In this document: piece after piece, positions 1 through 64,000 of the stretch
Layout: each line of letters starts with the position of its first letter
How positions within the stretch are numbered: the stretch's first letter is position 1
Sequence record: PP464953.1
Length of the DNA stretch: 64,000 nt
Strand: one strand, 5' to 3'
DNA from: Escherichia phage ECP2309
Position numbers and translations under genes: made by a program
Notes under the pieces: model-generated
The model's database searches: none
Told to the model about the DNA's origin: nothing
Seen by the model: the letters and a program-made list of their open reading frames with translations, nothing else

Positions 1-433
1 GGCGGACGAAATGGGAATACTTCTCATTCTTATAACAATTCTCAAATATCAAGGCAGTGAGGCAAATTAATAGGTGAGGCCGTTCACACAGTGGCACAAC
101 ATTTGCAACCTATCTTGTGTGGAGGAATGAGAATACCTATCATTGTGAGAACCATTATCATTACGGGCAATTTAACATAATACCCATTATGCGCACCACT
201 GGCGATACATACAGGGATTGATAACATGAGTTACTGTTTACGCATATAACAATTATATTTCTTACTATTTGTGTGGGATATAGTTAGCAACCAATAGATT
301 AGATATTGACCTGCAGACTTCTGACCGTCCAGACGTCTAAACGCCCACACACCAAGGGTTATACATACATTCCTGAATGTAAACAGGGCCGCAAAAATGC
401 TACCATACCAGTTTGTAAATTTTTCATGCAGCA

Positions 434-550
434 CTTGACAAAGAGGAGAAAAACTTGTCTGACACTTTTGCCACTTTTGACACTTTTACCTTTGACACAA
501 TGTCACACAATATGCCATAATCTGACACCTTATACACTTTCGACACAATA
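434..550. repeat. cluster of TGACAC(TTTT) direct repeats
   Basis: TTGACA/TGACAC copies at ~436, 460, 477, 492, 523, 542 and inverted TGTCAC at ~501; no ORF of 60 aa or more is credible here. Confidence 0.6.
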
Positions 551-585
551 ACGACTGTTATTATTTCATGTTTCATTGTTCACGT

Positions 586-645
586 ATAGACTATTCCCGC
601 ATAGACTGTTTACGCCTGGATAGTTTACACCTTGACAGTTTACAC
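586..645. repeat. tandem ~15-bp direct repeats with core GTTTAC
   Basis: atagactgtttacgcc / tagtttacacc / cagtttacac read directly; further copies near 235, 1047, 1091 and inverted near 379. Confidence 0.6.
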
Positions 646-657
646 AAAGATGATAAG

Positions 658-896
658 CCATGACATTCGTTTGCATGATAACAATTAACAAGTTAATAAT
701 ATATGACATAATATAAAAGCAGGGCAACTATTAGCAGATCTATAGTTGCCTTGCTTGTTATGTCATGATTAACTAAATACAAGGCAACTATGATCTGATT
801 AATAGATTGCAGACAAACTATCACGGGGGTGATTGTTACTGCTTTTATATTATGTCGCGACTCCGTCGCGCCATGCCATTCGTTTGCATAGTTGCC
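658..896. repeat. nested direct/inverted repeat block
   Basis: ccatgNcattcgtttgcat at 658-676 and 871-889; 16-bp inverted repeat gacataatataaaagc (705-720) / gcttttatattatgtc (841-856); GGCAACTAT at 723-731 and 783-791 with inverted ATAGTTGCC at 742-750 and 888-896. Confidence 0.65.
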
Positions 897-1500
897 TTAT
901 TGTTACAGGTAAAACAATTACATTGTTAACTATTTCTTATCTTTCTCTTAGTCATCTAATGATTCCAGTCAGTATAGTTATGTGCAGTAAACATTAGACG
1001 ACTAAAGATTTCTCTGATTATAGTAACCTATCGTGACAATTTAGGACTGTTTACGAAAAATGTTGACACTTGAGCTGATTTATGTTATGCAGTTTACACG
1101 AATAATTATTTTATGCAGGTATTGACTATTCCGTTATTCTGTGGTTGGAATAAATACTTTGCAGGCTATAGAATGATGTGCGTACGTGAATTCTGAGATC
1201 TGGCGGCTATAGTTACACCCGATTTTTCACGTAGGACACGCTTTTGTGGTTGTGTAAGTGTATGACTTATAAGGGTTTTTAATTGTTGACAGTATACTGA
1301 AGATGTGTATCAGGTTAAATTTTGTGCAATAGTTGCATTACGTGCATTTTTGGAAGGAAAAACGTGTAAAAATGGCCCTGCTACCACACAATGAAAGATT
1401 ATGCAATAGTTATTTTCCATGTATATTTGTACAGTATGTGGGATTGATGGCTAGTCAATTATTCCACTTGCCAGGTAGGGCCGTTTATGGTAGGAGAAGA

Positions 1501-1533
1501 GCAGACAAAAAGAAAGGGGCCTTTAAGCCCCTT
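1501..1533 (-). terminator. rho-independent terminator closing the early array
   Basis: stem AAGGGGC/GCCCCTT followed on the minus strand by TCTTTTTGTCT; 20 nt downstream of the stop at 1552. Confidence 0.6.
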
Positions 1534-1551
1534 GATAATTCAGTTAAGAAA

Positions 1552-1971
1552 TTATAATGATTCGTATATTTCAAAAATCCGATTTGCCAGGTCGTTACGG
1601 TAGCGGAATTTTTCCTCACGTTTGATCATAAGATCTTTATAGCCGTACTCTTTAAGCACTTCATTAACTTTATGGCGGCATACTTTCATATTATCCTGCG
1701 CGTCACCAATAAATCTGTTGCTATGGTGCATGGCTTTAATTTCTTCTTCCAGGACCAGGGCAACTATGCGGACCGGATCAAGCTGATAGGCGGTAACATC
1801 CATGCGGCATTGTAAACGGCTTTTTACGTCTGCCACCGGATATACTGCAACCTCTTCCCCGTCAACATTGACAATAATTAGTTTACCATCGATTTCGAAT
1901 CCTTTCGCCGCCGGACCGTGACAAAAAGCGTTATCAAAGCTATATGCCGGATTATTAGATTTAATGTTCAT
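1552..1971 (-). CDS. hypothetical early protein
   Basis: track ORF 139 aa; ATG preceded by AAGAGGT. Confidence 0.6.
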   Translation of the reverse strand: MNIKSNNPAYSFDNAFCHGPAAKGFEIDGKLIIVNVDGEEVAVYPVADVKSRLQCRMDVTAYQLDPVRIVALVLEEEIKAMHHSNRFIGDAQDNMKVCRHKVNEVLKEYGYKDLMIKREEKFRYRNDLANRIFEIYESL

Positions 1972-2115
1972 GGTGTTTTTACCTCTTAGTTAATTTTCTT
2001 ACAACTTCCCTTCAAAAAAGAATATAGCAAAACTGCCGATCCCTGTCAACCAGGGATAGCATAATTTTTATGTGATCAAGGGGCTTTATTGCCCCTGACC
2101 ATGTAACTTGTTGTA

Positions 2116-2379
2116 TTATTTGTTGCTCATCCAGTTTTCCCAAGCTGCCTGATAATCTGCCTCACTACGGCGGATCTCTTCTTGCTCTTCAAGGCGGATC
2201 TCTTCTTCCAGGTACCCCAAGATGTCAGCCTTTTTAGTCTGGCGTAGCATCCAGTCATCTTTTTTGCGAGTGAAGATCTTATAAGCTTTCTCGCAAACCT
2301 CTTTTTTGCTACCTTTCTGGACTTCAAGAACACGATAAGCCATATATTGAACTAATTTGAGCTGATCAAGACGTTTCAT
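2116..2379 (-). CDS. hypothetical early protein
   Basis: track ORF 87 aa; SD AAAGAGGT; own promoter and hairpin upstream. Confidence 0.6.
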   Translation of the reverse strand: MKRLDQLKLVQYMAYRVLEVQKGSKKEVCEKAYKIFTRKKDDWMLRQTKKADILGYLEEEIRLEEQEEIRRSEADYQAAWENWMSNK

Positions 2380-2433
2380 GATGTTTACCTCTTTGTGCGG
2401 TTCTGATTAGTGGGCCTTTTGGCCCGTGTCATT

Positions 2434-2462
2434 ATCTTATTACTTATGGCGGCAGAATTCAA
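2434..2462 (-). promoter_or_regulatory. sigma70-like promoter TTGAAT-N17-TAAGAT
   Basis: read on minus strand; followed by hairpin GGGCC-TTTT-GGCCC (2412-2425) and SD before ATG at 2379. Confidence 0.5.
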
Positions 2463-2712
2463 GCGTTTTTAATTGATAATCTTCCTCAGCCTGGAGTACG
2501 ACCGCCTCGATCATTTCGTTGGCATTGTTAAAGCCATAACCTTTAGCGAACTCATCCGCGCCACCTTCGTGATCATGTTCTGCGTTCATCGCTTCCACAA
2601 AATGGAATTCCAAATTGTTGAGGTAGGGGCTTGATGTTCCGTCCTCTTTTTCGATGAGATCCCAAATAGCATTAAAACGTGATTCGACTTCTTGATTAAT
2701 CCAGCTTGACAT
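2440..2712 (-). CDS. hypothetical early protein
   Basis: track ORF 90 aa; SD AGGAGAGAGG. Confidence 0.6.
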   Translation of the reverse strand: MSSWINQEVESRFNAIWDLIEKEDGTSSPYLNNLEFHFVEAMNAEHDHEGGADEFAKGYGFNNANEMIEAVVLQAEEDYQLKTLEFCRHK

Positions 2713-2766
2713 AGTGTTTTCCTCTCTCCTGGTTGTTGTGTGGGCACTTTTGCCCCTTCAAGATAA

Positions 2767-2795
2767 ATGTTACCTCACCCCATGGCAGATGTCAA
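2767..2795 (-). promoter_or_regulatory. sigma70-like promoter TTGACA-N17-TAACAT
   Basis: followed by hairpin GGGCA..TGCCC (2742-2756) then SD and ATG at 2712. Confidence 0.55.
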
Positions 2796-2826
2796 CGGTT
2801 TTTATAGTTCTTATATGACAGGCAGG

Positions 2827-2845
2827 CCCGGTGATTGTCTCCCCC
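2827..2845 (-). repeat. GGGAGACAAYCACCGGG motif copy
   Basis: reverse complement of the motif found on the plus strand at 12451-12468 and 12585-12603. Confidence 0.5.
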
Positions 2846-2929
2846 TGTTCCCAAGTGCCGCCCGTTTAATAAGAATAGCAAAAGGGGCCGAACAAGTCAA
2901 CCCCAAAATCAGTACCAAAACACTTTTAT

Positions 2930-3241
2930 TTATACGGTCCGATCATTGGCCTTTGTCCAGGACCTGGCGATCCGTTTCCCGGTCACCTGGAACGGAGGCT
3001 GCATTGTGTGTAATGAGTCCAGAGTAAGGGAGGACCGTTTACGGCGTATCTTCAGGATCGCTAACGTATTGTCCATCTCACGGCCAGGTCCTGGGCGGTA
3101 TGGTGTGCCTCCAGCGTTAAGGTTGATGATCTCATGTATTGAGATCCGGCGTTGTTTTGCTTCCGCATCTTTGAAGATAGCCAGCGGAGGCGCTATGCGT
3201 TGCCGATACCAATCTAAAACGGTTGGCGTAATAGCGATCAT
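2930..3241 (-). CDS. hypothetical protein
   Basis: track ORF 103 aa; start overlaps upstream stop (ATGA). Confidence 0.5.
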   Translation of the reverse strand: MIAITPTVLDWYRQRIAPPLAIFKDAEAKQRRISIHEIINLNAGGTPYRPGPGREMDNTLAILKIRRKRSSLTLDSLHTMQPPFQVTGKRIARSWTKANDRTV

Positions 3242-3429
3242 ATTTTACCCCCTATGTAGTCCGGTCGGTTTTTCTCTGTCATACGCTTAAGCAATTCTTG
3301 CATGTTGCTTATGGCTTGTAGTGTATCCTCTTCAAGGGATGAATCAAGATAATCAGGATCATTCTTCACCTTGCAATGATTATGATAACGCAGTACCGCC
3401 AGTACTTTTTTAACTTCTTCCGCTGTCAT
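3238..3429 (-). CDS. hypothetical protein
   Basis: track ORF 63 aa; weak SD. Confidence 0.45.
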   Translation of the reverse strand: MTAEEVKKVLAVLRYHNHCKVKNDPDYLDSSLEEDTLQAISNMQELLKRMTEKNRPDYIGGKI

Positions 3430-3574
3430 TATCGCGCCTAAAACAATGAGTTAATATATAACACCAGATCGCTGACTACCAGGACAACATTAATCAGCAC
3501 ATACCTAACCATAAAGGGAAAGATCGCCAACATTGCCGCCACGATCCCCATGGTAATAATTATCTTTCTCATGG

Positions 3575-3859
3575 TTAACGGTTCACGTAAGTTTTCCCGT
3601 TCACGGTTATGGGCAGATCCTCCAGGTCTGGATCTTCCTTAAGGTCGCGAGCAAGCTCACCGCACCGGATACCCTCGAATCCGTAGTACTCTGTTGTGCC
3701 GTCCTTAAAAGTTTTAGCGGCAAGGCATAAGCGATAAGTAACCCCGATTTGATTGACGGCATGAATATCCGTTAGATTAACCTCTTTTGCCAGCTCTTTA
3801 GCCATTACAGGCGCATTAAGTCCAACAACCAGGGTAACCACTGCGATCATCTTTTTCAT
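3575..3859 (-). CDS. secreted protein with N-terminal signal peptide
   Basis: MKKMIAVVTLVVGLNAPVMA signal-like N-terminus; SD AAGAGGA. Confidence 0.6.
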   Translation of the reverse strand: MKKMIAVVTLVVGLNAPVMAKELAKEVNLTDIHAVNQIGVTYRLCLAAKTFKDGTTEYYGFEGIRCGELARDLKEDPDLEDLPITVNGKTYVNR

Positions 3860-3950
3860 TGTGTCTATCCTCTTTCTGCTACGTTTAAGGCGGCGGTAAC
3901 CGCCTGTTTATGCTTTGTTGGTTAATTTTCAGGTATCTGTATAAATTAAA

Positions 3951-4166
3951 CTATGCTGTACGCTCAACTATAACAACGGTTTGGGGGATCTCCCCTTCCA
4001 CCACTAGTAAGGCCTTTTTCTGCGTGATAGATATCTTTACCCGTTGCAGCGTGGCGGTGAAGTCTTTCATTTCGTCACGCGGTGTTTTAGTGCAGTACCA
4101 GATCTCAGGCTTGCCGATCTGTAAGTTGCGTAAAAATTCCGTTTTGCCTGTTTTGTTAGTGATCAT
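3951..4166 (-). CDS. hypothetical protein
   Basis: track ORF 71 aa, colinear with neighbours; the competing plus-strand ORF 3910-4302 looks non-protein-like. Confidence 0.45.
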   Translation of the reverse strand: MITNKTGKTEFLRNLQIGKPEIWYCTKTPRDEMKDFTATLQRVKISITQKKALLVVEGEIPQTVVIVERTA

Positions 4167-4357
4167 TTGCCAACCTCACCCGATACCGTTGGAAGACAAG
4201 ATCATATTAGACATGGTTGCAATCAGGCCAATACCCAGGGCAATAACCAAGATCACTGCATCGATTAATTTCTGTTTCATGGTGTTTATTCTCTTCTGTT
4301 AGTAACCTTATTCATGGGGCCGCTACCACAGCCCCAGGGTAAGGCAGCTATGTGCTT

Positions 4358-4603
4358 TTAGTGTTTCATTCCAACCATCGCGGCACGGATCGCCGTAGTG
4401 CTGTACTTGAAGCCGTCCGGGGTCTTATCTTGTCCGGTTAGCTCCAGAAAAAGCATCATATCCCGCGCCGCATCATTACGATTAGCATTGGCGTTAATAA
4501 AGCCTTGGGCCAACCGGTACAATGACTCATCGTTATTAATCCAAAGGCTTACATTCCAATGAGTTTTGTTTTTGTAACCGTTATAACCTTTATTGCTTTT
4601 CAT
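4358..4603 (-). CDS. hypothetical early protein
   Basis: track ORF 4358-4684 trimmed to internal ATG (M28) with SD AGAGGT; the extension covers promoter and UTR. Confidence 0.55.
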   Translation of the reverse strand: MKSNKGYNGYKNKTHWNVSLWINNDESLYRLAQGFINANANRNDAARDMMLFLELTGQDKTPDGFKYSTTAIRAAMVGMKH

Positions 4604-4655
4604 GGTGTTTACCTCTTCTTTGTTCCAGGTGGCGGACCATTCCACCGCCTTATGT

Positions 4656-4684
4656 ATTATGCTTTGTAAGATGGCTGTTGTCAA
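4656..4684 (-). promoter_or_regulatory. sigma70-like promoter TTGACA-N17-CATAAT
   Basis: read on minus strand; 5'UTR hairpin at about 4628-4649. Confidence 0.55.
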
Positions 4685-4690
4685 ACTATT

Positions 4691-4870
4691 TTAACGATAA
4701 TCATCGTACGCTTTATTAACCTGGCGGATATAACATTCAAAAGCCAGATCAATAGATTTATATTCACGGATATACTCACCATAGGAAACCACATACATTT
4801 CTATAGCTTCCTCATATGCGAGGAGAATAGAATCTAAGCCTACGATCTCAGTCTTTGCAATAATAGCCAT
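4691..4870 (-). CDS. small hypothetical protein (59 aa)
   Basis: hand-translated MAIIAKTEIVGLDS...DDYR; below track size cutoff. Confidence 0.4.
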   Translation of the reverse strand: MAIIAKTEIVGLDSILLAYEEAIEMYVVSYGEYIREYKSIDLAFECYIRQVNKAYDDYR

Positions 4871-4945
4871 GATTTTTATCCTCTTTGTAGTTGGTGGGGT
4901 TCGTTGCCCCCTTTGATTTATATATTACAGTCTTATATGGTCATG

Positions 4946-5179
4946 TCAACTATTTTCAAAAAATTTTTCTGCTGTGATATTCTTCCCGGTAGGGTTCGCT
5001 ACTTTCAAAATTTTATCATGCACTGGACGCCCAAAAGAATAAGCGCCGTACACAGTAAACCAATAATCGCCGTCAGGTTGTACTATTACTGCCGCATATG
5101 GTACGCCTTTTTCGTTTTTGCTGACAAAATAGATCACGTTGCCATTAATAGCCTCGGCGCGTTTAATTTGTTCCATCAT
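4946..5179 (-). CDS. hypothetical protein
   Basis: track ORF 77 aa. Confidence 0.5.
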   Translation of the reverse strand: MMEQIKRAEAINGNVIYFVSKNEKGVPYAAVIVQPDGDYWFTVYGAYSFGRPVHDKILKVANPTGKNITAEKFFENS

Positions 5180-5234
5180 GATGATTTGCCTCTCTTTATT
5201 TTCATAATTGGGGGCCTTTTCGGCCCCGCCAGGT

Positions 5235-5519
5235 TTATTTATTGATAGCGTGCAGCGGGAAAGCTACGCCAGGTTGATAAATAACCTTTACAACCTCATC
5301 AGGACAAAAGAAGTTGCAGAACTCACCGCAATAGGCCTCATCCTCTTTCAACTCTTCATCAACATACTCAAAAAAGTAGTCGATGCTTGGATAATCCTGG
5401 CCGTGATTATAGTCAACCATCGTTAATAATAACTCTTGATCATTCCGTAGGATGTGCATACCCGCTTTTAAGTATTTTGCTTCCATTTCTACTACATTGC
5501 CAGCGGTAACAATAGCCAT
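5235..5519 (-). CDS. hypothetical early protein
   Basis: track ORF 94 aa; SD TAGGAG. Confidence 0.6.
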   Translation of the reverse strand: MAIVTAGNVVEMEAKYLKAGMHILRNDQELLLTMVDYNHGQDYPSIDYFFEYVDEELKEDEAYCGEFCNFFCPDEVVKVIYQPGVAFPLHAINK

Positions 5520-5574
5520 GATTTTAACTCCTATCTATCTGGTCAACGATTGGGGGCCTCCCCCTCGACAACTC

Positions 5575-5604
5575 TTATTATCCATATTGTCGGGAATGAT
5601 GCAA
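5575..5604 (-). promoter_or_regulatory. sigma70-like promoter TTGCAT-N18-TAATAA
   Basis: followed by hairpin GGGGG..CCCCC (5552-5564). Confidence 0.45.
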
Positions 5605-5650
5605 GTACTTCTTTAAAAATTTTTTAAGCGCCCCGTATGCCGTTGTAACG

Positions 5651-5686
5651 CCAAAATAATAAAGGCCATGCAACCGCATGGCCTTT
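5651..5686 (-). terminator. rho-independent terminator
   Basis: stem AAAGGCCATGC/GCATGGCCTTT followed on minus strand by ATTATTTTGG; a second, plus-oriented hairpin AGGCCC..GGGCCT + TATTTTG lies at 5705-5730. Confidence 0.6.
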
Positions 5687-5721
5687 ATGTGATTATATTG
5701 CTGTAGGCCCTGCCTGGGGCC

Positions 5722-6072
5722 TTATTTTGCATTCTTGCCTGTATTGCCGCCACGGTACCAGCGTTTGCGGTGAAAATGGTAATAATCACCCTCGGCATTA
5801 AACATCAGATGATTTTCAATAACCAGCTTACGAAGGTGGGCCGGATCTTGTTCCATTCTTGCCAGATTCCGGCGGCTGTTACGTAAGCGTATAAATTCCA
5901 TATTCAGGCCGTTGATTGCAGCATGGATGTCAAAGTAACCACCTTTGAGACGTTCACGCATGGCGTTAAGCTCAACACAATATACAGATTTCTCACAAAT
6001 CAAGGTATTAGCTAGGGCGCGGACCTGGGCAAGGGGGTTAAGCTCATTAAGGTAATATAGTTTGACTTTCAT
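5722..6072 (-). CDS. hypothetical protein
   Basis: track ORF 116 aa. Confidence 0.55.
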   Translation of the reverse strand: MKVKLYYLNELNPLAQVRALANTLICEKSVYCVELNAMRERLKGGYFDIHAAINGLNMEFIRLRNSRRNLARMEQDPAHLRKLVIENHLMFNAEGDYYHFHRKRWYRGGNTGKNAK

Positions 6073-6089
6073 AAAATCGCCTGCTGAAA

Positions 6090-6389
6090 TTAGTTTGAGA
6101 AAACATCGTTCACAATAGCGATCACAATGCCGCCCACCTTGTCACGGTCAGCAATGCACAAATCACCATGGATCATGCGGTAGTCTGGATGATCTTTCAC
6201 AGAATAGTCAATAAGTGTTTTCTTGTCGTCCAGCTTCGTAACTTCCATTCTCATAACGATATGAGAATCATCAAAGGCATTATTCCGAAAAGTCATAGCC
6301 TGACCGCCAGGGCACCCGGTGATCTCAACTTCCACGCCGTCTACGATCTGACCATCAAAGAAATAGAGATTATTGGCGGGTATAAACAT
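6090..6389 (-). CDS. hypothetical protein
   Basis: track ORF trimmed to ATG (M8) with AAGGAG 8 nt upstream. Confidence 0.55.
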   Translation of the reverse strand: MFIPANNLYFFDGQIVDGVEVEITGCPGGQAMTFRNNAFDDSHIVMRMEVTKLDDKKTLIDYSVKDHPDYRMIHGDLCIADRDKVGGIVIAIVNDVFSN

Positions 6390-6433
6390 GATCATTGCTC
6401 CTTTTTGCACTGATTATTTTAACAGGGTTTAAA

Positions 6434-6478
6434 TTTACTTTATTGATGGCCCTGGAGTCAAGGCCATCTAAAAATAAA
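6434..6478 (-). repeat. palindromic promoter/operator element, copy 1
   Basis: tttactttattGATGGCCctggagtcaaGGCCATCtaaaaataaa; minus-strand TTGACT inside the palindrome, N18, TAAATT. Confidence 0.7.
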
Positions 6479-6480
6479 TT

Positions 6481-6681
6481 TTACAGATCTACAATCTCTT
6501 TAATTCGTTTTACTGCTGCCTCAGCGCCTTGAGGGTAGAAATTATGATAACCAATCACGCGGGTAATACTGATCGCCGCTTGGTGGTCCTCGTAGTCGCC
6601 TTTGAATATTTCTTGACCATCAACCAGCACAGCAATTTTTTCTTCTTTTTTGAAGTTAATAACGCGGATATTGTTGCTCAT
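6481..6681 (-). CDS. hypothetical protein
   Basis: track ORF 66 aa. Confidence 0.5.
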   Translation of the reverse strand: MSNNIRVINFKKEEKIAVLVDGQEIFKGDYEDHQAAISITRVIGYHNFYPQGAEAAVKRIKEIVDL

Positions 6682-6782
6682 TTTGTTTCTCCTTTTGGAA
6701 CTTTGTCTGTGTGGTGGGGAGTGTCTCCCCGTTGATTGTTATTATCCATATTCTGGACCGGATTGCAACACTCAGGAAGAAA

Positions 6783-6822
6783 AATTTTTTGAAAAAAGTT
6801 AGGCCCCCAGGGATCGGGGGCC
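6783..6822 (-). terminator. rho-independent terminator
   Basis: stem GGCCCCC/GGGGGCC followed on minus strand by a T-run. Confidence 0.6.
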
Positions 6823-6826
6823 GTTA

Positions 6827-6946
6827 TCAGTTGCTTACAGCGATAAAATACATCCCTACGCCTAACAATATTTCAAGGGCGATGATCTCAAGCCATACCA
6901 TAACACGGCGCGCCTTATCGGTGCGGGGCTTATCCTTGGTTGTCAT
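6827..6946 (-). CDS. small hydrophobic peptide (39 aa)
   Basis: hand-translated MTTKDKPRTDKARRVMVWLEIIALEILLGVGMYFIAVSN; terminator directly downstream. Confidence 0.35.
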   Translation of the reverse strand: MTTKDKPRTDKARRVMVWLEIIALEILLGVGMYFIAVSN

Positions 6947-7165
6947 CGTCTCCCCCTTCCCTCCTGCTAGCAGTTACGTGGTTTGCAATGGCCCCCAGTA
7001 GTCCGATCACGACACACATCGCAAGAAAAATTATCTCTCCCGTTGTTCGATCCATTGTTATAAAACCTCTCAAGATCAGGCCTAAAAGTAAATCTTTCGT
7101 TATTGAATCCGTCACGCCAGGCGGCTGGCTTCAAATCTTCACTAAATGGATTAATTAACGTGGCA

Positions 7166-7537
7166 TTATTTAAACGGTTGGCCCACATATTTTCTATTCC
7201 TCTCAAATAAGCGATCCGCCTCAGTTAAACAAATCTCATGGGCGTGATCTCTGGTTTTAGCTTCATCGAAAACCTGTTGTGCAAGGCTGCAACGTAGGGA
7301 GACTGGGAGATCACTATAATAGGCGTTGACAAACGTTTGAGCGTCGTACAGGTCTGAAAATACTTTACCCTTTCTATTATTCCCCTTGTCAACAATTGCA
7401 AGGATAACCAATACAATAGTTGCAACCACCCCCAGGAAAATAGATATAATAAACCATAAAAAGGCGGATCTCCCCATCTTGCCAGCGATCCAGGCGTTAA
7501 ACAAGGCAACCAATATAGCCAAAATAATAAATTCCAT
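7166..7537 (-). CDS. membrane protein (two predicted TM helices)
   Basis: track ORF trimmed to M12 with SD AAGAGGT; hydrophobic stretches FIILAILVALF and WFIISIFLGVVATIVLVILAIV. Confidence 0.55.
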   Translation of the reverse strand: MEFIILAILVALFNAWIAGKMGRSAFLWFIISIFLGVVATIVLVILAIVDKGNNRKGKVFSDLYDAQTFVNAYYSDLPVSLRCSLAQQVFDEAKTRDHAHEICLTEADRLFERNRKYVGQPFK

Positions 7538-7601
7538 TCTATGTACCTCTTTTACAGTTCTGATCAACAATAAGGCGGCAAATATGCCGCCTGTTACCTG
7601 A

Positions 7602-7982
7602 TTAAAAATTATCGCCGTAAATCTTTCCGCTTTCTACCCATACCACCACGCGAGGCATACTATCCCACACGTCTTGTTTTAGATTGAGCGCGTGCAATTC
7701 TTCGGTGGTGCTCATACCGGGCACGGGCTGATTGTATACTGCAAAACGACCACCCGCATAATCATAGGCCAGGGTTAAATCACACTGGATCATCTTTTTG
7801 ATCATGGCATTAAGCATGGCGTTAGCCGCATACTGATCACGTTTTAAAGGCAACTCTTTGATTAGTTTGCGATAGTTTTCGATATGGTCGCACACTGTTT
7901 CACGCGGAAGATCTTTCATATCTTCACGGAATGTAACCAGGTTAAACATAACGGTGTCAATAGCCTTGGTAGTGGTTTTCAT
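7602..7982 (-). CDS. hypothetical early protein
   Basis: track ORF 126 aa; SD AAGAGGA. Confidence 0.6.
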   Translation of the reverse strand: MKTTTKAIDTVMFNLVTFREDMKDLPRETVCDHIENYRKLIKELPLKRDQYAANAMLNAMIKKMIQCDLTLAYDYAGGRFAVYNQPVPGMSTTEELHALNLKQDVWDSMPRVVVWVESGKIYGDNF

Positions 7983-8071
7983 GATTTTATCCTCTTTGTT
8001 TTGTGTGGGGCAAGACGTTTGCCCCTTGAGTTTTTAATATAGCAGGTTTTTAGATTATTGCAACACTTTAT

Positions 8072-8695
8072 TTATGAAAAACTCATCTCCCCATATTCAT
8101 CCACATCAAACCGCCAATCATTGGCCTCGATAAGGCCGATCAAGTATTCTGCGGTGAACTGTTCTAGATAGGCCTCCTCCAGGTCTACGTAAACCTTGCG
8201 GGATAGCTCCCGTACCGTCTCGGTGATCAGTTCTTCCAGGTCTTCCACTTTGTTTTCTTGTTTGGCGGTCAGATCTAGCCAAGTGGTATCAATGTACCCG
8301 CTTACAGTGTTTTCATGGCTGTAATGGCTGTACTTGTCGCGTTCAACACTGGCTGATAACTCGCCATCGTGCATTGTGCCGAACAAGTGACGAATTGATC
8401 TGAACTTGGTCAGGGCCTTGACTTTACGCAAAAATTTTTCTAAATCCACGTTTTCAGCACTGATTGACGCGCCGTCACCCTGGCACCAAAAGCCGGACCA
8501 ATGTACTTCGGTATCTTCAAGGCCGTACTCTGGAAAAACTTGTTCTTTATAGTATTCAATTACATTTTCTGCGAAAAAATCATCCCCGCTGCGTTCTTCT
8601 CTTTCGCGGACCATTTCAATGGCTTTTTCTTTTTGTTCGTCGGTTAGCACGTCGAAAGATAAATTGTAACCTGTGGTAATGTTAACGGTGGTCAT
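8072..8695 (-). CDS. hypothetical acidic early protein
   Basis: track ORF 207 aa; SD AGGAGA; own promoter. Confidence 0.65.
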   Translation of the reverse strand: MTTVNITTGYNLSFDVLTDEQKEKAIEMVREREERSGDDFFAENVIEYYKEQVFPEYGLEDTEVHWSGFWCQGDGASISAENVDLEKFLRKVKALTKFRSIRHLFGTMHDGELSASVERDKYSHYSHENTVSGYIDTTWLDLTAKQENKVEDLEELITETVRELSRKVYVDLEEAYLEQFTAEYLIGLIEANDWRFDVDEYGEMSFS

Positions 8696-8752
8696 GATAT
8701 TTTCTCCTGTTTTCTTTGTTAGTGGCGGGAAGTTTTCCCGCCTGTGTGTTTA

Positions 8753-8780
8753 ATTATACTTATTGAGATTTACTTGTCAA
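8753..8780 (-). promoter_or_regulatory. sigma70-like promoter TTGACA-N16-TATAAT
   Basis: followed by hairpin GGCGGGA..TCCCGCC (8724-8742), SD, ATG at 8695. Confidence 0.65.
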
Positions 8781-9030
8781 CACTATTTTTTAAATTATTG
8801 TGGCGCAAAATGTTTAAAATCTCCTCAACGTCATCAACACGGCGGCAATTTTTAAACGCTACCAATTGCCCCATGATTTTAATCACTGGGCGGCCTTGCC
8901 AGTGACCCTGGAGAAAGCGCGCCTTGACTTTATCGGTGGAACTATCACGCCACCAAATAGCCTTGTTGTTGCAGTAGTAAAAATTATTCAGGATAACATC
9001 AACTTTATCAAAATTTTTTAATTTACGCAT
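8770..9030 (-). CDS. hypothetical protein
   Basis: track ORF 86 aa; SD AAAGGAG. Confidence 0.6.
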   Translation of the reverse strand: MRKLKNFDKVDVILNNFYYCNNKAIWWRDSSTDKVKARFLQGHWQGRPVIKIMGQLVAFKNCRRVDDVEEILNILRHNNLKNSVDK

Positions 9031-9062
9031 GGCGTTTACTCCTTTCTCTCTTTGATGTGGTT

Positions 9063-9090
9063 AGTATAGCTAACCTGTTGACGATGTCAA
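9063..9090 (-). promoter_or_regulatory. sigma70-like promoter TTGACA-N16-TATACT
   Basis: read on minus strand upstream of ATG at 9030. Confidence 0.55.
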
Positions 9091-9210
9091 TGATATTTTT
9101 AACGCCATAAAACGGCCCTGGGCGATGTTTTCAGGTTAAGGGGGGCGATTGCATAGGTGGGGGCCTTTTTGGCGCTTACAGGGCCAACCAGGGGCGCTAT
9201 TAGTAGGATA

Positions 9211-9240
9211 GAAATAAAAAGCCCCGCACAATGGCGGGGC
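9211..9240 (-). terminator. rho-independent terminator
   Basis: stem GCCCCGC/GCGGGGC followed on minus strand by TTTTTATTTC; T-rich on plus side as well. Confidence 0.6.
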
Positions 9241-9248
9241 GTTGGTTG

Positions 9249-9446
9249 TTATTTGTCTTTATGGCGATATCGTTCTGCCTGTCGTTCACGTTCCAAAAGT
9301 AGGCCGGGCAATTTACGATCATAATGATTGCGCCAGATCTTCCCAAACCTTTTTGGCTTATTCAGTTTATTGTTACGCTGGCGGCGTTCTGGCAGCTCTT
9401 CGGAATCATGAGGGCGCTTTACAATTTTCTCGAAATTAATTTTCAT
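9249..9446 (-). CDS. small basic protein
   Basis: track ORF trimmed to ATG (M9) with G-rich SD. Confidence 0.5.
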   Translation of the reverse strand: MKINFEKIVKRPHDSEELPERRQRNNKLNKPKRFGKIWRNHYDRKLPGLLLERERQAERYRHKDK

Positions 9447-9789
9447 ATCTTCCCCCCTTGCTAACTTCAATATTGGCCTGAATAGCCCGGATGCGGCGCT
9501 TTATAACTTCCTGATCTGTGTGGTCGTATCCCCAAAAGTCTACAATTTTTGCGCCACCCGCTTCCAGGCGGTATAGTGTTTCCTGCATTTTGTAAGCCGG
9601 GATCGGTCGCGGTGTTACTTGGTCGCCTTCTTTATTTTTATACTTTATAATATAATCTTCGTTATCGTTGAATGCCCAAAATGGATATTCTGCAAGGGCG
9701 GTACTTCCTCTTTCCTTTTTATCCTGGATCTTATTTACAATTAAAGCCGTAGCAATAGCGCCAATAATAAAACTAGCCCCGCTAATCAT
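9436..9789 (-). CDS. membrane-anchored protein
   Basis: track ORF 117 aa; hydrophobic N-terminus; SD AAGGAG. Confidence 0.55.
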   Translation of the reverse strand: MISGASFIIGAIATALIVNKIQDKKERGSTALAEYPFWAFNDNEDYIIKYKNKEGDQVTPRPIPAYKMQETLYRLEAGGAKIVDFWGYDHTDQEVIKRRIRAIQANIEVSKGGRYEN

Positions 9790-9865
9790 GTGTACTTTCT
9801 CCTTTCATGGTGTTAATAAATTATCTTTATAGATGGCCCTGCAACCAGGACCACCGAAAAAATAA

Positions 9866-10111
9866 CTATTTCACAATGCCTACAAAACAGATCCCGCCTT
9901 CACCTATGTAAGCAATATCGGTAACTTTATAATTTGTCAAGATCTGTTTATTTAGTTCATTAATAAAATCGGTCATTGCGTTGGTGTAGTTGTCTTCCAT
10001 ATCTAAGGCATAATCCCAGGCGTAAGCCTTTTTACGTCCGAAGCCTTTTACCATGATACGGGCGCTTTTGGTGTTGGTGGGCGCATAATATTTGGTGATT
10101 AGTGCTGCCAT
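9866..10111 (-). CDS. hypothetical protein
   Basis: track ORF 81 aa; SD GAGGAG. Confidence 0.6.
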   Translation of the reverse strand: MAALITKYYAPTNTKSARIMVKGFGRKKAYAWDYALDMEDNYTNAMTDFINELNKQILTNYKVTDIAYIGEGGICFVGIVK

Positions 10112-10151
10112 GGTTTTAACTCCTCATTAGTTCAGTGTTAACAGTGTAAAG

Positions 10152-10196
10152 TTTACTTTATTGATGGCCCTGGAGTCAAGGCCATCTAAAAATAAA
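10152..10196 (-). repeat. palindromic promoter/operator element, copy 2
   Basis: near-identical to copy 1; TTGACT-N18-TAAACT on minus strand. Confidence 0.7.
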
Positions 10197-10197
10197 T

Positions 10198-10539
10198 TTA
10201 CTCGTTTTCTTCCAGCTCTGAAAGCTCTTCTTTCACTTCTTCGAGCTCTGTCTGCAATTCTTGGTACTCTTCATCGTCCTCAATATCCAGGCTGTCGATG
10301 TAGTCGCTAAATCCGCAGCGGTAAGCGATAGGATCTAGCTCCTTGAGGATACGCGACGGAAGAAAAGAAATGTTTCCGATCATAATTTCGCCGTAGATCT
10401 CGTCTAACCATTCATCATAGTTTTCGTCGTACTTGTCCTCGTCGATTTCAAAGTTATCGATCTTGTTCTCAAGGTCTGCGATCTGTTTTTTCAGCGCGGC
10501 GATCTGCATAGCTTTTTCTGCGGCGGTCATAGTAGTCAT
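10198..10539 (-). CDS. strongly acidic coiled-coil protein
   Basis: track ORF 113 aa, very D/E-rich; SD AAGGAG. Confidence 0.6.
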   Translation of the reverse strand: MTTMTAAEKAMQIAALKKQIADLENKIDNFEIDEDKYDENYDEWLDEIYGEIMIGNISFLPSRILKELDPIAYRCGFSDYIDSLDIEDDEEYQELQTELEEVKEELSELEENE

Positions 10540-10590
10540 GGTGTTTTCTCCTTTTGTGTGTTCTGGGAAGTTTTCCCGTTTACGTGTTTA

Positions 10591-10618
10591 AGTATACCGA
10601 TTTGGGTTAGCTTGTCAA
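10591..10618 (-). promoter_or_regulatory. sigma70-like promoter TTGACA-N16-TATACT
   Basis: followed by hairpin and SD AAGGAG before ATG at 10539. Confidence 0.6.
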
Positions 10619-10738
10619 TTAAAAATTTAAGAAAAATTTTGCAAAACTGTTGGCGCTACTCATTAACATTTGCGCCAGGATGTAACCGACAACGCAAACG
10701 ATAATAGTTACCTTTGTGTATTGGCGTGTAGTGCTCAT
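10619..10738 (-). CDS. small hydrophobic peptide (39 aa)
   Basis: hand-translated MSTTRQYTKVTIIVCVVGYILAQMLMSSANSFAKFFLNF; SD AGGGGG. Confidence 0.35.
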   Translation of the reverse strand: MSTTRQYTKVTIIVCVVGYILAQMLMSSANSFAKFFLNF

Positions 10739-10772
10739 CTTAAAGCCCCCTTTTTCGCTTAGTTGAGACTAG

Positions 10773-10816
10773 TTTACTTTATTGATGGCCCTGGAGTCAA
10801 GGCCATCTAAAAATAA
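10773..10816 (-). repeat. palindromic promoter/operator element, copy 3
   Basis: near-identical to copies 1 and 2. Confidence 0.7.
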
Positions 10817-10818
10817 AC

Positions 10819-11223
10819 TTAGTAAGTTTTCAGTACTTTACCGTCCAACCTGTCAAGCTGGATCTCGATAGCTGCAGAAAACCTATTGTACACCACGTCG
10901 CCCATAGAATCCAACCAATCTATGACGTTATACACCTGCTCTTTGTTCTTACAGGTCCGGATCCGTTTCATGATGTAAGCCGGATCAATATTGGTACTCT
11001 CGTCGGTGTTCCCCTGTACCTGGTTTGCCGTATTAGTTACATCTTTAATGGCCTTTACCACCACCTGGAAGGGCTTTAAGGTACCTTTTGCGTTCATCTC
11101 ACGCGCTTTTGCGGCGCGGTTGTTATATGTTACACAACGGCGGCAAATGTTGATCAAATGCATGTCAATAATTTTTTCATCGTTTGCCAGTTCATTCATG
11201 ATGCGGCGTACGTTCTTATTCAT
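10819..11223 (-). CDS. hypothetical early protein
   Basis: track ORF trimmed to ATG (M34); the extension runs through promoter, hairpin and the upstream gene. Confidence 0.6.
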   Translation of the reverse strand: MNKNVRRIMNELANDEKIIDMHLINICRRCVTYNNRAAKAREMNAKGTLKPFQVVVKAIKDVTNTANQVQGNTDESTNIDPAYIMKRIRTCKNKEQVYNVIDWLDSMGDVVYNRFSAAIEIQLDRLDGKVLKTY

Positions 11224-11272
11224 GATCTTTTTTCCTTTGTGTTGGCGGGAAACATTCCCGCCTTTTGTGCCC

Positions 11273-11300
11273 AGTTTACTTGAATTTTGCAGCGTGTCAA
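11273..11300 (-). promoter_or_regulatory. sigma70-like promoter TTGACA-N16-TAAACT
   Basis: followed by hairpin GGCGGGA..TCCCGCC (11244-11262). Confidence 0.6.
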
Positions 11301-11306
11301 CAATTT

Positions 11307-11705
11307 TTATTCGTGGGCGCATGTTACAATGTGCTTTTTATAGCCCAGGCGGTCAGCAAGTGCCGACAAAAACTCTTCTTCGTAGATCCAGCCGTCGGCA
11401 GTGATCCCCATAGCATTTAATGCGCTCTCAAGTGCTGCGTTGGCTTTATCATAACCGTGACCGCTCGCCTTGCCTCCAGTATAGCCGTACTTATTGTTCT
11501 TGTTGTCGTGTATCCAAAAAACGCAGTAGTGAGTGTTCCCGCTGGCGGCGGCATAATACCGGATCTCAGCTACTTCGTGCAAATTATTGTCATCGTCCAG
11601 GCCCACCAGATTATAAGCCTTGTAAAATCCACGATCACGGCGGCAGTTCTTGACATCAGAAAAAGAAAAGTCCGCATTATCAAAATTAAAGGTAGTGGTT
11701 TTCAT
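11307..11705 (-). CDS. hypothetical early protein
   Basis: track ORF 132 aa; SD AAGAGGA. Confidence 0.6.
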   Translation of the reverse strand: MKTTTFNFDNADFSFSDVKNCRRDRGFYKAYNLVGLDDDNNLHEVAEIRYYAAASGNTHYCVFWIHDNKNNKYGYTGGKASGHGYDKANAALESALNAMGITADGWIYEEEFLSALADRLGYKKHIVTCAHE

Positions 11706-11769
11706 GATTTTATCCTCTTAGTGTCTTTTGTGCTTTTAGTGTATTTGGTGTCGGACTGTATGTCAATAC

Positions 11770-11967
11770 TTATTTTTTATTAAACCAGTGGTTGATCTGG
11801 CCTTTTGTCAGGGCGCAACGATTAAGCTGTTGCCGAGTATAGCTCTGACCGCGACGGAATTTATAAAGGCCTTGCCCGTTGTTGATGGTTACATCCACCC
11901 GGCAAACCATTTGATCGGTGACCACCTGGCGAGTGTTGCGACGTACTTTGATTCCGTAGGCGTTCAT
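11770..11967 (-). CDS. small basic protein
   Basis: track ORF 65 aa; SD AGAGAGGA. Confidence 0.5.
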   Translation of the reverse strand: MNAYGIKVRRNTRQVVTDQMVCRVDVTINNGQGLYKFRRGQSYTRQQLNRCALTKGQINHWFNKK

Positions 11968-12020
11968 GATTTTTTATCCTCTCTGTTAATTGGTGTGGTG
12001 TTGTTCACCTTGCGAGGATA

Positions 12021-12049
12021 AGAATAACAATAACTGTACGAGCTGTCAA
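12021..12049 (-). promoter_or_regulatory. sigma70-like promoter TTGACA-N17-TATTCT
   Basis: read on minus strand upstream of ATG at 11967. Confidence 0.5.
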
Positions 12050-12386
12050 CCATTAGTTAGAATTATTTTTTTTGGGCAGAATTCTCCAGCCGCCGCCCCT
12101 ACCAGGTTAACCATCGTTTTTTCGTACTCTTCTTTATGTTCCAACGCTCCCGCCATAGCCTTTTCAACCAGGGCGATAGCCTCAGCGTCATTAATCGCTA
12201 CATTTCCAGGGGATCAAATTACCTTTCATTTTTGTACCTCCTCTTCAATTGTTACCTGCCCTATAGCATAGGCCTACCAGGTTTGCAAGCTTTCACTCTC
12301 TCCTACCTGGTCAGTCAGGTCCTGCCAGGTTGGCCCCGCCAGGTTGCAACGGTTAGCGCATCAGGTTAGAATTTTTTTGAAAAGTG

Positions 12387-12510
12387 TTGACAGCGGCCCC
12401 GCCAGGTGGCACAATATACCTATCGGAAGGACGGCAGGCACCGGTGACGGGGGAGACAACCACCGGGGATGGGCGCTGCATAAAATGAGAACGGTTATCA
12501 TTATCATTTA
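12387..12510 (+). other. structured non-coding unit A (candidate sRNA or regulatory element)
   Basis: starts with TTGACA; contains GGGAGACAACCACCGGGG and ends with near-palindrome GGTTATCATTATCATT. Confidence 0.4.
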
Positions 12511-12530
12511 AAAATTTATGCAAAAAATCC

Positions 12531-12640
12531 TTGCTTTCTTTGTCCTGTGTGATACTATAATAACAAGCCGGGGCAACAGGGGCCGGGAGACAATCACCGG
12601 GGGTGCCCGTTATTCTGCAAACGAGAATGATTATCATTCA
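12531..12640 (+). other. structured non-coding unit B, related to unit A
   Basis: TATAAT at 12556-12561; contains GGGAGACAATCACCGGGGG and near-palindrome AATGATTATCATTC. Confidence 0.4.
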
Positions 12641-12765
12641 AAATTCTAAATGAGAACTTTTCGCATTTCATAAATTTAGTTAGCATGCTAATTACCTACC
12701 GTGACAATTCTATATAAAATAATACCTCCTTAAATATTTCCATATACAAATTTTAAAAATCCATT

Positions 12766-12932
12766 TCCGAAAACGAAAAATCGATTTCGTCCCCAAAAAT
12801 TTCAGGTCGAGCTCCGGAACGATTTCCAGAAAATCTGATTCAGAAAACGAAAAACAGATCGAGTACTAAGAAATTTATCGAGAAAAATTTTCAGAAAATT
12901 CAATCTTTGAAACGAAAAACAGATCGAGTACT
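12766..12932. repeat. iteron-like direct repeats GAAAACGAAAAA(C/T)(A/C)GATCGAGTACT
   Basis: copies at 12769-12790, 12843-12867, 12909-12932 in AT-rich DNA with many shorter repeats. Confidence 0.6.
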
Positions 12933-13243
12933 GAGAGAGATGTATCAAAACCTACTGAGAATAATGGGCTTATTGTTATAAAAGGTCAAAGGTAAGCTGG
13001 GAAAGTTCTGGTAGAAGGGTGAGGGTATGTGCGGAAAATCTGGAATAGTAACTTAAAGTACGGTGCGAACGATAGAATGAGCAGCACATCTTATCGCGCC
13101 TGTCTTGAAAAATCCATTTTAGTTTTCGATCCATTTTCTGATTTTCTAAGAATTTTAAAATATCCGGCCAGGTAAAATATCAAAAGGAGGAAATCCATTT
13201 TAGAAATCCTCCTTATACTTGATGTGCCAGGGATTTTCAAGTA

Positions 13244-13573
13244 TCAACTGTCTTTGTTTTTAGGCTTGTGCATACGTAGAGGTATGGTCTTTATAACATT
13301 CCATCTACCCAACCCCTCCCAGTTCCAATTGTGAGCGTGATACCCGGTTATGCATGCACTGCTGGCGTGATCATAAGCATAAGAGAACGCTATGCGAACC
13401 AAGTGGGGCCAGTCCCTCCACGGCTGTGGACCGTAAGCCTTCCTCCAACACCGACACAAACTAATTGTCTCAAGAATAGGTAGAATAACAAATCCATATA
13501 CCGCCACCAAAATGGTCAGAGCAATGATTGTCAGGAATACATACCCTGCAGTTGAAATAATGATCTCTGTCAT
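13244..13573 (-). CDS. membrane protein
   Basis: track ORF 109 aa; hydrophobic N-terminus; SD AAAGGGGA. Confidence 0.5.
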   Translation of the reverse strand: MTEIIISTAGYVFLTIIALTILVAVYGFVILPILETISLCRCWRKAYGPQPWRDWPHLVRIAFSYAYDHASSACITGYHAHNWNWEGLGRWNVIKTIPLRMHKPKNKDS

Positions 13574-13767
13574 TTGTCATCCCCTTTCTTACGGATATAG
13601 ATGTGAGAGCCTGCTTGTACATAAATTTCCAGACCATCTTCTGCAAAGATGTGGAATACACGGTCGCCTTCGTATTCAATACGGGATATCTTCATAACGG
13701 TCTTCCCACCCGGAATGCGGATCTCATCACCCACAGCAATGTTCCATGCAGATTTAAGCTTAAACAT
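13570..13767 (-). CDS. hypothetical protein
   Basis: track ORF trimmed to ATG (M3) with SD AAAGGAGG. Confidence 0.5.
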   Translation of the reverse strand: MFKLKSAWNIAVGDEIRIPGGKTVMKISRIEYEGDRVFHIFAEDGLEIYVQAGSHIYIRKKGDDK

Positions 13768-14005
13768 CTGCACCCTCCTTTGGGAGCTCTAACTCTGGCA
13801 TAGCCATATACGCCACAACAGGGTTGTAATCAAAGTAGAAATGACCGTTAATTATCCCAGTTTTGTGGGCATAGTCACCAGATCCTGCAAGAACAATCTC
13901 GCAAACTCCGAAATCCACCTTGCCATTCTCATCTGCCATGGCTACAATATACTTTCCTAGAGGCATGTTTTTAACGCCGTCTACAAATGTCCACCCTTTG
14001 TTCAT
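13760..14005 (-). CDS. hypothetical protein
   Basis: track ORF 81 aa; SD AGGAGA. Confidence 0.55.
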   Translation of the reverse strand: MNKGWTFVDGVKNMPLGKYIVAMADENGKVDFGVCEIVLAGSGDYAHKTGIINGHFYFDYNPVVAYMAMPELELPKEGADV

Positions 14006-14025
14006 ACTTTATCTCCTGCACTTTC

Positions 14026-14358
14026 TTAAGGTAACCAGTAAACAATTTCGCCTTTCAGTTCCATGTCGTTACCGACATAGATTTTCCAGCCATCCATTTT
14101 AGCCACTGCAGGAGTGAAGTCCGTAGAACCACTAACCTCTTTCCAAGTCCCGTAGTCAGGTTGCCAGATATAGAATCCACCTTCCTTGTCCCATGCTCCA
14201 TATACCACATCGAGCAGGTTGCCCATTGCAACAATAGTAGGCCGTGGGAATAATACATCTACAGATGCGCCACAATTTCGGGTAGATTTTAAATTACAAT
14301 CCCAAAAGATGTCTGCCAGTGTGGCGGCGATAGCTTTACGTCTTTCTAATGTTACCAT
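14026..14358 (-). CDS. hypothetical protein
   Basis: track ORF 110 aa. Confidence 0.5.
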   Translation of the reverse strand: MVTLERRKAIAATLADIFWDCNLKSTRNCGASVDVLFPRPTIVAMGNLLDVVYGAWDKEGGFYIWQPDYGTWKEVSGSTDFTPAVAKMDGWKIYVGNDMELKGEIVYWLP

Positions 14359-14368
14359 GGTACGATAC

Positions 14369-14560
14369 TCACTTGTTGTTAAGAAGTTCTAAAACTTTCT
14401 GTTTTACTTTATCAAGGTCTGTTGATTCAAAAACTGTGCGATATCCCCAACTTTGCCCATAGGAATGACTGCAATCCCCGTAACACCATTGCTCAACTTG
14501 ATAGTATTCAAGGAATGGGTGCTGTCTAACTATGATGCCGTCTCGATTAAAAATTACCAT
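14369..14560 (-). CDS. hypothetical protein
   Basis: track ORF 63 aa. Confidence 0.45.
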   Translation of the reverse strand: MVIFNRDGIIVRQHPFLEYYQVEQWCYGDCSHSYGQSWGYRTVFESTDLDKVKQKVLELLNNK

Positions 14561-14623
14561 AATTTATCCCTCTCTGCTAGTCTATGTTTGTATTATATAC
14601 TGCAGTTTTCAGATGTCAACCTT

Positions 14624-14818
14624 TTACAGGTTACTCCAGTATAATCGGCATTTGCATTTTGGGCAATGAGGTTCTTTTATGTAGTAACCATCAGTCTTTG
14701 GAACACTTTTTGGTGCAGTTTTAAGATTGTACCGAGTAAAGCACCGGAAGCAGGTTACCTCTCCTACCTGTTGATCGTTTATCCACTCACCAGAGTAAAG
14801 CTCTTTCTTGTTTCTCAT
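14624..14818 (-). CDS. zinc-ribbon-like small protein
   Basis: track ORF trimmed to M20 with SD GGGAGA; CxxC...CxxC pattern (CFRC, CPKC). Confidence 0.5.
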   Translation of the reverse strand: MRNKKELYSGEWINDQQVGEVTCFRCFTRYNLKTAPKSVPKTDGYYIKEPHCPKCKCRLYWSNL

Positions 14819-14820
14819 AA

Positions 14821-15015
14821 TTATCTCCCTAGTCCTCTGCAATCTTCTACCAGAATCTCCAGCCAGAAAGCACACGGGAACACTTTGAGGATTGAATCTT
14901 TACTCGGCTCGGAAGTTCTTTTTCCATAGGGCAGGTAGAAATACCCTCCTGCAGATTCAAACATGGCTCCTTCTGTTGTATCTATCACAGCTAGAATTAG
15001 GATTTTAGTCTCCAT
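14821..15015 (-). CDS. hypothetical protein
   Basis: track ORF 64 aa; SD GGGGAG; weak call. Confidence 0.35.
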   Translation of the reverse strand: METKILILAVIDTTEGAMFESAGGYFYLPYGKRTSEPSKDSILKVFPCAFWLEILVEDCRGLGR

Positions 15016-15069
15016 AGTGCTCCCCTGTCTTAATCGTTGTGGTGACTATACCACCTTAAAATATAGCTG

Positions 15070-15609
15070 TCAACACCCTTTGTACTCCACCACGATAATA
15101 TCTATATCAAAAGTGGCAAGGTTAATAATGTCCTCTACATGTTCCCACTTCAAACCGCCTATGCCGCACCCGATCTTAGGGATGTAGAATGGTAAAATCG
15201 ACCCCTCAAATACTTCATTGACTCGCTCAAATCCTTTCAGTATTGAGAAATATTCAGCATTAGGTCCTGGATAGAACTGAGTATACAGATTTATTCCGTA
15301 GACAATACCTCTCGGAGATAAGTGCTCCCAACGGGAGAACGCGCCCAGTTTACTTAGGCAACCGTGCATAGTCATTTTATCAGCTTCCAATGCTTGAGGG
15401 AATTCACGAGCAATCTGCTTTGCTACACCCTTCCCCATTGTGTGGAAGCAGTTACAACCGTGGATCAGGTGACCAGCACCGCTCTTAAAAAGGGAGATTA
15501 AATCTCCCTCTACAGTATCAATAATCACGATATTCCAGCTCCTCTTCCACAATTTCAAAAAACTCAGTCCAGCACTGCGGCATATTGGAGTTACCGAAGT
15601 GGCTTTCAT
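15070..15609 (-). CDS. macro-domain (ADP-ribose-binding/processing) protein
   Basis: GDLIS...HLIHGCNCFHTMGKGVAKQI parallels the macro-domain GDIT...VNAAN..GGGV block; C-terminal IPKIGCGIGGL parallels the phosphate-binding loop; start uncertain (92-nt overlap if ATG at 15609; a GTG at about 15528 is the alternative). Confidence 0.55.
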   Translation of the reverse strand: MKATSVTPICRSAGLSFLKLWKRSWNIVIIDTVEGDLISLFKSGAGHLIHGCNCFHTMGKGVAKQIAREFPQALEADKMTMHGCLSKLGAFSRWEHLSPRGIVYGINLYTQFYPGPNAEYFSILKGFERVNEVFEGSILPFYIPKIGCGIGGLKWEHVEDIINLATFDIDIIVVEYKGC

Positions 15610-15943
15610 AGTAAAGGTTTTTACCGCTCGGAAGATAGAAATCTGTTACCTCATAAAATCCACAATCGTCGCACTCTCCCTCTTCAAACTTGGCCTTAAT
15701 CTTAATACCAAGGAAGGTGAAAAGTTTATGGATATCTTCGGTCTCGAACTCCCAACTAATGTTGTTTTCCGCATCGGTGTAAAACTGGATCAGTAGGCCA
15801 TCATCCATTTTTCCAAAATATTCTGTGAAGTAGCTCCCTTCCCAGAAGTCTTTGTGACAAATAATATCCATGCGCTTGCCCATAATAAAGGTGTGGGCGT
15901 TTCGTGCATCGTCACGAATCAGTTTTGGCATTTCATAAATCAT
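15518..15943 (-). CDS. hypothetical acidic protein
   Basis: track ORF 141 aa; SD GGAGA. Confidence 0.55.
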   Translation of the reverse strand: MIYEMPKLIRDDARNAHTFIMGKRMDIICHKDFWEGSYFTEYFGKMDDGLLIQFYTDAENNISWEFETEDIHKLFTFLGIKIKAKFEEGECDDCGFYEVTDFYLPSGKNLYYESHFGNSNMPQCWTEFFEIVEEELEYRDY

Positions 15944-16008
15944 CGTAGTTCTCCAGGATCAATAGGTGGTGCTACAGGAAGATCATAAAACATGGCGATC
16001 ACATTCTC

Positions 16009-16206
16009 TTACGCAGGAATTGCTTCAAACAGGCCGTTATCGATACCATCTTTCAAGTAAAGATTATACTCTATGTCGGTATCTGTGTAAAGGGCAGCAT
16101 CCAGCATTCTATCTGTGAGTCCATCCATTGGGTGGAGAAACCACCACCCACGCCAGTCAAAGTAACAACCTGGTGCATCTTCTCTCACACGGATTCGATA
16201 AATCAT
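16009..16206 (-). CDS. hypothetical protein
   Basis: track ORF 65 aa. Confidence 0.4.
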   Translation of the reverse strand: MIYRIRVREDAPGCYFDWRGWWFLHPMDGLTDRMLDAALYTDTDIEYNLYLKDGIDNGLFEAIPA

Positions 16207-16302
16207 GGGCAGTGGCCTCCTGTTAGTTACACATCCCAGTTTTCTTCGTTCATCACATCCTCCAGCTCTACAAGGTTATAATTGCACACCTTACAACCTG
16301 TG

Positions 16303-16719
16303 TCAACAGAAAACTTCAACAAATTCTTCCACAGTTTTAATGTCGTGGGAAAAAGGTTTACGGCTATAACGAGCAATAGCACTGTCAACCACCGCCCGGT
16401 ACTCCAAATCTTCAGAATATTTCATGAAGCATTGCAATGTCTCTGGACAGATAGCCAGATAGCTCCACCACCCCTCTTCAGATTGGTAGTCAAATCCCAT
16501 ACTCTCTAGCCACGAAGCGTATACACCTGCACCTTCCAGCCAGTGAGTATTTTCATCAAGGAACTTGTTCACAGTCATGTGAGCTTCTAAGCATTTATCC
16601 AACTCTTTTCCGTTAACCAGCCACGCACTGACAGTGGCGCATCCAAGGTCCACAGATTGGGTTGATAGATTGTATTGGTCATAGTTCTCAGGTTTAACAA
16701 TGATATCTTCTAATGTCAT
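16303..16719 (-). CDS. hypothetical protein
   Basis: track ORF 138 aa; SD AGAGAGGA. Confidence 0.6.
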   Translation of the reverse strand: MTLEDIIVKPENYDQYNLSTQSVDLGCATVSAWLVNGKELDKCLEAHMTVNKFLDENTHWLEGAGVYASWLESMGFDYQSEEGWWSYLAICPETLQCFMKYSEDLEYRAVVDSAIARYSRKPFSHDIKTVEEFVEVFC

Positions 16720-16734
16720 TTTTCAGTCCTCTCT

Positions 16735-16765
16735 ATACAAAAATGCCCCACCCTTTCGGGTAGGG
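16735..16765 (-). terminator. rho-independent terminator after the SSB-like gene
   Basis: stem CCCTACCC/GGGTGGGG with GAAA loop followed on minus strand by CATTTTTGTAT. Confidence 0.55.
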
Positions 16766-16781
16766 CTATGTTAACTAGATG

Positions 16782-18008
16782 TTAAAAAGGTATGTCATCA
16801 TCAAAGGCGTACTGTGCCGGATTCTGATCCATCGGGTCGTCTTCCGCATCATCTACAGGAGGAGCGTCTACAGTGTTTTGCTGTGGGGCGGCTTCCTGTT
16901 TGGCAGCTTGAGGCTCTTGATGGTCAGTGGCTCCAGCACCGTTCTTGATCCAATCATACAACGGTTCAGCAAGATTAGTCAAGACATCTTTTGCCTCTGC
17001 AGTAATTGCTACTGCAAAATCATCAACTTTCGTTTTCTTGTCAATACGGCGACAAGCGTTCAATACCGCATTACCAACACTGGCACCTACTTCATCTTCA
17101 GTTCGGTTAGTGGCTTGAGCGTACTCTTTCTTAAGCTCGATGGTGACCACGTGCAGTGTTTTAGCCACATCTAAAGGGCTGTCAATCTTAAACCCGCGAT
17201 CCAGGATGATCTGCAATGCATTGATACTGTGCCCTGTCTCTACACCGATGGGGTCGTAAGAGGATTTACGCTTACCACCAGAACCTTGTGTACCGTTCTC
17301 TGCTTTAGGCGGGTAGGCCTTGAAGCCGCTGATAATATTCCCGGTGTCTTTGTCAACAATAGCTGCAACACGACCGCCAACCACCAGGTCTTTAAGCTGC
17401 TCATCAGAGACAACCATAGCACCTTCACCAATCTTGTGATCATTGACAGTAACCACGTTGCCAACAATCTGAGTCACATCACCATAGATGCGTAAAACGT
17501 CCTGATTGGCATTCTGCTGAGGTTTCTGCTTCTGGCCTTGTGATTGTGTGCCTTGTTGCTGTTTTTGTTGCTGTGGAGCTGCTGGAGCCTCTCCTGCCCC
17601 CAACTTAACCATTTTAGCCAGTGAGCCTTTGTAGTAGGTCTTGCCGTTATGCTCGTTTGCCTTCAAAGGGATATTTACGATCCATCCTGGCGTTACGGTT
17701 TCCCACTTGTCGTCAATTTTAACAGAGACGGAGTCTTGATGACCAGGCTTAAGCAGCTTATCACCCATACTGATCCAAACTTCTTCACCACCTTGGAGCA
17801 GGTTATCAGAGGAGTCCAGTTCAGAAATCAGTAAAGAGATGGTGTGGCTGGATTCAATTTTCTTACCTTGCCACACAGTGGTTTTAATACCTGTTGTAGG
17901 ATCAGCACCTTTAATGGGCTTGATGCTGACACGTTTAATCATACCGTGAGCCAGTAAAACAGTTTCACGCGGATTCATCGGGTTGGCAAATTGTTGAATA
18001 ACGCTCAT
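16782..18008 (-). CDS. putative ssDNA-binding protein with SSB-type C-terminal tip
   Basis: ends ...AFDDDIPF, the E. coli SSB C-terminal motif, after a Q/P-rich acidic linker; track ORF trimmed to ATG (M50) with AAGGAG 7 nt upstream, start overlapping the upstream stop (TAATG). Confidence 0.65.
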   Translation of the reverse strand: MSVIQQFANPMNPRETVLLAHGMIKRVSIKPIKGADPTTGIKTTVWQGKKIESSHTISLLISELDSSDNLLQGGEEVWISMGDKLLKPGHQDSVSVKIDDKWETVTPGWIVNIPLKANEHNGKTYYKGSLAKMVKLGAGEAPAAPQQQKQQQGTQSQGQKQKPQQNANQDVLRIYGDVTQIVGNVVTVNDHKIGEGAMVVSDEQLKDLVVGGRVAAIVDKDTGNIISGFKAYPPKAENGTQGSGGKRKSSYDPIGVETGHSINALQIILDRGFKIDSPLDVAKTLHVVTIELKKEYAQATNRTEDEVGASVGNAVLNACRRIDKKTKVDDFAVAITAEAKDVLTNLAEPLYDWIKNGAGATDHQEPQAAKQEAAPQQNTVDAPPVDDAEDDPMDQNPAQYAFDDDIPF

Positions 18009-18373
18009 TATTTGTCTCCTTGTTCTTCGTTGGTGTTTGCTGTGTGTGCAAACCCTGCTTGAATTAATTTGTCCTGCACTTGAGCCAACAGGCCCATTGC
18101 AAAACTTGTCGTCCCAGAAAGGGCCATTAGCATATCTCGTTGCTGAGCTACCCAACCTAAGGCATAATCTAAACGACGATATTTTTCTTCTTCGCGCAGA
18201 GCCTGAAATAACTGTTCAGCCTCTGGTTGTTGTGTGAGCTCCTGAAGTCTTCCCATAAAAGAAGAAAGTACCAGCAGAAGAGACACTTGATCTTTGCTTA
18301 ACCCTAAGAAAAATTCTTGAGGTTGTTCTTGCTCGTTCATCGCAACCGACGCTTGATCGTTCATTTGTTCCAT
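18008..18373 (-). CDS. hypothetical protein
   Basis: track ORF trimmed to M16 with SD GGAG. Confidence 0.5.
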   Translation of the reverse strand: MEQMNDQASVAMNEQEQPQEFFLGLSKDQVSLLLVLSSFMGRLQELTQQPEAEQLFQALREEEKYRRLDYALGWVAQQRDMLMALSGTTSFAMGLLAQVQDKLIQAGFAHTANTNEEQGDK

Positions 18374-18455
18374 TGTGGAATCTCCGATTTTATTTGAACA
18401 ACATAAAGGAGACACCATTTTAGCATCTCCTTCTGTAAATTACAACAGCTATTTA

Positions 18456-18701
18456 TTAGCCAATTACTTCGAAAGTGCCCCAACTCCCGTTCAGCAGGCA
18501 GGTGATCGGATCACCATCATCGTCAATTATTTCAAAGTTTTCAACATCCAGAATATGGTCATCGAACACAATACTTTCGTCACCACCACCAGAAACAACA
18601 GTGTATTCCTTACCTTGAGTCAAGTTTTGACACCCTTTGCCACCAAAACCTACTTCAACACAACGTACTTTCTGTCCTGCGCGAGCAACTACTTCAGCCA
18701 T
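18456..18701 (-). CDS. hypothetical protein
   Basis: track ORF 81 aa, colinear. Confidence 0.5.
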   Translation of the reverse strand: MAEVVARAGQKVRCVEVGFGGKGCQNLTQGKEYTVVSGGGDESIVFDDHILDVENFEIIDDDGDPITCLLNGSWGTFEVIG

Positions 18702-18718
18702 CTTAAGGTCTCCTGATA

Positions 18719-19039
18719 TTAATCGTCAAGTTCAAAATAGATTTTAACAGCTTCATCAAAGATTGGAATCCCGATGTTGTTGATAAGCTGCCAAACTACC
18801 ATATCTTTTCCTGGATCTGGGAGAATGTCAACCTTTCTCCATGCGCTGTATATCCAGTTCGGACCGCCTTCTGCACTAACTGGTAGATTTTCACCAGCTT
18901 CCTGTAGATACTTATACAGCAAAAGGTATTCTGGATACTCTAGAACACTGTCCTCTGTAGTATACAGCAGTTCACGGTATACTTTCAAGAATCCTGTTGG
19001 GTTGATGTTTTCAGTCTTCATTTGCTGCTTCTCCTGCAT
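18719..19039 (-). CDS. hypothetical protein
   Basis: track ORF 106 aa. Confidence 0.55.
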   Translation of the reverse strand: MQEKQQMKTENINPTGFLKVYRELLYTTEDSVLEYPEYLLLYKYLQEAGENLPVSAEGGPNWIYSAWRKVDILPDPGKDMVVWQLINNIGIPIFDEAVKIYFELDD

Positions 19040-19415
19040 TCATCAGATCTGCCATAGCGTCACCAACGAAGAGGACAACCACGTCGTTGACAGCGTCAGC
19101 ATCATCTTTATTGATGTTGCTGAATTTGGGGCACACTGCAATGACCATATAGACCCCGTTGCCCAACTGAACAGTGCGTGTAGTGCACATCAGTGTGGTG
19201 CTTGTGCCTTCTTTAAAGGCAAATCCTTGCAGACGTTCTTCCAGAGAGCCACCTGTGGATTTCAACAAGGCAAGATCTCCCAGTGCGTAGGTAGTGTCCT
19301 CATAGGTCAGTCCAGAGGTCAATGTTGCCTTTCCATCAGAGACTATAATAACTCCATCGGCACCGTCAAGCTCAGAGGCTTCAAAGATATTAATATCCCA
19401 AATGTTTTTCATCAC
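19011..19415 (-). CDS. hypothetical protein
   Basis: track ORF 134 aa; the antisense ORF 18774-19436 is low-complexity. Confidence 0.5.
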   Translation of the reverse strand: MMKNIWDINIFEASELDGADGVIIVSDGKATLTSGLTYEDTTYALGDLALLKSTGGSLEERLQGFAFKEGTSTTLMCTTRTVQLGNGVYMVIAVCPKFSNINKDDADAVNDVVVLFVGDAMADLMNAGEAANED

Positions 19416-19744
19416 GCTTCCTCGTCATCTAAGTAATCATCAAGAGAGGTGAAGATTTCACCGAAGTATTCTAATACCTCCAGCTCTCTGGTGGTGCAAC
19501 AAACATAATCTCCCTGGTCATCCTTGATAGTAGCCTCCTTACCTAGCACATCCACTTCAAATTCATCGTTTAGCAGGACGGCCCCTGTGTAAATTTTGTC
19601 TGCTGTGCAGTCCCGAAAAGCAGAGTCCTTCTCCAGATAGTCTGGCTTAACCTTGGCTTTAATTCGTTGATATTGTTTGGTCATTGCTGTGGTCTCCTTT
19701 CGTTTTGATAGGGCCATTATATTAGACCCCATCTCTATTGTCAA
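19412..19744 (-). CDS. hypothetical protein
   Basis: track ORF 110 aa. Confidence 0.55.
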   Translation of the reverse strand: MTIEMGSNIMALSKRKETTAMTKQYQRIKAKVKPDYLEKDSAFRDCTADKIYTGAVLLNDEFEVDVLGKEATIKDDQGDYVCCTTRELEVLEYFGEIFTSLDDYLDDEEA

Positions 19745-19747
19745 GTA

Positions 19748-20002
19748 TTAATGCTCAGGTTTTACAAAAACTACTTCGTTAACAGTGCACCAGACAGAAT
19801 CCCCTTCATCATCTTTAAAGGTAAGACACTGGGCCGAGTTTTCCAACTCATCAAGTTCTTCTTGTGATAAACAGGTTCCTTCTTCCAGAAGGGCTTTTAC
19901 CAAAGGGTTCTCACAAAACTCTGCTTCATAAATTGCACCGAGTGTGCAATCTTTAAAAGCTCGGTCATTTGCAACGCATTCTGGCTTCAAAGTGATTTGC
20001 AT
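19748..20002 (-). CDS. hypothetical protein
   Basis: track ORF 84 aa. Confidence 0.55.
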   Translation of the reverse strand: MQITLKPECVANDRAFKDCTLGAIYEAEFCENPLVKALLEEGTCLSQEELDELENSAQCLTFKDDEGDSVWCTVNEVVFVKPEH

Positions 20003-20078
20003 CTTAGCAGTCTCCTCAATTATTTAAAAATCAAATCTCTGTTTGTGTGAAGTATCTTATATCCAATCTTACTTCTTG

Positions 20079-20450
20079 TCAATGGCTATTTTCAATCATC
20101 CACACAGGGTCGAGGTAAATTTGTTGGCGTTTTGCCCAATGACAAACTTCATTGTACATCTGAATCTCTTTGTCTGTCAATTCACGAATAGGCTCATCTA
20201 TACCCTCATTTTTGTGGTAATCCCAGTCGGCATCGATTTCCCACAACCATGACTTACGATCTTCACGCTTACGCACACAGAAGTCCCCAGGACGGCCTGC
20301 CAGTGCATTTAAGAACTCGTTCTCCGCTCGCTCCTGAAGAATACTAAGGAGCAAAACGTTGGAGCATGACCGTAAAATATGCTTCAGCTCACAATCATCA
20401 ATCTCAACTTCAATACGTTGCTTGACTGTGTGGGTACCTTTTACTAACAT
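20079..20450 (-). CDS. hypothetical protein
   Basis: track ORF trimmed to M10 with SD GAGGAGG. Confidence 0.55.
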   Translation of the reverse strand: MLVKGTHTVKQRIEVEIDDCELKHILRSCSNVLLLSILQERAENEFLNALAGRPGDFCVRKREDRKSWLWEIDADWDYHKNEGIDEPIRELTDKEIQMYNEVCHWAKRQQIYLDPVWMIENSH

Positions 20451-20460
20451 TCTACCTCCT

Positions 20461-20655
20461 CTATACAAACTCTGCAAGGGTTGTGTTGTTCACCGCACCG
20501 CAGTAGATGGAATATCCCAACCCATTAGGGTGCAGAAACCACGGCACACCTTGGTCATCCTTCACGTATACATCTCCATTTTTCGTGAAGGGCCAATACT
20601 CTTCCCCAAGGGTAAAATACCTACTCATACCTTCAGCCAGATACTTTACTTTCAT
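20461..20655 (-). CDS. hypothetical protein
   Basis: track ORF 64 aa. Confidence 0.5.
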   Translation of the reverse strand: MKVKYLAEGMSRYFTLGEEYWPFTKNGDVYVKDDQGVPWFLHPNGLGYSIYCGAVNNTTLAEFV

Positions 20656-20879
20656 AGATCCTCTTCAACAGCTACAAACTTGGCAAGTAGGGTGGTTCCA
20701 TAGATATGATACTCACCGTTTGCCAGATGGGAGATATACCAGGAGATACCGTCCTCGTCTTCGATCATATTGTTTCTGCGATCCTTATCGTAATAAACCT
20801 TGTAGACCTTACCTTCTTCAAAGAATGATAAATCTGTCATCTTCTCTTCTACAAACGTCGCTTTAACCAAAGTTGTCAT
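20652..20879 (-). CDS. hypothetical protein
   Basis: track ORF 75 aa. Confidence 0.5.
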   Translation of the reverse strand: MTTLVKATFVEEKMTDLSFFEEGKVYKVYYDKDRRNNMIEDEDGISWYISHLANGEYHIYGTTLLAKFVAVEEDL

Positions 20880-21160
20880 TGATCTGCCTCCTTCTTGTTA
20901 AGCCGGAACACTGCAATAATAGCATTTCCAAGATGCAGTGTCAAATCATTTCCCAGATACCACAGCATTCCACGGTCATCTTTAATGAAAGGGTAACAGT
21001 CTGGTGCCTTCCAGACATTATACACTTTGCCGACCTGAAAGAAATCAGGCCCTGTTGGAATTTTAGTACCGGGCCACACTTGAGACACCTGAACGCACTC
21101 TACCTGCATAATAACAGGAATAGTCATGGAGGTAAATGTTTTTGTCGGTTCTACTACCAT
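20876..21160 (-). CDS. hypothetical protein
   Basis: track ORF 94 aa. Confidence 0.5.
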   Translation of the reverse strand: MVVEPTKTFTSMTIPVIMQVECVQVSQVWPGTKIPTGPDFFQVGKVYNVWKAPDCYPFIKDDRGMLWYLGNDLTLHLGNAIIAVFRLNKKEADQ

Positions 21161-21211
21161 AAAAGTCTCCTCTCTTTGTCTAGCAACACTTCCGTGTGTT
21201 GATAGTTTACA

Positions 21212-23989
21212 TTAGTGACAATCGCCCCAGTTACGACCGCACAAGTATTCACCTGTGATCTGGAACGGAACGCCCATCATTTTAGAAGCCTGCCAGAAGC
21301 AATGCACCACCATTTCGCCCACAGGGCTCCAGATAAGTTCAAGCTTTCCGTCATCGTTCAAGATAGGATCGTATACCGTATTTCCGTCCTTGTCAACCAT
21401 TTCGTTTCCATCCTCATCTTTGCGTGCCTTTTTGTACTTATGACCGTCGAACACATGAAGTTTAGCCTCCTGCTTGGCCTTAAATGTTTCCAGCTCTTCA
21501 ATTGTGTCGAAGGTGTATACGGTTTTATACTTAGGTGTGTCAGGCACTTGAAGCTGATATTCGTCATGGTAATAAATAATACGACGAACACCTTCATCAT
21601 ACCATCCACGCTTCACCATTTGGTGGTGCATGAGGATTCCGACCAAGTCGCACAACGATGCACCGCCATTTTGCTGATATGCATTAAGCAAAGAGTGTTT
21701 AGAGCGGGTCCAAATGGCATGCCCGTCAAAAGAGTAGATAAATTTCTTACCTGTTGCTTCCCAGAATTTCTCCAGATCCTCTTTACGCCCCTTAAGGCCT
21801 GGGTTGGCATCCCAGAGAGCATCAATTACTCTCTGTCCAAGTTCTGGAGAGATATCTAGCATATCTGCAACTTTATCTTTTTGTGCCCCGTACATAACCC
21901 CATATGTGACAGGCTTACCATCGTTACGAGACACCTCTCTACCTGCTACTTTTGTATATGCCTCAGCATTGTTTTGGTGCGCGTCCCCGTTACTTACAAC
22001 ATCATAATACAGACCGTTGTCAAACTCAAAGGCACCCCAGGCCCCGATGAGCTGCTCTAAGTTGGACCCGTCAATACCGATCTCAAAGTATCCCGGAGGA
22101 ACACCCCACAGACTACGCATCTCTTTACCCATAACCACTTTAGGAGATGGTTTAGGCATGTTTGCACAAATACTATGTTTCTGTCTGGAAGTGTTTGTTA
22201 ATCCAGAACTTTTAGCAGGAAGCTTGTGGTCAATCTTCAAACGTGGATGATTAAGAAGACCAGTATCAACCTTATCTTCCTTGATTGGATCAAGGACCGA
22301 TCTGCGGTTTCGCAATGATAACCACAAAACGATATCTTTAGCCATCTCTCCGTTCAATTTTTCAAGATTCGGGCACAGGTGTCCAAACGTATCTTTCAGT
22401 TGCGGAGAAGTAATAAGCGCTCTGGCTTTTCTACGTATCTTCCCAAACACTTCCTTTTTAATCCTTTCTGAGTTAGGGAAGCTTCGGAACTTATGCACAG
22501 TTGTCTGGAACTTGGCATCAGTTTTGTTCCAGAAGTTGATAATTAGATCACAATACTCTGACTCTAAAAGCTCGTCCATATATGCATATACTCGTGCATC
22601 AACATCTGCATCAGGTAAAGCTTTCTTCTTACTATCCTTAGTTACATCCTTAGTTCTCCACATTGTTGGGAGCCAACCAGCACTGATCAGGTATCGCTTG
22701 ATGTCGTCCTGATTGCTGATTTTCATAGGTATCTTGCAGTCAGGCATTCGCTTCTGCTGTAGGTCACTTATCGCCTGATCCATCAGCTCTTTAGGTAAAG
22801 GGTGTGGTGTAGAAGTTCCTTTGATATACCCCCTCAAGAAATCAGCCATCTTATCGGGGTCTTTACAGCCCATCTCTTCACACCATTTTATCCCCATCTT
22901 ACTTACATCCCCTGTGGAGGTAAATGCTCGCTTAGGAGGGGCTTTAAATTCTAAAGCACTCATGTCTACAGGATAGCCAAGCTTGTCTTTTAACCATTTC
23001 CAACCATTATTGGAGATTGTCCCATCTTGGTTAAACGGCTTTTCAGGGAACTTAGGCCGTTGAGACATTGATAGCTCTTTTAAAGGAAGTTGTGGTTCAA
23101 CACGATCAGCGATCTCTTTCATCCACGCATCGCAGCGGTCACGTAAAGCAATAGCCCCATCTATGTCGAAATACACCCCCTGTCGAGCCTGCAGCTCCAT
23201 CAGGAAGTGCTGTAACATGCCTCGGCGTAATGCGTTCTTCCAGGTGATCTTCTTGAAGCCTTTCGGCTTCTCTTTGGCAGGATCGTACATAAAGTTCTGC
23301 ATGTCAGATTTGCCGTAGAATACACCTTTTGATTCAGCTACCAACTCCTTCCAGAGCAACTCCTGAATGATAACGTCCTCGAACACACGATCCACATACT
23401 TCCACAGCGGAAGCTCACGCCAGTCATCGATTTGAACTTTCTGGTTACCAAGGGCATAGCCCCATGCCATAAGGCCATGAGGCCCAACAGGCTGCATTTT
23501 CTTGGTAACTGGATTGAATACTGCGTCCGGACAACCTTTTGGCAAAGGGCGGTCAGGCCACAAGATTCGACTCATCGCTAACGTATCAAACAGATTAACC
23601 TGGTGGTCGTTGATAGTTCCCATGCATTTAGGATCACGGAACATATCAAAATGAATACCGGATAATCTTTCCATCAGCATAAAGTCGTAACTGTAGCAGT
23701 TATGGCAGTTCAAAGCCGTAGGTGACCAGTCTGAATTGCCTGTAAGCCAGCCTTCCAACTCTGAAAAATCTGCTATGCGAGCCTCAAAATCTGTATAAAG
23801 GGTCTTCTTTGCCAGAATGAAGTTCTTAGCTTTCTCCACATCCTCTTCAGAGTAGTGTGTGCGGTCATTTAGGGGAAGGAACAGCATAAAACGGTTCTTA
23901 TTCAGCTCTTTAAACAAACCGCAGTGATAATAAAGATCTGGGTCTTCCAGCAAGCCAGAGGCCTCAAAATCGAACGACCACATGCTCAT
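21212..23989 (-). CDS. DNA polymerase, family A (Pol I-like) with 3'-5' exonuclease
   Basis: 925 aa; N-terminal FDFEASGL (Exo I-like DxE); motif B-like RNDGKPVTYGVMYGAQ; motif C-like YYHDEYQ. Confidence 0.85.
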   Translation of the reverse strand: MSMWSFDFEASGLLEDPDLYYHCGLFKELNKNRFMLFLPLNDRTHYSEEDVEKAKNFILAKKTLYTDFEARIADFSELEGWLTGNSDWSPTALNCHNCYSYDFMLMERLSGIHFDMFRDPKCMGTINDHQVNLFDTLAMSRILWPDRPLPKGCPDAVFNPVTKKMQPVGPHGLMAWGYALGNQKVQIDDWRELPLWKYVDRVFEDVIIQELLWKELVAESKGVFYGKSDMQNFMYDPAKEKPKGFKKITWKNALRRGMLQHFLMELQARQGVYFDIDGAIALRDRCDAWMKEIADRVEPQLPLKELSMSQRPKFPEKPFNQDGTISNNGWKWLKDKLGYPVDMSALEFKAPPKRAFTSTGDVSKMGIKWCEEMGCKDPDKMADFLRGYIKGTSTPHPLPKELMDQAISDLQQKRMPDCKIPMKISNQDDIKRYLISAGWLPTMWRTKDVTKDSKKKALPDADVDARVYAYMDELLESEYCDLIINFWNKTDAKFQTTVHKFRSFPNSERIKKEVFGKIRRKARALITSPQLKDTFGHLCPNLEKLNGEMAKDIVLWLSLRNRRSVLDPIKEDKVDTGLLNHPRLKIDHKLPAKSSGLTNTSRQKHSICANMPKPSPKVVMGKEMRSLWGVPPGYFEIGIDGSNLEQLIGAWGAFEFDNGLYYDVVSNGDAHQNNAEAYTKVAGREVSRNDGKPVTYGVMYGAQKDKVADMLDISPELGQRVIDALWDANPGLKGRKEDLEKFWEATGKKFIYSFDGHAIWTRSKHSLLNAYQQNGGASLCDLVGILMHHQMVKRGWYDEGVRRIIYYHDEYQLQVPDTPKYKTVYTFDTIEELETFKAKQEAKLHVFDGHKYKKARKDEDGNEMVDKDGNTVYDPILNDDGKLELIWSPVGEMVVHCFWQASKMMGVPFQITGEYLCGRNWGDCH

Positions 23990-24047
23990 ATACAGTTCTC
24001 CTTAAAGGGGAGGCGGTTGTACTACCCCTCCCACTCTTGGTTAAACA

Positions 24048-26126
24048 TTAAAAAGGTGTTTCGTCGTCTTCAAAACCAGGAACGTGGTTAGAGGACGGAT
24101 CATCATACTGAAGATCTTCCTGTGTGTCAACAGGGTTAACAGCAGGAGTTATAACCTTATCAGCCACAACCTTGCCCACAGGTGTTTCTACAACTGCATG
24201 CTCCTGATCCTCAAACATAGCTTGAGGTCTCCAAACAACCTCTCCACCTTCCCCGTCTGTAAACATCTGCATCTCTTTATCCCAATACCAATTGCTGGCA
24301 TCGTGGAACTTGCCTGTGTGGGGATCCATAACTAGGGTGTCCGCAATACCTAAGGTTTTTGCTGGGCGGTTTTTAAGACCTACCAGCCGGACACGTCCAC
24401 GGGAACGATCCACCATCTCCTCTGCCTCTACCCCGACAACCACCCAGCTAAGTTGCTCCAATCCGGCACTACCGCGAAGGTTCTCTTTTCGCACAGGGTA
24501 CCAGAAAGGTAACGGATTTCCATCCTTATCCTTCGGAGGTACAATCTCTGTGCGCTTCAGGTGAGCAATCACCAAGATAAACACATTAAACTGCTTACAG
24601 AACGCGGCTAGTTGAGTCATAGCCATGTCAAGCTCTTTACGCTCATCCTTAACATTAAGCCCTGAAATCACCATAGACAAGTGATCCAGCACAATGTAAC
24701 GGCAGTGATACAGGCACACCATTTGTTTAAGCTTAGTGATCAGCTCATCTACAGGGATGGAGCCGAAATGCTTGAACACTTTGATTTTTCCGGCCTTGGC
24801 CCAAGATTGATGAATCTCAGCGTGCTCCTGATCGGTCAGGAACTGACTGGGGTCTTCAACAAACTCTTTAACATCAAACCCCAGCTGGTTAGCGTACAGA
24901 GAGTTGATTGCTTCCTCAGGATCCTCTTCAAGGTGAATCAGGCACAGGCGATCATCCTCTTCATAATCATCAGCTTTAGGGCATGTTGGGTCCATCAAGT
25001 ATCTTGCAATGCAATGTTCCAGCTTCTTGGCTACAGTTGTTTTACCACCGCCAGACGGGCCTGTCAGCATCATCAAGGTGCCTTTGTGGAGTCCTTTCAG
25101 CATCTTCTGCAGTTTAGGGAACTCTGCACTAATATCCACGCCATTGGAAGTCTTCTTACGAAGAGATTCAATGGAGAAGTCTTCTAAATCAGATACAGCA
25201 TCAGGCACATATTTGACTGGGTGACGGAACATGTTGACAATATCTTCCAGCTTTTTAGCCTTCAGCATGTCACGAATATCTTTTACACCATCAGGGTCGT
25301 TTACCTCACCTGGGTATTCCACGTGGTAAACGTTGTCAGCCATCAAAAATGCTGCGATATTATGCGTAGCTTCAACACCTTTGATAACGTGTTTTTGCTT
25401 CTCTACCTCGTTAGCTGCATCGTTGTCCATTGCAAGGACTACTGTTCCGTAGCTACGGATAAATTTCTCATTGTTCGCAAAAGTGTCTACGGCGTTTGCA
25501 CACCCGCAGTTAATTCCGACAAAAGGCAGGCATGGTTTTCCTGCCAGATCACCGCCGTTGATAACTGCATCAATCCCATCCTGGACTTCTTTAGCCCACT
25601 GCTTCACCTTCGCTGGGGCTTTAGCATTGGTGAGAATACCTTTTACTTGTACCTGATATGCAGCCTGCCACGCTGCAATAACATCTCCTTCCCCCTCACA
25701 AACGTTAATCTGCTTGCGGTTGTTGGAGGATGCACACAGCTTTTGACCAAACATCTGGGAGTTGGCCTTTACTATGCCGACAACCGAGAAATGGCCCCTT
25801 TGCTCTTTAGGGATTGTCCAGTCACGCTTTTTAAAGCCAGATAGATTACCGTAGCGGTCATAATACGGAAAGTAGGTGGCAGTAACAGTTACGCCATCCT
25901 CTTGGGATAGCGATGATCGTACACCAAAATATTGTGCAGCCATCAGTCCAATATTTTGTTGTGGAACAGGGACAATTTTAGTATTTTCTAAAACAGTCTC
26001 TACAGTTTCAACTTCTTTTTCATCACGATAGTCTCGTTTCACACTTCCCCCACTTTTATACTTAGTTGCTTTCGGGTTTGGCTCACCGAAACGGTTGTAT
26101 GCAGATGCCATGAATTTACTGCCCAT
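24048..26126 (-). CDS. DNA primase (TOPRIM) fused to DnaB-like replicative helicase
   Basis: 692 aa; TOPRIM-like CEGEGD and MDNDAANE; Walker A GPSGGGKTT; Walker B-like VLDHL. Confidence 0.8.
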   Translation of the reverse strand: MGSKFMASAYNRFGEPNPKATKYKSGGSVKRDYRDEKEVETVETVLENTKIVPVPQQNIGLMAAQYFGVRSSLSQEDGVTVTATYFPYYDRYGNLSGFKKRDWTIPKEQRGHFSVVGIVKANSQMFGQKLCASSNNRKQINVCEGEGDVIAAWQAAYQVQVKGILTNAKAPAKVKQWAKEVQDGIDAVINGGDLAGKPCLPFVGINCGCANAVDTFANNEKFIRSYGTVVLAMDNDAANEVEKQKHVIKGVEATHNIAAFLMADNVYHVEYPGEVNDPDGVKDIRDMLKAKKLEDIVNMFRHPVKYVPDAVSDLEDFSIESLRKKTSNGVDISAEFPKLQKMLKGLHKGTLMMLTGPSGGGKTTVAKKLEHCIARYLMDPTCPKADDYEEDDRLCLIHLEEDPEEAINSLYANQLGFDVKEFVEDPSQFLTDQEHAEIHQSWAKAGKIKVFKHFGSIPVDELITKLKQMVCLYHCRYIVLDHLSMVISGLNVKDERKELDMAMTQLAAFCKQFNVFILVIAHLKRTEIVPPKDKDGNPLPFWYPVRKENLRGSAGLEQLSWVVVGVEAEEMVDRSRGRVRLVGLKNRPAKTLGIADTLVMDPHTGKFHDASNWYWDKEMQMFTDGEGGEVVWRPQAMFEDQEHAVVETPVGKVVADKVITPAVNPVDTQEDLQYDDPSSNHVPGFEDDETPF

Positions 26127-26880
26127 TAATTCTTCTCCTTACTGCAGGCTCGTTTGCTAAGAATACAGCTCTTGCCCAGCCACGTGGTGTAAGGCTTCGA
26201 ATCATCTTCGTCCTTGCACTCTTTCCACCTAGCTTAGCGTGTTGCATGGAATAACCACTAACCACATCAACTATTTGCGGGACAGGTTTTGTGGCGGGGA
26301 TTATAAATCCATTGCCTATCCAACCGCAAGTTATTTTTGGGTAGGCATCACGTGGAGCTATAAATTCAGGAAACCATGGGTTTACATCATCCTCTGGTAG
26401 ATACCCACCATAATCCGAAGGATGAAAACGGTAATCAGGTTTTCGCCACAGTGTTGACATAACTCCTACAGGGTTCTCTACATGCCACGGGCAATCGTAA
26501 ATCTCTCCCAACTCTTCTGCAACCCGAGCATCTTTCACAGCATCAATTTGGATCAGAGGATCCTTAGCCAGCTTTTTCTTAAAGTGTGCAGCTCCGGATA
26601 CTGCTAAATGCGTGCACGGAGGAAATGCAAGAATAAAGTCTGGAGCTGGGTACATGCAAAAAGTTTCTTGAGGGAACCACGGGTCAATCCAATAATCCAC
26701 GTAGTGAATGTTGGAATGATCGGTTATCACCTCTGCATAACTGCCATGGTCAGCACCTTCTGCGTTAAAGCACAGGCACAGATATCCAGCTTTTGCCCAG
26801 TCAATAACTGCACCACCAGACCCGTCAAATAGACTCCACACAACACCTTTGTGGTAGTGTTCTTTGTAGATAAATTTCAA
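26116..26880 (-). CDS. DNA (cytosine-5)-methyltransferase-like protein
   Basis: motif I-like FDGSGG, motif IV-like FPPC (catalytic Cys), motif VI-like ENPVG; track start GTG at 26910 lies inside the terminator hairpin, so I prefer TTG at 26880 after SD AGGAGG. Confidence 0.55.
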   Translation of the reverse strand: MKFIYKEHYHKGVVWSLFDGSGGAVIDWAKAGYLCLCFNAEGADHGSYAEVITDHSNIHYVDYWIDPWFPQETFCMYPAPDFILAFPPCTHLAVSGAAHFKKKLAKDPLIQIDAVKDARVAEELGEIYDCPWHVENPVGVMSTLWRKPDYRFHPSDYGGYLPEDDVNPWFPEFIAPRDAYPKITCGWIGNGFIIPATKPVPQIVDVVSGYSMQHAKLGGKSARTKMIRSLTPRGWARAVFLANEPAVRRRINGQ

Positions 26881-26892
26881 TTTGCTGCCTCC

Positions 26893-26926
26893 TAATGCAA
26901 AAAGCCCCACCCTTTCGGGCAGGGCC
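26893..26926 (-). terminator. terminator-like hairpin
   Basis: GCCCCACCC-TTTC-GGGCAGGGC, T-run on minus strand, then SD AGGAGG. Confidence 0.45.
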
Positions 26927-26931
26927 TAGTG

Positions 26932-27414
26932 TTAAACCCGGATACCTATTGTATACTCGGTGGATACCAATGTCAAATCTAAATTTAAAATTTCTTGCAT
27001 CTCATAGTATGCATCCAGAGTGAGATACATTTCCCCATCCTCTTCTACATACTTGTCGAGATGTTTGAGGCACTTTGGATAACTATCAAGGGCAGCTTTT
27101 AAGCACTCAAACTCCGTGCTGTTGATGAATCCTTCCATCTTGGCTACCCGTTCTGGAGTAACAATAGCACTGTAGTGAGATTTAGCTTCCTGAATGCAAT
27201 GGGTCCAAGCATCAACTTTCTCTTCAAAAAGCCCGAAGAATTTCTTTTTGGTAAGTTTCAGATTTTTTAAGTGCTTAAGCACTCGGTTGCCGATTACAGC
27301 CACATCACGAAACTTAAAGATAACTTTGTCGATATCCTCGCGGCCTATTTTCACAAAGCAGGCCTTGCACATCTCGGGAGCAGCGTAGCCTACCTTCCAC
27401 ATAAAATCTGACAT
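26932..27414 (-). CDS. hypothetical protein
   Basis: track ORF 160 aa. Confidence 0.55.
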   Translation of the reverse strand: MSDFMWKVGYAAPEMCKACFVKIGREDIDKVIFKFRDVAVIGNRVLKHLKNLKLTKKKFFGLFEEKVDAWTHCIQEAKSHYSAIVTPERVAKMEGFINSTEFECLKAALDSYPKCLKHLDKYVEEDGEMYLTLDAYYEMQEILNLDLTLVSTEYTIGIRV

Positions 27415-27426
27415 AACACTCCCTCC

Positions 27427-27825
27427 TTATTCTTGAAAAGCAACGATATCGTATGAGCTTGCAGACGAGCCGGGTGAAGAGTGGCTCCAGTCTAGATCAT
27501 CAGAATAGTCAGCATACTGTGCACCACTCCGCAGTTTATATTTTACCCACTTACCTGGTGCAGGGTTTTCACCACCTTCCCATACTTCCCAACCTTCTGG
27601 CAATCCGTCGTCCTGAGAGTTGTCGTCCACCTCACTAATAATCTTAGGGTTTGGAACCAAGATCCATGCAGGCTCTTCCTTCTTAGCAAGTGTCCACACA
27701 ATGTATGTGTCTGAGCAGGAGCATGTCAGTAAAGTATACCCACTGTTCAGAGCTTCTGCAAGCTCTTTTTCAGCATCTTCTAATTTGGTTAGGTGGTATT
27801 GGATAATCTTCACATCTGTAATCAT
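27427..27825 (-). CDS. hypothetical protein
   Basis: track ORF 132 aa. Confidence 0.55.
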   Translation of the reverse strand: MITDVKIIQYHLTKLEDAEKELAEALNSGYTLLTCSCSDTYIVWTLAKKEEPAWILVPNPKIISEVDDNSQDDGLPEGWEVWEGGENPAPGKWVKYKLRSGAQYADYSDDLDWSHSSPGSSASSYDIVAFQE

Positions 27826-28130
27826 CAGAAACCTCCTGTCTCTTCAGCAAATGCAGCCGCTGTTGTTGCTGCATCCAGATAGGACTCTAGTTCACGTGCT
27901 GCCCGTTTGTAAATCGAGTGGCGCATATCGTTCGGCAGTTGGTGAAAATCCACCTCTTCTCCGTTGTGGTAAACATGCACATCAGTAATCTGTCTAAATC
28001 CATAATAATCAACATCAGAATCACGGCACTCTGGATCTGGCAACTGGACAACTGCCTGAGCCTCTACAGTGAGCATATTGTCAAGTTCGAAATCGATTTC
28101 AAAAGTATATGGTTTATAACGCTTCATCAT
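27825..28130 (-). CDS. hypothetical protein
   Basis: track ORF 101 aa. Confidence 0.55.
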   Translation of the reverse strand: MMKRYKPYTFEIDFELDNMLTVEAQAVVQLPDPECRDSDVDYYGFRQITDVHVYHNGEEVDFHQLPNDMRHSIYKRAARELESYLDAATTAAAFAEETGGF

Positions 28131-28186
28131 TCGGTGTTCTCCTTGTCTTGTGTGAAGAGTAGACCTCTCCTTCGATATTTTAAATA

Positions 28187-29530
28187 TTACTCTAAATCTT
28201 CTTCTGAGTCAAGCCTATCTTTCACAACTAAGTTCTGGGCAAGTTTGTAATAACGAAAGCCCCCACCACCTTGCCAGTTTACAGATTTAGAAATACCACT
28301 TTGATCTTCACCATCGATCACTTTTTGCAAGCGTGGAATAATATGGGTATGACAATGATCTCCTAGCTCAACCGAGATCCAACGTCTTTTCATCTTGTGA
28401 GCTACAGCAGCAGTAGTTCCCGAACCGCCGAATGAATCCAATACTAAATCTCCTTCTCGCGTACACATTTCTAAAATCCGCTTCAAAAGCGCTTCAGGTT
28501 TTTTTCCATTTTTGAAACTAACGCCCCCTTCATTTGCTATTCCATTCCAACTAATGTCAGTCCAAACATCAGTTATTAGTTCAGCAGGCTGCATCTCACC
28601 GTCAATTTCCAAAAGCCTATTGGAATAAAAGACCATTTGCCTACCATTTGCGATATAAAAGCCTTCGACATCCTCATTTGGATGTACATAAACCTTATCC
28701 CTATCTTTCTTTGACTTCTCGATAGTTTCTTTTCTCTTTATTTTGGCACCACCGCCAATTGCAACGGATTGAAATACACGTTCTGCATTATCAATTGCAA
28801 ATTGTGCTAATTCATAATCAAATGTATCAGGCAGTTTTTTCTTGGCTTCTTTTGTATCTTTATAGCCATTGGCCTTTGCAAACGCATCGGCAATACCGCA
28901 CCACGTCCAACTTTTATAATGGTCATCTGGGTTTAATAGATATTTGTTATATCCCGTATCATACTCTTTAGGTATATAGATTTTGTTAAGTGGTTTCTTG
29001 GTACGATCTTTTGCATATACAAGCAAAAAGTTTGCTGTGGAGAAAACTGTAGTTCCTGTTGCTTTAAAGCCTGAAGGGCAATTTGTAGTCATCGATATGG
29101 TATTTAACTGATTTGCACGACCAAAAATCTCGTCCATCAAGACTTTTAAATAAGCCATTTCGCAGTCATCTAAGTGAACGAATATCACTCCATCATCGCT
29201 TAGCAGATTACGAATTATTTCTAATCTGTCCCGCATTAAGCCCAGCCAAATGGAGTGCTCCAGGCTATCATCGTAGTGCTCAAAATCCCTTCCGGTATTG
29301 AATGGCGGGTCTATGTAAACACACTTCACTTTGCCTGCATACTCTTGCTCTAGTGCCTTCAATGCCAGTAAGTTATCTCCAAAAATCAGTTTATTATCAA
29401 AAATATCGTTTTCGGTCACCTTTTTACTGGCGTGATAAGACTTGCTCGAATCTTCTAACAAAATGTGAGGCTCTAGCTTTTTGCGCTCGTTCTTACCTAT
29501 CCAGGTAAGTTCTAATTTGGTTTTACTCAT
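28187..29530 (-). CDS. DNA N6-adenine/N4-cytosine methyltransferase (beta class, Mod-like)
   Basis: 447 aa; catalytic motif IV DPPF precedes AdoMet motif I FGGSGTT, the beta-class order. Confidence 0.85.
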   Translation of the reverse strand: MSKTKLELTWIGKNERKKLEPHILLEDSSKSYHASKKVTENDIFDNKLIFGDNLLALKALEQEYAGKVKCVYIDPPFNTGRDFEHYDDSLEHSIWLGLMRDRLEIIRNLLSDDGVIFVHLDDCEMAYLKVLMDEIFGRANQLNTISMTTNCPSGFKATGTTVFSTANFLLVYAKDRTKKPLNKIYIPKEYDTGYNKYLLNPDDHYKSWTWCGIADAFAKANGYKDTKEAKKKLPDTFDYELAQFAIDNAERVFQSVAIGGGAKIKRKETIEKSKKDRDKVYVHPNEDVEGFYIANGRQMVFYSNRLLEIDGEMQPAELITDVWTDISWNGIANEGGVSFKNGKKPEALLKRILEMCTREGDLVLDSFGGSGTTAAVAHKMKRRWISVELGDHCHTHIIPRLQKVIDGEDQSGISKSVNWQGGGGFRYYKLAQNLVVKDRLDSEEDLE

Positions 29531-29585
29531 CGTTTGGTGCTCTCCTTAATTTTTGTGGGGAGGAGTGCCTCCCCTTTATACTCAC

Positions 29586-29614
29586 ATCTTACTACTCAAG
29601 GTCTTCAGAGTCAA
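29586..29614 (-). promoter_or_regulatory. sigma70-like promoter TTGACT-N17-TAAGAT for the methyltransferase gene
   Basis: followed by hairpin GGGGAGG-AGTG-CCTCCCC (29557-29574) and SD AAGGAGA. Confidence 0.55.
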
Positions 29615-29933
29615 GCTCAAAAAGAATCAAACTGTGCATGCCTGCAGAGAGATCAACACACCCTGCAACAATAAGGGTTTGATAGTAAGGTTCAGCACCC
29701 TCAATATCTTCGTTAAAATCCACAACAAGGTAGTCACCTTTGTTAAAGGTGTATTTGTCCGATGTAAACGCAAAACCTGCCCAGTCACCTACTGCAGGAT
29801 CTTTATCAGTCACCTTTGTTAGCAGTAGATCTTTTTCACGAGATCTTTTAGTAAAATCGTGAATCACAACATCCTTCTCTTCAGGAGTCGGATTGCCACA
29901 CACGTAGTTAACGATATTTCTCCACAAACTCAT
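29592..29933 (-). CDS. hypothetical protein
   Basis: track ORF 113 aa. Confidence 0.55.
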   Translation of the reverse strand: MSLWRNIVNYVCGNPTPEEKDVVIHDFTKRSREKDLLLTKVTDKDPAVGDWAGFAFTSDKYTFNKGDYLVVDFNEDIEGAEPYYQTLIVAGCVDLSAGMHSLILFELDSEDLE

Positions 29934-31300
29934 ACGTCCCCCTTTTCTGCTCTAGTTTCAAAATCTTTCCTGACTTTCTCGTCTAAGCCAGGAAAAGTTG
30001 TATTATAAAACTCTACGACTCTCGGGTCAACAATAATATCCACCTCTCTTAATGGACGCAACAAGTTTATTCCTTGTATCGTCTTAACCCGACTCAAGGC
30101 AACATACGTCATTCCGGGAGAGAAAGCTCCGTTCTTTCCGAGGTCCAGGTTGTAACAATCTAGCGTAAGTCCTTGACTTTTATGTGATGTTACTGCGTAC
30201 CCTGATTTCAAAGGGAGTTGCTCATAAGACCCGATCACAACCCTCTCTATGAACTTCTCCATCTTCCTTTCGGCAATATTGTACCTCTGGGAAGGTTTGT
30301 ACTCGTTATTCTCCCACAATCTCGGCTCAATTTCAACCTGTGCCCCGTCTTCCAGCTCAACTACTACAGATTTGGTCTTGAATTTTACCACTGTGGCGCG
30401 TGTCCCGTTGACATAGTACGGAACTTTGTGGGTAGGGTCAACATCGTTTGAGGTTATCATAACCTTCATCCCTATCTTCAGCCTCATTTCCTGCTCCACA
30501 GGCAGTGTGGAAGGGAACTTACCTTTCATTTTACCAATGTAGGTCTTCTCTGGGGCCTTGATGGCATCATAGAAACGTCTGTTCACCTCCTCTGCTTGCT
30601 TATTGGTGGCACAGATGGTCAAGGCATCTGTTGGGACACCACCATGATAGCAACGAGTGTTAAGCTCTGCTACAACCTCTTTTATGCGACGACCTTCACG
30701 AACACAGTTCAACATTGTGGCGAAGCGAACAGATTCCTGACGGAACTGGTCTACTAAGGCTATATTGTGAAGATTAAGATCCTCCCAAGATTTTGTATAG
30801 CAACACAGATCTGTGTGGTAGAAGTTGAAGTAGGCCTCCTTCTCCATAGAAGAGACAACTGGAGGTGCTTGGTAGAAGTCTCCAAACAATAACACCTGAA
30901 TGCCTCCGAAAGGCTTGTCATTTTTCCGAAGAAAGCGGAGTTTTCTATCCATCTCTATGAACTTGTCAGCACGGATCATGGAGATTTCATCGATAATTAG
31001 GATGGTAAATGCCTTGCTTTTCAGAGGCTTTGCTGTTTTTGCCCTTATTGCTGTCCAGTCTGACTCCATGCTCACACCTGCGGCAAGATCGAAAGTTCGG
31101 TGAGCTGTTGCTCCATTAACGTTTAAAGCGGCTACCCCTGTCGGGGCAACCGTTATGCAAGAGTCTCCATACATGGACTGGATTATGTTGATAAGATATG
31201 TCTTCCCTGTTCCACCAGGTCCACTTACGAAGACATTCTCACCGCTCATGATTGCAACAAGGGCAGCATCTGTGCCTACATCGTACTGCCCTTTTTCCAT
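29930..31300 (-). CDS. Dda/Pif1/RecD-like SF1 DNA helicase
   Basis: 456 aa; Walker A GPGGTGKT; ...VTSHKSQGLTLD near the C-terminus. Confidence 0.85.
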   Translation of the reverse strand: MEKGQYDVGTDAALVAIMSGENVFVSGPGGTGKTYLINIIQSMYGDSCITVAPTGVAALNVNGATAHRTFDLAAGVSMESDWTAIRAKTAKPLKSKAFTILIIDEISMIRADKFIEMDRKLRFLRKNDKPFGGIQVLLFGDFYQAPPVVSSMEKEAYFNFYHTDLCCYTKSWEDLNLHNIALVDQFRQESVRFATMLNCVREGRRIKEVVAELNTRCYHGGVPTDALTICATNKQAEEVNRRFYDAIKAPEKTYIGKMKGKFPSTLPVEQEMRLKIGMKVMITSNDVDPTHKVPYYVNGTRATVVKFKTKSVVVELEDGAQVEIEPRLWENNEYKPSQRYNIAERKMEKFIERVVIGSYEQLPLKSGYAVTSHKSQGLTLDCYNLDLGKNGAFSPGMTYVALSRVKTIQGINLLRPLREVDIIVDPRVVEFYNTTFPGLDEKVRKDFETRAEKGDV

Positions 31301-32505
31301 TACGCCTCCTCGTAGATAATGTCGATAGTGTTACCGTCGCGGTCAACCACGTACTCAATTGGGTCGCCATCTTTGCGTGATTCTGGAGCTACTACGATTT
31401 CGTAGCGGCATGCACGGCACTTGGCACTGTTGTGTTGGTAAGGCACACTAACTACATCAGCAGGGTCAACCATAACCGTCATCACAGTTCCATAGCTCTT
31501 TGCATACTCTTTGCTGGCACAGTGCAGGCCATAAGAGCATGCAGCTTCCGGATCATCCTCTACAAAGTTACGGGGCATGGATACAAAAGCCCCCTGGTAT
31601 TGTGGGACTTTACCACTGTGCCAATCCACCCACTTGTCGCCGTTAAACTGAACCCCTTTGTAGCAAATGATTCGACCATCTTCTGCAATCTGAATGTCGT
31701 TTGCCTGCATAAAATCGTAGAGCATGTTTACAGATTTTGCAGAAGGATTGCGTAGCAGGCGAACGAGGAATTTCACATAGCGGTCATCCAGTGTTCCGTC
31801 TGCATAATCTTTCTCAATTTTCTTTGCAATGGTGGATCGCATCTCTACACCGTAGTAGTAGAGCTTACCATCTTTCATGATCAGGTTGTCTGCAAGTGTG
31901 GTGAACTCATTCTTGCGTTCCAGCCAGACAAGGATTTCACCAATTGCCTCGTCATATTCCTGAACAGAGATATGTTCGAAGACTTTCTGGTAAACTTCCT
32001 CGCTTTCACTGCGGCGAATTTCAAAAATACCTTCGTTGCAGGTGATCTGGAGGAGTTCCCCGCAAATAACCACCAAAGGCTCGATGCTTCGGGTCTGTTG
32101 CTGAGACACACTGCTCACCACCTCCAGCACCGGGTCTTTGACTTCTACTAAAGGTTCTTCTGACTTGATTGCTACCCCAGTGAACCCTACACCGTGAACA
32201 ACACACAGCGGATATACCACGCCCCAACGTTTAACGGAACCTTCTCCTAAATCTAAGATCATGGCGTACTTACCGTTATCTTCCAGCCCATATCGAAATA
32301 AACGGGCCTCTTCACGGGTTTCAAAATCCTCACGGGTGTAGCAGACGCTGTCACGGTCAGGATCGAACAACTCTGGGGCACCTACTGCCAGTGTCCAGGT
32401 TGTGTTACCTTTCTCAATAGCGCATGTGAAACCCTTCTTCTCAAGCTCTGCACGGCGGTCACGTGCTTCTTTACGAGTTTTGAAATGTTCGTAGATGAAA
32501 ATCAT
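31300..32505 (-). CDS. hypothetical protein with tandem N-terminal ~45-aa repeat
   Basis: track ORF trimmed to M13 with SD AAGGAG 8 nt upstream; FKTRKEARDRRAELEKKGF and FETREEARLFRYGLEDNGK repeat. Confidence 0.6.
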   Translation of the reverse strand: MIFIYEHFKTRKEARDRRAELEKKGFTCAIEKGNTTWTLAVGAPELFDPDRDSVCYTREDFETREEARLFRYGLEDNGKYAMILDLGEGSVKRWGVVYPLCVVHGVGFTGVAIKSEEPLVEVKDPVLEVVSSVSQQQTRSIEPLVVICGELLQITCNEGIFEIRRSESEEVYQKVFEHISVQEYDEAIGEILVWLERKNEFTTLADNLIMKDGKLYYYGVEMRSTIAKKIEKDYADGTLDDRYVKFLVRLLRNPSAKSVNMLYDFMQANDIQIAEDGRIICYKGVQFNGDKWVDWHSGKVPQYQGAFVSMPRNFVEDDPEAACSYGLHCASKEYAKSYGTVMTVMVDPADVVSVPYQHNSAKCRACRYEIVVAPESRKDGDPIEYVVDRDGNTIDIIYEEA

Positions 32506-32515
32506 CTTGGTCTCC

Positions 32516-34498
32516 TTATTTGATGTTATTCTTTGTATCAATCAGTTCACGGTATTCAATCATAGCAGGAGTGTCCCAATATTTCAAGCCTACATGCTTC
32601 AAAAGTGGATATTTCTTTTCCAATCTTGCAATATAGGCCTTCCCGCACTTAACCCGGTTGGCGATTAAGATTTTGGCACGATGATTTAGCTCACCGTACT
32701 TCCACGTGGTGCTACCTTCCCACTTGTGAAAATGTGGCCGATAACTTCCAAAATCCTGCATGGGGATAATTTTACCTAACTGTCTGTACAGGCTGTCATA
32801 TGAAGTTTCATTTGCTGCGCGAGTTAGTAAGAATTTCCAAGCATCCTCTTTCAACAAATGTTCCACATTCTTCTCTGTAACATATTGGCAATCAGGATCA
32901 GTCCAAAGCAGACGAGATTCCGACACCAGGTACAGATCTTCCCCTTCAGGAATCTGGAGTGCCGCACGCACACGGTCATAATCTTGCTGGTAGATGTTGC
33001 TCATCTGCCCTAGCCAACAACTTCCGCGTTGGATATCCCCCTCATACGGTATGCAGTGCTTAATCTTCCTGAACTCTGCCTTAGTAATACGCTCACGCCG
33101 GAAGTAACCATCCTTCTCAAGTTTTTTAACCCAATAGCCTGGTTCGTAACGGGTTTTGGTTTCACCTTTCTTCGTAGGTCGGCGTGGAAGCTCCGATAAC
33201 AATTTGACCGTATCTGCAAAAAACGGATGGTGTGCCGCCTCTTTAAACTCTTTCACCAGATCCGTGTTACGGCAATAGAAAACGTTGCGTCCGGTAATCT
33301 CGCTTAAGTAGTTACACTTATTCCGGTTATATTTGCCGTCTCCGTCGTTAAATACTAAATAAACTCCCCGTAAGAATTCTACCTTTCCGTAGCAGGCGTA
33401 ACCTATGCGGCCTTTATTTAAGCCGCCAGCGAAGATCTCGCAGTCCCCCAAATTTCCTAGCCCTGTTTCTTCCCAGCGGTCATACATAAAATTCTTACCG
33501 AAGATGTGCCCGAACACTCCACTGTTCTTCATCATCTCGCGTGCTTCTGAGGATGTTTTTGCTGTCTCCAGTTCTGCAACAACTTCTGCTCCACGAAGGC
33601 GAATGCCTTCTTTGACAAAAGCTTCCAAACGCTCTTGGAATCCACCATCGTCGTGACCTTCTATGGTCCATTCACGCCCTGGGTTAATATTGCAATCTCC
33701 GATAGGGATCTCTACACAAATTGCAGGATAATCTATTAGTGTCTCCAGGAACTTAGAACGGTAAGGTTGGTGACCCATTACCACACGACTCTCGTCAGAG
33801 CTGGTATAACCCTTCAGGATGGTCATTTTCCAACCATCCTTCTCGTAGTGATACTGCGCCTCAACCTTGTCACCTTCCAGCATCTTACTGGTCATAGGGT
33901 CGGTAACGGTAAACGGAAACTTTGCATAGCGTAGGCATGACGCAATAGCAGTGCGATATTTCAGGACATGCTCTTTCTTAACATGGAACTGAACTTTTAC
34001 CCCGTTGTGCTCTTCAGTCTTCCGCTCGCGGATCTTGGTAACGTTTGGGATACCCTGATCCAAGAACAATAGATATGTGCTTTCAACACCATTGTGCACA
34101 CTGATAACATCGAAAGTGTCCACCATGCTGAACGGAGCCTTTGAACCAACACCTTTATTACCTACCAGAGCGTTGCTGTTGCGCTTGGTTGACTCCCCGA
34201 GGTTCATGAAAGTGTTGCGGACCATCTCTTCTGACATGCCCAATCCAACGTCCTGCACAAAGAAGTATGGTTCAAGGTCTGTAGGGGAGTGAATGATGAT
34301 CGGTACATCACCCCGTCCAGACTCAACATGAGAGTCCACAGCATTGAAGATTGGTTCACGGCAGCTTGCCAGCACCTTATCTTCGTAAATCCCTTTAATG
34401 ATTAGCCCAAAAGTCTCTTTGTTCAGAGAAATTGAGCCCCTGGTGACCTCCATATTTCCGGTTAGTACTGCTTTAGTTTCATTACTGTTTACAATCAT
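32516..34498 (-). CDS. GHKL-superfamily (Hsp90/MORC-type) ATPase fusion protein
   Basis: 660 aa; N-box-like REPIFNAVDS, G1 DVGLGMS, G2 GNKGVGSKAPF; LIIKGIYEDK resembles the Hsp90 signature; C-terminal ~500 aa unassigned. Confidence 0.6.
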   Translation of the reverse strand: MIVNSNETKAVLTGNMEVTRGSISLNKETFGLIIKGIYEDKVLASCREPIFNAVDSHVESGRGDVPIIIHSPTDLEPYFFVQDVGLGMSEEMVRNTFMNLGESTKRNSNALVGNKGVGSKAPFSMVDTFDVISVHNGVESTYLLFLDQGIPNVTKIRERKTEEHNGVKVQFHVKKEHVLKYRTAIASCLRYAKFPFTVTDPMTSKMLEGDKVEAQYHYEKDGWKMTILKGYTSSDESRVVMGHQPYRSKFLETLIDYPAICVEIPIGDCNINPGREWTIEGHDDGGFQERLEAFVKEGIRLRGAEVVAELETAKTSSEAREMMKNSGVFGHIFGKNFMYDRWEETGLGNLGDCEIFAGGLNKGRIGYACYGKVEFLRGVYLVFNDGDGKYNRNKCNYLSEITGRNVFYCRNTDLVKEFKEAAHHPFFADTVKLLSELPRRPTKKGETKTRYEPGYWVKKLEKDGYFRRERITKAEFRKIKHCIPYEGDIQRGSCWLGQMSNIYQQDYDRVRAALQIPEGEDLYLVSESRLLWTDPDCQYVTEKNVEHLLKEDAWKFLLTRAANETSYDSLYRQLGKIIPMQDFGSYRPHFHKWEGSTTWKYGELNHRAKILIANRVKCGKAYIARLEKKYPLLKHVGLKYWDTPAMIEYRELIDTKNNIK

Positions 34499-34995
34499 TT
34501 ATTGCGCTCCTTGTAGTAGATATGACTCCCGAACTGAGCTGTCCTCTGCATCTTTTTTGCCCATTTCGGTCGTACTTTGGTTGTATGGTAGTGTGTTGCT
34601 CCACCTGTTATGTCCATAGCCATGTATGCAACATGGTTGTTATTATAGACCTTTAGAAGCATCTTTGCAAGACTTTTAGCGTGATCCCATGAATCTTTTT
34701 CTGTCACCTTAAAAGTTTTGCCGTGGTTTGTCCACGAAAACTGGTTAGGTTGGTAGACAATCTTTCTTATGGTGTCTGGGTATTTGGGGTGAGATTTCCT
34801 GTTTAGGGTGGCAAACCCAGATGCCAGCATACCCATCGTGCCATCCCCTCTAGCTTCCCTGTAGATATTGCATGCTAGAATGTTTTCCTTAGTATCTGAT
34901 GGCTTGCAAGTATGGTATACTTTTTGTTTTGGTGCTGCAACAACAGGCAGCGATAAAAATGCGCTCAAAATAATAGCAAAGATCTTAATTTTCAC
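34495..34995 (-). CDS. secreted cell-wall hydrolase, SleB/CwlJ-like
   Basis: GTG start after SD GGAG; signal-like MKIKIFAIILSAFLSLPVVAA; NIYREARGDG...YPDTIRKIVYQPNQFSW matches the SleB family pattern. Confidence 0.65.
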   Translation of the reverse strand: MKIKIFAIILSAFLSLPVVAAPKQKVYHTCKPSDTKENILACNIYREARGDGTMGMLASGFATLNRKSHPKYPDTIRKIVYQPNQFSWTNHGKTFKVTEKDSWDHAKSLAKMLLKVYNNNHVAYMAMDITGGATHYHTTKVRPKWAKKMQRTAQFGSHIYYKERNK

Positions 34996-34997
34996 AA

Positions 34998-35031
34998 TAA
35001 CTCCAAATAGAAAATCCCCGCCGAAGCGGGG
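34998..35031 (-). terminator. rho-independent terminator
   Basis: CCCCGC-CGAA-GCGGGG followed on minus strand by ATTTTCTATTT; same hairpin recurs at 61158-61173. Confidence 0.6.
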
Positions 35032-35044
35032 GAGGTCTTAGAAA

Positions 35045-35425
35045 TTAATCGTAGTGTGCCAAAATCTCTCCATCGTTGCAAGTTCCCTCTACAAAGTTAT
35101 GAAGATTCATGCACTCATCTTGATAGAAGAATTTACCGCTTTTCAGCCGTAAGCCAAACAACTCCGCATCTCCACGATGGCAAGCCTCTACAAGTTCATA
35201 GATTTCATACGGCAACTCTCCGTCGTCATGGAAGAACCCAGCCTTATCGTTGACATAGATGAAGAAATAATCACTGCTGTCGCAAGCGTCCAATATTTTA
35301 AACCAGATTTCATCTACATCTTTTTCTCGGATATCGATCACGCAAGTGGAGCTGCATTCGTACTCCTTCTCCGGCTCCTCGGTCAATACCACCAGGTAGT
35401 TTCCCCGCTTACCTACTTTAGCCAT
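35045..35425 (-). CDS. hypothetical acidic protein
   Basis: track ORF 126 aa. Confidence 0.55.
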   Translation of the reverse strand: MAKVGKRGNYLVVLTEEPEKEYECSSTCVIDIREKDVDEIWFKILDACDSSDYFFIYVNDKAGFFHDDGELPYEIYELVEACHRGDAELFGLRLKSGKFFYQDECMNLHNFVEGTCNDGEILAHYD

Positions 35426-35434
35426 ACAACCTCC

Positions 35435-36619
35435 TTAAGCTTTAGCCAAAATGGCGCTAAACTCTTCACCAAACTCTTTTACAATCTTCATCAGGTTTGG
35501 GTATGCTTTGATCAGCTGAGCAACGATCTTGTCACGACCTTTACCGATAAGCAAGGCATTTCCTAAGGCATTAGGTTTCATCATCGCCATAAAGACTGAA
35601 AATACAAAATCTCGGTTCTCGTCCTTGAAGTTTTCCCAAAGGAAATCGAGAAAGTTTGCCACACAGCTAACAAGATCTTCGTCGGAGATACTTGCATTTT
35701 CCATCATATTACGAATAGCGATGCAACCTTCAGATCCAAGAATCCACAAGATGTCTGGCTGTTTAGGACCTACGTATTCTTTGCAACCTCCTGCCATAAT
35801 CCGACCGATTTCCGGTAAGTTGCGTTTCTTGGTGTGGTAAGTCCAGATCTCTACCGCTGCAGTGTGACCAATAGCACCTTGCAGAAGAACACGGGCCATA
35901 GCGTCAGAAATAATACCGCTGTCAAAATCGTGCAAGATATCAGATGCAGCAACCCAAGATCGCGGTGTGGCAAAAGATGGACAATTAATCTCAGCCATGG
36001 CCTCATAATTATCGATAGCTGATGGAACTCTTTTCAGATATCCAATTACAGAGGAGTGCACCCCATTAAGGAATGCGTAGTCCTCAATAAACACCTCTGC
36101 ATTGCTTGTAACCTCTACAATGATAAAACGGTTAGCCAGAGGGGCTTCGAGCGCCGAAAGAACCGCACCATCTGTAGAACGGTTACCAGCAGCCACAAAA
36201 ACAGACCCCTTAGGGAATGCATAAGTACCGCACTTGTGGTCAAGCATAATTTGCATTGCAACCTTTTGTAGGTAGTTATCTGCATGAGTGAGCTCATCCA
36301 GAAAGATAATTCCGCTCCAGTCAGGATCCGCAGGCCAAAATTCTGGAATTGCAAACACTGTACGTGTAGTTCCATCCGCTTCTACAGGGATAGGTAGCCC
36401 AGATAAGTCGGCAGGATCTTTATCTGACAGCCGCACGTCAACAAGGTTGTCATCTCGCTCACCGAACATATTATCAGCGATCTGCTTCATCACCTGGCTT
36501 TTACCTACACCCATTGGTCCCAAAATTAGGACAGATCGGCTATGACGTTGGGCAAACTGAATAATAGCTGGCAACTCACGGACAGTGATTTGACCACTTT
36601 CGAATACGTTTCTTGACAT
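35435..36619 (-). CDS. MoxR-type AAA+ ATPase (CobS-like)
   Basis: 394 aa; Walker A GPMGVGKS; Walker B IIFLDELTHAD. Confidence 0.75.
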   Translation of the reverse strand: MSRNVFESGQITVRELPAIIQFAQRHSRSVLILGPMGVGKSQVMKQIADNMFGERDDNLVDVRLSDKDPADLSGLPIPVEADGTTRTVFAIPEFWPADPDWSGIIFLDELTHADNYLQKVAMQIMLDHKCGTYAFPKGSVFVAAGNRSTDGAVLSALEAPLANRFIIVEVTSNAEVFIEDYAFLNGVHSSVIGYLKRVPSAIDNYEAMAEINCPSFATPRSWVAASDILHDFDSGIISDAMARVLLQGAIGHTAAVEIWTYHTKKRNLPEIGRIMAGGCKEYVGPKQPDILWILGSEGCIAIRNMMENASISDEDLVSCVANFLDFLWENFKDENRDFVFSVFMAMMKPNALGNALLIGKGRDKIVAQLIKAYPNLMKIVKEFGEEFSAILAKA

Positions 36620-36888
36620 TAGTAAAAGTCCTCTACTTGTGTGTAAGTGTTTTCAAAGTTTTCCAAAACAGATATCACATCGGATCTGTCAATATCATAC
36701 GTGACTCTCCAGTTGTACGCAACCCTTTCTGCTGTTGCCTCTTCTGGCGCTAGTCGTCTGCTGGCATAAAAGAGTGTTGGAGTACACTTTCTTGCTTGCC
36801 CTCTAACTTTCCCATAATAATATCTGTGAATATCTTTGTCAAAATTTAACTCTTTTTCTGCACGAAGTTCATATTGCTGGTATAACAT
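36619..36888 (-). CDS. hypothetical protein
   Basis: track ORF 89 aa. Confidence 0.5.
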   Translation of the reverse strand: MLYQQYELRAEKELNFDKDIHRYYYGKVRGQARKCTPTLFYASRRLAPEEATAERVAYNWRVTYDIDRSDVISVLENFENTYTQVEDFY

Positions 36889-36932
36889 CTCTACTACTCC
36901 TTAAGCAGCATCCTTGCCGCCATTCCTGCCCA

Positions 36933-37313
36933 CTAAAATGCAGTCCGAATCCAGACAAGGTTCTTATCTGCCCAATCATAGAGGCAAGTCATTGCACTAT
37001 TGAATTGCTCACACGGAGGATAATCTTCTTCCATCTGACGCATAGCAGAGCCTTGTGGGTAAAGCTCCCGTGCTGCAAACCACGCGTCGTAGTCATCAAC
37101 GGTGTCGAAGTAGTATACAACATCCTCCAACTCAGGATCGAACTTTGAACTATCAGGATCCAGTTGTTCAGGGAACTTGGAGCGTAACTTGCCAGCCACA
37201 ATACTTGCCAACTCGCTAACATGCTTATTGTCCCACTCCATTAGCTTCCCGTCTTCAGTGATGCGTCCTAACCACTGATCATGAAGGTCAACTGTTGTCT
37301 TCCACCGGGCCAT
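36933..37313 (-). CDS. hypothetical protein
   Basis: track ORF 126 aa. Confidence 0.55.
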   Translation of the reverse strand: MARWKTTVDLHDQWLGRITEDGKLMEWDNKHVSELASIVAGKLRSKFPEQLDPDSSKFDPELEDVVYYFDTVDDYDAWFAARELYPQGSAMRQMEEDYPPCEQFNSAMTCLYDWADKNLVWIRTAF

Positions 37314-37315
37314 TA

Positions 37316-37573
37316 TCAGTCCACCTCTTCTTCTCGTTGTAGTTCAAGATACCCGTAGGTCTGGACATCTTCAAGGGTGTGGAACTCCCCATCTGCCGCT
37401 AATGCACGAACAACTTGGCACAAAACCTTATGAGGAACTTCATCCAGACCAAGATTCAGTGCAGGGAACACCTTATCTAAGTCAACAAAATAAATGAACT
37501 GTAGCTCACCAGCTTCAAAAGGTGTATCTTCAATAAACATCTTCTCGGCATTAGTCAAGATCTGCACTTTCAT
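37316..37573 (-). CDS. hypothetical protein
   Basis: track ORF 85 aa. Confidence 0.5.
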   Translation of the reverse strand: MKVQILTNAEKMFIEDTPFEAGELQFIYFVDLDKVFPALNLGLDEVPHKVLCQVVRALAADGEFHTLEDVQTYGYLELQREEEVD

Positions 37574-37950
37574 TATTCTACCTCCTCTTCTTTTTCTTCG
37601 GCATTAGTTTCATGGCTACCCCACTCTGGAGTTTCCACCTCGATAGTAAACTCACGCACTACACGGTAATTGCCCATGAAGCGCTCCACTTCGTCAAGGC
37701 TTATGGAGAGGCCATTGGCAACCAGGTCTGCAGCACCCTCTTCTACCAGGTAGTCCAGATTGGCTTCCAGAGCTTCAGGTTCAAACCCTGTCAATGCAAT
37801 CAGATAACCTTTCCCTTCATCAGGGAGGACAATACATCCCAACTGATTTTCTTTAAAAAGGCAGTGACCATCATTATTGATTGGGTGTTCATTGCAGTAA
37901 ATAGCTGCACGATAAGTAACTTTAGACATCGGCAAGGTCTCCTTAGGCAA
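37573..37950 (-). CDS. hypothetical protein
   Basis: track ORF 125 aa. Confidence 0.55.
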   Translation of the reverse strand: MPKETLPMSKVTYRAAIYCNEHPINNDGHCLFKENQLGCIVLPDEGKGYLIALTGFEPEALEANLDYLVEEGAADLVANGLSISLDEVERFMGNYRVVREFTIEVETPEWGSHETNAEEKEEEVE

Positions 37951-38221
37951 TTGTCATTTTACATTCTTGAAATTTTAACACAAGACGGTGATTGTGTCTA
38001 GTGTCTAAAAAGATTTTTTCAACCATCAGGCACACGGTATAACCGTCCATCTTGTTGACAACAAAATCTCCAGGGTAAGGGAGAGTGTCCCCTGGGCTGG
38101 GAAAGCATAACCCGCTCAGAAAGGCATCATCGGTGGTGGACTTAATGGATTTCCACACACTATCTGCCTGAACATTCTCACCAACATAATATACACTACC
38201 ACATGACTTCATCATAGTCAA
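37943..38221 (-). CDS. hypothetical protein
   Basis: track ORF 92 aa. Confidence 0.5.
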   Translation of the reverse strand: MTMMKSCGSVYYVGENVQADSVWKSIKSTTDDAFLSGLCFPSPGDTLPYPGDFVVNKMDGYTVCLMVEKIFLDTRHNHRLVLKFQECKMTIA

Positions 38222-39117
38222 ATCTCCGCGTAAATTAAACTGGAATCAGTATACTTCTTTAATGGGTAAATATCCTGTCCATAGATGCAATCATTAAACA
38301 CCTCATCTACCCAAAGGCTACGCTTATATCCCATCATTTCTAAAACACTCATCTCTTCTTCGGTAAACTTATCACCACTCTTGCAAGATGTCAATACCTC
38401 ATTTTGAACTCTTGCTACCTCGAATCGGTTATTGGCAATATCGCTATTGGCGATCAAATACTCACCTAGAGGGTGTGCGGCATTAAAGATGCACAGTGGA
38501 CGGCTGACGTAATAGTCTCCGGGTGTATAAAAATTGTTGAGGTCTTTCACTAGAACATTCTTATCAGTCACTTCATTTATAACATCATGCATATCGCACA
38601 TCTTTATATGTTTGAGGATTCCATCTCCCATCACAAAATAAAAACTTGCTGAGACACTTTCGGCATAGATCTTACTAGATCCGTTGTAGTTGTATTTTAC
38701 TCGGATGCTAACGGGGGTTTTTCCTGTCGCGTTAGCCATCATCCAAAGAAATGGCAGCTCATACTTCTCCTCTGAGGAAACAAAAGGTGAGGTAGCCAGA
38801 GATCGAAAACCTCCAGAGAAGTTGAAAGTTACAGAACCGCTCCGGCGGTATGATACCGCGTATTCTACTTTTATATCGACGTACCCATTGGAATAGGTGT
38901 GTCCTTCATTATCTAAATATGTCCACTTATCAGACCCAGATACCAATCTACGCTCAATAACCTTCATCACTACAGGAATTAGTGGGTTGGTACAAACCGC
39001 TTTTGAAGTAGCTTTATCATCTAAAGCCTCGTAAATTGCAGAAAGGATGTCCCCAGCTGAAAGATTGGTTGTTATGTCCTGTTTCCACCGCGTACTAAAA
39101 CTGTTAAGATTTGCCAT
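38218..39117 (-). CDS. hypothetical protein
   Basis: track ORF 299 aa. Confidence 0.6.
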   Translation of the reverse strand: MANLNSFSTRWKQDITTNLSAGDILSAIYEALDDKATSKAVCTNPLIPVVMKVIERRLVSGSDKWTYLDNEGHTYSNGYVDIKVEYAVSYRRSGSVTFNFSGGFRSLATSPFVSSEEKYELPFLWMMANATGKTPVSIRVKYNYNGSSKIYAESVSASFYFVMGDGILKHIKMCDMHDVINEVTDKNVLVKDLNNFYTPGDYYVSRPLCIFNAAHPLGEYLIANSDIANNRFEVARVQNEVLTSCKSGDKFTEEEMSVLEMMGYKRSLWVDEVFNDCIYGQDIYPLKKYTDSSLIYAEI

Positions 39118-39196
39118 AAGTAAGTGCTCCTATGTTAGTTTTCTTTCGAATGGGTGCACTATATTGTGGAGTTAGAGTAAAGTCAACACGTTTTTG

Positions 39197-40237
39197 ATGT
39201 TGACATCTGTTGAGACAATTGATACGATTTCTTCACTTACAGAGCACGAGAGACGACGCATGAATCTTGAAAAATATTATACACCAGAAGAGTTAGAGCG
39301 CTTGCTCAAAAAATATAGACGCAAACAGAATAACGCACGGAAACGAGATATAGAGTTCGACCTGTCATGGGAAGAATACCTCCTATTTGGTAAAAAACTT
39401 TTAGGAGATGGAGTATGCGACTATACCCTTATACCTTTTGACATGCACACAGATGAAAACGGGCTGGGGAATCCTTTCTACCCATCTTTGGAGCGTATAG
39501 ATGATGAAGGTCCTTACGCAATTGACAATTGTTGTGTGGTAGGGTTGAGGTGCAATGCTCTGAAAGACTGTCTGGTAGATAAAAAGACTGCAATCCTGAT
39601 TAAAGACAAAACTGATCGAAAAATTGTCCAGCAGATGATGCTCCACCTGAGTGAAGAGCGTATGGAGAAGTTGAAAGGTGATTATACTTTTGAAGATTTC
39701 ATCTTGCAATACGGGACAGAAGAAGATAAACTAGCACTATTTGACGAAGAGGAAGAAGATATGTCACCGATGCAGGATTTTAAAAATTTCATGGCTGATC
39801 GTGCAGCCAACAAACACATTTCAGACATCGTAAACGAGACTGTGACAGAAGAAATTGAAGAACAGACATCTGAAGAGGAAAAAGAGCCTCAGGTGGTTGA
39901 AGAGGAGATTGCAGAAGAGGTTCCTGCACTGCCTGATGATGTTGAGATTGCTAAGGCTTACACTTTCTATTGTCAAACGTTCTACGATGCAGGTATGAAA
40001 GTTGACCTGTCGTTCAGCCAATTTAAGAGTTCGTATATTCGCAAATGCTGTGCTTTAACTGGTGAACGTCTCGGAGCTGGACTTAAACCACTGTTGGTGA
40101 CCGACTGGAATAAAGGTTTCACTAAAGGAAACTTTATGGTAGTATCTCCAATTATGGAGAAAGCTATGACAGATCTTATGAAGACCACCCGCATGACAAT
40201 GACCGAGTTGGCAGGTATTTTCAAACACGTTAAATAA
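39197..40237 (+). CDS. hypothetical protein, acidic C-terminal half
   Basis: track ORF (TTG at 39194) moved to the adjacent ATG; first gene after the strand switch. Confidence 0.55.
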   Translation: MLTSVETIDTISSLTEHERRRMNLEKYYTPEELERLLKKYRRKQNNARKRDIEFDLSWEEYLLFGKKLLGDGVCDYTLIPFDMHTDENGLGNPFYPSLERIDDEGPYAIDNCCVVGLRCNALKDCLVDKKTAILIKDKTDRKIVQQMMLHLSEERMEKLKGDYTFEDFILQYGTEEDKLALFDEEEEDMSPMQDFKNFMADRAANKHISDIVNETVTEEIEEQTSEEEKEPQVVEEEIAEEVPALPDDVEIAKAYTFYCQTFYDAGMKVDLSFSQFKSSYIRKCCALTGERLGAGLKPLLVTDWNKGFTKGNFMVVSPIMEKAMTDLMKTTRMTMTELAGIFKHVK

Positions 40238-40270
40238 TGACAGGGGCCATTGGCCCCTTCTGGAGTTTTA

Positions 40271-41731
40271 ATGGATAGCAGAAGTTCAGAAATCATTGCC
40301 TCACAGAAAGATGATGCCCTGAGAATGTTGCAGGCTGCACGTATGTATCTCCTTGAAAAGCTGCCGTTTTATGGCACACTGCTGTCAGGATTGCAGTTCG
40401 TAGAAAACCACACATGGTGCTCCACCATGGCAACCGACCATAAACGCATCTATTACAGCCCTGAGTTCATTATGGGATTGGCTGATGAACGCAAGGTTAT
40501 TCTTAAGGCTTCTCTAACTGACGAACAGTTTGAGATGGCTGAGGTTTTCTATTCCCTCAAATCTGTGAAAGAGGTGGCTTTTCTTCTGTCACACGAGGTG
40601 GGGCATATTATCTGTGATCACCTGGTCCGTGGTAAAAGCTTCGAGCCGGAACTGTTTAATATTGCTTGTGATCATGTTATCAACACAGGTCTTGTGGTTG
40701 ACTTTAGCAAGCCTCCCTGTGTTTTCTTCCCGAAGGGGAAAAGCACTACGTTCGTGAAAGGTAAGCCTTTTGGTTTCTTAGCCAGCTGCTACTGCGACAT
40801 GAGGTTTCATGGATGGATTGCTGAGAACGTCTATGCGGTTCTTGATAAGCAAAGAGATCAGAATAACGGTAAAAGTAAGAGCGGTAAAGGTGAGAACTCT
40901 CAAGGGGATAAGCGACAAACCGATGATCACATGAGTGGGAACGGTGGCACCAGCGATGATCTTGGAAAGGCTATGGGGTATGATCAGCCACAACCTGTAA
41001 TCAGCCAATCTGATAAAGATCAGGCCATGCAAGACTCTGGTGACATGCTGGAAGCAGCAATGCAAGCTTCCGGAGGTCGTTGCCCCGAGGCGGTGCGTGA
41101 GTTTGTCAAGAACAGAGGTAAGCCTGTAATCAACTATATAGACATCATTAAGCAACGCATGTTGTCTAAACGAAAGGCCGAACTGACCTACAGAAAACCT
41201 GGTCGCCGATCTGGGTCTTTGACCAGCACAATGCGAAAAGTTGGGGCTATAAACAAGAACCAGCACGTTATTGTTCCTGGTCGTAATCCGGAAAACACCA
41301 TAGATATTGTGGTAGCTTTAGACGTTTCTGGCTCGATATCTCAAAGAACTTTAAAGAAAATGTTCAATGAAATCACCGGATTGTGCAATCTGTATAAAGA
41401 GTTTAAGGTTACAATGTTCTGTTGGTCAACTGAAGTCGGAGAGGTTAAAGTATATACTCGCGGCAACATAGACGAAATGATCAACTATGAGGTCCACTCA
41501 ACATGGGGCACAACAGCTGCTTGCGTGTTCGAGTATCTGGATGCCAACATACCAAATGCAAAAGATGTCATCGTCCTGACCGACCTATACTTTGAGCATA
41601 ACTTTGAACAAAAGGCTGTTGACAACAAGTGGAAAAAGTACGATACTTTATGGGTTCTCACCGAAGGGTATAATAAAAATTATATCCCTAGCTTTGGTAA
41701 AACTGTGGAATTAATCGAGTACGCTAAGTAA
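40271..41731 (+). CDS. vWA-domain protein with N-terminal HExxH metallopeptidase-like region (CobT-like partner of the AAA+ ATPase)
   Basis: SHEVGH (HExxH); MIDAS-like VVALDVSGSIS; track TTG start moved to ATG (M8) after SD TGGAG. Confidence 0.7.
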   Translation: MDSRSSEIIASQKDDALRMLQAARMYLLEKLPFYGTLLSGLQFVENHTWCSTMATDHKRIYYSPEFIMGLADERKVILKASLTDEQFEMAEVFYSLKSVKEVAFLLSHEVGHIICDHLVRGKSFEPELFNIACDHVINTGLVVDFSKPPCVFFPKGKSTTFVKGKPFGFLASCYCDMRFHGWIAENVYAVLDKQRDQNNGKSKSGKGENSQGDKRQTDDHMSGNGGTSDDLGKAMGYDQPQPVISQSDKDQAMQDSGDMLEAAMQASGGRCPEAVREFVKNRGKPVINYIDIIKQRMLSKRKAELTYRKPGRRSGSLTSTMRKVGAINKNQHVIVPGRNPENTIDIVVALDVSGSISQRTLKKMFNEITGLCNLYKEFKVTMFCWSTEVGEVKVYTRGNIDEMINYEVHSTWGTTAACVFEYLDANIPNAKDVIVLTDLYFEHNFEQKAVDNKWKKYDTLWVLTEGYNKNYIPSFGKTVELIEYAK

Positions 41732-41746
41732 GAGAGGATGTTATTT

Positions 41747-42004
41747 ATGGCAACAGAGGTAGTAATTAAAGCTGAACGCCCAGTTAAAAAAGCTATCAAC
41801 ACGTTCCCTGTGGGGACCATTGTGAGCATGATCACAGAGTCAGGTCGTGTATCTACGCTGCTGATTGTGAAATCTGCATGTTCTTCTTGTGTGTGGGCTT
41901 ACGATCTGGACGAGAAAGAACTAAAAGATTTTGTTGGGGAGCTGAAAGCAACCGAGCTCGATGCTCGTATCGAAGTATTTGGTGAAACTATGGAGGAAGA
42001 GTAA
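41747..42004 (+). CDS. hypothetical protein
   Basis: track ORF; second ATG preferred for SD spacing. Confidence 0.5.
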   Translation: MATEVVIKAERPVKKAINTFPVGTIVSMITESGRVSTLLIVKSACSSCVWAYDLDEKELKDFVGELKATELDARIEVFGETMEEE

Positions 42005-42267
42005 TGACCACGAAAATCACTATTGCAGAACCGAAAGCTAACACGCAACCTATCGAAAAGTTTAAATGCGGCGAGGTGGTAACATTCACACCAGATAATG
42101 AAGATGCTAAGATTTTCGCAATGGTCACAGCTGAGTGGATGTGTGACAACACCACACAGGTTCTGCGTTTTGACACCTATCTTACCGATGAAATCAGGAA
42201 CGACAAGATTGTGACTGGTGTGGATACTGAGATTGTTTTCTACAAGAGCTTTTTAGAGGGTTTCTGA
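42004..42267 (+). CDS. hypothetical protein
   Basis: track ORF 87 aa; SD GGAGGAAGAG; TAATG coupling. Confidence 0.55.
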   Translation: MTTKITIAEPKANTQPIEKFKCGEVVTFTPDNEDAKIFAMVTAEWMCDNTTQVLRFDTYLTDEIRNDKIVTGVDTEIVFYKSFLEGF

Positions 42268-42268
42268 T

Positions 42269-42502
42269 ATGGCAAAAATTCGAAAATTATCTAGCAATCA
42301 GGTTGTGAAAGACTTCGAATCTGGAGAGATTCTTTATGTTCGTGATGCAGATGACGAAGGTGAAGATCTCGTTATGTTGGTGGGGCACGCTGAGGACGGA
42401 TGCATCCAAGCTGTTTTTCTTGAAACAGCTATGGTGCACTGGATAGAGCTGGACTTGAAAGCACGAAAACCTAAAGCAGAAATCCTGATTTACGAAGATT
42501 AA
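42269..42502 (+). CDS. hypothetical protein
   Basis: track ORF 77 aa. Confidence 0.55.
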   Translation: MAKIRKLSSNQVVKDFESGEILYVRDADDEGEDLVMLVGHAEDGCIQAVFLETAMVHWIELDLKARKPKAEILIYED

Positions 42503-42518
42503 CAAAAAGGAGATAGCC

Positions 42519-42968
42519 GTGTTGAGCAAGCGTGAATGCGACAGCATTAGCCTGAATTCTTATAAGAAACAATGGTTTGGGGTAGAAGTTTGCCGACTGC
42601 GGCTAGGCTCCTACCTGAACTTCGTTTATTATGAGAGCGATAGTCGTATCGTTTCTTATGAAGTGTTCTACACTAAGAACACCTTCGAACTGCGCCGTAA
42701 AGTGGATGGCGGGAGAACTACCGCTCAGAATAATTGGGAAACTATCCTACCTACAGATGTTATAGGAAGTCCCCTGAATGTATCTGAAGATGAAAATCTT
42801 ATGGTTCATGCTATGATGGGACTTGACAGCTTAGAGCTGGCAATCTATGATATGTCCATCGAAGCAGTTAAGCTGGACTACATCGAAAACACTTTAGAGG
42901 AAGGTATCAAGAAGTTTCTCAGTGAGAAATTAAAAGACCACTTTCATAAGGAGCTATACCTGTTATGA
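42519..42968 (+). CDS. hypothetical protein
   Basis: track ORF 149 aa; GTG start after SD AAAGGAGA. Confidence 0.55.
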   Translation: MLSKRECDSISLNSYKKQWFGVEVCRLRLGSYLNFVYYESDSRIVSYEVFYTKNTFELRRKVDGGRTTAQNNWETILPTDVIGSPLNVSEDENLMVHAMMGLDSLELAIYDMSIEAVKLDYIENTLEEGIKKFLSEKLKDHFHKELYLL

Positions 42969-43210
42969 AGACCCGTAAAGAACGTAACAAAATTTTACCT
43001 GGAGCTCTCGAACACCTGATGAAGTGCAGATCTATTTGGCACTCTGCCAAGGAAGGGCAGAAGGTGGTTGTGGTTAGTGACAATACCAACCCGTTTGGAG
43101 ATTATACCACTATGATGGCCCCGTATGTCCGTGATGGTGTTGTGGAAGTGGTCCCTTACAACGGTCTGCATGAACGGCACTTTGAAAGCACTTTGCTAGT
43201 GGAGCTATAG
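42965..43210 (+). CDS. hypothetical protein
   Basis: track ORF 81 aa; ATGA overlap. Confidence 0.55.
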   Translation: MKTRKERNKILPGALEHLMKCRSIWHSAKEGQKVVVVSDNTNPFGDYTTMMAPYVRDGVVEVVPYNGLHERHFESTLLVEL

Positions 43211-43212
43211 TC

Positions 43213-43779
43213 ATGGCGGTCAATGTGGCTTACAACACAGGAAAGCTTGACAGAGACATTGGGTGTCTTGTCCTTTCAGATACAGAAGAGTATTGGGGTT
43301 ATGGGTTGCTGTCAGACCCACACCCGAGCAACCTTGTATCAACAGTGCTATACCGCTACGACCCTGTGCCAACGGTACACGACAAAGACATTCACGACCT
43401 TCGGATCAAGTGTCTGGAAGATCTGCTGAACAATGGTTGCAATGATCTGAGGGTAGCCAAAGAGAAGCTTACAAACATTCACAAAGAGGAAGTGATGAGC
43501 ACCCTCAGTAAGAGATCAGTGCACAAAAAGATGATGCTGAACTTTGCAATGGGTATCTACATGGACGGGTATAAGGGAGGTGATCCGATTCTCAAGCTTC
43601 GCTGCCCAACACTGTGGGAAAGGGTGGTTGACAGTAAGGACGGCACTGCCCTGCTTGAGCTTCACACTGCAGGTTGGATATGGCGGTATGTTGATGGATA
43701 CCCTCTATGGGCATGTGGGCCTGGGGAATTTGTTGACAGGCCTAGTGCGGTGGTGGACCTGCTATTGCAGTTTGAATAA
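43213..43779 (+). CDS. hypothetical protein
   Basis: track ORF 188 aa; SD GGAGC. Confidence 0.6.
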   Translation: MAVNVAYNTGKLDRDIGCLVLSDTEEYWGYGLLSDPHPSNLVSTVLYRYDPVPTVHDKDIHDLRIKCLEDLLNNGCNDLRVAKEKLTNIHKEEVMSTLSKRSVHKKMMLNFAMGIYMDGYKGGDPILKLRCPTLWERVVDSKDGTALLELHTAGWIWRYVDGYPLWACGPGEFVDRPSAVVDLLLQFE

Positions 43780-43834
43780 AAGTGAGATATAAGGTGTTCA
43801 TGCACCTACTAACAATACAACAAGAGAGACTGAG

Positions 43835-44110
43835 ATGACGAAAGAAGAAGCTGACGTATTAGACTTTGCACTGGAGGCTACGCAAGAGGCTCTGGTGTTA
43901 GCTTGGAAAATGAACCAGCGTGCTGCAGAATGCAACCGCCGAATCAATGAGATCCTGGGCATGTCTATGTATGATTTCACCATGCATGCTGGAGAGATTC
44001 CTGAATTAACTGCTGAGATGAATGATCTTGACGATAAAATTAATATCATTCTGAAGACAGCAGAAACAACTCACCAAACCGCCCGTAAATTTATCAACGA
44101 GAAGGTGTGA
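43835..44110 (+). CDS. hypothetical protein
   Basis: track ORF 91 aa. Confidence 0.55.
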   Translation: MTKEEADVLDFALEATQEALVLAWKMNQRAAECNRRINEILGMSMYDFTMHAGEIPELTAEMNDLDDKINIILKTAETTHQTARKFINEKV

Positions 44111-44112
44111 AT

Positions 44113-44577
44113 ATGGACTACAGCTACTGCGGGGAAGAGGTCCCTTTTAACTACAGCAATCTTACCACAAGCAATCCATATGAGACACGCCACGGCACAC
44201 ACATCATTGCCATTGACTTTGATGGAACATTTAATGCGAGTCCTTTCATCTTCTCCCGCCTGATCAGGGACCTGAAGAAGGAGAGGTGGACAGTATACCT
44301 TGTGACTTTCCGATTCATTACTCAAGACAATGTGGACATTGAGTATTGGCGCAAGGAGCTTGATGTTGGTGTGTTTTATACTGGAGGTATTCAGAAGGCA
44401 GCCTATCTGGCGCAGTTTGATATCTACCCAGATATTTGGATTGATGATTCTCCGGCATGTATTCCGGCTAAAAATCAGTTAGAGTTTGCAATGAAGGAGA
44501 TCGAGTATAAGTCTGAGGCTAAGCGGAACGGATGGCCTTTTATTATTGAAGATTACCCAGATCCTGAACCGGAGTAA
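44113..44577 (+). CDS. HAD-superfamily hydrolase-like protein
   Basis: IIAIDFDGTF matches HAD motif I (DxDGT); ATG (M3) after SD GAAGGTG. Confidence 0.5.
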   Translation: MDYSYCGEEVPFNYSNLTTSNPYETRHGTHIIAIDFDGTFNASPFIFSRLIRDLKKERWTVYLVTFRFITQDNVDIEYWRKELDVGVFYTGGIQKAAYLAQFDIYPDIWIDDSPACIPAKNQLEFAMKEIEYKSEAKRNGWPFIIEDYPDPEPE

Positions 44578-44582
44578 GAGCC

Positions 44583-44753
44583 ATGAGGCGAAGATATCAT
44601 TACCTGATGTGGAAGTTATATCATGGTGCTGCTAAAGCTTACCGCACCGTGTTTAGTAATGACAATCACTGCATTATGTTACGCCTTGCCGCCATTGGAC
44701 ATCACAATGAGTGGATTCGTGCAATCGTAATAGGTGACAAAGATTTTAAGTAA
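44583..44753 (+). CDS. small hypothetical protein (56 aa)
   Basis: hand-translated MRRRYHYLMWKLYHGAAKAY...; SD GGAGTAAGAG. Confidence 0.35.
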   Translation: MRRRYHYLMWKLYHGAAKAYRTVFSNDNHCIMLRLAAIGHHNEWIRAIVIGDKDFK

Positions 44754-44783
44754 AGTATTGCTTTCTAGATGGAGACTGATTAA

Positions 44784-45164
44784 ATGTGCAAGTGTAAATC
44801 CTATAATTGGAAAGTGAAAGGTGCCAAGCATCAAAATGTTATCGTTGATGTGCCTAAAAAGCTCCGTGACGGCAAAAAACGTGTGTGCCTTGATAAGTGC
44901 ATGGCTAAGCCTATCATGAGTCTATGGGCGGCAGGATTGAAAACTCTAAACTGCTGCTGTGGTCATAACAAAGATGTTCCAAGTATCATTATCCCAGAAG
45001 ATGCAGACCCTAAAGCTTATGCAAAAATACTGACCCGCTACCCCAGCACCTTCCTGATCGGAAAATGGTGTCACGATGAACTTCAATGGTGGGTAGCATA
45101 CGGTAGTATAGGTACTGCTTTTGGCTTTCCAGCCCTGTCAGAGCGCTACGTAAAAGTGTCATAA
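44784..45164 (+). CDS. Cys-rich protein
   Basis: track ORF 126 aa; SD GGAGA. Confidence 0.55.
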   Translation: MCKCKSYNWKVKGAKHQNVIVDVPKKLRDGKKRVCLDKCMAKPIMSLWAAGLKTLNCCCGHNKDVPSIIIPEDADPKAYAKILTRYPSTFLIGKWCHDELQWWVAYGSIGTAFGFPALSERYVKVS

Positions 45165-45270
45165 TCGATTTTAAGGCCTCAAACGAGGCCTGTGCCTTCA
45201 TAAATTGTCCTACCCTATGTGATTACCCACCCTGAACAAAATACCTCTCCAAAATCGTTTAAAATTAAGC

Positions 45271-45299
45271 TTGACCCCAACATCAGATCTATGTATGAT
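45271..45299 (+). promoter_or_regulatory. sigma70-like promoter TTGACC-N17-TATGAT
   Basis: read on plus strand about 30 nt upstream of SD GAGGAG and ATG at 45330. Confidence 0.55.
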
Positions 45300-45329
45300 T
45301 ACCTCACCAACCAAACAGAGGAGATCGTC

Positions 45330-45737
45330 ATGAACAATCTTGCAGATGTAAATGTCGAAATTGTTAAACTAAAGTTCTTGGGCTTTCGAGACCCTTATTC
45401 TTTAACAGCTATACTAATGGACACTCACTTCACACCAGGTAAAGAGTACACAGCCTTCCGTTATATTTGTGGAGATCACGAATCAGCTTATAGTGTGAAT
45501 ACAAACCTCGGCGAGGGATATTTCATCAGAGATATCACAGATCACTTATGGGGAATGTGGGAGTTGGTGGAAGAAGAGAATAAATCCCTTCCTAAAGAGA
45601 TTTGGGTGCACACCTTCCACACAGGTAAGTTTGGAGGTACGGAACATAAGTCTATCCACTATGATGAAGAAAGTGCCATCAAACAACAAGCTGTGCTTGG
45701 TGGATCTGTAGAAAAATTTTTTAAATGCGAGGACTGA
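45330..45737 (+). CDS. hypothetical protein
   Basis: track ORF 45219-45737 (GTG) trimmed to ATG (M38) with SD AGAGGAG. Confidence 0.55.
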   Translation: MNNLADVNVEIVKLKFLGFRDPYSLTAILMDTHFTPGKEYTAFRYICGDHESAYSVNTNLGEGYFIRDITDHLWGMWELVEEENKSLPKEIWVHTFHTGKFGGTEHKSIHYDEESAIKQQAVLGGSVEKFFKCED

Positions 45738-45740
45738 GAA

Positions 45741-45941
45741 ATGGCTGATTTTTGTAAAGATTGCTCTGAAGAGTTGTTTGGCTTTGACTGCAAAGATTTG
45801 GAAGGTCTGATCACTGAGGATCAGTGGAAGGAAGGCTATGCAGCACCTGTTATTTGTGAAGGTTGTGGCTATACCTATGTTGACCATAAAGGTAAGCGCG
45901 TCAAGCCGTCTGAAGATGGGGCATGTTGGGAGTATTACTAA
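45741..45941 (+). CDS. Cys-rich zinc-binding-like small protein
   Basis: CKDCSEE...CEGCGY; SD GAGGA. Confidence 0.5.
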   Translation: MADFCKDCSEELFGFDCKDLEGLITEDQWKEGYAAPVICEGCGYTYVDHKGKRVKPSEDGACWEYY

Positions 45942-45949
45942 CTATAAAA

Positions 45950-45979
45950 AGAAAGGGGCCGTTTGGCCCCTTTTTATTT
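45950..45979. terminator. bidirectional rho-independent terminator at the convergence of plus and minus operons
   Basis: GGGGCC-GTTT-GGCCCC flanked by A-run upstream and TTTTTATTT downstream. Confidence 0.75.
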
Positions 45980-45987
45980 ACCCCTTG

Positions 45988-48900
45988 TTAACGAGAAAAG
46001 GTTGCGTAGGCTTCTAGACGATACTGCTGGTCACCAGGGAACATAACACCTATAGAGGCTGTCCCTAGAATCCTGCCTTCCCTTCCAGACTCCATTCTGA
46101 ACCCTACCCATCCTGAACTCCTTGCAGCCTCGATGTTGTCGCTATACCCGAAAGTGGCAAGATCGTCAACACCAGCCCCAAACAGCAACTGAAGCTGACT
46201 TCTCGGAAGCCCTATAATTTCAGGAATATACGCACCAAAGTACACCATCTGCCCTACCTTAGGACCGCTGCCGTACTCCATCGGTTTGCTTGTAGAGAAA
46301 GTCTTCATACCAGAAGTACCTGCCGGATTAGGGTATGCCCCGTTTGTTGCTGTACCTATCCACATTCTCCACTGTGGTGCCATCTGTTTAACAGTAAAAG
46401 ATGTTGAGGACGTTTTGCGGCCTGCATCATCTGTAACTACAAACTTTATGGTGACATTCCCAGTAGCTTTAAATGTTACCAGTCCTGTGGTAGCATCCAC
46501 TGTTGCAATGTTGGTATTGCTACTTTCCCAAGTCTTTCTAATCCCAGATACGTTGGAAGGGGTAATAGAAGGTTCCTGCATCTGCAGTTTACCGCCCACA
46601 ATCCCTATGCCGTTGCCAGGATTATACAGTGCACCAACCTCGTCTATAATGTTCCCTGCTTTGAGACTATACTTCCTTGAGAAATTGTAGGTTCCGTTAT
46701 AAGTGTGTGTCCCTGAGAAGGTGACATCTGCCTTCCCGTAAGAGATGCAAACCAACGCATACTTCCTGTCAGGCAACGTTTCTCCAGTCTCTGGGTGAGT
46801 TTTACCTACCTGGAACACACTCGGGTCAGTAGAGTCGTGACTATCACTAACGGAGCTTGGACCGCCCATCAACTGTGACAAACAATTCCTTACCCATGTC
46901 CAGTTATTATCGCTGGAGAAGTCCACAGTCAAATCAAACACAACCCACTCATTTGGCTTCCACACAGGTGTTGTAATGGACTTGCCTACACCACCTCCTT
47001 GGAGTGTTGCCGACTGTTCAGTGATCAGGGCCGCATAGGCCAGAGTTCCTAAACTCAGAGTCTGGCTTGCTGTCCTCACTACCTTAGAATCAGCATCTGT
47101 GAAGTTGTTGATGATTTGGAATGTGCCATAAGTGTTTTTACAGGTAATTCTGGCGTTCAGTGTGTCAATCTTCCTCACATCTGCCATAGCAGTGTTAGAC
47201 ACAGAGAAGTCAGAAGCTTTAGCTGAGTTTGCCGCAACAGCAGGATCAACGTTAAGAGTTGCGTTGAACTGACAAGCAGGAGTAACCAGTAGCTTGTTAT
47301 CACCTATTTGCTTCCATGAAACACTTTGAACAGGGAGATTCCATTTAATACCTGAGAAAACCTTAGCAACCCTTGGCCCCAAAGCTCCAGTCCTGTTGTC
47401 TTTACAGCACATAGACATGGTGATCGTTGACGGAGTGGCCTGACCAAATAATTGCTGTGCTTTTGCAGAGGACATAGTGTAGAAATTGTCCTTAACAAAC
47501 TCATCAGCAGCTAAAGATCCATCAGCTCTCCACCACTGAACCTGATACCCTGTTTTGTCCCAACCACCGACCTGCTTCAAGTCCTCCCAGGAGATTTCCA
47601 GATCCCCGGTGGTAGGATTGATTGCAGCAGTTCCTGGTGTTCCAGATGACCATATTGGAATATCGAACCACGCTGGTTTAACCGACTGCACTGCGCTGGG
47701 ACCTATTGCGGCAGCAAGTTGCTGGCCCATCAATACGCGAGCATCTTTCACCAGACCCCACTCAATCATAGACCCAGAGTAACCTTCTTTCTTGTAGGCT
47801 GAGGATCCGTTCAAATGGATGAGTCGGCTTGTGCCAAAGTTATGTGCTCCACCACCGTTGTCGTCTGCAAAATTGGTTATGATTCTGTCCCTGATATTTT
47901 TCCATGCCCTGCCTCCAATCTCGTAGTCATGGTCATAACATCTTTGCAGTGTTGTCCAGCAAATGATCGCCATCCTTCTACCATTGCTGAAGCCAAAGGC
48001 CTGATCGTTAAGCTCTCTCCACAAGTAGCAGTTGGTGGTCCACATGGCCCTATGAATGTTAAACCAGTTTATAGATTTGGCTGAGTTGTTCCACTGAGTC
48101 CCAGGTAATTCAGGCCATACTGCATTAACCAGCATGTCTTCTGTTCCTGCATCAACCAAGAACCCTCTCACCTTCTTACCCATGCCTACCCTATCTTTTG
48201 CAATCCAACTGCCAAACAATCTCAGTTTTGGACCGTAGACAACATCTTCCGGATGCTCAAAAGAAATATATTTTAGGTATATTGTAGGGTCACCATAGGT
48301 GCCATCACAAACAGCTTTGTGCATGTTCTCACCAAGGTCTAGACGAAGTCCTGTTACAACTCTAGACGTGTCGGTGAATTTGTCTGTTAAATCAAACTCA
48401 TACCACCACCAACCTGCACCCAACAATACTTTCTTACAACGCTGTGCATCTGTATCAGATATTCTCTTATCGCCTGCAAAAGGTGAGTCAGCAAACTGAT
48501 AGTGCAGAGCAACCTCAAAAGGATGTGTGGATGTCCCGTTTTCTGCAAGAACTTGTTTACCTATCAGGTCGCACTTAATGATCATCACAACACGTTTGTA
48601 TCCGTTTGTTACCGGAATTTGCATGGACATGGATGTCCCATCCATGTTTGATCTCAGTGCAGTCATGATGATATAAGGGTCAACGGCATTGCCCAAAGTC
48701 TCAGGACCGGGGATTATCTTATACTTCTTGACCTGCCCCATGATGTAGTCACTTGCGTAAGTTGCCTCATTCAAGCAAGATCCTCCACCAGGTAACTCAC
48801 CAGGTCCCCAGAAAAATGCGCCGTAACAGTTGTAGAACCACTTGTTAGGATCGTATTTATTCTTGAAGGTCTGAACCTCGTTGGCCTGTTTTGTCAAGAA

Positions 48901-51624
48901 AACCTGCGTGTCTGTGAAGATTGCAGGGTTTACTCTCGCCTGTCTTGGAGGGTAACCTGTAGTTTGGTTAAACCACAAATTACAAGAGTAATCCCTCATA
49001 TAGTCATAATCAGAGTATTTGTTTACATCTTCGTTCCAACACATGTTTAGGTTGGTACCGCCCATGCATACAATATATTCTGCGACATACTTATCACTTC
49101 TGGTAGGAATACCTATGAACCATCTGTTAACAGGCTCATCCCAAGCTGTGCGCTCATCTTTAACGCAGATAGCAATCCAGTCATGTGTTCCTGTTTTCTT
49201 GCACACATCTCGCTTCATACCATAGTAGAACTCTTTAGTATTCGGCTCAGGTGCATTTATCAGGTAACTCCATGCCTGATTTGCATAAGTTCCATTGGTG
49301 CGTGGATCATGATCAAAGGCATACATGATGATCCTTTCCCCACCAAGATGTTCGCCAAGAGTAACTTTGACATTCACATCGCCGTAACCATTGCGAACAA
49401 CATCCATATTGTCAATAGAGATGCCTCTGGGAGTGTAGGCAATCTTCAGCGAGTTATCCTCACTAGTGCCACCAAGTGTAATCCCTATGTTGTTTGTTGT
49501 CCCGTCGGCATATCTTACTGTGGCTTCCCAGCGTATTCCGAAATATCCTGCATCATGGCTAACAATTTTCAGTGTACGAGCACCAGAGTTAGGTTTTCCA
49601 GGATCAGGCCAAGGATTTGGATGTTCATGGACAGTCAACGATGTCCCGTTTTGCTCGTTGACCTGCAACATTTTACCGCCTCTGCCGTTAGGGTTGAACT
49701 CCCACAAGGCTTGTGTTTTCACAATATTGTCATACGTGGTACGTCTCTGATCGTAGATCTCCTGAGTCACATCGTAGGTTACAGACCCGGCATCCATTCT
49801 ATGGAGTCGTACTATATACGATGTATCGCCTTCTACAGCAGGTTGAGCTGCGTTAAGCCCGAAGTATACAGTATCGTTGACATGGAACTGTTTGTTTCTA
49901 CCGACAGTATGCCACTTGCCGTTGGACGGGTACGCTGGGACGATAGTGTTCCAGTTCAAAGTCCTTGTTGTGTGGGTTCTGCCTGTGCCATGTTTGTCAT
50001 GATAGGTTATTTTTACAGAGTACAGTCCACGTCTGTTAACATTTCTGTTATATTGGGTAACAACAACTTCGTTGGCCCCGCCGTGGTTCCAGTTGGTGGA
50101 GAATTGGTAATTTGCATCTGTAACAACCGTGCCTGCAGCATTTACCAGTTCAATCTTGTCAATAATGAACGTAGCCCCCTCTGGCTGAGGCTTCAATTTC
50201 ATCTTGACCGTGTCACCAATGTAAATATTGCTAACGCTGCTAACACCGTTAACTTCGAAAATATCATCAACACCCCAACTGTCTACTGGGACATTTTTAT
50301 ACCAATTCTCAGGAACCTCTGTGAACCCCTGGCTATTAAGTCTGCCGCCAAACAGGTTGTTAGATCCTGCAAAACTTCCCCTTGGGATGCCTGACCACCA
50401 AAGTTTACCATTAACAACAGTAAAGGTTCCTAAGAAACCTTCTCTGTGGATGCCTTGGAAATAAACACTCTCTGTCCAGCTAACTGGCAGGCGTTGCTCA
50501 ACATATTTAGCTGTAGCAAGAGCTTGATAGTGGATAAAATTAGCCCTAGGGCTATTGTTTGCAGATTGTGCACCAATATCATTACACAAGTTGCGAGAGA
50601 ATCCACGATACTGTTTAGTGCCATTATTGAAGAAAATGCCACTTGTGCCATATCCACGAGCCATTATCACCTCATGGGTGTAGGTGATATTTAAGGAACG
50701 CCATGTGTCATCTCCCCAGACGTCTTGCCCGTAGAATACGTTAACAAGCTGCTGGTCATTGGGTTTGTGCATCCTCTGTGTGGCAATTATTGCCCCGTTA
50801 GGGCCACACATAAACCCTTTCCACTCCTCATCTGCAGGAATGCCCCTCAAATCGTTACGAGTAATCTGCACAGGGGGCCAAACAAGGTCGTTTCTACTGT
50901 TATTTCTCAGAAAGTCGTATCCAGCAATCCAGAAACCCCTAGGACCACCGAAAATAACAGAATTGTCATGCACCTCGCAGTTGATGCTTGGGTTTTTCCA
51001 AGGTCCTGTTTCAGGATTTTCCGATGTCTCACCAATCTTCACAGGGGTTGCATGCTGATTTTTATCTACATGTAAAGATCCGTAGGTGTTGTTACCAGAT
51101 CCATACAGGTTAAGTATGCCAGTACCTTCTGCCTCTGCAATAACCCAGACAGTGTTGTTAATACCGCCCATCACCTCAATAAGGCGTTCTGGGTGGGTGT
51201 CAAGGTGCAATCCTTTAACAATCTGCTCTGGGAGTGGTGTCCACTCGTTTACGCAAACATCATTACCGCCTGCAGCAGTGGATCCGATAAGACCTGCAGT
51301 GCAGCCGATGTAGAAAAACTGGTTATCAAAAGTCCGGATCACAAACGCGCGGTCTGCTCTCCACACATGATCAACATTCCAGGCTGTTTCGCTCGGATAG
51401 TTTATAGGGCTACGATCCCCAGTGCGGCACTCTCCGAACTTGTTATAGCCGGTAATATTAAGCTGACCATCATCAAAAAGTATAGCTAAGCTATTTACAT
51501 AGGATACTGTGTTGCTTGTACCATCACTGTTGTCTATTGGGTATGACAGAACAGCAAGTTCCTTAATTCCACCCCTCTTATCGAGGAAATGACGACCAAG
51601 TTTTAGCAAAGGGATTGGAAGCAT
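45988..51624 (-). CDS. giant virion structural protein (tail/fibre-associated) with Ig-like segment
   Basis: 1878 aa; last gene of the virion module; segment TWESSNTNIATVDATTGLVTFKATGNVTIKFVVTDDAGRKT resembles a bacterial Ig-like (Big_2) repeat. Confidence 0.75.
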   Translation of the reverse strand: MLPIPLLKLGRHFLDKRGGIKELAVLSYPIDNSDGTSNTVSYVNSLAILFDDGQLNITGYNKFGECRTGDRSPINYPSETAWNVDHVWRADRAFVIRTFDNQFFYIGCTAGLIGSTAAGGNDVCVNEWTPLPEQIVKGLHLDTHPERLIEVMGGINNTVWVIAEAEGTGILNLYGSGNNTYGSLHVDKNQHATPVKIGETSENPETGPWKNPSINCEVHDNSVIFGGPRGFWIAGYDFLRNNSRNDLVWPPVQITRNDLRGIPADEEWKGFMCGPNGAIIATQRMHKPNDQQLVNVFYGQDVWGDDTWRSLNITYTHEVIMARGYGTSGIFFNNGTKQYRGFSRNLCNDIGAQSANNSPRANFIHYQALATAKYVEQRLPVSWTESVYFQGIHREGFLGTFTVVNGKLWWSGIPRGSFAGSNNLFGGRLNSQGFTEVPENWYKNVPVDSWGVDDIFEVNGVSSVSNIYIGDTVKMKLKPQPEGATFIIDKIELVNAAGTVVTDANYQFSTNWNHGGANEVVVTQYNRNVNRRGLYSVKITYHDKHGTGRTHTTRTLNWNTIVPAYPSNGKWHTVGRNKQFHVNDTVYFGLNAAQPAVEGDTSYIVRLHRMDAGSVTYDVTQEIYDQRRTTYDNIVKTQALWEFNPNGRGGKMLQVNEQNGTSLTVHEHPNPWPDPGKPNSGARTLKIVSHDAGYFGIRWEATVRYADGTTNNIGITLGGTSEDNSLKIAYTPRGISIDNMDVVRNGYGDVNVKVTLGEHLGGERIIMYAFDHDPRTNGTYANQAWSYLINAPEPNTKEFYYGMKRDVCKKTGTHDWIAICVKDERTAWDEPVNRWFIGIPTRSDKYVAEYIVCMGGTNLNMCWNEDVNKYSDYDYMRDYSCNLWFNQTTGYPPRQARVNPAIFTDTQVFLTKQANEVQTFKNKYDPNKWFYNCYGAFFWGPGELPGGGSCLNEATYASDYIMGQVKKYKIIPGPETLGNAVDPYIIMTALRSNMDGTSMSMQIPVTNGYKRVVMIIKCDLIGKQVLAENGTSTHPFEVALHYQFADSPFAGDKRISDTDAQRCKKVLLGAGWWWYEFDLTDKFTDTSRVVTGLRLDLGENMHKAVCDGTYGDPTIYLKYISFEHPEDVVYGPKLRLFGSWIAKDRVGMGKKVRGFLVDAGTEDMLVNAVWPELPGTQWNNSAKSINWFNIHRAMWTTNCYLWRELNDQAFGFSNGRRMAIICWTTLQRCYDHDYEIGGRAWKNIRDRIITNFADDNGGGAHNFGTSRLIHLNGSSAYKKEGYSGSMIEWGLVKDARVLMGQQLAAAIGPSAVQSVKPAWFDIPIWSSGTPGTAAINPTTGDLEISWEDLKQVGGWDKTGYQVQWWRADGSLAADEFVKDNFYTMSSAKAQQLFGQATPSTITMSMCCKDNRTGALGPRVAKVFSGIKWNLPVQSVSWKQIGDNKLLVTPACQFNATLNVDPAVAANSAKASDFSVSNTAMADVRKIDTLNARITCKNTYGTFQIINNFTDADSKVVRTASQTLSLGTLAYAALITEQSATLQGGGVGKSITTPVWKPNEWVVFDLTVDFSSDNNWTWVRNCLSQLMGGPSSVSDSHDSTDPSVFQVGKTHPETGETLPDRKYALVCISYGKADVTFSGTHTYNGTYNFSRKYSLKAGNIIDEVGALYNPGNGIGIVGGKLQMQEPSITPSNVSGIRKTWESSNTNIATVDATTGLVTFKATGNVTIKFVVTDDAGRKTSSTSFTVKQMAPQWRMWIGTATNGAYPNPAGTSGMKTFSTSKPMEYGSGPKVGQMVYFGAYIPEIIGLPRSQLQLLFGAGVDDLATFGYSDNIEAARSSGWVGFRMESGREGRILGTASIGVMFPGDQQYRLEAYATFSR

Positions 51625-51672
51625 TGTGTTCTCCAGATAAGAAAACCGCCCCGTCAGGAGCGGTTAGATATA

Positions 51673-53418
51673 TTAACGTTGTGCAATTACTACGTCTACG
51701 ATATCACCAACACCACAATACGTTAATTGCAGCAAGGTAACACTGTTAGCCTTGTTGTTAATAACAGGTGTTGCCGACAGGATAGCATACTTATCGTGCA
51801 AAGTCACGTTGTGACCTACAGCATCCTGAATTACATAGATAACCGCAGTGAATGGATAAGGTTTATCTTCCGCTGATGTCCCAGGCCACTGTCCTATTGT
51901 AAAATCCCCTTTCGCGTGAACAACATACATACTGGCCTGCCCGTTAGGTGTCCATGTCCCACTGGACGCGTCAACCTCCTCTAAATCAAAATCTACCTTT
52001 CCTGCGTGGAAAGTAGGGGCAGTAATGGTTTTACCCGCCTCAATTTCTTGAGAGGTGGTTATCTTGCCACTGGAGTTAATGCCATTACAGACAAAGTTGA
52101 CATTAGAGAAGTCAGGCAACCACCCAGTCACCGTGCCGGATATTTCAAGGTTGTGAACAGAGGTGGTGCCAGTCCCTGCTGCGTTTAAACTGACATCTCC
52201 ATTTACCTGCAAGTTGCGGGTAACGTTGCAGTTTTCAGAGTTTGCAGTTGTTGCAGTTAAAGTGGTTGTTGTCAGCTCGGTAATTACACCTTTGTTGGCT
52301 GTAAGCCCTTCTCCTTCAAAAGTTGCACGCTCATTGACTCTTAAGGTATTCAGAGCTATGTTTTGGATAGAGGCCGTACCTCGAATAACTACAGACCCGC
52401 CAATCTCCAAATCGCCATTTATCAATGCATCACCAGTGCTTTCAATATAGCTAGGATAGATCATGGTGCCATCGACAGAGTATGTTATCCCTGTAACGGT
52501 ACCTGTCACCTCAAGGTTCTTAACCCTGGTGGTCCCATCGACCTGCAATGTCGGTTCGGTTGCTGCCTTCATGGCATTACCACGAATGTACACGTAGTCA
52601 AAAAAGTTATTACCCAGACCATCAAAATGCACATCGTTATTATTAGCCACTGGTTTCCCAGAAGTTATAGTGTCAGCTATAACCCTGTGGGTGGACACTT
52701 CATGAGGTTGCAGCTCTGTACTTCTCCAGTCTGCATGCTTAGGATCGCTCCACGCAAAAGTAAGTGTAGAAGTATTTGCCGTGAGGATTAGATTCCTAAA
52801 GCGTGCAGTAGAATCTGCCCCATTAACAGGTCCATGTAAGGTAAGGGTGCCACCAACTATAGTGTTAGCGAGTTCTGTAAGACCTTTTACCACCAAAGAT
52901 CCTACAGTAACTTTCATCCCCTCCATGGCTTTAAATATGCTATCAACATAGTCAACAACAAACTCTGTGTTTGCTATGGACTCTGACTTATCGTCCATTG
53001 GAGGTGTAGGTACTCGCGGGTCACCTTCGAACCTTGGGCTGTTAAGTTTTGCGTAGTATTTTGCCATTACTGCAGAGTCGGTGTATAATCTCCAGTTTGG
53101 AGATTGTGAAGGATCTGCTGGCATTCTAACCGGGTTAGATTTTGATGCTGCTGGGGCGTACCACCACTGAGTGCCTGTATCCCCTTTAAACTCATACAAC
53201 TGGTTAAAAACTGTTGTGGATGCACCATACGCCCAAGGGATTGGTGGCGTTTTAAAATAAAGGGTGTCAAGCATGGCTTTTCGTACCGTAGGGATAGTGG
53301 TCCCATCCTCTACGACAACTTCATCCACAGCGTTACCGTTGACAATCAAGTGCAAACGTTCAGAATCAACAATTACTTGATCTACCGCCTGCTCGAAGCT
53401 TGTCATGTCTTGCGCCAT
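51673..53418 (-). CDS. tail fibre / tailspike-like protein
   Basis: 581 aa; long T/N/G-rich beta-strand-like repeats; position in the fibre cluster. Confidence 0.6.
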   Translation of the reverse strand: MAQDMTSFEQAVDQVIVDSERLHLIVNGNAVDEVVVEDGTTIPTVRKAMLDTLYFKTPPIPWAYGASTTVFNQLYEFKGDTGTQWWYAPAASKSNPVRMPADPSQSPNWRLYTDSAVMAKYYAKLNSPRFEGDPRVPTPPMDDKSESIANTEFVVDYVDSIFKAMEGMKVTVGSLVVKGLTELANTIVGGTLTLHGPVNGADSTARFRNLILTANTSTLTFAWSDPKHADWRSTELQPHEVSTHRVIADTITSGKPVANNNDVHFDGLGNNFFDYVYIRGNAMKAATEPTLQVDGTTRVKNLEVTGTVTGITYSVDGTMIYPSYIESTGDALINGDLEIGGSVVIRGTASIQNIALNTLRVNERATFEGEGLTANKGVITELTTTTLTATTANSENCNVTRNLQVNGDVSLNAAGTGTTSVHNLEISGTVTGWLPDFSNVNFVCNGINSSGKITTSQEIEAGKTITAPTFHAGKVDFDLEEVDASSGTWTPNGQASMYVVHAKGDFTIGQWPGTSAEDKPYPFTAVIYVIQDAVGHNVTLHDKYAILSATPVINNKANSVTLLQLTYCGVGDIVDVVIAQR

Positions 53419-53427
53419 GATTTCTCC

Positions 53428-53694
53428 TTAAGCTTTTTGCTCTTCGTTTTTAACGTGGTCAGGGTGCTGGCAACCCCACCGGAGCGAGATGAATTTGCTA
53501 ATAAGCTGGGGGCAGGCTACTGAAGGTGCATATATCCACGCATACCATTCAGGAAGCGTATCATTATACCCCATATGAATAAACACCCCAGTCATCACCG
53601 CCATGCCTATGTTCGACCATAGCTTAGATTGGGATACTTTCGTAGGGTCATCAGATGCCGCAACCAGTCCCCATAAAAACTGAGTTAGTTTCAT
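53428..53694 (-). CDS. small protein with one hydrophobic helix
   Basis: track ORF 88 aa. Confidence 0.45.
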   Translation of the reverse strand: MKLTQFLWGLVAASDDPTKVSQSKLWSNIGMAVMTGVFIHMGYNDTLPEWYAWIYAPSVACPQLISKFISLRWGCQHPDHVKNEEQKA

Positions 53695-53705
53695 TTACCC
53701 TCTTT

Positions 53706-54752
53706 TTAAGCATAAGATATAGTGATCCATTGACCGTTTACAAGTTTTTGGATAGCACCTGTCCAGTAATCACCTTGATAAGGGTGTTTATAAGCGTAGT
53801 TACCAGAGCACATCACATGTCCAGGGTAGACTCTTGACTCTCTGTAGGTGGTTTTGAAACGGTTTGCTATCCTTACATCGTCAACCCCTCTACTGGGCAT
53901 AGGGACAGTAAGGTTACCACTACCGTCTGCGCTGTTACCGTTTACCCTGCGGACCACGTTTCTTCCACCAACGGTTGCATATTGGCCTCTAACGGTTTCA
54001 TCGTTACAATCAACTCTTCCACCTATTTGAGCGCTTCCGCAGGATTGTTGTCCGTTAACAGTGGCTCTTGGTATCGTGACCGCATTGGCATTTGCAGAGG
54101 AACTTTTTGCATCGTTGCATTCAAGATTTCCTTGGATAGCCAGTCTTGCACGGTTGGCAGTTATAGCATTGAGCTTCATAGCCGAAAACACAGGCTGCCC
54201 ACCAGAAGGTTGAAATCTCCAACGGAACCCGTCTATTTGGTGAGAAGGATCATCAAGGTCTGTGCCGTCAGCACCACCGATGTTGTCCATAATCCAGAAA
54301 TCCATCGTCGTCTTGTCTGGCGTTATGGTGGTATATATTGCCGCACTGTCTGTTGACGCAGATGCAAACTCGATTCTTTGGAGACCTAAAGTTTGAGTCT
54401 GAGTCATTATGTCTCCAGACTTGTCAACATATAGATCGTCCATTTCTTCAGGTGAGTATACATTGAGAACTTGACGTGCAGCAGCTTTGTCTGGAACGTC
54501 TGCTAGATTATTAGTGACCCTTAAGAATCTATTATCCCATCCTGGGACAACATCTTCTGTTAAATGCTTCAACCACGCAGAAAGCATGTGAAGTTCAAAG
54601 TTAACAACTTCACATGCCATTCTTTGTGTCATATCCCAACCTTTCAATCTCTCTTCTTTTTTTGGTTGAGACTTATTCAACTCTCCCGTATTTTCAAGCA
54701 CAACATCCTGATTGGCCCAAATATCAAGAGGGATAACTGGTTTAGTCATCAC
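53706..54752 (-). CDS. tail fibre protein, paralogue A
   Basis: 348 aa; N- and C-termini shared with 55764-56804 (...QKLVNGQWITISYA). Confidence 0.7.
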   Translation of the reverse strand: MMTKPVIPLDIWANQDVVLENTGELNKSQPKKEERLKGWDMTQRMACEVVNFELHMLSAWLKHLTEDVVPGWDNRFLRVTNNLADVPDKAAARQVLNVYSPEEMDDLYVDKSGDIMTQTQTLGLQRIEFASASTDSAAIYTTITPDKTTMDFWIMDNIGGADGTDLDDPSHQIDGFRWRFQPSGGQPVFSAMKLNAITANRARLAIQGNLECNDAKSSSANANAVTIPRATVNGQQSCGSAQIGGRVDCNDETVRGQYATVGGRNVVRRVNGNSADGSGNLTVPMPSRGVDDVRIANRFKTTYRESRVYPGHVMCSGNYAYKHPYQGDYWTGAIQKLVNGQWITISYA

Positions 54753-54794
54753 GTTCTCCTGAGAAAATTCCTTAGGACTATTTTAACACTTTAG

Positions 54795-54828
54795 AGAACA
54801 AAATGCAAGAACGGAGTCCTTTCCGTTC
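54795..54828 (-). terminator. terminator-like hairpin
   Basis: GAACGGA-GTCCTT-TCCGTTC followed on minus strand by CTTGCATTTTGTTCT. Confidence 0.45.
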
Positions 54829-54838
54829 TGACCTTTGT

Positions 54839-55153
54839 TTACCTTTTACTATGCTCTACGAGCATGTGCAAAATCTTTTGTACATCAGCTCGGATGCCGG
54901 AGACATCTGTCCTGACATCCTGCTTAAGGTCGTTAATATCGGCCTCTAGCTTGCTTAACCGGGTCTCGATAACGGAATCAAGTCTATCTTTTGTAACCAT
55001 ACTGTTTTTCACTAAGATGAGGTCTTTCTCCAGTTCATCCAACCTCTGGGAAATGCCTTTCCATTTGGTGTGCCACTGGTTGAAAGCCCATACACAGATC
55101 GGGACAACGGTACCCATACAGATACCGTACAATGCCGCCAAATCCAACTCCAC
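54839..55153 (-). CDS. membrane-anchored coiled-coil protein
   Basis: track ORF 104 aa; N-terminal hydrophobic helix then heptad-like region. Confidence 0.5.
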   Translation of the reverse strand: MELDLAALYGICMGTVVPICVWAFNQWHTKWKGISQRLDELEKDLILVKNSMVTKDRLDSVIETRLSKLEADINDLKQDVRTDVSGIRADVQKILHMLVEHSKR

Positions 55154-55164
55154 AACACCTCCTC

Positions 55165-55749
55165 TTAGAGGGTAGGTCGCTCCGGGAAGAAAATGTCAGG
55201 GGCTTTAGATGTATCTATTTCAAGAAGTTTTACCCTGTACATTTTCAAATCTCTGATGTTACGTTTCTGGTCATCAGTAAGATCATATTCAAGGTCAATC
55301 ATGTCTTGATAGGCACCAATTCTAGCAGTAGCCCAAGCAAGTTCTGTCTCTATGACACCCTCTGCCTGTTGAACAAAGAATTCATTGTCTGTGACAAATT
55401 CATCACCAACTAAACGCAAAGCGTCGTGGTGAAGCATAATGTTTTCTGGTACCTCTTCTTTTTTGGCGATAACCACACGAAGACCTGGAGCAGGCCATAA
55501 GGCATCAGGTTCTTCTGTAGATGTCTTAAGAATTCCCTTCTCGTCAACAAGTAGGAAGATACAACCTGGATTTTCTTGTCGCAATGTTCGTGACTGCACA
55601 TACCAATCGCCATCATCATTACGTAAAAAATACCCAGTGTATGCGGTGTAATCCTCAACCTCTTGAGGGGTCAGCTCCTTGGTTTCCTTGTTGGCGTGGT
55701 ATTCGCCAGATCCCGGTTGGTAAAGTTTAAACTCTTGAAGTATTTTCAT
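55165..55749 (-). CDS. tail fibre assembly chaperone (Tfa family)
   Basis: C-terminus ...KMYRVKLLEIDTSKAPDIFFPERP matches the conserved Tfa C-terminal pattern. Confidence 0.8.
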   Translation of the reverse strand: MKILQEFKLYQPGSGEYHANKETKELTPQEVEDYTAYTGYFLRNDDGDWYVQSRTLRQENPGCIFLLVDEKGILKTSTEEPDALWPAPGLRVVIAKKEEVPENIMLHHDALRLVGDEFVTDNEFFVQQAEGVIETELAWATARIGAYQDMIDLEYDLTDDQKRNIRDLKMYRVKLLEIDTSKAPDIFFPERPTL

Positions 55750-55763
55750 GCTAGTCCTCCGAT

Positions 55764-56804
55764 CTATGCATAATTAACAGTGATCCATTGACCGTTTACA
55801 AGTTTTTGTAAAGGTCCTGCCCAGTAAGTTGAACCACGCATCTCTTTTTTGTCACCGAAATGCCAGCCTGTGACAACGTAGCCGTTGCGGATTGGAGATT
55901 CAGAAACGCCGTCCACAAGTCTTGCACCGATTCTGATGTCTTGCACACCTGTCTGCGGGATAGTGATCGTTACATCACCGTTACCGTTAGCCGTCACTCC
56001 GTTCACAGAGCGAACCACATTTCTGTTACCGACAACACAGTGCTGGCTTCTTACAACCATACTGTCACAACTTGCACCACCATTAACATATACTGACCCA
56101 GCCGTCAATTGACTAGCCACATTGCAGTTGGTGAATGTTGCTGTATTACTGATAGTAAGGTTATTACACCTCATGTTATCGACAACTTCAACATTGCCTA
56201 CCACTTTCAACAGCGCACGGTTAGCCGTGATCGCGTTAAGGTACATCAAAGTGAACTCTGGATTAATATCCGGCTGAGTTGGCTGGAATCTCCAACGAAA
56301 CGCATCTACTGTAGATGTACCGCCATCATCAAACGACCCGGTATTATCACTTAACCCAAAGTCGAGAGTTGTCTTATCTGGGCCAATAGTCGTCTCTATC
56401 CAAGCCTTATCTGTCTCGGCAGCTTTAAAGTTGATACGTTGCAAACCCAAGGGGCCTGTCATTGTATCACCTGTAACTTTTACATACCTGGCGTCTGCCT
56501 CTTCCTTGGTAATAATCCCAAGGTTTCTACGGGCAACAGGGATGTTCAAAAGATCACTCAAGTTATTATCACGTACCAGATAACGGCCTTCTTGAGCGGG
56601 GATCTGCTCGTCAGCAATATATTTTGCCCAAGTTCCGAGCATATTGAAAATATAGTTAAGTTCTTCACATGAGGGCTTTTGACCAAGATCCCAACCTTTT
56701 CTCCACAAATCATCAATCGGGCGTAGCCTGTTCTGTCTGTGGGTGTTAGGCAGAACCTGATCCTCCTCTGCCCAAATCTCTAATGGAAAACTAGGTTTTG
56801 ACAT
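55764..56804 (-). CDS. tail fibre protein, paralogue B
   Basis: 346 aa; shares termini with paralogue A; followed directly by the Tfa gene. Confidence 0.7.
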   Translation of the reverse strand: MSKPSFPLEIWAEEDQVLPNTHRQNRLRPIDDLWRKGWDLGQKPSCEELNYIFNMLGTWAKYIADEQIPAQEGRYLVRDNNLSDLLNIPVARRNLGIITKEEADARYVKVTGDTMTGPLGLQRINFKAAETDKAWIETTIGPDKTTLDFGLSDNTGSFDDGGTSTVDAFRWRFQPTQPDINPEFTLMYLNAITANRALLKVVGNVEVVDNMRCNNLTISNTATFTNCNVASQLTAGSVYVNGGASCDSMVVRSQHCVVGNRNVVRSVNGVTANGNGDVTITIPQTGVQDIRIGARLVDGVSESPIRNGYVVTGWHFGDKKEMRGSTYWAGPLQKLVNGQWITVNYA

Positions 56805-56816
56805 TTTATCTCCTGA

Positions 56817-58889
56817 TTATGAGAAGTCTGGCGGGACAACATCTTCTACATACCCTTTCAGAGCAACCTGCCCCATATGAAGCACGGTAGAATCTCTAGC
56901 GGTAACAGTGATGCTGTCAGACATTACTTGCGGGTATGCCCACACATACTGTTTTACCTCAGGGTATCTATACTCTATAGTTGCCATGTTTCCGCAAATA
57001 CATCTCCATAAAAATTCTTGGTAATTCCTAGTTGGGTCATAGCCATATACCGGAGCAAGCTCTTTACTAGGAACGAACCCTGCAAGGTATTGTATTTCAG
57101 ACGGTTGCCAACCTAACCTAACGATAGGTATGTTTACAGACTCTTTTGCCTTTTCAATACCTCCCTGCATCACCCAATCGTAGCACTCGGTGCAGAAGAA
57201 ATCAAGAGCACCTGCTTCCTTTTTATATTGGTCAGCAAGGTTCAGCTTTTGTGTAAGCTCGGTTTCCATAATGGTTGGGAAAAACAGCAAAGCTGTCATC
57301 TGAGCTGATGCAGCGTGTGCCTTTACTGCCTTTGAAATAGCCGCAATACGAGCGCCAAGCTTACCACGACAAAATGCCACATACTTGTCGTAAACACCGC
57401 CAGTTTTAGGATCGTCAATAGTCCCAATATCTAATGCATACTCACCTGTCTCATCATAAAACGCCTGCTTTGTAGGGTAATCATAAATACAAGGCCTACG
57501 AGTATCGGTATTGTACCACCACCACGGTTCACCAACCTGCATAATCACTGGCAGGTTGTTTCTCATAGCGGCTGATGCAAAATTCTTAAATACTGCAGTA
57601 AGGAAATTCATACCCTCTTCAATGGTTGGAGATAGGAGGTAGCTACAAGGTGTATACCCTGTTTTAGCGTAGTTATCGTTCCAGTCTCTTTGGGTCCATT
57701 CCAACGGGCAGGCATCGCTGAAAAGCTCAAAACTTACAGATTGCATAACGTCGAAGTTATGTCGTTTGGCATTGTACATAAAATCATCATGCCATTTATA
57801 AGCTGCAGCGTTTAGCGCTCCTGTTCTGTTTATAGACCATTGGGTTCCGGACCATGTGTAGTCATAATAATGACTCATACCAACATAATGGTTTATGGTT
57901 CCGGTATATCCCAGACGCTTGATATTGTTCAACACCCTTAAAGGAGAGACGTTCCACATATCGTCATATGCGGTGCAGATCCCAACGTCGTGCTCTCTCA
58001 CCTGAATATTATTAAGTTGCATCATTTTCCAGCCTGTGTCTGGCTGAAGCAAATCTAGGCGCAACTCACACTCTACATTTTCCGTTCTCGGGTCTGTGCT
58101 ATTACTTACCCAGTCTTTAGGCATGAGTGGTATTAAAATCCTTCTCACCTGCCGAGGATCAACACCCATCATGTTGTTGTTCTGGTCCATCCCGACGCAG
58201 TCCTCGAAATCAATATGAATTTCTGCAACATTCTTATCCTCTGAGATGCTGACAGCATATTGAGCTAAAGGAACATAGATGATTGTGCCATCAACAAGGT
58301 CTACAGTCATAATCATCTTTTCAGGAGTGGAGAAGTTGCTGGCGTTGGTTATTGACATTCTGAACCAAAGTTTGGTGTTTCTCATCTCATAGTGATCATC
58401 AAACCCAATACCGAAATGGTCATACTTGTCAACTGTTTCCCAAATGCATCCAGCCATACCCCCATATGTTCTTGACACTAAACGGTTAATACAACAGTTG
58501 TTATCTGCAACAATACAGGTACTTTCAGTCTGCTGAGTAGTTGTAACCCAATATCTTGGGTGGAACATTCTCTCCTCGACAGTATCCCAAGATATCCTGT
58601 CAAGATTCTCATCTGAAACTATTGTACATTTCGCCCTTTGTGTCCCGATCATCACCCCTTGAGATTTTGATGAAAACTCCATAAAGAAGCTTCTTGGCAA
58701 CCTGTTGGGTAATTTGTCAACAATTTCCACCGGAATCTCAATACTGGTTGCCCCGACTGGGATAGTTACATCGCCCTCAACATGATCATAATCCCTACCA
58801 GGAACGGCAGTATCCTGAACTGTGCGGTAATGAAACTGCGCAGCCATTGTAGAGTAATCACGGTAAGGTTTAAAAACAGCTGTTGCCAT
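56817..58889 (-). CDS. virion structural protein (baseplate/tail)
   Basis: 690 aa; position between baseplate-like genes and fibre genes. Confidence 0.6.
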   Translation of the reverse strand: MATAVFKPYRDYSTMAAQFHYRTVQDTAVPGRDYDHVEGDVTIPVGATSIEIPVEIVDKLPNRLPRSFFMEFSSKSQGVMIGTQRAKCTIVSDENLDRISWDTVEERMFHPRYWVTTTQQTESTCIVADNNCCINRLVSRTYGGMAGCIWETVDKYDHFGIGFDDHYEMRNTKLWFRMSITNASNFSTPEKMIMTVDLVDGTIIYVPLAQYAVSISEDKNVAEIHIDFEDCVGMDQNNNMMGVDPRQVRRILIPLMPKDWVSNSTDPRTENVECELRLDLLQPDTGWKMMQLNNIQVREHDVGICTAYDDMWNVSPLRVLNNIKRLGYTGTINHYVGMSHYYDYTWSGTQWSINRTGALNAAAYKWHDDFMYNAKRHNFDVMQSVSFELFSDACPLEWTQRDWNDNYAKTGYTPCSYLLSPTIEEGMNFLTAVFKNFASAAMRNNLPVIMQVGEPWWWYNTDTRRPCIYDYPTKQAFYDETGEYALDIGTIDDPKTGGVYDKYVAFCRGKLGARIAAISKAVKAHAASAQMTALLFFPTIMETELTQKLNLADQYKKEAGALDFFCTECYDWVMQGGIEKAKESVNIPIVRLGWQPSEIQYLAGFVPSKELAPVYGYDPTRNYQEFLWRCICGNMATIEYRYPEVKQYVWAYPQVMSDSITVTARDSTVLHMGQVALKGYVEDVVPPDFS

Positions 58890-59575
58890 TAACCCTCCTG
58901 TCTAGTTGCGTTTACTGTAATACTTTCACAATAAATGGTTGTGGTGTCCCAATCAGGTCTTACGTCAGGAACATACAGCAAAGTAGCCAGCCCACCAACT
59001 CCGAATTGGTTTTCTTCCCACACTGATCCGAAGCCAAGAGCTGTATGGTCCCCTTCAAAACCAAAAGCTTGCCCTTGCGATTCTGTAAGACGCAAATGAC
59101 AAGGCAATGGTAGCATGTCTAAGATCTGATCGATAGACTGCAATATGTCAAAGCAAGTTTTTCTAATATTTATGTCAAATCTGAAGTTGTCTCCTTTCCA
59201 CGTATCGAAATTGTCCCTTCCGAACAATTGTCGCAAGGTGGAGATGACATCTTCGCGAGTCCCACCCCTTGATGCTGCGGCCTGCTGAATAATCAGCGTG
59301 GCACGAAAATCAGCATCTGAAAGTCCATTCCTAAGAATACCAAGTTGATTACCAACTTCGTCAAGGTATCTTCCGCTAGCATTGTTAAGCAATCTTCCTT
59401 CAGCCAAACCTACCAGCATCTTATCAACATCCTCCAACCTTTTAAGGTACACGGTTAAGAATGTGACCAAATTAACCTTCTCAGCCAGAAAATCTCCAGG
59501 CAGGTAGTCAAGACCTCCCTGAACAAAATCTGGCAGAGTGTGGATGTGGTTAACATCCGACTTAATCTCTGCCAT
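58889..59575 (-). CDS. baseplate/tail protein
   Basis: 228 aa; ATGA-coupled to neighbours; assignment by position and loose resemblance only. Confidence 0.45.
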   Translation of the reverse strand: MAEIKSDVNHIHTLPDFVQGGLDYLPGDFLAEKVNLVTFLTVYLKRLEDVDKMLVGLAEGRLLNNASGRYLDEVGNQLGILRNGLSDADFRATLIIQQAAASRGGTREDVISTLRQLFGRDNFDTWKGDNFRFDINIRKTCFDILQSIDQILDMLPLPCHLRLTESQGQAFGFEGDHTALGFGSVWEENQFGVGGLATLLYVPDVRPDWDTTTIYCESITVNATRQEG

Positions 59576-59586
59576 ATCTCGCCGCC

Positions 59587-61077
59587 TTAAATAGTTTGTT
59601 GGAAAGTTATATTACTTTCGTCGAGGTCAAACACCTCGGTCATGTTCGCAACAATATCGTTTGTAGTGTAAGCTTCATCAGAAGCTCCTACTGGTTTAAC
59701 TTGAATTACCAGTCTATTAAATCTGCCTATTGACACAGCAGCAGATGCAGCACCGACCAATTGGATATTATACAACGTATCTGCAACATCCAGTCCGTTA
59801 ACAACCTGTAAAAGAGCCTCTACAATGGCATCTTTTTCGGTTGTGGAAAGCGCAGCACCAGAGTAGGTAATTCTTACATCCAGGCGGTAGGTATTTGCCT
59901 TGGAGTAATAAATTCTTTCAGTTTGACCGTCAGATGTAGTGACATCGTAGAAAATATTACCATAAGTCCTGTTCGTACAGGCTATAGTTTGGTAAAGTGC
60001 TTGGCAAATGTCCTCCGTTGCACCACCAAACACAACCACTTGGAACTTGTAAGGAGGTATACCTTTAGCATCAGTTTTATCGGTGTTGTTGGAGAACACT
60101 CTCACTTTCTCAACACCTTTCACCTCGCTTACAGCGCTAAGGATTGCAGGACGGGTAGCCTTAGATGTTAACTGTTTTGTGCTGGAAGCTCTTAAGCGAT
60201 ACTCTGAGTCTTTCTCAACATCTCTGCCCTCATTGAATCTTTCTCGGTTGGTAAGTTTGATAAATCCACTAGGGGTAGGTGACATTGTTGTCACGGTTTC
60301 TGCCTCTCTTGACAGCTCACCAGCCTCGTTAGCGATAACATCCAGGGTGATAGTTCTTTCTCCTACAATCGGGGATACTCTGAAATCTACCCTGCTATTA
60401 AGTCCAACTTGATCAAGATTCGAATTGTACCCTATCCACAACGTTCCTGTCAACATATCGATCTGAATCAAATCGTCGTTCAACAGGGTTGTATTATCGA
60501 CAATGAACTGCTTAATCTCTCCGTAAAAGCTTGGCAGATCAGAGGAGTCCAGAGCCTTATCTGTTAAAACCAGACTTTTTGTTTTGATACTTCCGTCTGT
60601 CTGGTTGGTAATTTGAAAGTTGTATTTCCCAATTCTTAGGTCTGGAGCGTTTATTCTGTGAGCAATAAGATTTCCAGCCACCTGCACATCGTTGCTAAGA
60701 ACAAAGTTGCCACTGTCCAGCGTATAAGTTTTGGAATCATAAATCATATTGTACGGCACAGTTGTGTTGATTGTCAACTGGCAGGTACCTGATGATTTAG
60801 AACGGCCTCTTCGGTAAATACCCTGCCTTCCAAGAAGCTCATCCAGGTAAATACCTTCTGCCCCATACAGCGTCTGTGATGCGTATACAGATGCTGCCAT
60901 AAGAATAAGTTGATATTCTCGCTCGTTGAAAATAGTGGTCAGCTTATCTGCAACTGAGTTACTCTGTACGTTGAAGTTTTCGCCAAAAGCACGGATCAGG
61001 CTTTGCTTAGTTTCAACGATTAGGTCATTTAGGGTTGGTATAACGAAACCAGCCTCTGTCAATCCATACTTAGCCAC
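59587..61077 (-). CDS. baseplate protein (possibly J-like)
   Basis: 496 aa; assignment by position and loose N-terminal resemblance. Confidence 0.45.
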   Translation of the reverse strand: MAKYGLTEAGFVIPTLNDLIVETKQSLIRAFGENFNVQSNSVADKLTTIFNEREYQLILMAASVYASQTLYGAEGIYLDELLGRQGIYRRGRSKSSGTCQLTINTTVPYNMIYDSKTYTLDSGNFVLSNDVQVAGNLIAHRINAPDLRIGKYNFQITNQTDGSIKTKSLVLTDKALDSSDLPSFYGEIKQFIVDNTTLLNDDLIQIDMLTGTLWIGYNSNLDQVGLNSRVDFRVSPIVGERTITLDVIANEAGELSREAETVTTMSPTPSGFIKLTNRERFNEGRDVEKDSEYRLRASSTKQLTSKATRPAILSAVSEVKGVEKVRVFSNNTDKTDAKGIPPYKFQVVVFGGATEDICQALYQTIACTNRTYGNIFYDVTTSDGQTERIYYSKANTYRLDVRITYSGAALSTTEKDAIVEALLQVVNGLDVADTLYNIQLVGAASAAVSIGRFNRLVIQVKPVGASDEAYTTNDIVANMTEVFDLDESNITFQQTI

Positions 61078-61146
61078 GTCACTCCTCCGGTATGAAAATC
61101 TCTACAAGGTATTTTACCAAATTTTGTAACAATAGTCAATCTGAGC

Positions 61147-61173
61147 ATAAAAATAAACCCCGCCGAAGCGGGG
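61147..61173 (-). terminator. rho-independent terminator
   Basis: CCCCGC-CGAA-GCGGGG followed on minus strand by TTTATTTTTAT. Confidence 0.6.
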
Positions 61174-61182
61174 CTTTAAAGG

Positions 61183-64000
61183 TTAGTCGTGAGACTCGTT
61201 CCAAGGTCCTTGGAAACTAGAGTTAGAACGGCTTACCACAACAGTAGGACAGGATATTGCGACCCCTGTTACAGAAGACGTTGACCATGGTGTGTAGATT
61301 TCAACAACAATATCTATGGTTTGTTCACCAAGACCCGTTATCCCTACTGCACACATACCGTTGTTGTCGTTTCCGTACTTCTTACCTGCAAGGATTTGAT
61401 GTCCGGCTATCCAAACGTTAAGCTGGGAGCCAGACAAGGTTCCGTTTAGTTTAAAGAAGAATGTTACGTTCTTACCTTGTCCTGAAACGTTGTCCACATA
61501 TCTCCACCTCCAACGGCAAACCCTCTGCTGTGAGTTATATACTGGAGGACAGTCACCGTAGGTTCTGTGTGCAACTATTGCACCTTCGAACTGGTTAGCA
61601 CGGATAACAGAAGCTTCTACACGCCCACGAAAGGTACCTCCGGTTGCATCTATGGTGCCCCTAAAGCTACCATTATTGGCATAAACATCCCCACGGAAGG
61701 TACCACTAGTGGCGTTAACTGCCCCTGTGAAGTTACCAGAACTGGCGTTGATGTTGCCTTTCACCCACACATCCATAAATTGGGCGTGCCCGTTCTTGTT
61801 AATATACCAACCGTATTTATGGTACCCGTTGCCATCGTAGTTGTTTGACGAAATTTCTTGTGCGATCTTGGCAGATGAAATCGTCCCGTTCTCTATAAAA
61901 GCATCTTTCAAGAACGCTTGGTTGTTCTTGATTGCGAAAGCAAGGGTTGCTGTTCCATTTCCAGGGTTGTATACCGCAAAATTGTTTGCACTAACCATGA
62001 AGTAGGATTGAACTTGGCCTCCAGACCCTTCCATCCCCAACTGGATACCTGCAACATATTTATTCCCTGCGGAGTCTACCTGTATTTTTGTGCCCCATTG
62101 AGCATTTACTTTACCCTCTAAGTCGGTTACAGCCTTAGATGTTGTAGCTACTGCAGCCCTGATCTCGGACACATCCCCAACATCATCAATGATCTCCTGC
62201 TTAGCAACAGCAAGTTCTTGACGAATAGCTGACGCTGTGCCGTTGATAAGGTCCACAGTAGCTTTGTTGGTATCGGAAATTGTAGCATCCAGCGCTGTTT
62301 TTGTGGAAGTCAGTTTTCCATCCAAAGCATCAATCGCCTGCTTGTTGGTAGAAATCTCCCCACGTGCAGAAGTTATCTGCTCTGACAGTGCAGATGTTTT
62401 CTGATTCAACAAGTCAGTGGTGGCCTTGTTGGTATTGGCAATCAAGGTGTTGAGGTCAGTTTTTGCGGTGGTTATCTTGCCATCCAGGGTGGTATAGTTT
62501 TTAGATACCGTCGCGTTTGTCTGACTGATCTTTTGATCCAGAGTTTCAGATGTCCTGTTCAAAAGATCCACAGTTGCCTGGTTAGTGCTCAAGATGCTTG
62601 CGTCAAGTTCTGTTCTCTGAGTATTGATCTTACCATCCAGAGTTTTATCTCCGGCTAAATACCCGCTCTCAACTCCCTCTATCTGCTCTACCAGCTCACC
62701 TTTGGCGGCAACCAATTTCTCATCTAAAGCCTCTGTCTTTTTGTTCAGAAGATCAGTAGTTGCTTTATTGGTTGTCTCGATCAGAGATGCCAGTCTGCCA
62801 CTTTCAGTGTTCAGATCGTTGGTGAATTTGTTCTGTGCAGCAACAAGTTTCCTATCCAGCGCTGTAATGTTACCATTGACATCTTCAAACTTCTGAGTTG
62901 TTTCTGTAACTACCGCACCTATTCTGTCCCCAAGTTGTTGGAACGCTTCATCTACCCTACCATCCATGTACCTGTTAAGTTCTGTGACACGATTTTCAAC
63001 CTCTTCAATAGAGGAATCCAAAGTGCTCATCAACTCTTTATAAGTTTCTGTCTTTTTGAATTCAGCATCTATCTGAGGCATCAAATCCTCAATAGAGGTA
63101 TAGCAGCGTGCAGCGCATTCTACAAACTGAGAGCTACCAAAAGCGTTTGTGGTTCGAATATACCAATAATAAACCTTATCGTTCTGCAGACCTTCAGATG
63201 TCCAAGTCGAACCAACACCCATACGGGTGGCTTCTGAAGTAACGGTTGCATCACTAGTGTCTGGCAACCTTGTCATACCAGATGTCCAAAAGTCATACTG
63301 GGTGCTTACACTTGCTAAATCCCTGCTGTGTGGAATCAAGGTGATAGCAAAGTATCCTTGCTTAACCTCTACAGAAACAGGAGCTTCAGGTGCCTGAATG
63401 TTAAACTCGCAGTACGCTTCTGGAGATACACCACCTTTATAAGATGTTGCAACCACGGTTGCTGTGTATGACCCTTTGGTCAAGCCTTCTACTCTGACAA
63501 ACTGCTCAACTGTCTGTGCTGTCCAAACAATCTCTCCGTTCTTTCTTACCTGCACAATATTTTGAGCGTAAGTTCCAACGTTGTCCCAAGCCAAAACACC
63601 GTGAGTTACTTCCCCAGCTTGGAGAACGGAGTATCTGAAGTTTTGCGGTTGAGCTACACCGGATGGGGATATCGGAATATCTACATCGCCGGAATCCGGA
63701 AGTTGCCCTGTGGCATCATTCCACTCTTTAGCATCTTGACGAAGTTTTACCTTGACACCGCCCTTTTTGGTGAACTCCCATTCAAGAACCCTCATTTCTT
63801 GGCCCACTATACCAATACTTGGGAGATTCATTGTAACGTAACGGCCAGGTTTAAATTTAAAACCTCGCATATTGCAGGTGACTTCAATAATCCTGCCAGC
63901 TCTAGCACGTCTTAAAAATATTGCAGAAACACGCTGAGCTTGATAAGGGCTGGTAACAAAGCGGTAGTCTATATCGATTATCTTTCTTTCTCCATCCTTC
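61183..64000 (-). CDS. tail fibre-like coiled-coil protein, 5' end outside window
   Basis: track ORF starts at 63870 but the frame stays open to position 64000, so the true start is beyond the window; ~35-aa tandem repeats (TNKATTDLLN-type). Confidence 0.65.
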   Translation of the reverse strand, partial: KDGERKIIDIDYRFVTSPYQAQRVSAIFLRRARAGRIIEVTCNMRGFKFKPGRYVTMNLPSIGIVGQEMRVLEWEFTKKGGVKVKLRQDAKEWNDATGQLPDSGDVDIPISPSGVAQPQNFRYSVLQAGEVTHGVLAWDNVGTYAQNIVQVRKNGEIVWTAQTVEQFVRVEGLTKGSYTATVVATSYKGGVSPEAYCEFNIQAPEAPVSVEVKQGYFAITLIPHSRDLASVSTQYDFWTSGMTRLPDTSDATVTSEATRMGVGSTWTSEGLQNDKVYYWYIRTTNAFGSSQFVECAARCYTSIEDLMPQIDAEFKKTETYKELMSTLDSSIEEVENRVTELNRYMDGRVDEAFQQLGDRIGAVVTETTQKFEDVNGNITALDRKLVAAQNKFTNDLNTESGRLASLIETTNKATTDLLNKKTEALDEKLVAAKGELVEQIEGVESGYLAGDKTLDGKINTQRTELDASILSTNQATVDLLNRTSETLDQKISQTNATVSKNYTTLDGKITTAKTDLNTLIANTNKATTDLLNQKTSALSEQITSARGEISTNKQAIDALDGKLTSTKTALDATISDTNKATVDLINGTASAIRQELAVAKQEIIDDVGDVSEIRAAVATTSKAVTDLEGKVNAQWGTKIQVDSAGNKYVAGIQLGMEGSGGQVQSYFMVSANNFAVYNPGNGTATLAFAIKNNQAFLKDAFIENGTISSAKIAQEISSNNYDGNGYHKYGWYINKNGHAQFMDVWVKGNINASSGNFTGAVNATSGTFRGDVYANNGSFRGTIDATGGTFRGRVEASVIRANQFEGAIVAHRTYGDCPPVYNSQQRVCRWRWRYVDNVSGQGKNVTFFFKLNGTLSGSQLNVWIAGHQILAGKKYGNDNNGMCAVGITGLGEQTIDIVVEIYTPWSTSSVTGVAISCPTVVVSRSNSSFQGPWNESHD

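Follow-up and report, generated by a model that had tools for sequence, protein, structure and literature searches.

The closest described relative of the gene reported here is Bas52_0087 of Escherichia phage RudolfGeigy (Bas52), which is discussed in a recent preprint on the antiphage reverse-transcriptase system DRT10 (UG17). There, the Bas52 mutants escaping DRT10 both map to Bas52_0087 (D252V and Y351C), at what the authors call a 'putative oligomerization interface', and DRT10 activation requires the protein (bioRxiv 10.64898/2026.04.29.721553, April 2026). The preprint describes Bas52_0087, by Phold and AF2, as 'SSB-like' (resembling single-stranded DNA-binding protein), with two OB folds, a disordered C-terminus and an FDDDIPF tip. 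It also reports that overexpression of SbcB/ExoI weakens DRT10 defence, the authors proposing interplay with ExoI/SbcB and competition; and that Bas52_0087 expressed alone is neither toxic nor sufficient for DRT10 (10.64898/2026.04.29.721553). SSB goes unmentioned in an earlier DRT10 preprint, and two retron papers that name Vequintavirinae together with SSB concern other proteins. A second relevant system is the T7 replisome. Its proteins gp2.5 and gp4 both have an acidic tail that ends in Phe, and the two tails bind one and the same basic patch on the polymerase; the site used by the gp2.5 tail is the front basic patch, and the gp4 tail is represented in PDB 6P7E by a DTDF peptide (PMC12339929).

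Here we describe the ortholog of Bas52_0087 (QXV84166.1) and of rV5 ORF214 in a window of 64,000 nucleotides from Escherichia phage ECP2309 (PP464953.1), a Vequintavirus (rV5/FV3-like). The gene occupies 16782..18008 on the minus strand (408 codons plus TAA, by ORF call and translation), with its codons at 18008..16785, the ATG at 18008-18006 and the stop at 16784-16782. A Shine-Dalgarno sequence, AAGGAG, can be read at 18021-18016 (minus), 7 nt 5′ of the ATG, and the ATG shares 1 nt with the TAA of a preceding 121-aa ORF (TAATG), an overlap which suggests translational coupling between that ORF and the SSB-like gene. The 121-aa ORF itself (18008-18373, minus) has no Pfam match; it was considered as a conserved partner and dropped, as the ORF preceding the phi92-like homolog is not similar to it. 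A site resembling an intrinsic terminator, a G+C-rich hairpin with a T run behind it, lies 16 nt past the stop of the SSB-like gene (16745..16766, minus).

The product ends in ...NPAQYAFDDDIPF (also given as ...DDPMDQNPAQYAFDDDIPF), the last residues being QYAFDDDIPF. Its final seven residues, FDDDIPF (aa 402-408; 16785-16805, minus), are those of the E. coli SSB tail ...PPMDFDDDIPF (PDB chain 1eqq_A), and they close an acidic tail (aa 359-408; 16785..16934, minus) which is predicted to be disordered (pLDDT < 50), with a net charge of -12 and Q or P at 14/50 positions. The initial annotation, which had placed an ORF ending in the E. coli SSB tip DDDIPF, behind an acidic Q/P-rich linker, in the interval 16782-18008, was thus correct in its coordinates, tip and linker; it had left the minus strand unstated.

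The window gene is 100% identical to its counterpart in Escherichia phage ECP2303, where it is annotated as hypothetical, and its protein matches Bas52_0087 (MZ501102, 75981-77207) at 396/408 residues (97%), with D252 and Y351 present in both. The core finding has therefore already been reported, as prediction plus genetics, for a 97%-identical ortholog (10.64898/2026.04.29.721553). In the available part of the preprint we did not find the family-wide distribution, the separate helical domain (D3, below), the acidic -TPF tip of the primase-helicase or the HNH cassette, all of which are set out here.

The protein matches phrog_4477 from the first to the last of its 393 profile positions (E 1.5e-172), and PHROG 4477 is listed as of 'unknown function'. 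Searching 90% clusters recovered 57 homologs; with a profile, 248 of 1.84 billion representatives matched at E <= 1e-3. Identity is 93-98% across 115 Vequintavirus records (rV5, FV3 and relatives), and those listed with annotation name the gene 'hypothetical protein'. Beyond this genus the relatives are proteins of PVP-SE1-like phages (about 38% identity), of phiTE/CR9-like phages (about 26%) and of phi92-like phages (a partial match), the 315-aa phi92-like homolog being named 'single-stranded DNA-binding protein' in a few records. Some 16-20 'Campylobacter phage' records (GenBank MG0656xx, host C. jejuni) are also 93-98% identical to E. coli Vequintavirus here, probably because coliphages were mislabelled or came in as contaminants.

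Two architectures exist in the family: a long form of about 350-430 aa, and a short form of about 260-300 aa which is without the middle domain. The window protein fits the common plan of a beta domain (D1), a four-helix bundle (D3) and an acidic [ILV]PF tail, with D2 optional. The sequence PF ends 110 of 146 cluster representatives (the remainder being mostly fragments or extended), the acidic-[ILV]PF C-terminus is retained in homologs down to ~20% identity, and several members from enterobacterial phages copy PPMDFDDDIPF exactly. That this tail is near-universal across the family argues that the tip is a defining, selected feature and not a chance match. Among window ORFs of at least 60 aa, an acidic-PF end is found only in the SSB-like protein and in the primase-helicase.

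An AF2 model built from a 22-sequence alignment (mean pLDDT 74; low pTM, because the linkers are flexible) contains three folded modules, D1, D2 and D3, with disordered segments at 141-169, 237-250 and 359-408. D1 (aa 1-140; 17589..18008, minus) is all-beta, a predicted OB fold with hairpin elaborations; its conserved aromatic and basic positions are H55, K97, W102, H/Y120 and K123, its conserved glycines are G22 and G108, and it is weakly basic overall (net +2). We propose that D1 could be the main ssDNA-binding domain. It is followed by a Q-rich first linker (aa 141-169; 17502..17588, minus), predicted to be disordered (pLDDT 29-37; Q or P at 16/29 positions). D2 (aa 170-233; 17310..17501, minus) is modelled as a minimal barrel of five strands, the third and fourth joined through a short helix as in the classic OB topology; it is acidic, and is confined to the long form of the family (31/107 representatives). 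The second linker (aa 234-250; 17259..17309, minus) is basic (GGKRKSS) and again predicted to be disordered.

D3 (aa 251-358; 16935..17258, minus) is the best-conserved module of the family and is modelled at pLDDT 88-96 as a four-helix bundle spanning aa 252-356, with helices at 253-270, 278-300, 304-321 and 328-355. Its conserved residues are D252, G255-x3-G259-H260, N263, K293 and G308-x3-G312; H286 is also conserved, being invariant only within the 22-sequence alignment A1. The two GxxxG-type motifs suggest tight helix packing, which would fit our proposal that D3 may be an oligomerisation or partner-binding module. Both DRT10 escape positions lie within D3, D252 capping helix 1 and Y351 lying near the end of helix 4 in the model, and in an up-down bundle these would be at the same end, in agreement with the interface suggested by the preprint authors.

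Fold searches with D1 rank SSBs first, followed by PriB, RPA32 and Stn1, with RecO below the SSBs. The full model retrieves the OB folds of RPA, SSB, PriB, RecO, RuvA and LEF-3, with 63-67 residues aligned at about 2 A. The search output gives no residue ranges; we assign these matches tentatively to D2, because D1 by itself aligns differently with the chains concerned. Helical matches of the full model (the serine acetyltransferase N-domain and designed repeats) are generic. A Foldseek search of BFVD returned homologs, together with weak matches (E about 1e-3 to 3e-2) to proteins annotated as DUF2815 or other phage SSBs, one DUF2815 protein reaching E 7.8e-4; on these models the resemblance is one of fold and not of family membership. 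The window protein shares two features with bacterial-type SSBs: an OB-fold DNA-binding domain, here in the predicted structure, and a disordered linker with a C-terminal D-D-D-[IL]-P-F tip.

At the sequence level, the body of the protein matches no SSB family. Neither the window protein nor any of 107 members of its family had a Pfam match (PF00436 included), and NCBIfam gave none for the window protein. Against PDB sequences, searched with the single sequence and with the family profile, the body was unmatched; the tail alone matched E. coli SSB, and matches to cold-shock proteins were insignificant. Comparison of D1, D2 and D3 by hhalign with a small bacterial SSB profile and with T7 gp2.5, the reference sequences being entered by hand, gave probabilities < 1%, and there was no sequence or profile match to T7 gp2.5-like SSBs (DUF2815 and relatives). 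By these searches, Pfam, NCBIfam and PHROGs as yet hold no SSB family to which this one could be tied.

The genes around the locus are those of a replication module. A T7 gp4-like primase-helicase of 692 aa (24048..26126, minus; DnaB_C and AAA_25 matches), ending ...VPGFEDDETPF, and a family-A DNA polymerase of 925 aa (21212..23989, minus; PF00476, E 1e-7, with a score just below the Pfam cutoff) lie on the same strand, with the SSB-like gene 3 kb downstream of them. The rV5 polymerase is annotated as 'similar to T7 DNA polymerase'. In phi92-like phages the SSB-like gene comes after the polymerase; and in two distant contigs (13 and 45 kb) carrying the short form, the order is primase-helicase, polymerase, a few small ORFs and then the homolog, the polymerase having a PF00476 match in one contig and a faint RNase_H_2 match in the other. 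In the 45-kb contig the ORF directly before the homolog (L010 7837-8001) has a Pfam match to T7 gp5.9, the RecBCD inhibitor. The family-A polymerase is a single 925-aa ORF in the window, is 775 aa in rV5 (ORF228) and is a two-piece join in Bas52, which points to differing annotation or, in some isolates, to an intervening element.

No SSB is present in the rV5 annotation, which lists a ligase, an exonuclease, endonuclease VII, a polymerase and a primase-helicase, and phmmer searches with E. coli SSB, T7 gp2.5 and T4 gp32 found nothing in all the ORFs of rV5 or of the window. As far as such searches reach, the PHROG 4477 family is therefore the only SSB candidate in rV5.

We propose that the gene encodes the phage's own replicative SSB in a non-canonical form, comprising an OB fold, an optional second OB fold, a helical bundle and a bacterial-type tail and tip, and we put the probability of this reading at roughly 0.7. 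It is favoured because the predicted OB folds have SSBs as their best matches, because the gene sits with replication genes and because no other SSB was found. The initial annotation had offered either a divergent phage SSB or a mimic, and it is the first option which these same results favour. Its view that the body is unlike canonical SSB holds for Pfam, NCBIfam, PDB sequences and hhalign; the OB-fold prediction it called for returned OB folds with SSBs as the best structural matches; and a match clearly placing the protein in a known phage SSB family, which it had named beforehand as the result that would speak against it, was sought and not found.

On this proposal ssDNA at the phage fork would be coated by D1, with assistance from D2 in long-form members, and D3, with its two GxxxG-type motifs and both escape positions, could mediate self-association or a partner contact in place of the OB-OB tetramer interface. 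The free ...FDDDIPF-COOH end might dock proteins with an SSB-Ct pocket, such as the host ExoI/SbcB, chi, PriA and RecQ, which would then be drawn to phage DNA or be lost to host SSB through competition. A further possible partner of the tip is the family-A polymerase of the phage, docked in the way in which T7 gp2.5 and gp4 use their acidic tails ending in Phe. Against the SSB reading we count the hhalign probabilities below 1%, the net charge of only +2 on D1, the acidic D2, the isolates (described below) in which the tip is capped and, from the preprint, the lack of effect of Bas52_0087 expressed alone.

Which partner the tip engages is a separate question from SSB identity, and here an alternative to host recruitment is that the tip acts mainly within the phage replisome, as in T7. 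The tails of the SSB-like protein and of the primase-helicase would both attach to a basic patch on the family-A polymerase of the phage, as well as to the cleft in which the SSB itself binds DNA, and the resemblance to the host tail would be partly convergent. By this analogy such a role is a serious possibility, if somewhat short of an even chance, and it is compatible both with the SSB reading and with host recruitment. It draws on the C-terminus of the window primase-helicase (24048-24074, minus), ...GFEDDETPF, which is an acidic -PF end of the same kind as the SSB-like tip; an acidic-x-PF end is retained in 112/120 primase-helicase homologs, down to 42% identity and with Vibrio phages included. 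The SSB-like protein and its cognate primase-helicase thus share an acidic tail with a terminal aromatic residue, in a replisome of T7 type (gp4-like helicase plus PolA), and given the common polymerase patch of the two T7 tails (PMC12339929) the phage family-A polymerase is a candidate partner of both. Two observations weigh on the other side: the identity to the host in FDDDIPF, and in PPMDFDDDIPF, exceeds that of a generic 'acidic plus Phe' tail; and the helicase -PF tail fails as a constant companion of the family, since the helicases of the two distant contigs end in -KDF or lack such a tail, yet the SSB-like protein there keeps DDDIPF. In favour of the T7-like role, Kong and Richardson reportedly found in 1998 that gp2.5 bearing the C-terminus of E. 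coli SSB still supports T7.

Any mechanism centred on the tip has also to account for natural variation at this very site (window 16745-16810; L004 33385-34060 in rV5; L012 560-760 in bov22_2). The gene varies at its 3′ end among Vequintavirus isolates, where three states occur. The window has the empty site, without HNH; in bov22_2 an HNH ('endonuclease VII') gene begins 8 nt past the stop and the protein ends DDSIPF; and in rV5 the same HNH (ORF213) is fused, 15 residues, APVGLQYGKSRIHAL, being added after IPF, with the HNH start codon within this extension. The fused junction occurs in 32 records and HNH only in 20 more; the 15 extra residues are present in about one Vequintavirus isolate in four, among them rV5. 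The insertion point of the HNH cassette in other isolates is exactly at the tip codons.

This extension, or cap, recurs as a motif (PF-AP[IV]GLQY-x4-[IL][YH]x[LIF]) on unrelated replication proteins of different phage families: on the primase-helicase of Klebsiella phage KpS8 (L007 1485-1563), where HNH is absent; on the canonical SSB of siphovirus ACG-M12 (L008 1485-1563), with an HNH gene directly after it; and on the phi92-like homolog of BME3 (L002 3432-3510), again with no HNH. In our reading of the ACG-M12 sequence the true start of the HNH would lie inside the extension, 5′ of the annotated ATG. The cap codons vary synonymously while the peptide is retained, and this, together with the presence of the cap without HNH in KpS8 and BME3, speaks tentatively for selection on the peptide and against a mere scar of HNH at the DNA level.

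SSB-Ct complexes need the free carboxylate of the last Phe, and a capped tip should therefore dock poorly. Since capped isolates exist, a free tip is not indispensable for phage growth, and these isolates are the main caveat for any tip-centred mechanism. A more speculative proposal, which we consider fairly improbable, would join these observations: in Vequintavirinae and their relatives, two tip-bearing replisome proteins may make the fork a tip-based hub, either recruiting host SSB-interacting enzymes or sharing a polymerase pocket, with the cap perhaps switching tip interactions on or off, including recognition by defences such as DRT10.

A different view of the protein as a whole is that it is a decoy or mimic which presents many host-SSB tips and so sequesters or redirects SSB-interacting proteins, blunting ExoI, RecQ and PriA on phage DNA or stopping host replication, with ssDNA binding secondary or absent. 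The exact copying of the host tail by members from enterobacterial phages, some as far as PPMDFDDDIPF, speaks for such a role, and the preprint ties the protein to SbcB/ExoI and proposes competition (10.64898/2026.04.29.721553). Against it stand the two predicted OB folds with SSBs as their best matches, the conserved place in replication modules, and the failure of the annotation and phmmer searches to find another SSB candidate in the phage. Expression of Bas52_0087 alone is not toxic and is no trigger for DRT10, a result that speaks mildly against the protein titrating host SSB partners strongly, and the capped tip is tolerated in many isolates; we consider a pure decoy role unlikely. Least probable of all is a RecO-like recombination mediator or single-strand annealing protein, with an OB fold and then a helical domain: RecO, with an OB fold, a helical domain and in many cases a zinc finger, is a binder of the SSB tip and does not carry one, whereas the window protein itself carries the tip and has no Cys4 motif in its sequence, SSBs outrank RecO for D1 (the RecO matches being at fold level only), and the neighbours are a polymerase and a helicase, not recombinases.

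If the protein is indeed the replicative SSB, the family would fill a gap in the rV5-, PVP-SE1-, phiTE- and phi92-like phages, large and widespread phages of E. coli, Klebsiella and Salmonella which are without a recognised SSB and most of whose GenBank records still name the family 'hypothetical'. The family also shows that the docking tip of bacterial SSB can occur on a scaffold unrelated in sequence to the canonical protein. For DRT10, of which the SSB-like protein is a sensed target, the mapping of both escape mutations to the helical bundle, and not to the OB folds or the tip, defines a surface to probe; and the tip shared with the primase-helicase offers a testable alternative to the model of competition for host ExoI.

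Compared with known systems, the window protein is nearest to Bas52_0087, the same gene in a sister phage, also of 408 aa and with the same tip, from which it has no biological difference. With bacterial SSB (E. coli SSB, PF00436) it shares the disordered linker, the tip and a predicted OB fold; it has no detectable sequence homology to it, is 408 aa long as against about 178, and unlike it is predicted to hold two OB barrels and a four-helix bundle in one polypeptide. The conservation of this bundle suggests a mode of oligomerisation different from the OB-domain homotetramer, and the window protein presumably oligomerises through the bundle and not through OB-OB contacts as bacterial SSB does. 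Its likeness to T7 gp2.5 and the DUF2815 SSBs is that of an SSB, here a predicted one, belonging to a T7-type replisome, with an acidic tail ending in Phe and a similar tail on the helicase. The multi-OB SSBs, RPA and baculovirus LEF-3, are unrelated to it in sequence and are without the bacterial-type tip; and the D3 helical bundle, for which no counterpart was identified in RPA or LEF-3, sets the phage family apart from these proteins too.

Follow-up and report, generated by a model that had tools for sequence, protein, structure and literature searches.

Why would a phage carry two DNA methyltransferase genes of different classes among its replication genes, with no restriction endonuclease gene nearby? 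The sequence analysed here (the window: 64,000 nt of Escherichia phage ECP2309, PP464953.1) belongs to an rV5-like Vequintavirus, and Escherichia phage ECP2303 is 100% identical to it in this region. Both methyltransferase genes and every motif quoted in the initial annotation were found on the minus strand, which carries all genes of this stretch as well as all features described below.

Two methyltransferase genes in the replication module

The first gene encodes a C5-cytosine-methyltransferase-like protein of 254 aa (26116..26880) and is core to the genus Vequintavirus; the second, an accessory gene, encodes a beta-class N6-adenine methyltransferase of 447 aa (28187..29530). The distance between them is 1,306 bp, in agreement with the 1.3 kb given initially, and is occupied by three small genes for which no function is predicted (160, 132 and 101 aa; 26932..28130). 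The assignment to a replication module holds, as the pair is flanked on one side by the genes for DNA polymerase and primase/helicase and on the other by those for a PIF1/Dda-like helicase, rIIB and rIIA. No nuclease partner was detected in the window: a Pfam search of the 160-, 132- and 101-aa ORFs returned no domain, none of the tested profiles identified one of them as a nuclease, and the flanks of the 447-aa gene encode no ResIII protein, the nearby helicase being of the SF1 PIF1-like type. The sole 'HNH endonuclease' annotated nearby in the deposited record (window positions 40271-41731) is a DUF2201 metallopeptidase/VWA protein.

The methyltransferase pair without partner nucleases is a real feature that was previously annotated in this phage group, for rV5 in 2013 as "Dcm methylase" and "adenine-specific methyltransferase" and again for the BASEL phages in 2021. 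Both enzymes of the proposed pair are present, but two is an incomplete count, as methyltransferase-like genes number four in the genus. A further one, GATC-specific and located outside the window, is a documented trigger of retron defence, and methylation is therefore also costly.

The 447-aa gene is a truncated type III Mod

The 447-aa protein matches PF01555 (N6_N4_Mtase) with an E value of 1e-43 and a score of 150.3 bits (cut-off 26.7). Its catalytic motif IV, DPPF, typical of N6-adenine enzymes (29300..29311, aa 74-77), precedes the AdoMet-binding motif I, FGGSGTT, which follows the target-recognition region (28412..28432, aa 367-373), and this order corresponds to the beta class, as had been annotated. 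By established motif rules, the predicted target is adenine, given DPPF in place of SPPF. The PADLOC model MTase_III (PDLC03636) is matched with an E value of 4e-203 over profile positions 2-445 of 575, and the closest solved relatives are the type III Mods 6k0w (E 4e-29) and 4zcf (E 3e-23). The full-length Mod architecture is not present: profile positions 446-575, the C-terminal ~130 residues, are absent, with the truncation at a domain boundary just past the methyltransferase domain and not within the fold, and the phage locus lacks the adjacent res gene of a mod-res operon. The 101-aa protein was considered as the missing Mod C-terminus and rejected on comparison. The absence of this domain may be of consequence, since in EcoP15I Mod2Res1, where one protomer reads the site and the other methylates, it may be needed for dimerisation.

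A close homolog is present in E. coli. The stretch at 28201..29543, which begins 13 nt upstream of the ATG and ends 14 nt short of the phage stop codon, is the homologue of the first 1.34 kb of a type III mod gene on the E. coli chromosome, with 94.0% identity over 1,344 nt. The E. coli protein (P0271) has 567 aa, compared with 447 aa in the phage; it shares 95% aa identity over 99% of the phage protein, continues for ~130 more residues and covers positions 2-572 of 575 of the MTase_III profile. Directly downstream, in the order mod-res, lies an REase_III gene (912 aa, E 8.8e-191), and the operon sits in a defence island together with AbiD, AbiU and a DrmD-like helicase. This mod gene occurs in 24-25 of 5,426 complete E. 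coli genomes, every time on the chromosome. On the basis of these sequence comparisons, the phage gene is a shortened copy of a mod gene that belongs, in E. coli, to a type III restriction-modification (RM) system.

The cassette uses a backbone leader

The cassette is absent from 29 of the 116 Vequintavirus genomes, in which the junction is intact, and is retained in 87 records. Its insertion point is exactly the ATG of the 101-aa gene, so that it uses the leader and, in frame, the ribosome-binding site of that backbone gene, while a 56-nt spacer at the cassette 3′ end (28131..28186) provides the displaced 101-aa gene with a new ribosome-binding site, AAGGAG. At 0.399, the G+C content of the 28-30 kb bin is lower than anywhere else in the surrounding region. 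A frameshifted copy of the gene is found in Bas49 (EmilHeitz) and shortened copies are found in other contigs (P0279, P0281 and P0304); as it is missing from a quarter of the genomes and truncated copies exist, the gene looks dispensable. The dN/dS between phage alleles is nevertheless 0.04-0.09, at dS values of up to 0.3.

The second gene had also been credited with its own promoter and hairpin. These sequence elements exist, but they belong to the phage backbone. The weak promoter-like site TTGACT-17-TAAGAT (9/12 matches; 29586..29614) lies in the 3′ end of a 113-aa gene and is not on the stringent rV5 promoter list; promoter-like sites are not in excess in the region (12 versus 9.3 ± 2.9 in shuffles). 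The hairpin (29557..29574), a G+C-rich element of 7 bp and -14 kcal/mol in the backbone leader, carries a terminator annotation in phage Alma and is not followed by a U-run on the coding strand. Both elements are near-unchanged in the genomes lacking the methyltransferase gene, where they precede the 101-aa gene, which identifies them as features of the backbone and not of the cassette.

The 254-aa gene encodes a minimal C5-like protein

The C5-like gene starts with the TTG at 26880, 7 nt downstream of an AGGAGG ribosome-binding site, which yields the 254 aa also annotated in rV5, BASEL and ECP2303; the GTG at 26910 that was assigned mechanically falls within a terminator hairpin and was discarded. 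The final 11 nt of the gene overlap the start of the primase/helicase gene. Upstream, in the terminal part of the 160-aa gene, lies a sigma-70-type promoter, TTGACA-17-TACAAT (11/12 matches; 26948..26976), published as P231 for the rV5 'Dcm methylase' gene. An intrinsic terminator hairpin with a T-run (26902..26927; -22 kcal/mol), published as t232 with -22.3 kcal/mol, separates the 160-aa gene from the C5-like gene. The 65-nt leader of the C5-like gene has a folding energy of -25 kcal/mol.

All three motifs on which the C5-like assignment was based are in place. Motif I, FDGSGG (F-x-G-x-G-G; 26812..26829, aa 18-23), forms the cofactor-binding loop and aligns with SLFSGAGG of M.HaeIII and with FAGGGG of CmoX (8YF3), a Synechococcus phage S-B43 enzyme that acts as a DNA cytosine C5-carboxymethyltransferase. 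The candidate catalytic cysteine, C89, is part of motif IV, FPPC (26614..26625, aa 86-89), which aligns with SPPC of CmoX, and ENPVG (26464..26478, aa 135-139) is a variant of the canonical motif VI, E-N-V. The C5 signature of F-x-G-x-G, P-C and E-N-V is accordingly represented by FDGSGG, FPPC and ENPV. PPC and ENP are near-invariant over 70 diverse family representatives (P87 in 66, C89 in 67, E135 in 68, N136 in 67 and P137 in all 70), and conservation in this wider set does not extend to the first Gly of motif I. Essentially every Vequintavirus record contains the gene (116 at ≥90% protein identity), and this core gene comes from a very large family of phage proteins that are minimal and C5-cytosine-methyltransferase-like, with 1,507 phage records and 1,017 clusters at 50% identity. 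Its dN/dS is 0.03-0.05, and purifying selection is thus strong on both genes (0.03–0.09). Several databases already call relatives of the protein cytosine methylases, as annotation only.

The AF2 model of the protein (pLDDT 89) shows a Rossmann-like catalytic domain with C5-methyltransferase topology, and its best 50 Foldseek matches in the PDB are all C5 methyltransferases (the catalytic domains of DNMT3A, 3B and 3C, and the prophage enzyme 3g7u). The modelled protein has the C5-cytosine methyltransferase fold, and an hhalign comparison with CmoX yields an alignment from motif I to motif IV.

Sequence profiles give a different picture. The protein has zero matches to Pfam, NCBIfam and PADLOC models and does not reach the PF00145 threshold, a model touched by one of the 70 relatives (E 0.007), and the profile of the family finds no C5 methyltransferase in the PDB. 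Neither Q-x-R-x-R (motif VIII) nor G-N (motif X) is present. By eye, the C-terminal IRSLTPRGWARAV looks similar to motif IX (R-x-L-T-P-R-E-x-A-R), yet in sub-profile searches it fell on neither this motif nor motif X. Only ~40 residues are left for a target-recognition domain, which is almost none, and the specificity of the enzyme is possibly relaxed for this reason. In the literature searched, no experimental report of a family member making 5-methylcytosine in DNA was found.

Neither gene gives general restriction protection

The two genes had been interpreted as layered self-protection against host restriction. For the beta-class gene, sequence comparison lends this some support, as descent from the Mod of an E. 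coli RM system would fit a self-protection role, and a review describes phages acquiring protective methylases from host RM systems. No such support was found for the layering, and the BASEL data speak against broad protection: all eleven Vequintaviruses of that collection carry the C5-like gene, yet their plating falls to about 1e-3 to 1e-4 on EcoRI and drops below detection on EcoRV. In the BASEL panel, which is without the cognate E. coli type III system of the Mod-like gene, how sensitive a phage is to EcoCFT_II and EcoP1, both type III systems, does not track the presence or absence of that gene. Bas52 and Bas54 have it intact and plate below detection on EcoCFT_II, Bas49 with its frameshifted copy has one of the highest efficiencies of plating (EOP) on this system (0.19), and Bas56 and Bas57, which are without the gene, are the most EcoP1-resistant (EOP 0.12-0.57). 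General restriction protection is given by neither gene.

Methylation data are available for Bas51, a close relative carrying the Mod-like gene (95.7% identical). Its virion DNA is methylated, with 6mA at 1,405 GATC sites, at 509 GTAC sites (nearly every one of an estimated ~543 adenines) and at some 350-580 sites classed as 'other'. Of all these signals, only GATC depends on a different methyltransferase, and the GTAC and 'other' signals were published without an assigned enzyme.

Proposed modification of the phage's own replicating DNA

We lean towards the view that the phage modifies its own replicating DNA by means of a host-derived, truncated type III Mod cassette and a core minimal C5-like enzyme, neither of which is a general restriction shield. 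Both enzymes would be expressed from the replication-gene transcription unit and act on the phage DNA as it replicates. The 447-aa gene has a clear origin, truncation, insertion point and accessory status and is under purifying selection. Its product, comprising the catalytic core and target-recognition region of Mod and cut just after the methyltransferase domain, would still methylate adenine N6 in the recognition site of the source system, and progeny DNA would be immune to that one Res enzyme. If this is true, the gene is a host-range determinant for roughly 0.5% of E. coli strains, those carrying the system. A sharper, testable hypothesis is thereby gained for one of the two genes. For the 254-aa gene, with its C5 fold, motifs I, IV and VI including the conserved Pro-Cys, and purifying selection, the corresponding prediction is that the protein makes 5-methylcytosine in phage DNA by the usual Cys-C6 covalent mechanism.

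There is some chance, in our estimate a minor one, that the methylases serve phage replication, packaging or gene expression and not anti-restriction, in the manner of Dam at the P1 pac sites or CcrM-type cell-cycle control. The location of both genes amid polymerase, primase/helicase and Dda-like helicase genes, the core status of the C5-like gene and its overlap with the primase/helicase start, the lack of protection against the RM systems assayed in BASEL, and the regulatory roles of phage orphan methylases cited in a review are all in line with such a function. A housekeeping role would, however, leave unexplained why the Mod-like gene was recently copied from a host restriction system and can be dispensed with in 29 of 116 genomes, and no methylation-dependent site or regulator was identified.

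It is improbable that the 254-aa protein, departing as it does from the C5 canon, is something other than a plain sequence-specific DNA m5C methyltransferase, that is, an enzyme using another cofactor (carboxy-SAM, as in CmoX) or another substrate (ssDNA, RNA or replication intermediates), or a non-catalytic DNA-binding relic. CmoX scores no higher against it than ordinary C5 methyltransferases do, no CmoA or CmoY gene accompanies it in the window, and the alignment of its conserved R228 to R350 of CmoX did not establish equivalence; the catalytic Cys and the motif VI Glu are conserved as in a working C5 enzyme, and the database names of its relatives, although annotation only, point the same way. 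We give still less weight to the more specific proposal that the family is made up of minimal enzymes of C5-methyltransferase fold in which motif X and the target-recognition domain have been lost, and that these enzymes may install another C5 adduct, for instance 5-carboxymethylcytosine from host carboxy-SAM (cf. phage CmoX), or act on replicating DNA with little sequence specificity, instead of making ordinary site-specific 5mC.

That the 447-aa gene is a decaying passenger, a functionless fragment of a host gene, is quite improbable: the loss of its C-terminal ~130 residues, its deletion in a quarter of the genomes, the frameshift in EmilHeitz, the shortened copies in other contigs and the absence of a phenotype in the BASEL assays are outweighed by the low dN/dS, the intact catalytic motifs, the truncation at a domain boundary, the in-frame takeover of a backbone ribosome-binding site and the retention in 87 records.

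Comparison with known systems

Both proteins can be set beside characterised enzymes. The type III Mods of EcoP15I (4ZCF) and H. pylori (6K0W) have the same order of N-terminal region, DPPF, target-recognition region and FGGSGTT as the 447-aa protein, whereas the phage copy is without a Res partner and the C-terminal ~130 residues and is located in a replication operon on a backbone leader. The C5 methyltransferases of PF00145 (M.HhaI, M.HaeIII, the DNMT3A/B catalytic domain and the prophage CP-933R enzyme 3G7U) have at least 320 aa compared with 254 aa for the phage protein, which remains below all sequence-profile thresholds and whose family has conserved motifs of its own, YGGYLP, RDAY-K-TC-W and IRS-TPRGFA. 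CmoX is larger (372 aa), is encoded beside CmoA and CmoY and carries motifs IX and X in canonical form, G-R replacing G-N; the phage protein has FPPC where CmoX has SPPC. Phage orphan methyltransferases obtained from hosts ('Trojan horse'), such as T4 and P1 Dam and the multispecific C5 methylases of Bacillus phages, are likewise nuclease-free and are presumed to pre-methylate progeny DNA. The orphan enzymes described in phages are mostly type II-like, whereas the 447-aa enzyme, with its putative protective role, is a truncated type III Mod.

Two orphan methyltransferase genes near the replication genes

The region 26000-29700 of the ECP2309 window matches Escherichia phage ECP2303 at 100% identity, and more than 100 rV5-like phages of the genus Vequintavirus at 92-98%. 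In this part of the window every gene lies on the minus strand, and in the direction of transcription the genes follow one another as rIIA, rIIB, a PIF1/Dda-like helicase gene, a 113-aa ORF, the 447-aa methyltransferase gene (28187-29530), ORFs of 101, 132 and 160 aa, the 254-aa C5-like gene (26116-26880), the primase/helicase gene and the DNA polymerase gene; 1,306 bp separate the two methyltransferase genes. The motifs quoted for both genes in the initial annotation were found in place, and its description of the pair as two orphan enzymes, one C5-like and one beta-class, was borne out, no nuclease partner being detectable around either gene. The three ORFs between them carry no domain in a Pfam search, the flanking helicase is of the SF1 PIF1-like type and ResIII was not seen. 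The annotated "HNH endonuclease" of the deposited ECP2303 record, 10.7 kb away (window 40271-41731, plus strand), was rejected as a partner nuclease, as its product hits DUF2201_N, which is a putative metallopeptidase domain, together with the VWA-like domain of DUF2201, and no HNH family; BASEL names its ortholog a "putative metallopeptidase".

The rV5 genome paper already listed the C5-like gene as gene 231 ("Dcm methylase", 254 aa), the beta-class gene as gene 235 ("methyltransferase (adenine specific)", 441 aa, best match bacterial MOD) and gene 100 as a third methyltransferase (Table S3, PMC3606486), and the pair is annotated in BASEL as "Dcm-like C5 cytosine methyltransferase" and "putative N6 adenine methyltransferase". 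The two-methyltransferase feature is thus real, ordinary in kind and annotated before, the exceptions being the Mod origin of the cassette and the status of the C5-like family.

Some observations concern the surroundings and the records. The deposited annotation places a "macro domain protein" among small early genes (window about 15070-15528, minus strand). Some relatives carry homing-endonuclease genes (EmilHeitz locus L005, 417-1088; WalterGehring locus L001, 3189-3695 and 6256-6990, in locus coordinates), one between the C5-like and primase/helicase genes and the others within the DNA polymerase gene and next to it; the window has none at these positions. About 16-20 records of the MG0656xx series carry the label "Campylobacter phage" and give C. 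jejuni as host; over the region they share 93-98% identity with E. coli rV5-like phages, and they probably stem from mislabelling of, or contamination by, E. coli phages.

A beta-class gene related to a host type III Mod

The 447-aa protein shows the beta-class order, with DPPF (aa 74-77) ahead of FGGSGTT (aa 367-373); PF01555 is matched with 150 bits, type III Mods are its best relatives of solved structure and PADLOC assigns the family MTase_III. A database search returned a 567-aa E. coli protein with 95% identity across 99% of the phage protein and about 130 further residues, as well as full-length homologs of about 570-600 aa with 60-77% identity in many bacteria. DNA comparison gave 94.0% identity between window 29543→28201 and the initial 1,344 nt of the E. 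coli mod gene, which was present in 24-25 of the 5,426 complete E. coli genomes and chromosomal in every case. Immediately downstream of this mod homolog is a type III Res gene of 912 aa (PADLOC REase_III, E 8.8e-191; EcoP15I Res is matched weakly). The phage protein stops just past GGGGFRYYKLA, a stretch that corresponds in the alignment to the point where the EcoP15I Mod methyltransferase domain ends, and it lacks PADLOC profile positions 446-575. Judged by these alignments, the 447-aa gene is a captured host type III Mod in truncated form. The 101-aa ORF was considered as a detached Mod C-terminus (447 + 19 + 101 = 567 aa) and rejected, as BLASTP showed no similarity to the full-length homologs; the 567-aa protein is a genuine full-length E. 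coli Mod.

The compact E. coli defence island that holds the mod-res pair (GCA_026236215.1, locus L008 2106-12464) also contains genes for AbiD, AbiU/AIPR and a DrmD-like SNF2 helicase, and its flanks, an AlpA-type regulator upstream and IS66 transposase genes downstream, suggest that it is mobile.

The 447-aa gene is absent from 29 of 116 Vequintavirus records, in which the junction is uninterrupted and the leader known from the window, with a weak promoter-like site, the hairpin GGGGAGGCACTCCTCCCC and a ribosome-binding site, runs straight into the ATG of the 101-aa gene. The 447-aa ORF of the window begins exactly where the 101-aa gene starts in those genomes, and the 101-aa gene regains a ribosome-binding site from a new spacer of 56 nt. 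Since the promoter-like site and the hairpin precede the 101-aa gene where the cassette is missing, they are backbone elements, and the claim that the beta-class gene has its own promoter and hairpin does not hold. The leader hairpin is not followed by a U-run on the coding strand, and promoter-like sites are no more frequent in the region than in shuffled sequences. The 2-kb bin at window 28001-30000 has a G+C content of 0.399, compared with 0.44-0.47 in the adjoining bins, which is consistent with a foreign origin of the cassette.

Intact 447-aa alleles are under strong purifying selection (dN/dS 0.04-0.09, with dS up to 0.31), which argues for a working protein. Some copies have been inactivated: the gene is frameshifted in EmilHeitz and encodes shortened proteins in other contigs. 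The presence/absence polymorphism can be seen in MaxTheCat (locus L004, 3323-4027) and, with the frameshifted copy, in EmilHeitz (locus L005, 3103-4491), and such natural variation of the Mod-derived gene offers ready-made, isogenic-like material for studying its function.

Self-protection and published plating data

The pair had been proposed to give layered self-protection against host restriction. In its broad form this proposal is contradicted by published plating data: Vequintavirinae were described as "exceptionally susceptible" to RM systems (PMC8594841), and in the BASEL raw data all 11 Vequintavirus isolates have plating efficiencies of about 1e-3 to 1e-4 on EcoRI, and 11 of 11 fall below detection on EcoRV. 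For the C5-like gene self-protection is plausible but unsupported, while for the Mod-derived cassette it is well motivated by the origin from a host Mod. Partial evasion of EcoCFT_II is limited to Bas49 and Bas51, and EcoP1 is best evaded by Bas56 and Bas57. The Mod-like gene is frameshifted in Bas49, intact in Bas52 and Bas54 and missing in Bas56-59, so neither pattern tracks it, and we rejected the gene as the cause of this partial resistance. The cognate E. coli type III system was not included in the BASEL panel, and the cognate mod gene was found in 25 genomes, of which E. coli CFT073 is not one; the specific protective hypothesis is therefore not refuted by plating. Restriction-site avoidance in the window was not informative (observed/expected 0.72-1.15 over 15 sites).

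The evident Mod origin suggests that the cassette would protect against one specific host restriction system and act as an accessory host-range gene. If so, strains that carry the cognate type III system should allow plating of phages with the Mod-like gene but not of phages without it. The rV5-like phages are among the E. coli phages isolated most often and have uses in biocontrol and in therapy cocktails. Restriction limits their host range.

Further methyltransferases and adenine methylation of virion DNA

The count of two methyltransferases is correct for the window but falls short for the genus, in which there are four methyltransferase-like genes. The other two encode adenine methyltransferases and lie outside the window: a core enzyme of 272 aa with NPPF (rV5 77289-78107; locus L003 1790-2608) and one of 177 aa with NPPY (WalterGehring 108091-108624; locus L019 31192-31725). 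In a 2025 study, a Bas51 "N6 adenine methyltransferase" that methylates GATC was found to trigger the retrons Asa1 and Squ1 (PMC12548924). The mutated residues D69, D79 and T83 fit only bas51_0176 (177 aa, NPPY), by which the 447-aa gene was rejected as the retron-triggering enzyme; bas51_0176 is located elsewhere in the Bas51 genome, is absent from the window and is neither of the two genes studied here.

The source data of that study list 1,405 GATC, 509 GTAC and 576 other 6mA sites for wild-type Bas51, and 35, 511 and 349, respectively, for the T83P mutant (PMC12548924). We estimate about 272 GTAC sites in Bas51, corresponding to ~543 adenines, so that the 509 methylated positions amount to essentially complete GTAC methylation of both strands, by a phage enzyme other than bas51_0176. 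This activity may belong to the core gp096-like NPPF enzyme or to the Mod-derived enzyme. For an asymmetric 5-bp Mod site, about 275 occurrences are expected in 140 kb, and the sites of the Mod-derived enzyme could lie within the "other" class of Bas51.

A minimal C5-like methyltransferase family

The true start of the C5-like gene is the TTG at 26880, with an AGGAGG site ahead of it, giving 254 aa; the GTG at 26910, called mechanically as the ORF start, was rejected because it sits within a terminator hairpin. At window 26116-26126 the stop region shares 11 nt with the start of the primase/helicase gene, suggesting translational coupling of the two genes. Upstream, we independently found a strong sigma-70-type promoter (26976-26948, minus strand, 11 of 12 matches) and a strong intrinsic terminator hairpin (26927-26902, minus strand), which correspond to P231 and t232, listed for rV5 immediately upstream of this gene (Table S4, PMC3606486). 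As P231 is only about 15 nt upstream of t232 (26902-26976), its transcript would reach the terminator within about 40 nt, ahead of the C5-like gene, and the arrangement may reflect attenuation, a stabilising 5' hairpin or a spurious promoter call. A near-identical terminator, t213, occurs elsewhere in the rV5 genome (PMC3606486), and the window holds a single copy of this sequence type.

The 254-aa protein matched no model in Pfam, NCBIfam or PADLOC; it does match phrog_757, "DNA methyltransferase". Its family (members of 210-260 aa) comprises 4,182 matches at 90% clustering and 1,017 clusters at 50%, and occurs in 1,507 phage records, including Drexlerviridae-, Dhillonvirus-, Webervirus- and T4-like genomes. 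Family sequence profiles searched against solved structures returned generic Rossmann matches only and no C5 methyltransferase; the top Foldseek matches of an AlphaFold2 model (pLDDT 89) were all C5 methyltransferases, mostly DNMT3 catalytic domains, whose recognition domains are the smallest. Motifs I (FDGSGG), IV (FPPC) and VI (ENPV) are present, and the Pro-Cys and Glu-Asn-Pro residues are nearly invariant among 70 divergent members. Q-x-R-x-R, the G-N of motif X and nearly the whole recognition domain are missing or altered. Selection on the gene is likewise purifying in magnitude (dN/dS 0.03-0.05). The predicted fold and the catalytic core support the label "C5-like"; "Dcm-like", as applied to this core gene, has the fold as its sole basis and is without evidence for the specificity it implies. 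We found no literature on m5C activity of the family or on a Vequintavirus 5mC methylome.

This minimal C5-like family, large, uncharacterised and outside current profile libraries, is the most interesting residue of the finding. Recently discovered phage C5-carboxymethyltransferases illustrate that the C5 fold can install other adducts (PMC12783734). The adduct determinants of CmoX-type enzymes could not be established in the 254-aa protein: with hhalign and sub-profile HMMs, neither the conserved C-terminal IRS-TPRGFA and motif IX/X nor R228 and R350 of CmoX, the phage DNA cytosine C5-carboxymethyltransferase, gave a usable alignment. From motif I through motif IV, the 254-aa protein and CmoX do align in hhalign.

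Follow-up and report, generated by a model that had tools for sequence, protein, structure and literature searches.

A predicted Sec-exported SleB-type cell wall hydrolase encoded beside rIIA in an rV5-like Escherichia phage

What is a cell wall hydrolase with a predicted export signal doing beside rIIA, away from the genes for lysis? The question is raised by a gene on the (-) strand of Escherichia phage ECP2309 (PP464953.1), of which a stretch of 64,000 nucleotides was analysed (the window). The hydrolase precursor (34495..34995, 166 aa) was defined from the open reading frame listing and from its Pfam and PHROG matches; it has a GTG start and is the orthologue of rV5 gene 2 and bas54_0065 (rV5 Table S3). 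Its DNA is 100% identical to 34036..34536 of PP261279.1 (ECP2303), as is the DNA of the window across the 5.5 kb compared, and the phage is an rV5-like Vequintavirus. The gene and its arrangement were already known: the 2013 rV5 paper lists gene 2 as "cell wall hydrolase", and the 2020 CB7 paper records the signal peptide and the conservation across the Vequintavirinae.

Fold, catalytic residue and predicted export

The protein matches Pfam PF07486 (Hydrolase_2) with an E value of 2.1e-19 and 70.4 bits (cut-off 27), residues 51–161 covering profile positions 2–100 of 100, and PHROG 938 with an E value of 1.7e-27. By sequence, the PDB match is SleB (4F55, E 2.5e-6), and the HMMER alignment to the SleB entries 4F55 and 4FET spans residues 38–160. 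An AlphaFold2 model (mean pLDDT 88.6) retrieves only these two SleB catalytic domains in Foldseek (probability 1.0, target TM-score 0.72–0.79, rmsd 2.6–3.0 Å), the following match having E > 2. Taken together, HMMER, Pfam and Foldseek place a SleB-type catalytic domain at residues 38–161 (34513..34884, (-) strand). Pfam finds no second domain, and residues 21–37 are a short linker. The SleB-type motifs quoted in an earlier note on this DNA, NIYREARGDG and VYQPNQFSW, are both present, and QFSWT is invariant in the aligned homologues. Glu47 (codon 34855..34857, (-) strand), the putative catalytic glutamate of N-I-Y-R-E-A, is nearly invariant (at least 90% conserved in the homologue alignment) and aligns with the glutamate of the SleB motif YGESRGE, which we take to be the essential catalytic residue of SleB. 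[quoted passage not shown] Judged by sequence and predicted fold, the gene encodes the precursor of a small, basic muralytic enzyme with a single domain, a member of the SleB/CwlJ (Hydrolase_2) family.

Residues 1–20 (34936..34995, (-) strand) have the features of a type I (Sec) signal peptide. The leader, MKIKIFAIILSAFLSLPVVA, is followed by APKQK, with the cut predicted after V-V-A, between A20 and A21. The n-region holds two lysines (K2 and K4), the hydrophobic core 15 residues (I5–V19, Kyte-Doolittle 2.71 over 12 residues), and the c-region P17 followed by V18-V19-A20 ahead of A21 (a V-x-A site). There is no lipobox cysteine in the leader, the first cysteine of the protein being residue 30, and the leader agrees with all the rule-based criteria for Sec type I export. 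AlphaFold2 confidence is low for residues 1–20. I, L and F abound in the core, of which Gly/Ala/Ser/Thr make up 33%; hydrophobicity alone does not separate a signal-arrest-release (SAR) segment from a signal peptide, and it is the I/L/F-rich core together with the canonical V-x-A site that argues against a SAR anchor. We infer from these features that the signal peptide is cleaved.

An N-terminal hydrophobic segment is found in all ten sampled phage homologues (eight genera), mostly followed by an A-x-A-type site, and in 126 of the 150 best cluster representatives. The leader sequences diverge among phage genera while the signal-peptide character is retained; that of PAK_P4 has no positively charged n-region. 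Bacillus SleB itself has a signal peptide and is exported by it (PMC12331253). As SleB and most relatives carry a signal peptide or N-terminal hydrophobic segment, its presence here is normal for the family. The earlier note had described the product of 34495–34995 as a SleB/CwlJ-like hydrolase with a secretion-signal-like N-terminus, and Pfam, PHROG, fold and leader features all agree with this. Cys30 (codon 34906–34908) and Cys42 (codon 34870–34872), which delimit 34870..34908 on the (-) strand, are probably a periplasmic disulfide pair, as cysteine co-occurrence indicates: in 31 of 31 homologues with a cysteine directly before the N-x-Y motif, another cysteine lies upstream.

Locus, start signals and selection

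Directly downstream of the hydrolase gene lies rIIA (32516..34498, (-) strand, 660 aa; PHROG 612, E 2e-123; Pfam HATPase_c_3), followed by rIIB and a Dda/PIF1-type helicase. A MoxR-like ATPase (35435..36619, (-) strand; PHROG 1297, E 2e-110), annotated MoxR in rV5 as gene 4, lies two genes upstream. The order SleB-like gene, rIIA, rIIB, helicase is kept in three genera, Vequintavirus, Henunavirus and Mydovirus. The ORFs at the locus include no adjoining holin or spanin, and the gene does stand outside a lysis cassette as the earlier note had it. Its placement in a replication module does not hold, the neighbours pointing instead to an early/middle accessory operon; and of its position between a GHKL and an AAA+ ATPase, the flanking ATPases are real but are rIIA and the MoxR-like protein, the latter not immediately adjacent.

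Two candidates at the locus were rejected. The gene upstream (a 126-aa acidic protein, rV5 gene 3) was considered as a conserved partner and is not adjacent in nine other phage loci. In a search of both strands for a small membrane-protein gene, the only nearby ORF with two hydrophobic segments was an antisense one of 73 aa (34398..34619, (+) strand), which is probably spurious.

The rV5 paper places gene 2 in a unit transcribed 10→1→238→164 from divergent promoters and gives genes 27–66 as the late class. In the window, sigma-70-like sites are located at 39186..39158 and 36842..36814. Read from gene layout and consensus promoter matches, the hydrolase gene would belong to a leftward early/middle accessory operon, outside the late structural genes.

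A Shine-Dalgarno sequence GGAG (35001..35004, (-) strand, read from the sequence) is located 5 nt 5' of the GTG. In the gap that separates the hydrolase gene from its upstream neighbour, a terminator scan finds an intrinsic-terminator-like hairpin, CCCCGC-TTCG-GCGGGG with a T-rich tail (35006..35031, (-) strand); the 61-nt region around it folds with −17.5 kcal/mol (z-score −2.2). Hairpin, Shine-Dalgarno sequence and GTG start are all conserved in four Vequintavirus genomes, and equivalent hairpins stand 5' of the homologues in KpS8, Hena1 and PAK_P4. GTG or TTG starts, as annotated, occur in 6 of 10 hydrolase homologues (about five independent lineages), as against 9.8% of the 122 annotated ECP2303 genes. 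At the other end, the stop codon of the hydrolase gene and the start of rIIA share an ATGA (34495..34498, (-) strand, read from the sequence), which suggests translational coupling. The hairpin, the GTG start and the overlap with the rIIA start together suggest that hydrolase expression is deliberately low.

Four Vequintavirus genomes were compared, and in the three comparisons that are more divergent and hold enough substitutions (three of the four genomes differ appreciably) the pN/pS of the gene is 0.03–0.09, similar to rIIA. On these ratios the gene is under purifying selection, and its conservation implies a benefit in conditions beyond those tried.

Lysis genes and the role of the hydrolase

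The earlier note had left room for a lysis cassette elsewhere, and a search of the genome bears this out in large part: an endolysin and spanins are present, but they are dispersed and no holin could be assigned, so that lysis is partly explained. The endolysin is of the lambda-R type (PHROG 90, E 5e-55; PP261279.1 102353..102823, outside the window) and lies near the DNA ligase gene; the i-/o-spanin pair lies near the large terminase gene. LysECP26, of the same endolysin family, is lytic in vitro (PMC9728275), and the rV5 and LL12 papers name the R-type enzyme as the lysin. An rV5-type holin candidate (PP261279.1 125042..125269) has 75 aa, two membrane segments and a charged C-terminus; a gene called "putative holin" in Bas54 tolerates insertions, its identity with this candidate being unconfirmed.

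Bas54 is 96.1% identical to this region, and the coordinates correspond exactly. Published transposon data for this phage call the hydrolase orthologue bas54_0065 non-essential, 32 of its 36 TA sites having been hit. No insertion reads at all fall on the TA sites of the R-type endolysin gene bas54_0202, and for the two spanin genes the sites hit are 0 of 29 and 0 of 19. The non-essentiality of the hydrolase gene thus comes from a relative with 96% identity, grown on laboratory hosts only. In the table for a clinical isolate the orthologue shows no significant depletion (log2FC −0.88, adjusted p 1.0); its neighbours, the MoxR ATPase and the helicase, are conditionally essential on a clinical isolate. 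The CRISPRi-ART supplements for T5 hold no essentiality entry named cell wall hydrolase. The hydrolase is not the endolysin of rV5-like phages, as plaque formation survives disruption of the gene in the laboratory (Bas54). Since the orthologue is dispensable and the endolysin takes no insertions, the SleB-like enzyme cannot replace the R-type endolysin.

Our preferred reading, to which we give a probability of about two in three, is that the protein is an accessory muralytic enzyme, exported through Sec to the periplasm and kept at a low dose, which remodels the wall or aids lysis. Signal peptidase I would remove the leader and release a mature protein of about 146 residues into the periplasm, where the Cys30–Cys42 disulfide would probably stabilise it. 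If it works as SleB does, the enzyme would then be a lytic transglycosylase, using Glu47 as catalytic acid to cleave glycan strands in the E. coli sacculus. Lysis itself is the work of the lambda-R-type endolysin and the spanin pair. It speaks against this reading that early release of an active hydrolase into the periplasm ought to endanger the infected cell.

The restraint that an exported hydrolase needs would be supplied if the protein were a second, regulated lysis enzyme, held by a SAR-type tether or inhibited by the energised membrane until a holin or pinholin unleashes it, and serving as a redundant back-up. In sister genera, Hena1 gp155 (77 aa, two predicted membrane segments) is encoded directly downstream of the SleB-like gene, as are an unannotated 51-aa hydrophobic ORF in KpS8 and, as reported, CB7_82; the linkage to rIIA and rIIB, which act on membrane energetics, points the same way. 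In Vequintavirus, however, the overlap of the hydrolase stop with the rIIA start leaves no place for a small membrane-protein gene, and the locus has none. No similarity was detected between the small ORFs of Hena1 and KpS8, nor between either of them and ECP2303 (tblastn of gp155 against that genome gives E > 3). The strongly hydrophobic leader with its V-x-A site is closer to a cleaved signal peptide than to a SAR anchor, and the redundancy is one-sided, as the R-type endolysin cannot be lost. We regard this alternative as unlikely.

A related proposal, which we put forward tentatively and with little expectation that it is right, is that the SleB-like gene is what is left of a second lysis module that ancestral Vequintavirinae possessed, in which an exported hydrolase, a small membrane protein, rIIA and rIIB followed one another in this order. 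The terminator and the weak start would keep the dose low, and periplasmic activity gated by membrane energisation would matter only on particular hosts or in particular physiological states, for example where walls are in stationary phase or cross-linked differently, or where the host has an envelope-based defence. Host range or the timing of lysis would then depend on the hydrolase under certain conditions, and it would be no redundant lysin.

The rII synteny in three genera can also be read as a sign of a non-lytic or defence-related periplasmic role exercised with rIIA and rIIB, such as a wall modification that keeps out superinfecting phages or counters an envelope defence, of benefit on particular hosts only. 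Modules of rII genes are conditionally needed anti-defence genes, purifying selection acts on the hydrolase gene although the phage can do without it on K-12, and its MoxR and helicase neighbours become conditionally essential on a clinical isolate. The hydrolase gene itself is not significantly depleted in the clinical-isolate table, and homologues in T5-like phages, Pakpunavirus and others do not adjoin rII genes. The intact Glu47 and fold make cleavage of the wall by the enzyme the simplest reading. We know of no mechanism of the defence type that uses a Hydrolase_2 protein, and consider such a role quite improbable.

That the protein is after all the phage endolysin, reaching the wall through Sec without a holin and degrading it at the end of infection, is very unlikely and largely refuted by the Bas54 insertions. 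The idea draws on annotation, PP261279.1 and PHROG 938 both carrying the label "endolysin" and the homologues in CR9, Hena1, PAK_P4 and Mendera being annotated likewise. It also draws on the presence of the hydrolase in all Vequintavirinae genera, between which the type of canonical endolysin varies, and on the rV5-like holin, which is not assigned and whose predicted version tolerates insertions in Bas54. Against it, the gene lies in the early/middle operon and not a late one, and in the rV5, LL12 and LysECP26 papers it is the R-type enzyme that lyses the cell.

A role as a virion-associated lysin, breaching the wall at DNA injection, is extremely improbable: Hydrolase_2 domains do occur inside large virion or ejection-type proteins of other phages, and the PHROG 938 profile has 2185 columns with some Agrobacterium/Ochrobactrum phage matches annotated DarB-like, but a Sec signal peptide exports the protein away from the cytoplasm where virions are assembled, the gene lies outside the structural (tail/baseplate) module, the main text of the rV5 mass-spectrometry work (of limited sensitivity) does not name the hydrolase among the virion proteins, baseplate-associated lysozyme-type candidates are already present in the phage, and the orthologue is non-essential in Bas54.

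The practical value of the preferred reading, an accessory exported hydrolase, lies in annotation. The protein goes by the name "endolysin" in PHROG 938 and in many GenBank records, and this mislabel matters to groups mining phage genomes for enzybiotics. Many large virulent phages of Gram-negative bacteria (Vequintavirinae, T5-like, Phapecoctavirus and Pakpunavirus) keep a SleB-type hydrolase, predicted to be Sec-exported, under purifying selection, and the one relative tested, Bas54, dispenses with it in the laboratory. A clear phenotype for the family would be useful and no surprise.

Comparison with known systems

The family is large. SleB-type hydrolases are matched in 1265 phage records, and the family comprises 11,334 clusters at E ≤ 0.001; a word-indexed protein search returned 10 homologues only, and the extent became visible in an exhaustive search of representatives. 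Literature searches turned up no member characterised in Gram-negative bacteria or in phages that infect them, and phage Hydrolase_2 proteins appear there in annotation-level mentions only.

The closest relatives are the Vequintavirus orthologues, which include bas54_0065 of Bas54 (MaxBurger) and the SleB or CwlJ hydrolases of A6-1, BP9 and rV5_ev146; copies with at least 95% protein identity occur in 115 phage records, 71 of them at 99% or more. The rV5 gene 2 product likewise has 166 aa and the same Pfam domain and is encoded between gene 3 and rIIA. There is no substantial difference from these orthologues; it is the same gene.

Elsewhere in the Vequintavirinae, CB7_83 of Pectobacterium phage CB7 and CR3_087 (Certrevirus) likewise combine a signal peptide with a SleB-like Hydrolase_2 domain, and the related CR9 protein is 51% identical to the hydrolase. 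According to the CB7 paper, every genus of the subfamily has kept the SleB-like protein, and the CB7 homologue is toxic on expression in E. coli (data not shown by its authors), which is the one hint of activity on the wall. In Certrevirus the hydrolase gene is followed by a small protein with two membrane segments, a proposed class II holin, and rIIA/rIIB are absent, whereas here the gene is joined to rIIA by the ATGA overlap and has no small membrane-protein gene.

The T5-like (bas32_0074 of IrisVonRoten), Phapecoctavirus and Pakpunavirus proteins, a second "cell wall hydrolase" in these phages, also combine Hydrolase_2 with an N-terminal signal or anchor, at 33–41% identity. Their genes are a long way from those for the holin and the canonical endolysin, another endolysin being present as well; the neighbours are different and there is no rII linkage.

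Bacillus SleB (4F55, 4FET) shares the catalytic fold, the glutamate motif and export by an N-terminal signal peptide, at about 19–24% identity in the structural alignment. The phage protein lacks the N-terminal peptidoglycan-binding domain of SleB, being single-domain like CwlJ, and its Cys30–Cys42 pair is not seen among the aligned SleB residues. SleB requires muramic-δ-lactam, which E. coli peptidoglycan does not contain, and the specificity of the hydrolase therefore probably differs from that of SleB.

The lambda R/LysECP26-type endolysin, finally, is encoded in the same genome, and both proteins have about 160 aa and are predicted to cleave glycan strands. The endolysin has no signal peptide, an unrelated fold and no insertions in Bas54, whereas the SleB-type hydrolase is predicted to be exported and is dispensable there.

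Catalytic domain, fold and leader

The hydrolase gene (34495..34995 (−)) is intact and encodes 166 amino acids from a GTG start, five bases 5' of which the sequence reads GGAG. In Pfam, the protein scores 70.4 bits (E 2.1e-19; cut-off 27) for PF07486 (Hydrolase_2, the SleB/CwlJ catalytic domain). It also matches PHROG 938 and, in a sequence comparison, the catalytic domains of Bacillus SleB (4F55 and 4FET). Low confidence in the AlphaFold2 model (mean pLDDT 88.6) is confined to residues 1–20. Compared with the PDB, the model finds only SleB (4F55/4FET, probability 1.0, target TM-score 0.72–0.79), all other matches having E > 2. Within NIYREA, Glu47 lines up with the glutamate in the YGESRGE motif of SleB, and both Glu47 and the QFSWT motif are nearly invariant across the homologues. 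By profile, fold and catalytic residue, the protein is a member of Hydrolase_2, in keeping with the SleB/CwlJ-like reading in the earlier note.

The secretion-signal-like N-terminus described there is also present: MKIKIFAIILSAFLSLPVVA↓APKQK is built like a Sec signal peptide, with all three of its regions, and lacks a lipobox. Leaders were compared in ten phages, among them the unclassified phage Nernie; the genera sampled were Vequintavirus, Certrevirus, Mydovirus, Henunavirus, Phapecoctavirus, Tequintavirus, Pakpunavirus, Menderavirus and Plateaulakevirus. Every one of the ten homologues carries an N-terminal hydrophobic segment and most leaders end in an A-x-A-type site (for example, SQA↓S, ALA↓K, AQA↓E, VLA↓K and AMA↓T); the leader sequences are mutually unrelated. 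An exhaustive homologue search returned 11,334 representative clusters (E ≤ 0.001), and the segment is found in 126 of the best 150. As homologue leaders are widespread and Bacillus SleB itself is made with a signal peptide (PMC12331253), the signal peptide is the norm for the family rather than an oddity. Wherever a cysteine directly precedes the N-x-Y motif (Cys42 in the hydrolase), a second is located upstream (Cys30), in 31 of 31 cases. This pairing fits a disulfide made in the periplasm; the protein would be exported and cleaved after A20, with the Cys30–Cys42 bond in the mature form.

Operon setting and expression signals

The 5.5 kb around the hydrolase gene are 100% identical to ECP2303 (PP261279.1), a Vequintavirus, and 95–97% identical to about 100 further rV5-like phages. 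Window coordinates exceed those of PP261279.1 by 459 around 32–37.5 kb and by 460 near 53 kb, and the window starts about 459 bases ahead of the first base of that record. It thus seems to represent another assembly of this phage, either permuted differently or slightly divergent. The GHKL-type and AAA+ ATPases that the earlier note saw flanking the gene are there, the former, downstream, being rIIA (PHROG 612, E 2e-123) and the latter a MoxR-like protein two genes upstream (35435..36619 (−)). rIIA is followed by rIIB (31300..32541 (−)) and a Dda/PIF1-type helicase (29930..31300 (−)). Given these neighbours, the locus is not the replication module proposed in that note, and is instead part of a leftward early/middle operon.

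The N-terminal part of rIIB, an apparent tandem repeat, gives a weak sub-threshold match to SPOR (PF05036, E 0.0015, residues 20–54), a domain that binds denuded glycan. So near the gene of a predicted glycan-cleaving enzyme, this is curious, but it is probably a chance match. An antisense ORF of 73 amino acids with two hydrophobic segments (34398..34619 (+)) lies over the hydrolase/rIIA junction and is probably an opposite-strand reading artefact.

The rV5 paper describes this operon as a unit (genes 10→1→238→164) that starts from divergent promoters, with genes 27–66 as late genes; these promoters map to about 39.15–39.2 kb of the window. The hydrolase stop overlaps the rIIA start in an ATGA (34495–34498 (−)). 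In the gap that separates the hydrolase from the gene upstream of it, a terminator scan located a GC-rich hairpin ending in a T-rich tail (35006..35031 (−)), and the 61-nt region around it (34990..35050) has a minimum-energy fold of −17.5 kcal/mol (z-score −2.2). In this fold, the GGAG is paired to sequence around the stop codon of that upstream gene, at the foot of the terminator hairpin; such modelled pairing could conceivably couple translation of the hydrolase to that gene.

The hairpin, Shine–Dalgarno sequence and GTG start are identical across four Vequintavirus genomes, and a hairpin directly ahead of the ribosome-binding site recurs in KpS8, Hena1 and PAK_P4. GTG or TTG is the annotated start in 6 of the 10 phage homologues (loci L007, L008 of KpS8, L009 of Hena1, L010 and L012, and window 34993..34995), as compared to 9.8% of 122 annotated ECP2303 genes (naive binomial p 1e-4; about 0.008 with only five lineages taken as independent). 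From the conserved hairpin and the start-codon enrichment, we infer that the hydrolase would be made at a low level. The CB7 authors (2020) reported, as data not shown, that their homologue is toxic on expression in E. coli, which agrees with an enzyme needing to be limited in amount. In CR9, Nernie, vB_EcoM_01 and Mendera, the homologue is preceded by its own sigma-70-like promoter. pN/pS of the hydrolase is 0.03–0.09 (four genomes; comparisons with enough substitutions), the same range as rIIA; the gene is thus under purifying selection.

Lysis genes and dispensability

The lysis genes of ECP2303 lie outside the window and are dispersed. They comprise a lambda-R-type endolysin of 156 amino acids without a signal peptide (PP261279.1 102353..102823; PHROG 90, E 5e-55), the i- and o-spanin adjoining the large terminase gene (91611..92293), and a 75-residue protein with two membrane segments and a charged C-terminus (125042..125269; 18143..18370 (+) of our stretch L003 of that record), matching the rV5 gp129 holin prediction. 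LysECP26, the R-type enzyme of sister phage ECP26, was purified and is lytic (PMC9728275). The rV5 and LL12 papers name the R-type enzyme as the lysin, and the latter could identify no holin. Two other small membrane proteins were seen in the window: one of 88 amino acids among the tail-fibre genes (53428..53694 (−)), matching PHROG 1322 'membrane protein', and a 134-residue ORF with two strong membrane segments (7166..7570 (−)).

A 2025 preprint reports genome-wide transposon insertion mapping in Bas54 (MZ501093, phage MaxBurger), which shares 96.1% identity with the window in the hydrolase region; bas54_0065 (58858..59358) matches 34495..34995 position by position. This orthologue has insertions at 32 of 36 TA sites and was called non-essential; on a clinical isolate, it shows no depletion (log2FC −0.88, adjusted p 1.0). 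Not one insertion read falls on the TA sites of the R-type endolysin, bas54_0202, and both spanins have 0 TA sites with insertions and were called essential. bas54_0115, annotated 'putative holin', tolerates insertions. The SleB-like enzyme is therefore no substitute for the R-type endolysin and is dispensable for plaque formation. As the phage endolysin, the hydrolase fails on function. The canonical lysis system that the earlier note had named as evidence against its proposal is largely in place with the R-type endolysin and the spanins, the holin being at most a candidate; the observation made there holds, and its interpretation is partly supported.

In Bas54, rIIA and rIIB are non-essential, as are bas54_0063 (MoxR-like ATPase) and bas54_0068 (helicase) on E. 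coli K-12. On the clinical isolate (data sheet titled CFE303, its command line naming a '311' file), insertions are lost from both bas54_0063 (log2FC −7.2) and bas54_0068 (−6.3; adjusted p 0 for each). These two genes look conditionally essential and are possibly counter-defence genes.

Probable role and known counterparts

Most likely, the protein is an accessory enzyme of the periplasm, with predicted muralytic activity. Its chemistry would be that of a lytic transglycosylase, and it may have some part in wall weakening or lysis. Hena1 (Henunavirus) has gp155 (L009 3511..3744; 77 amino acids, two predicted membrane segments) directly after the SleB-like gene, followed by rIIA and rIIB. KpS8 (Mydovirus) has an unannotated hydrophobic ORF of 51 amino acids in the same place (L008 3536..3691, about 143636..143791 of MT178275.1), with rIIA, rIIB and helicase following across the record ends. 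CB7_82 (Certrevirus), directly after the SleB-like gene, has been proposed as a class II holin. No similarity is detectable between the Hena1 and KpS8 ORFs, and the Vequintavirus locus has no small hydrophobic ORF between hydrolase and rIIA. The arrangement leaves room for a possible descent of the locus from a second, gated lysis module.

PP261279.1 labels the hydrolase 'endolysin' and the R-type enzyme 'lysozyme'; PHROG 938 spreads the former label to Hydrolase_2 proteins. The gene is identical with bas54_0065 and with gene 2 of rV5 ('cell wall hydrolase, 166 aa, pI 10.0, PF07486'). Many large virulent phages retain such a hydrolase with predicted export. The 2020 CB7 paper already describes the signal peptide, the conservation throughout the subfamily and the location apart from other lysis genes; it treats SleB as an amidase. 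In the SleB literature, SleB counts as a lytic transglycosylase. T5-like Salmonella phages and Phapecoctavirus have been noted before as carrying a Hydrolase_2 protein far from their canonical endolysin. The phage hydrolase is not SleB proper, since it lacks the peptidoglycan-binding domain.
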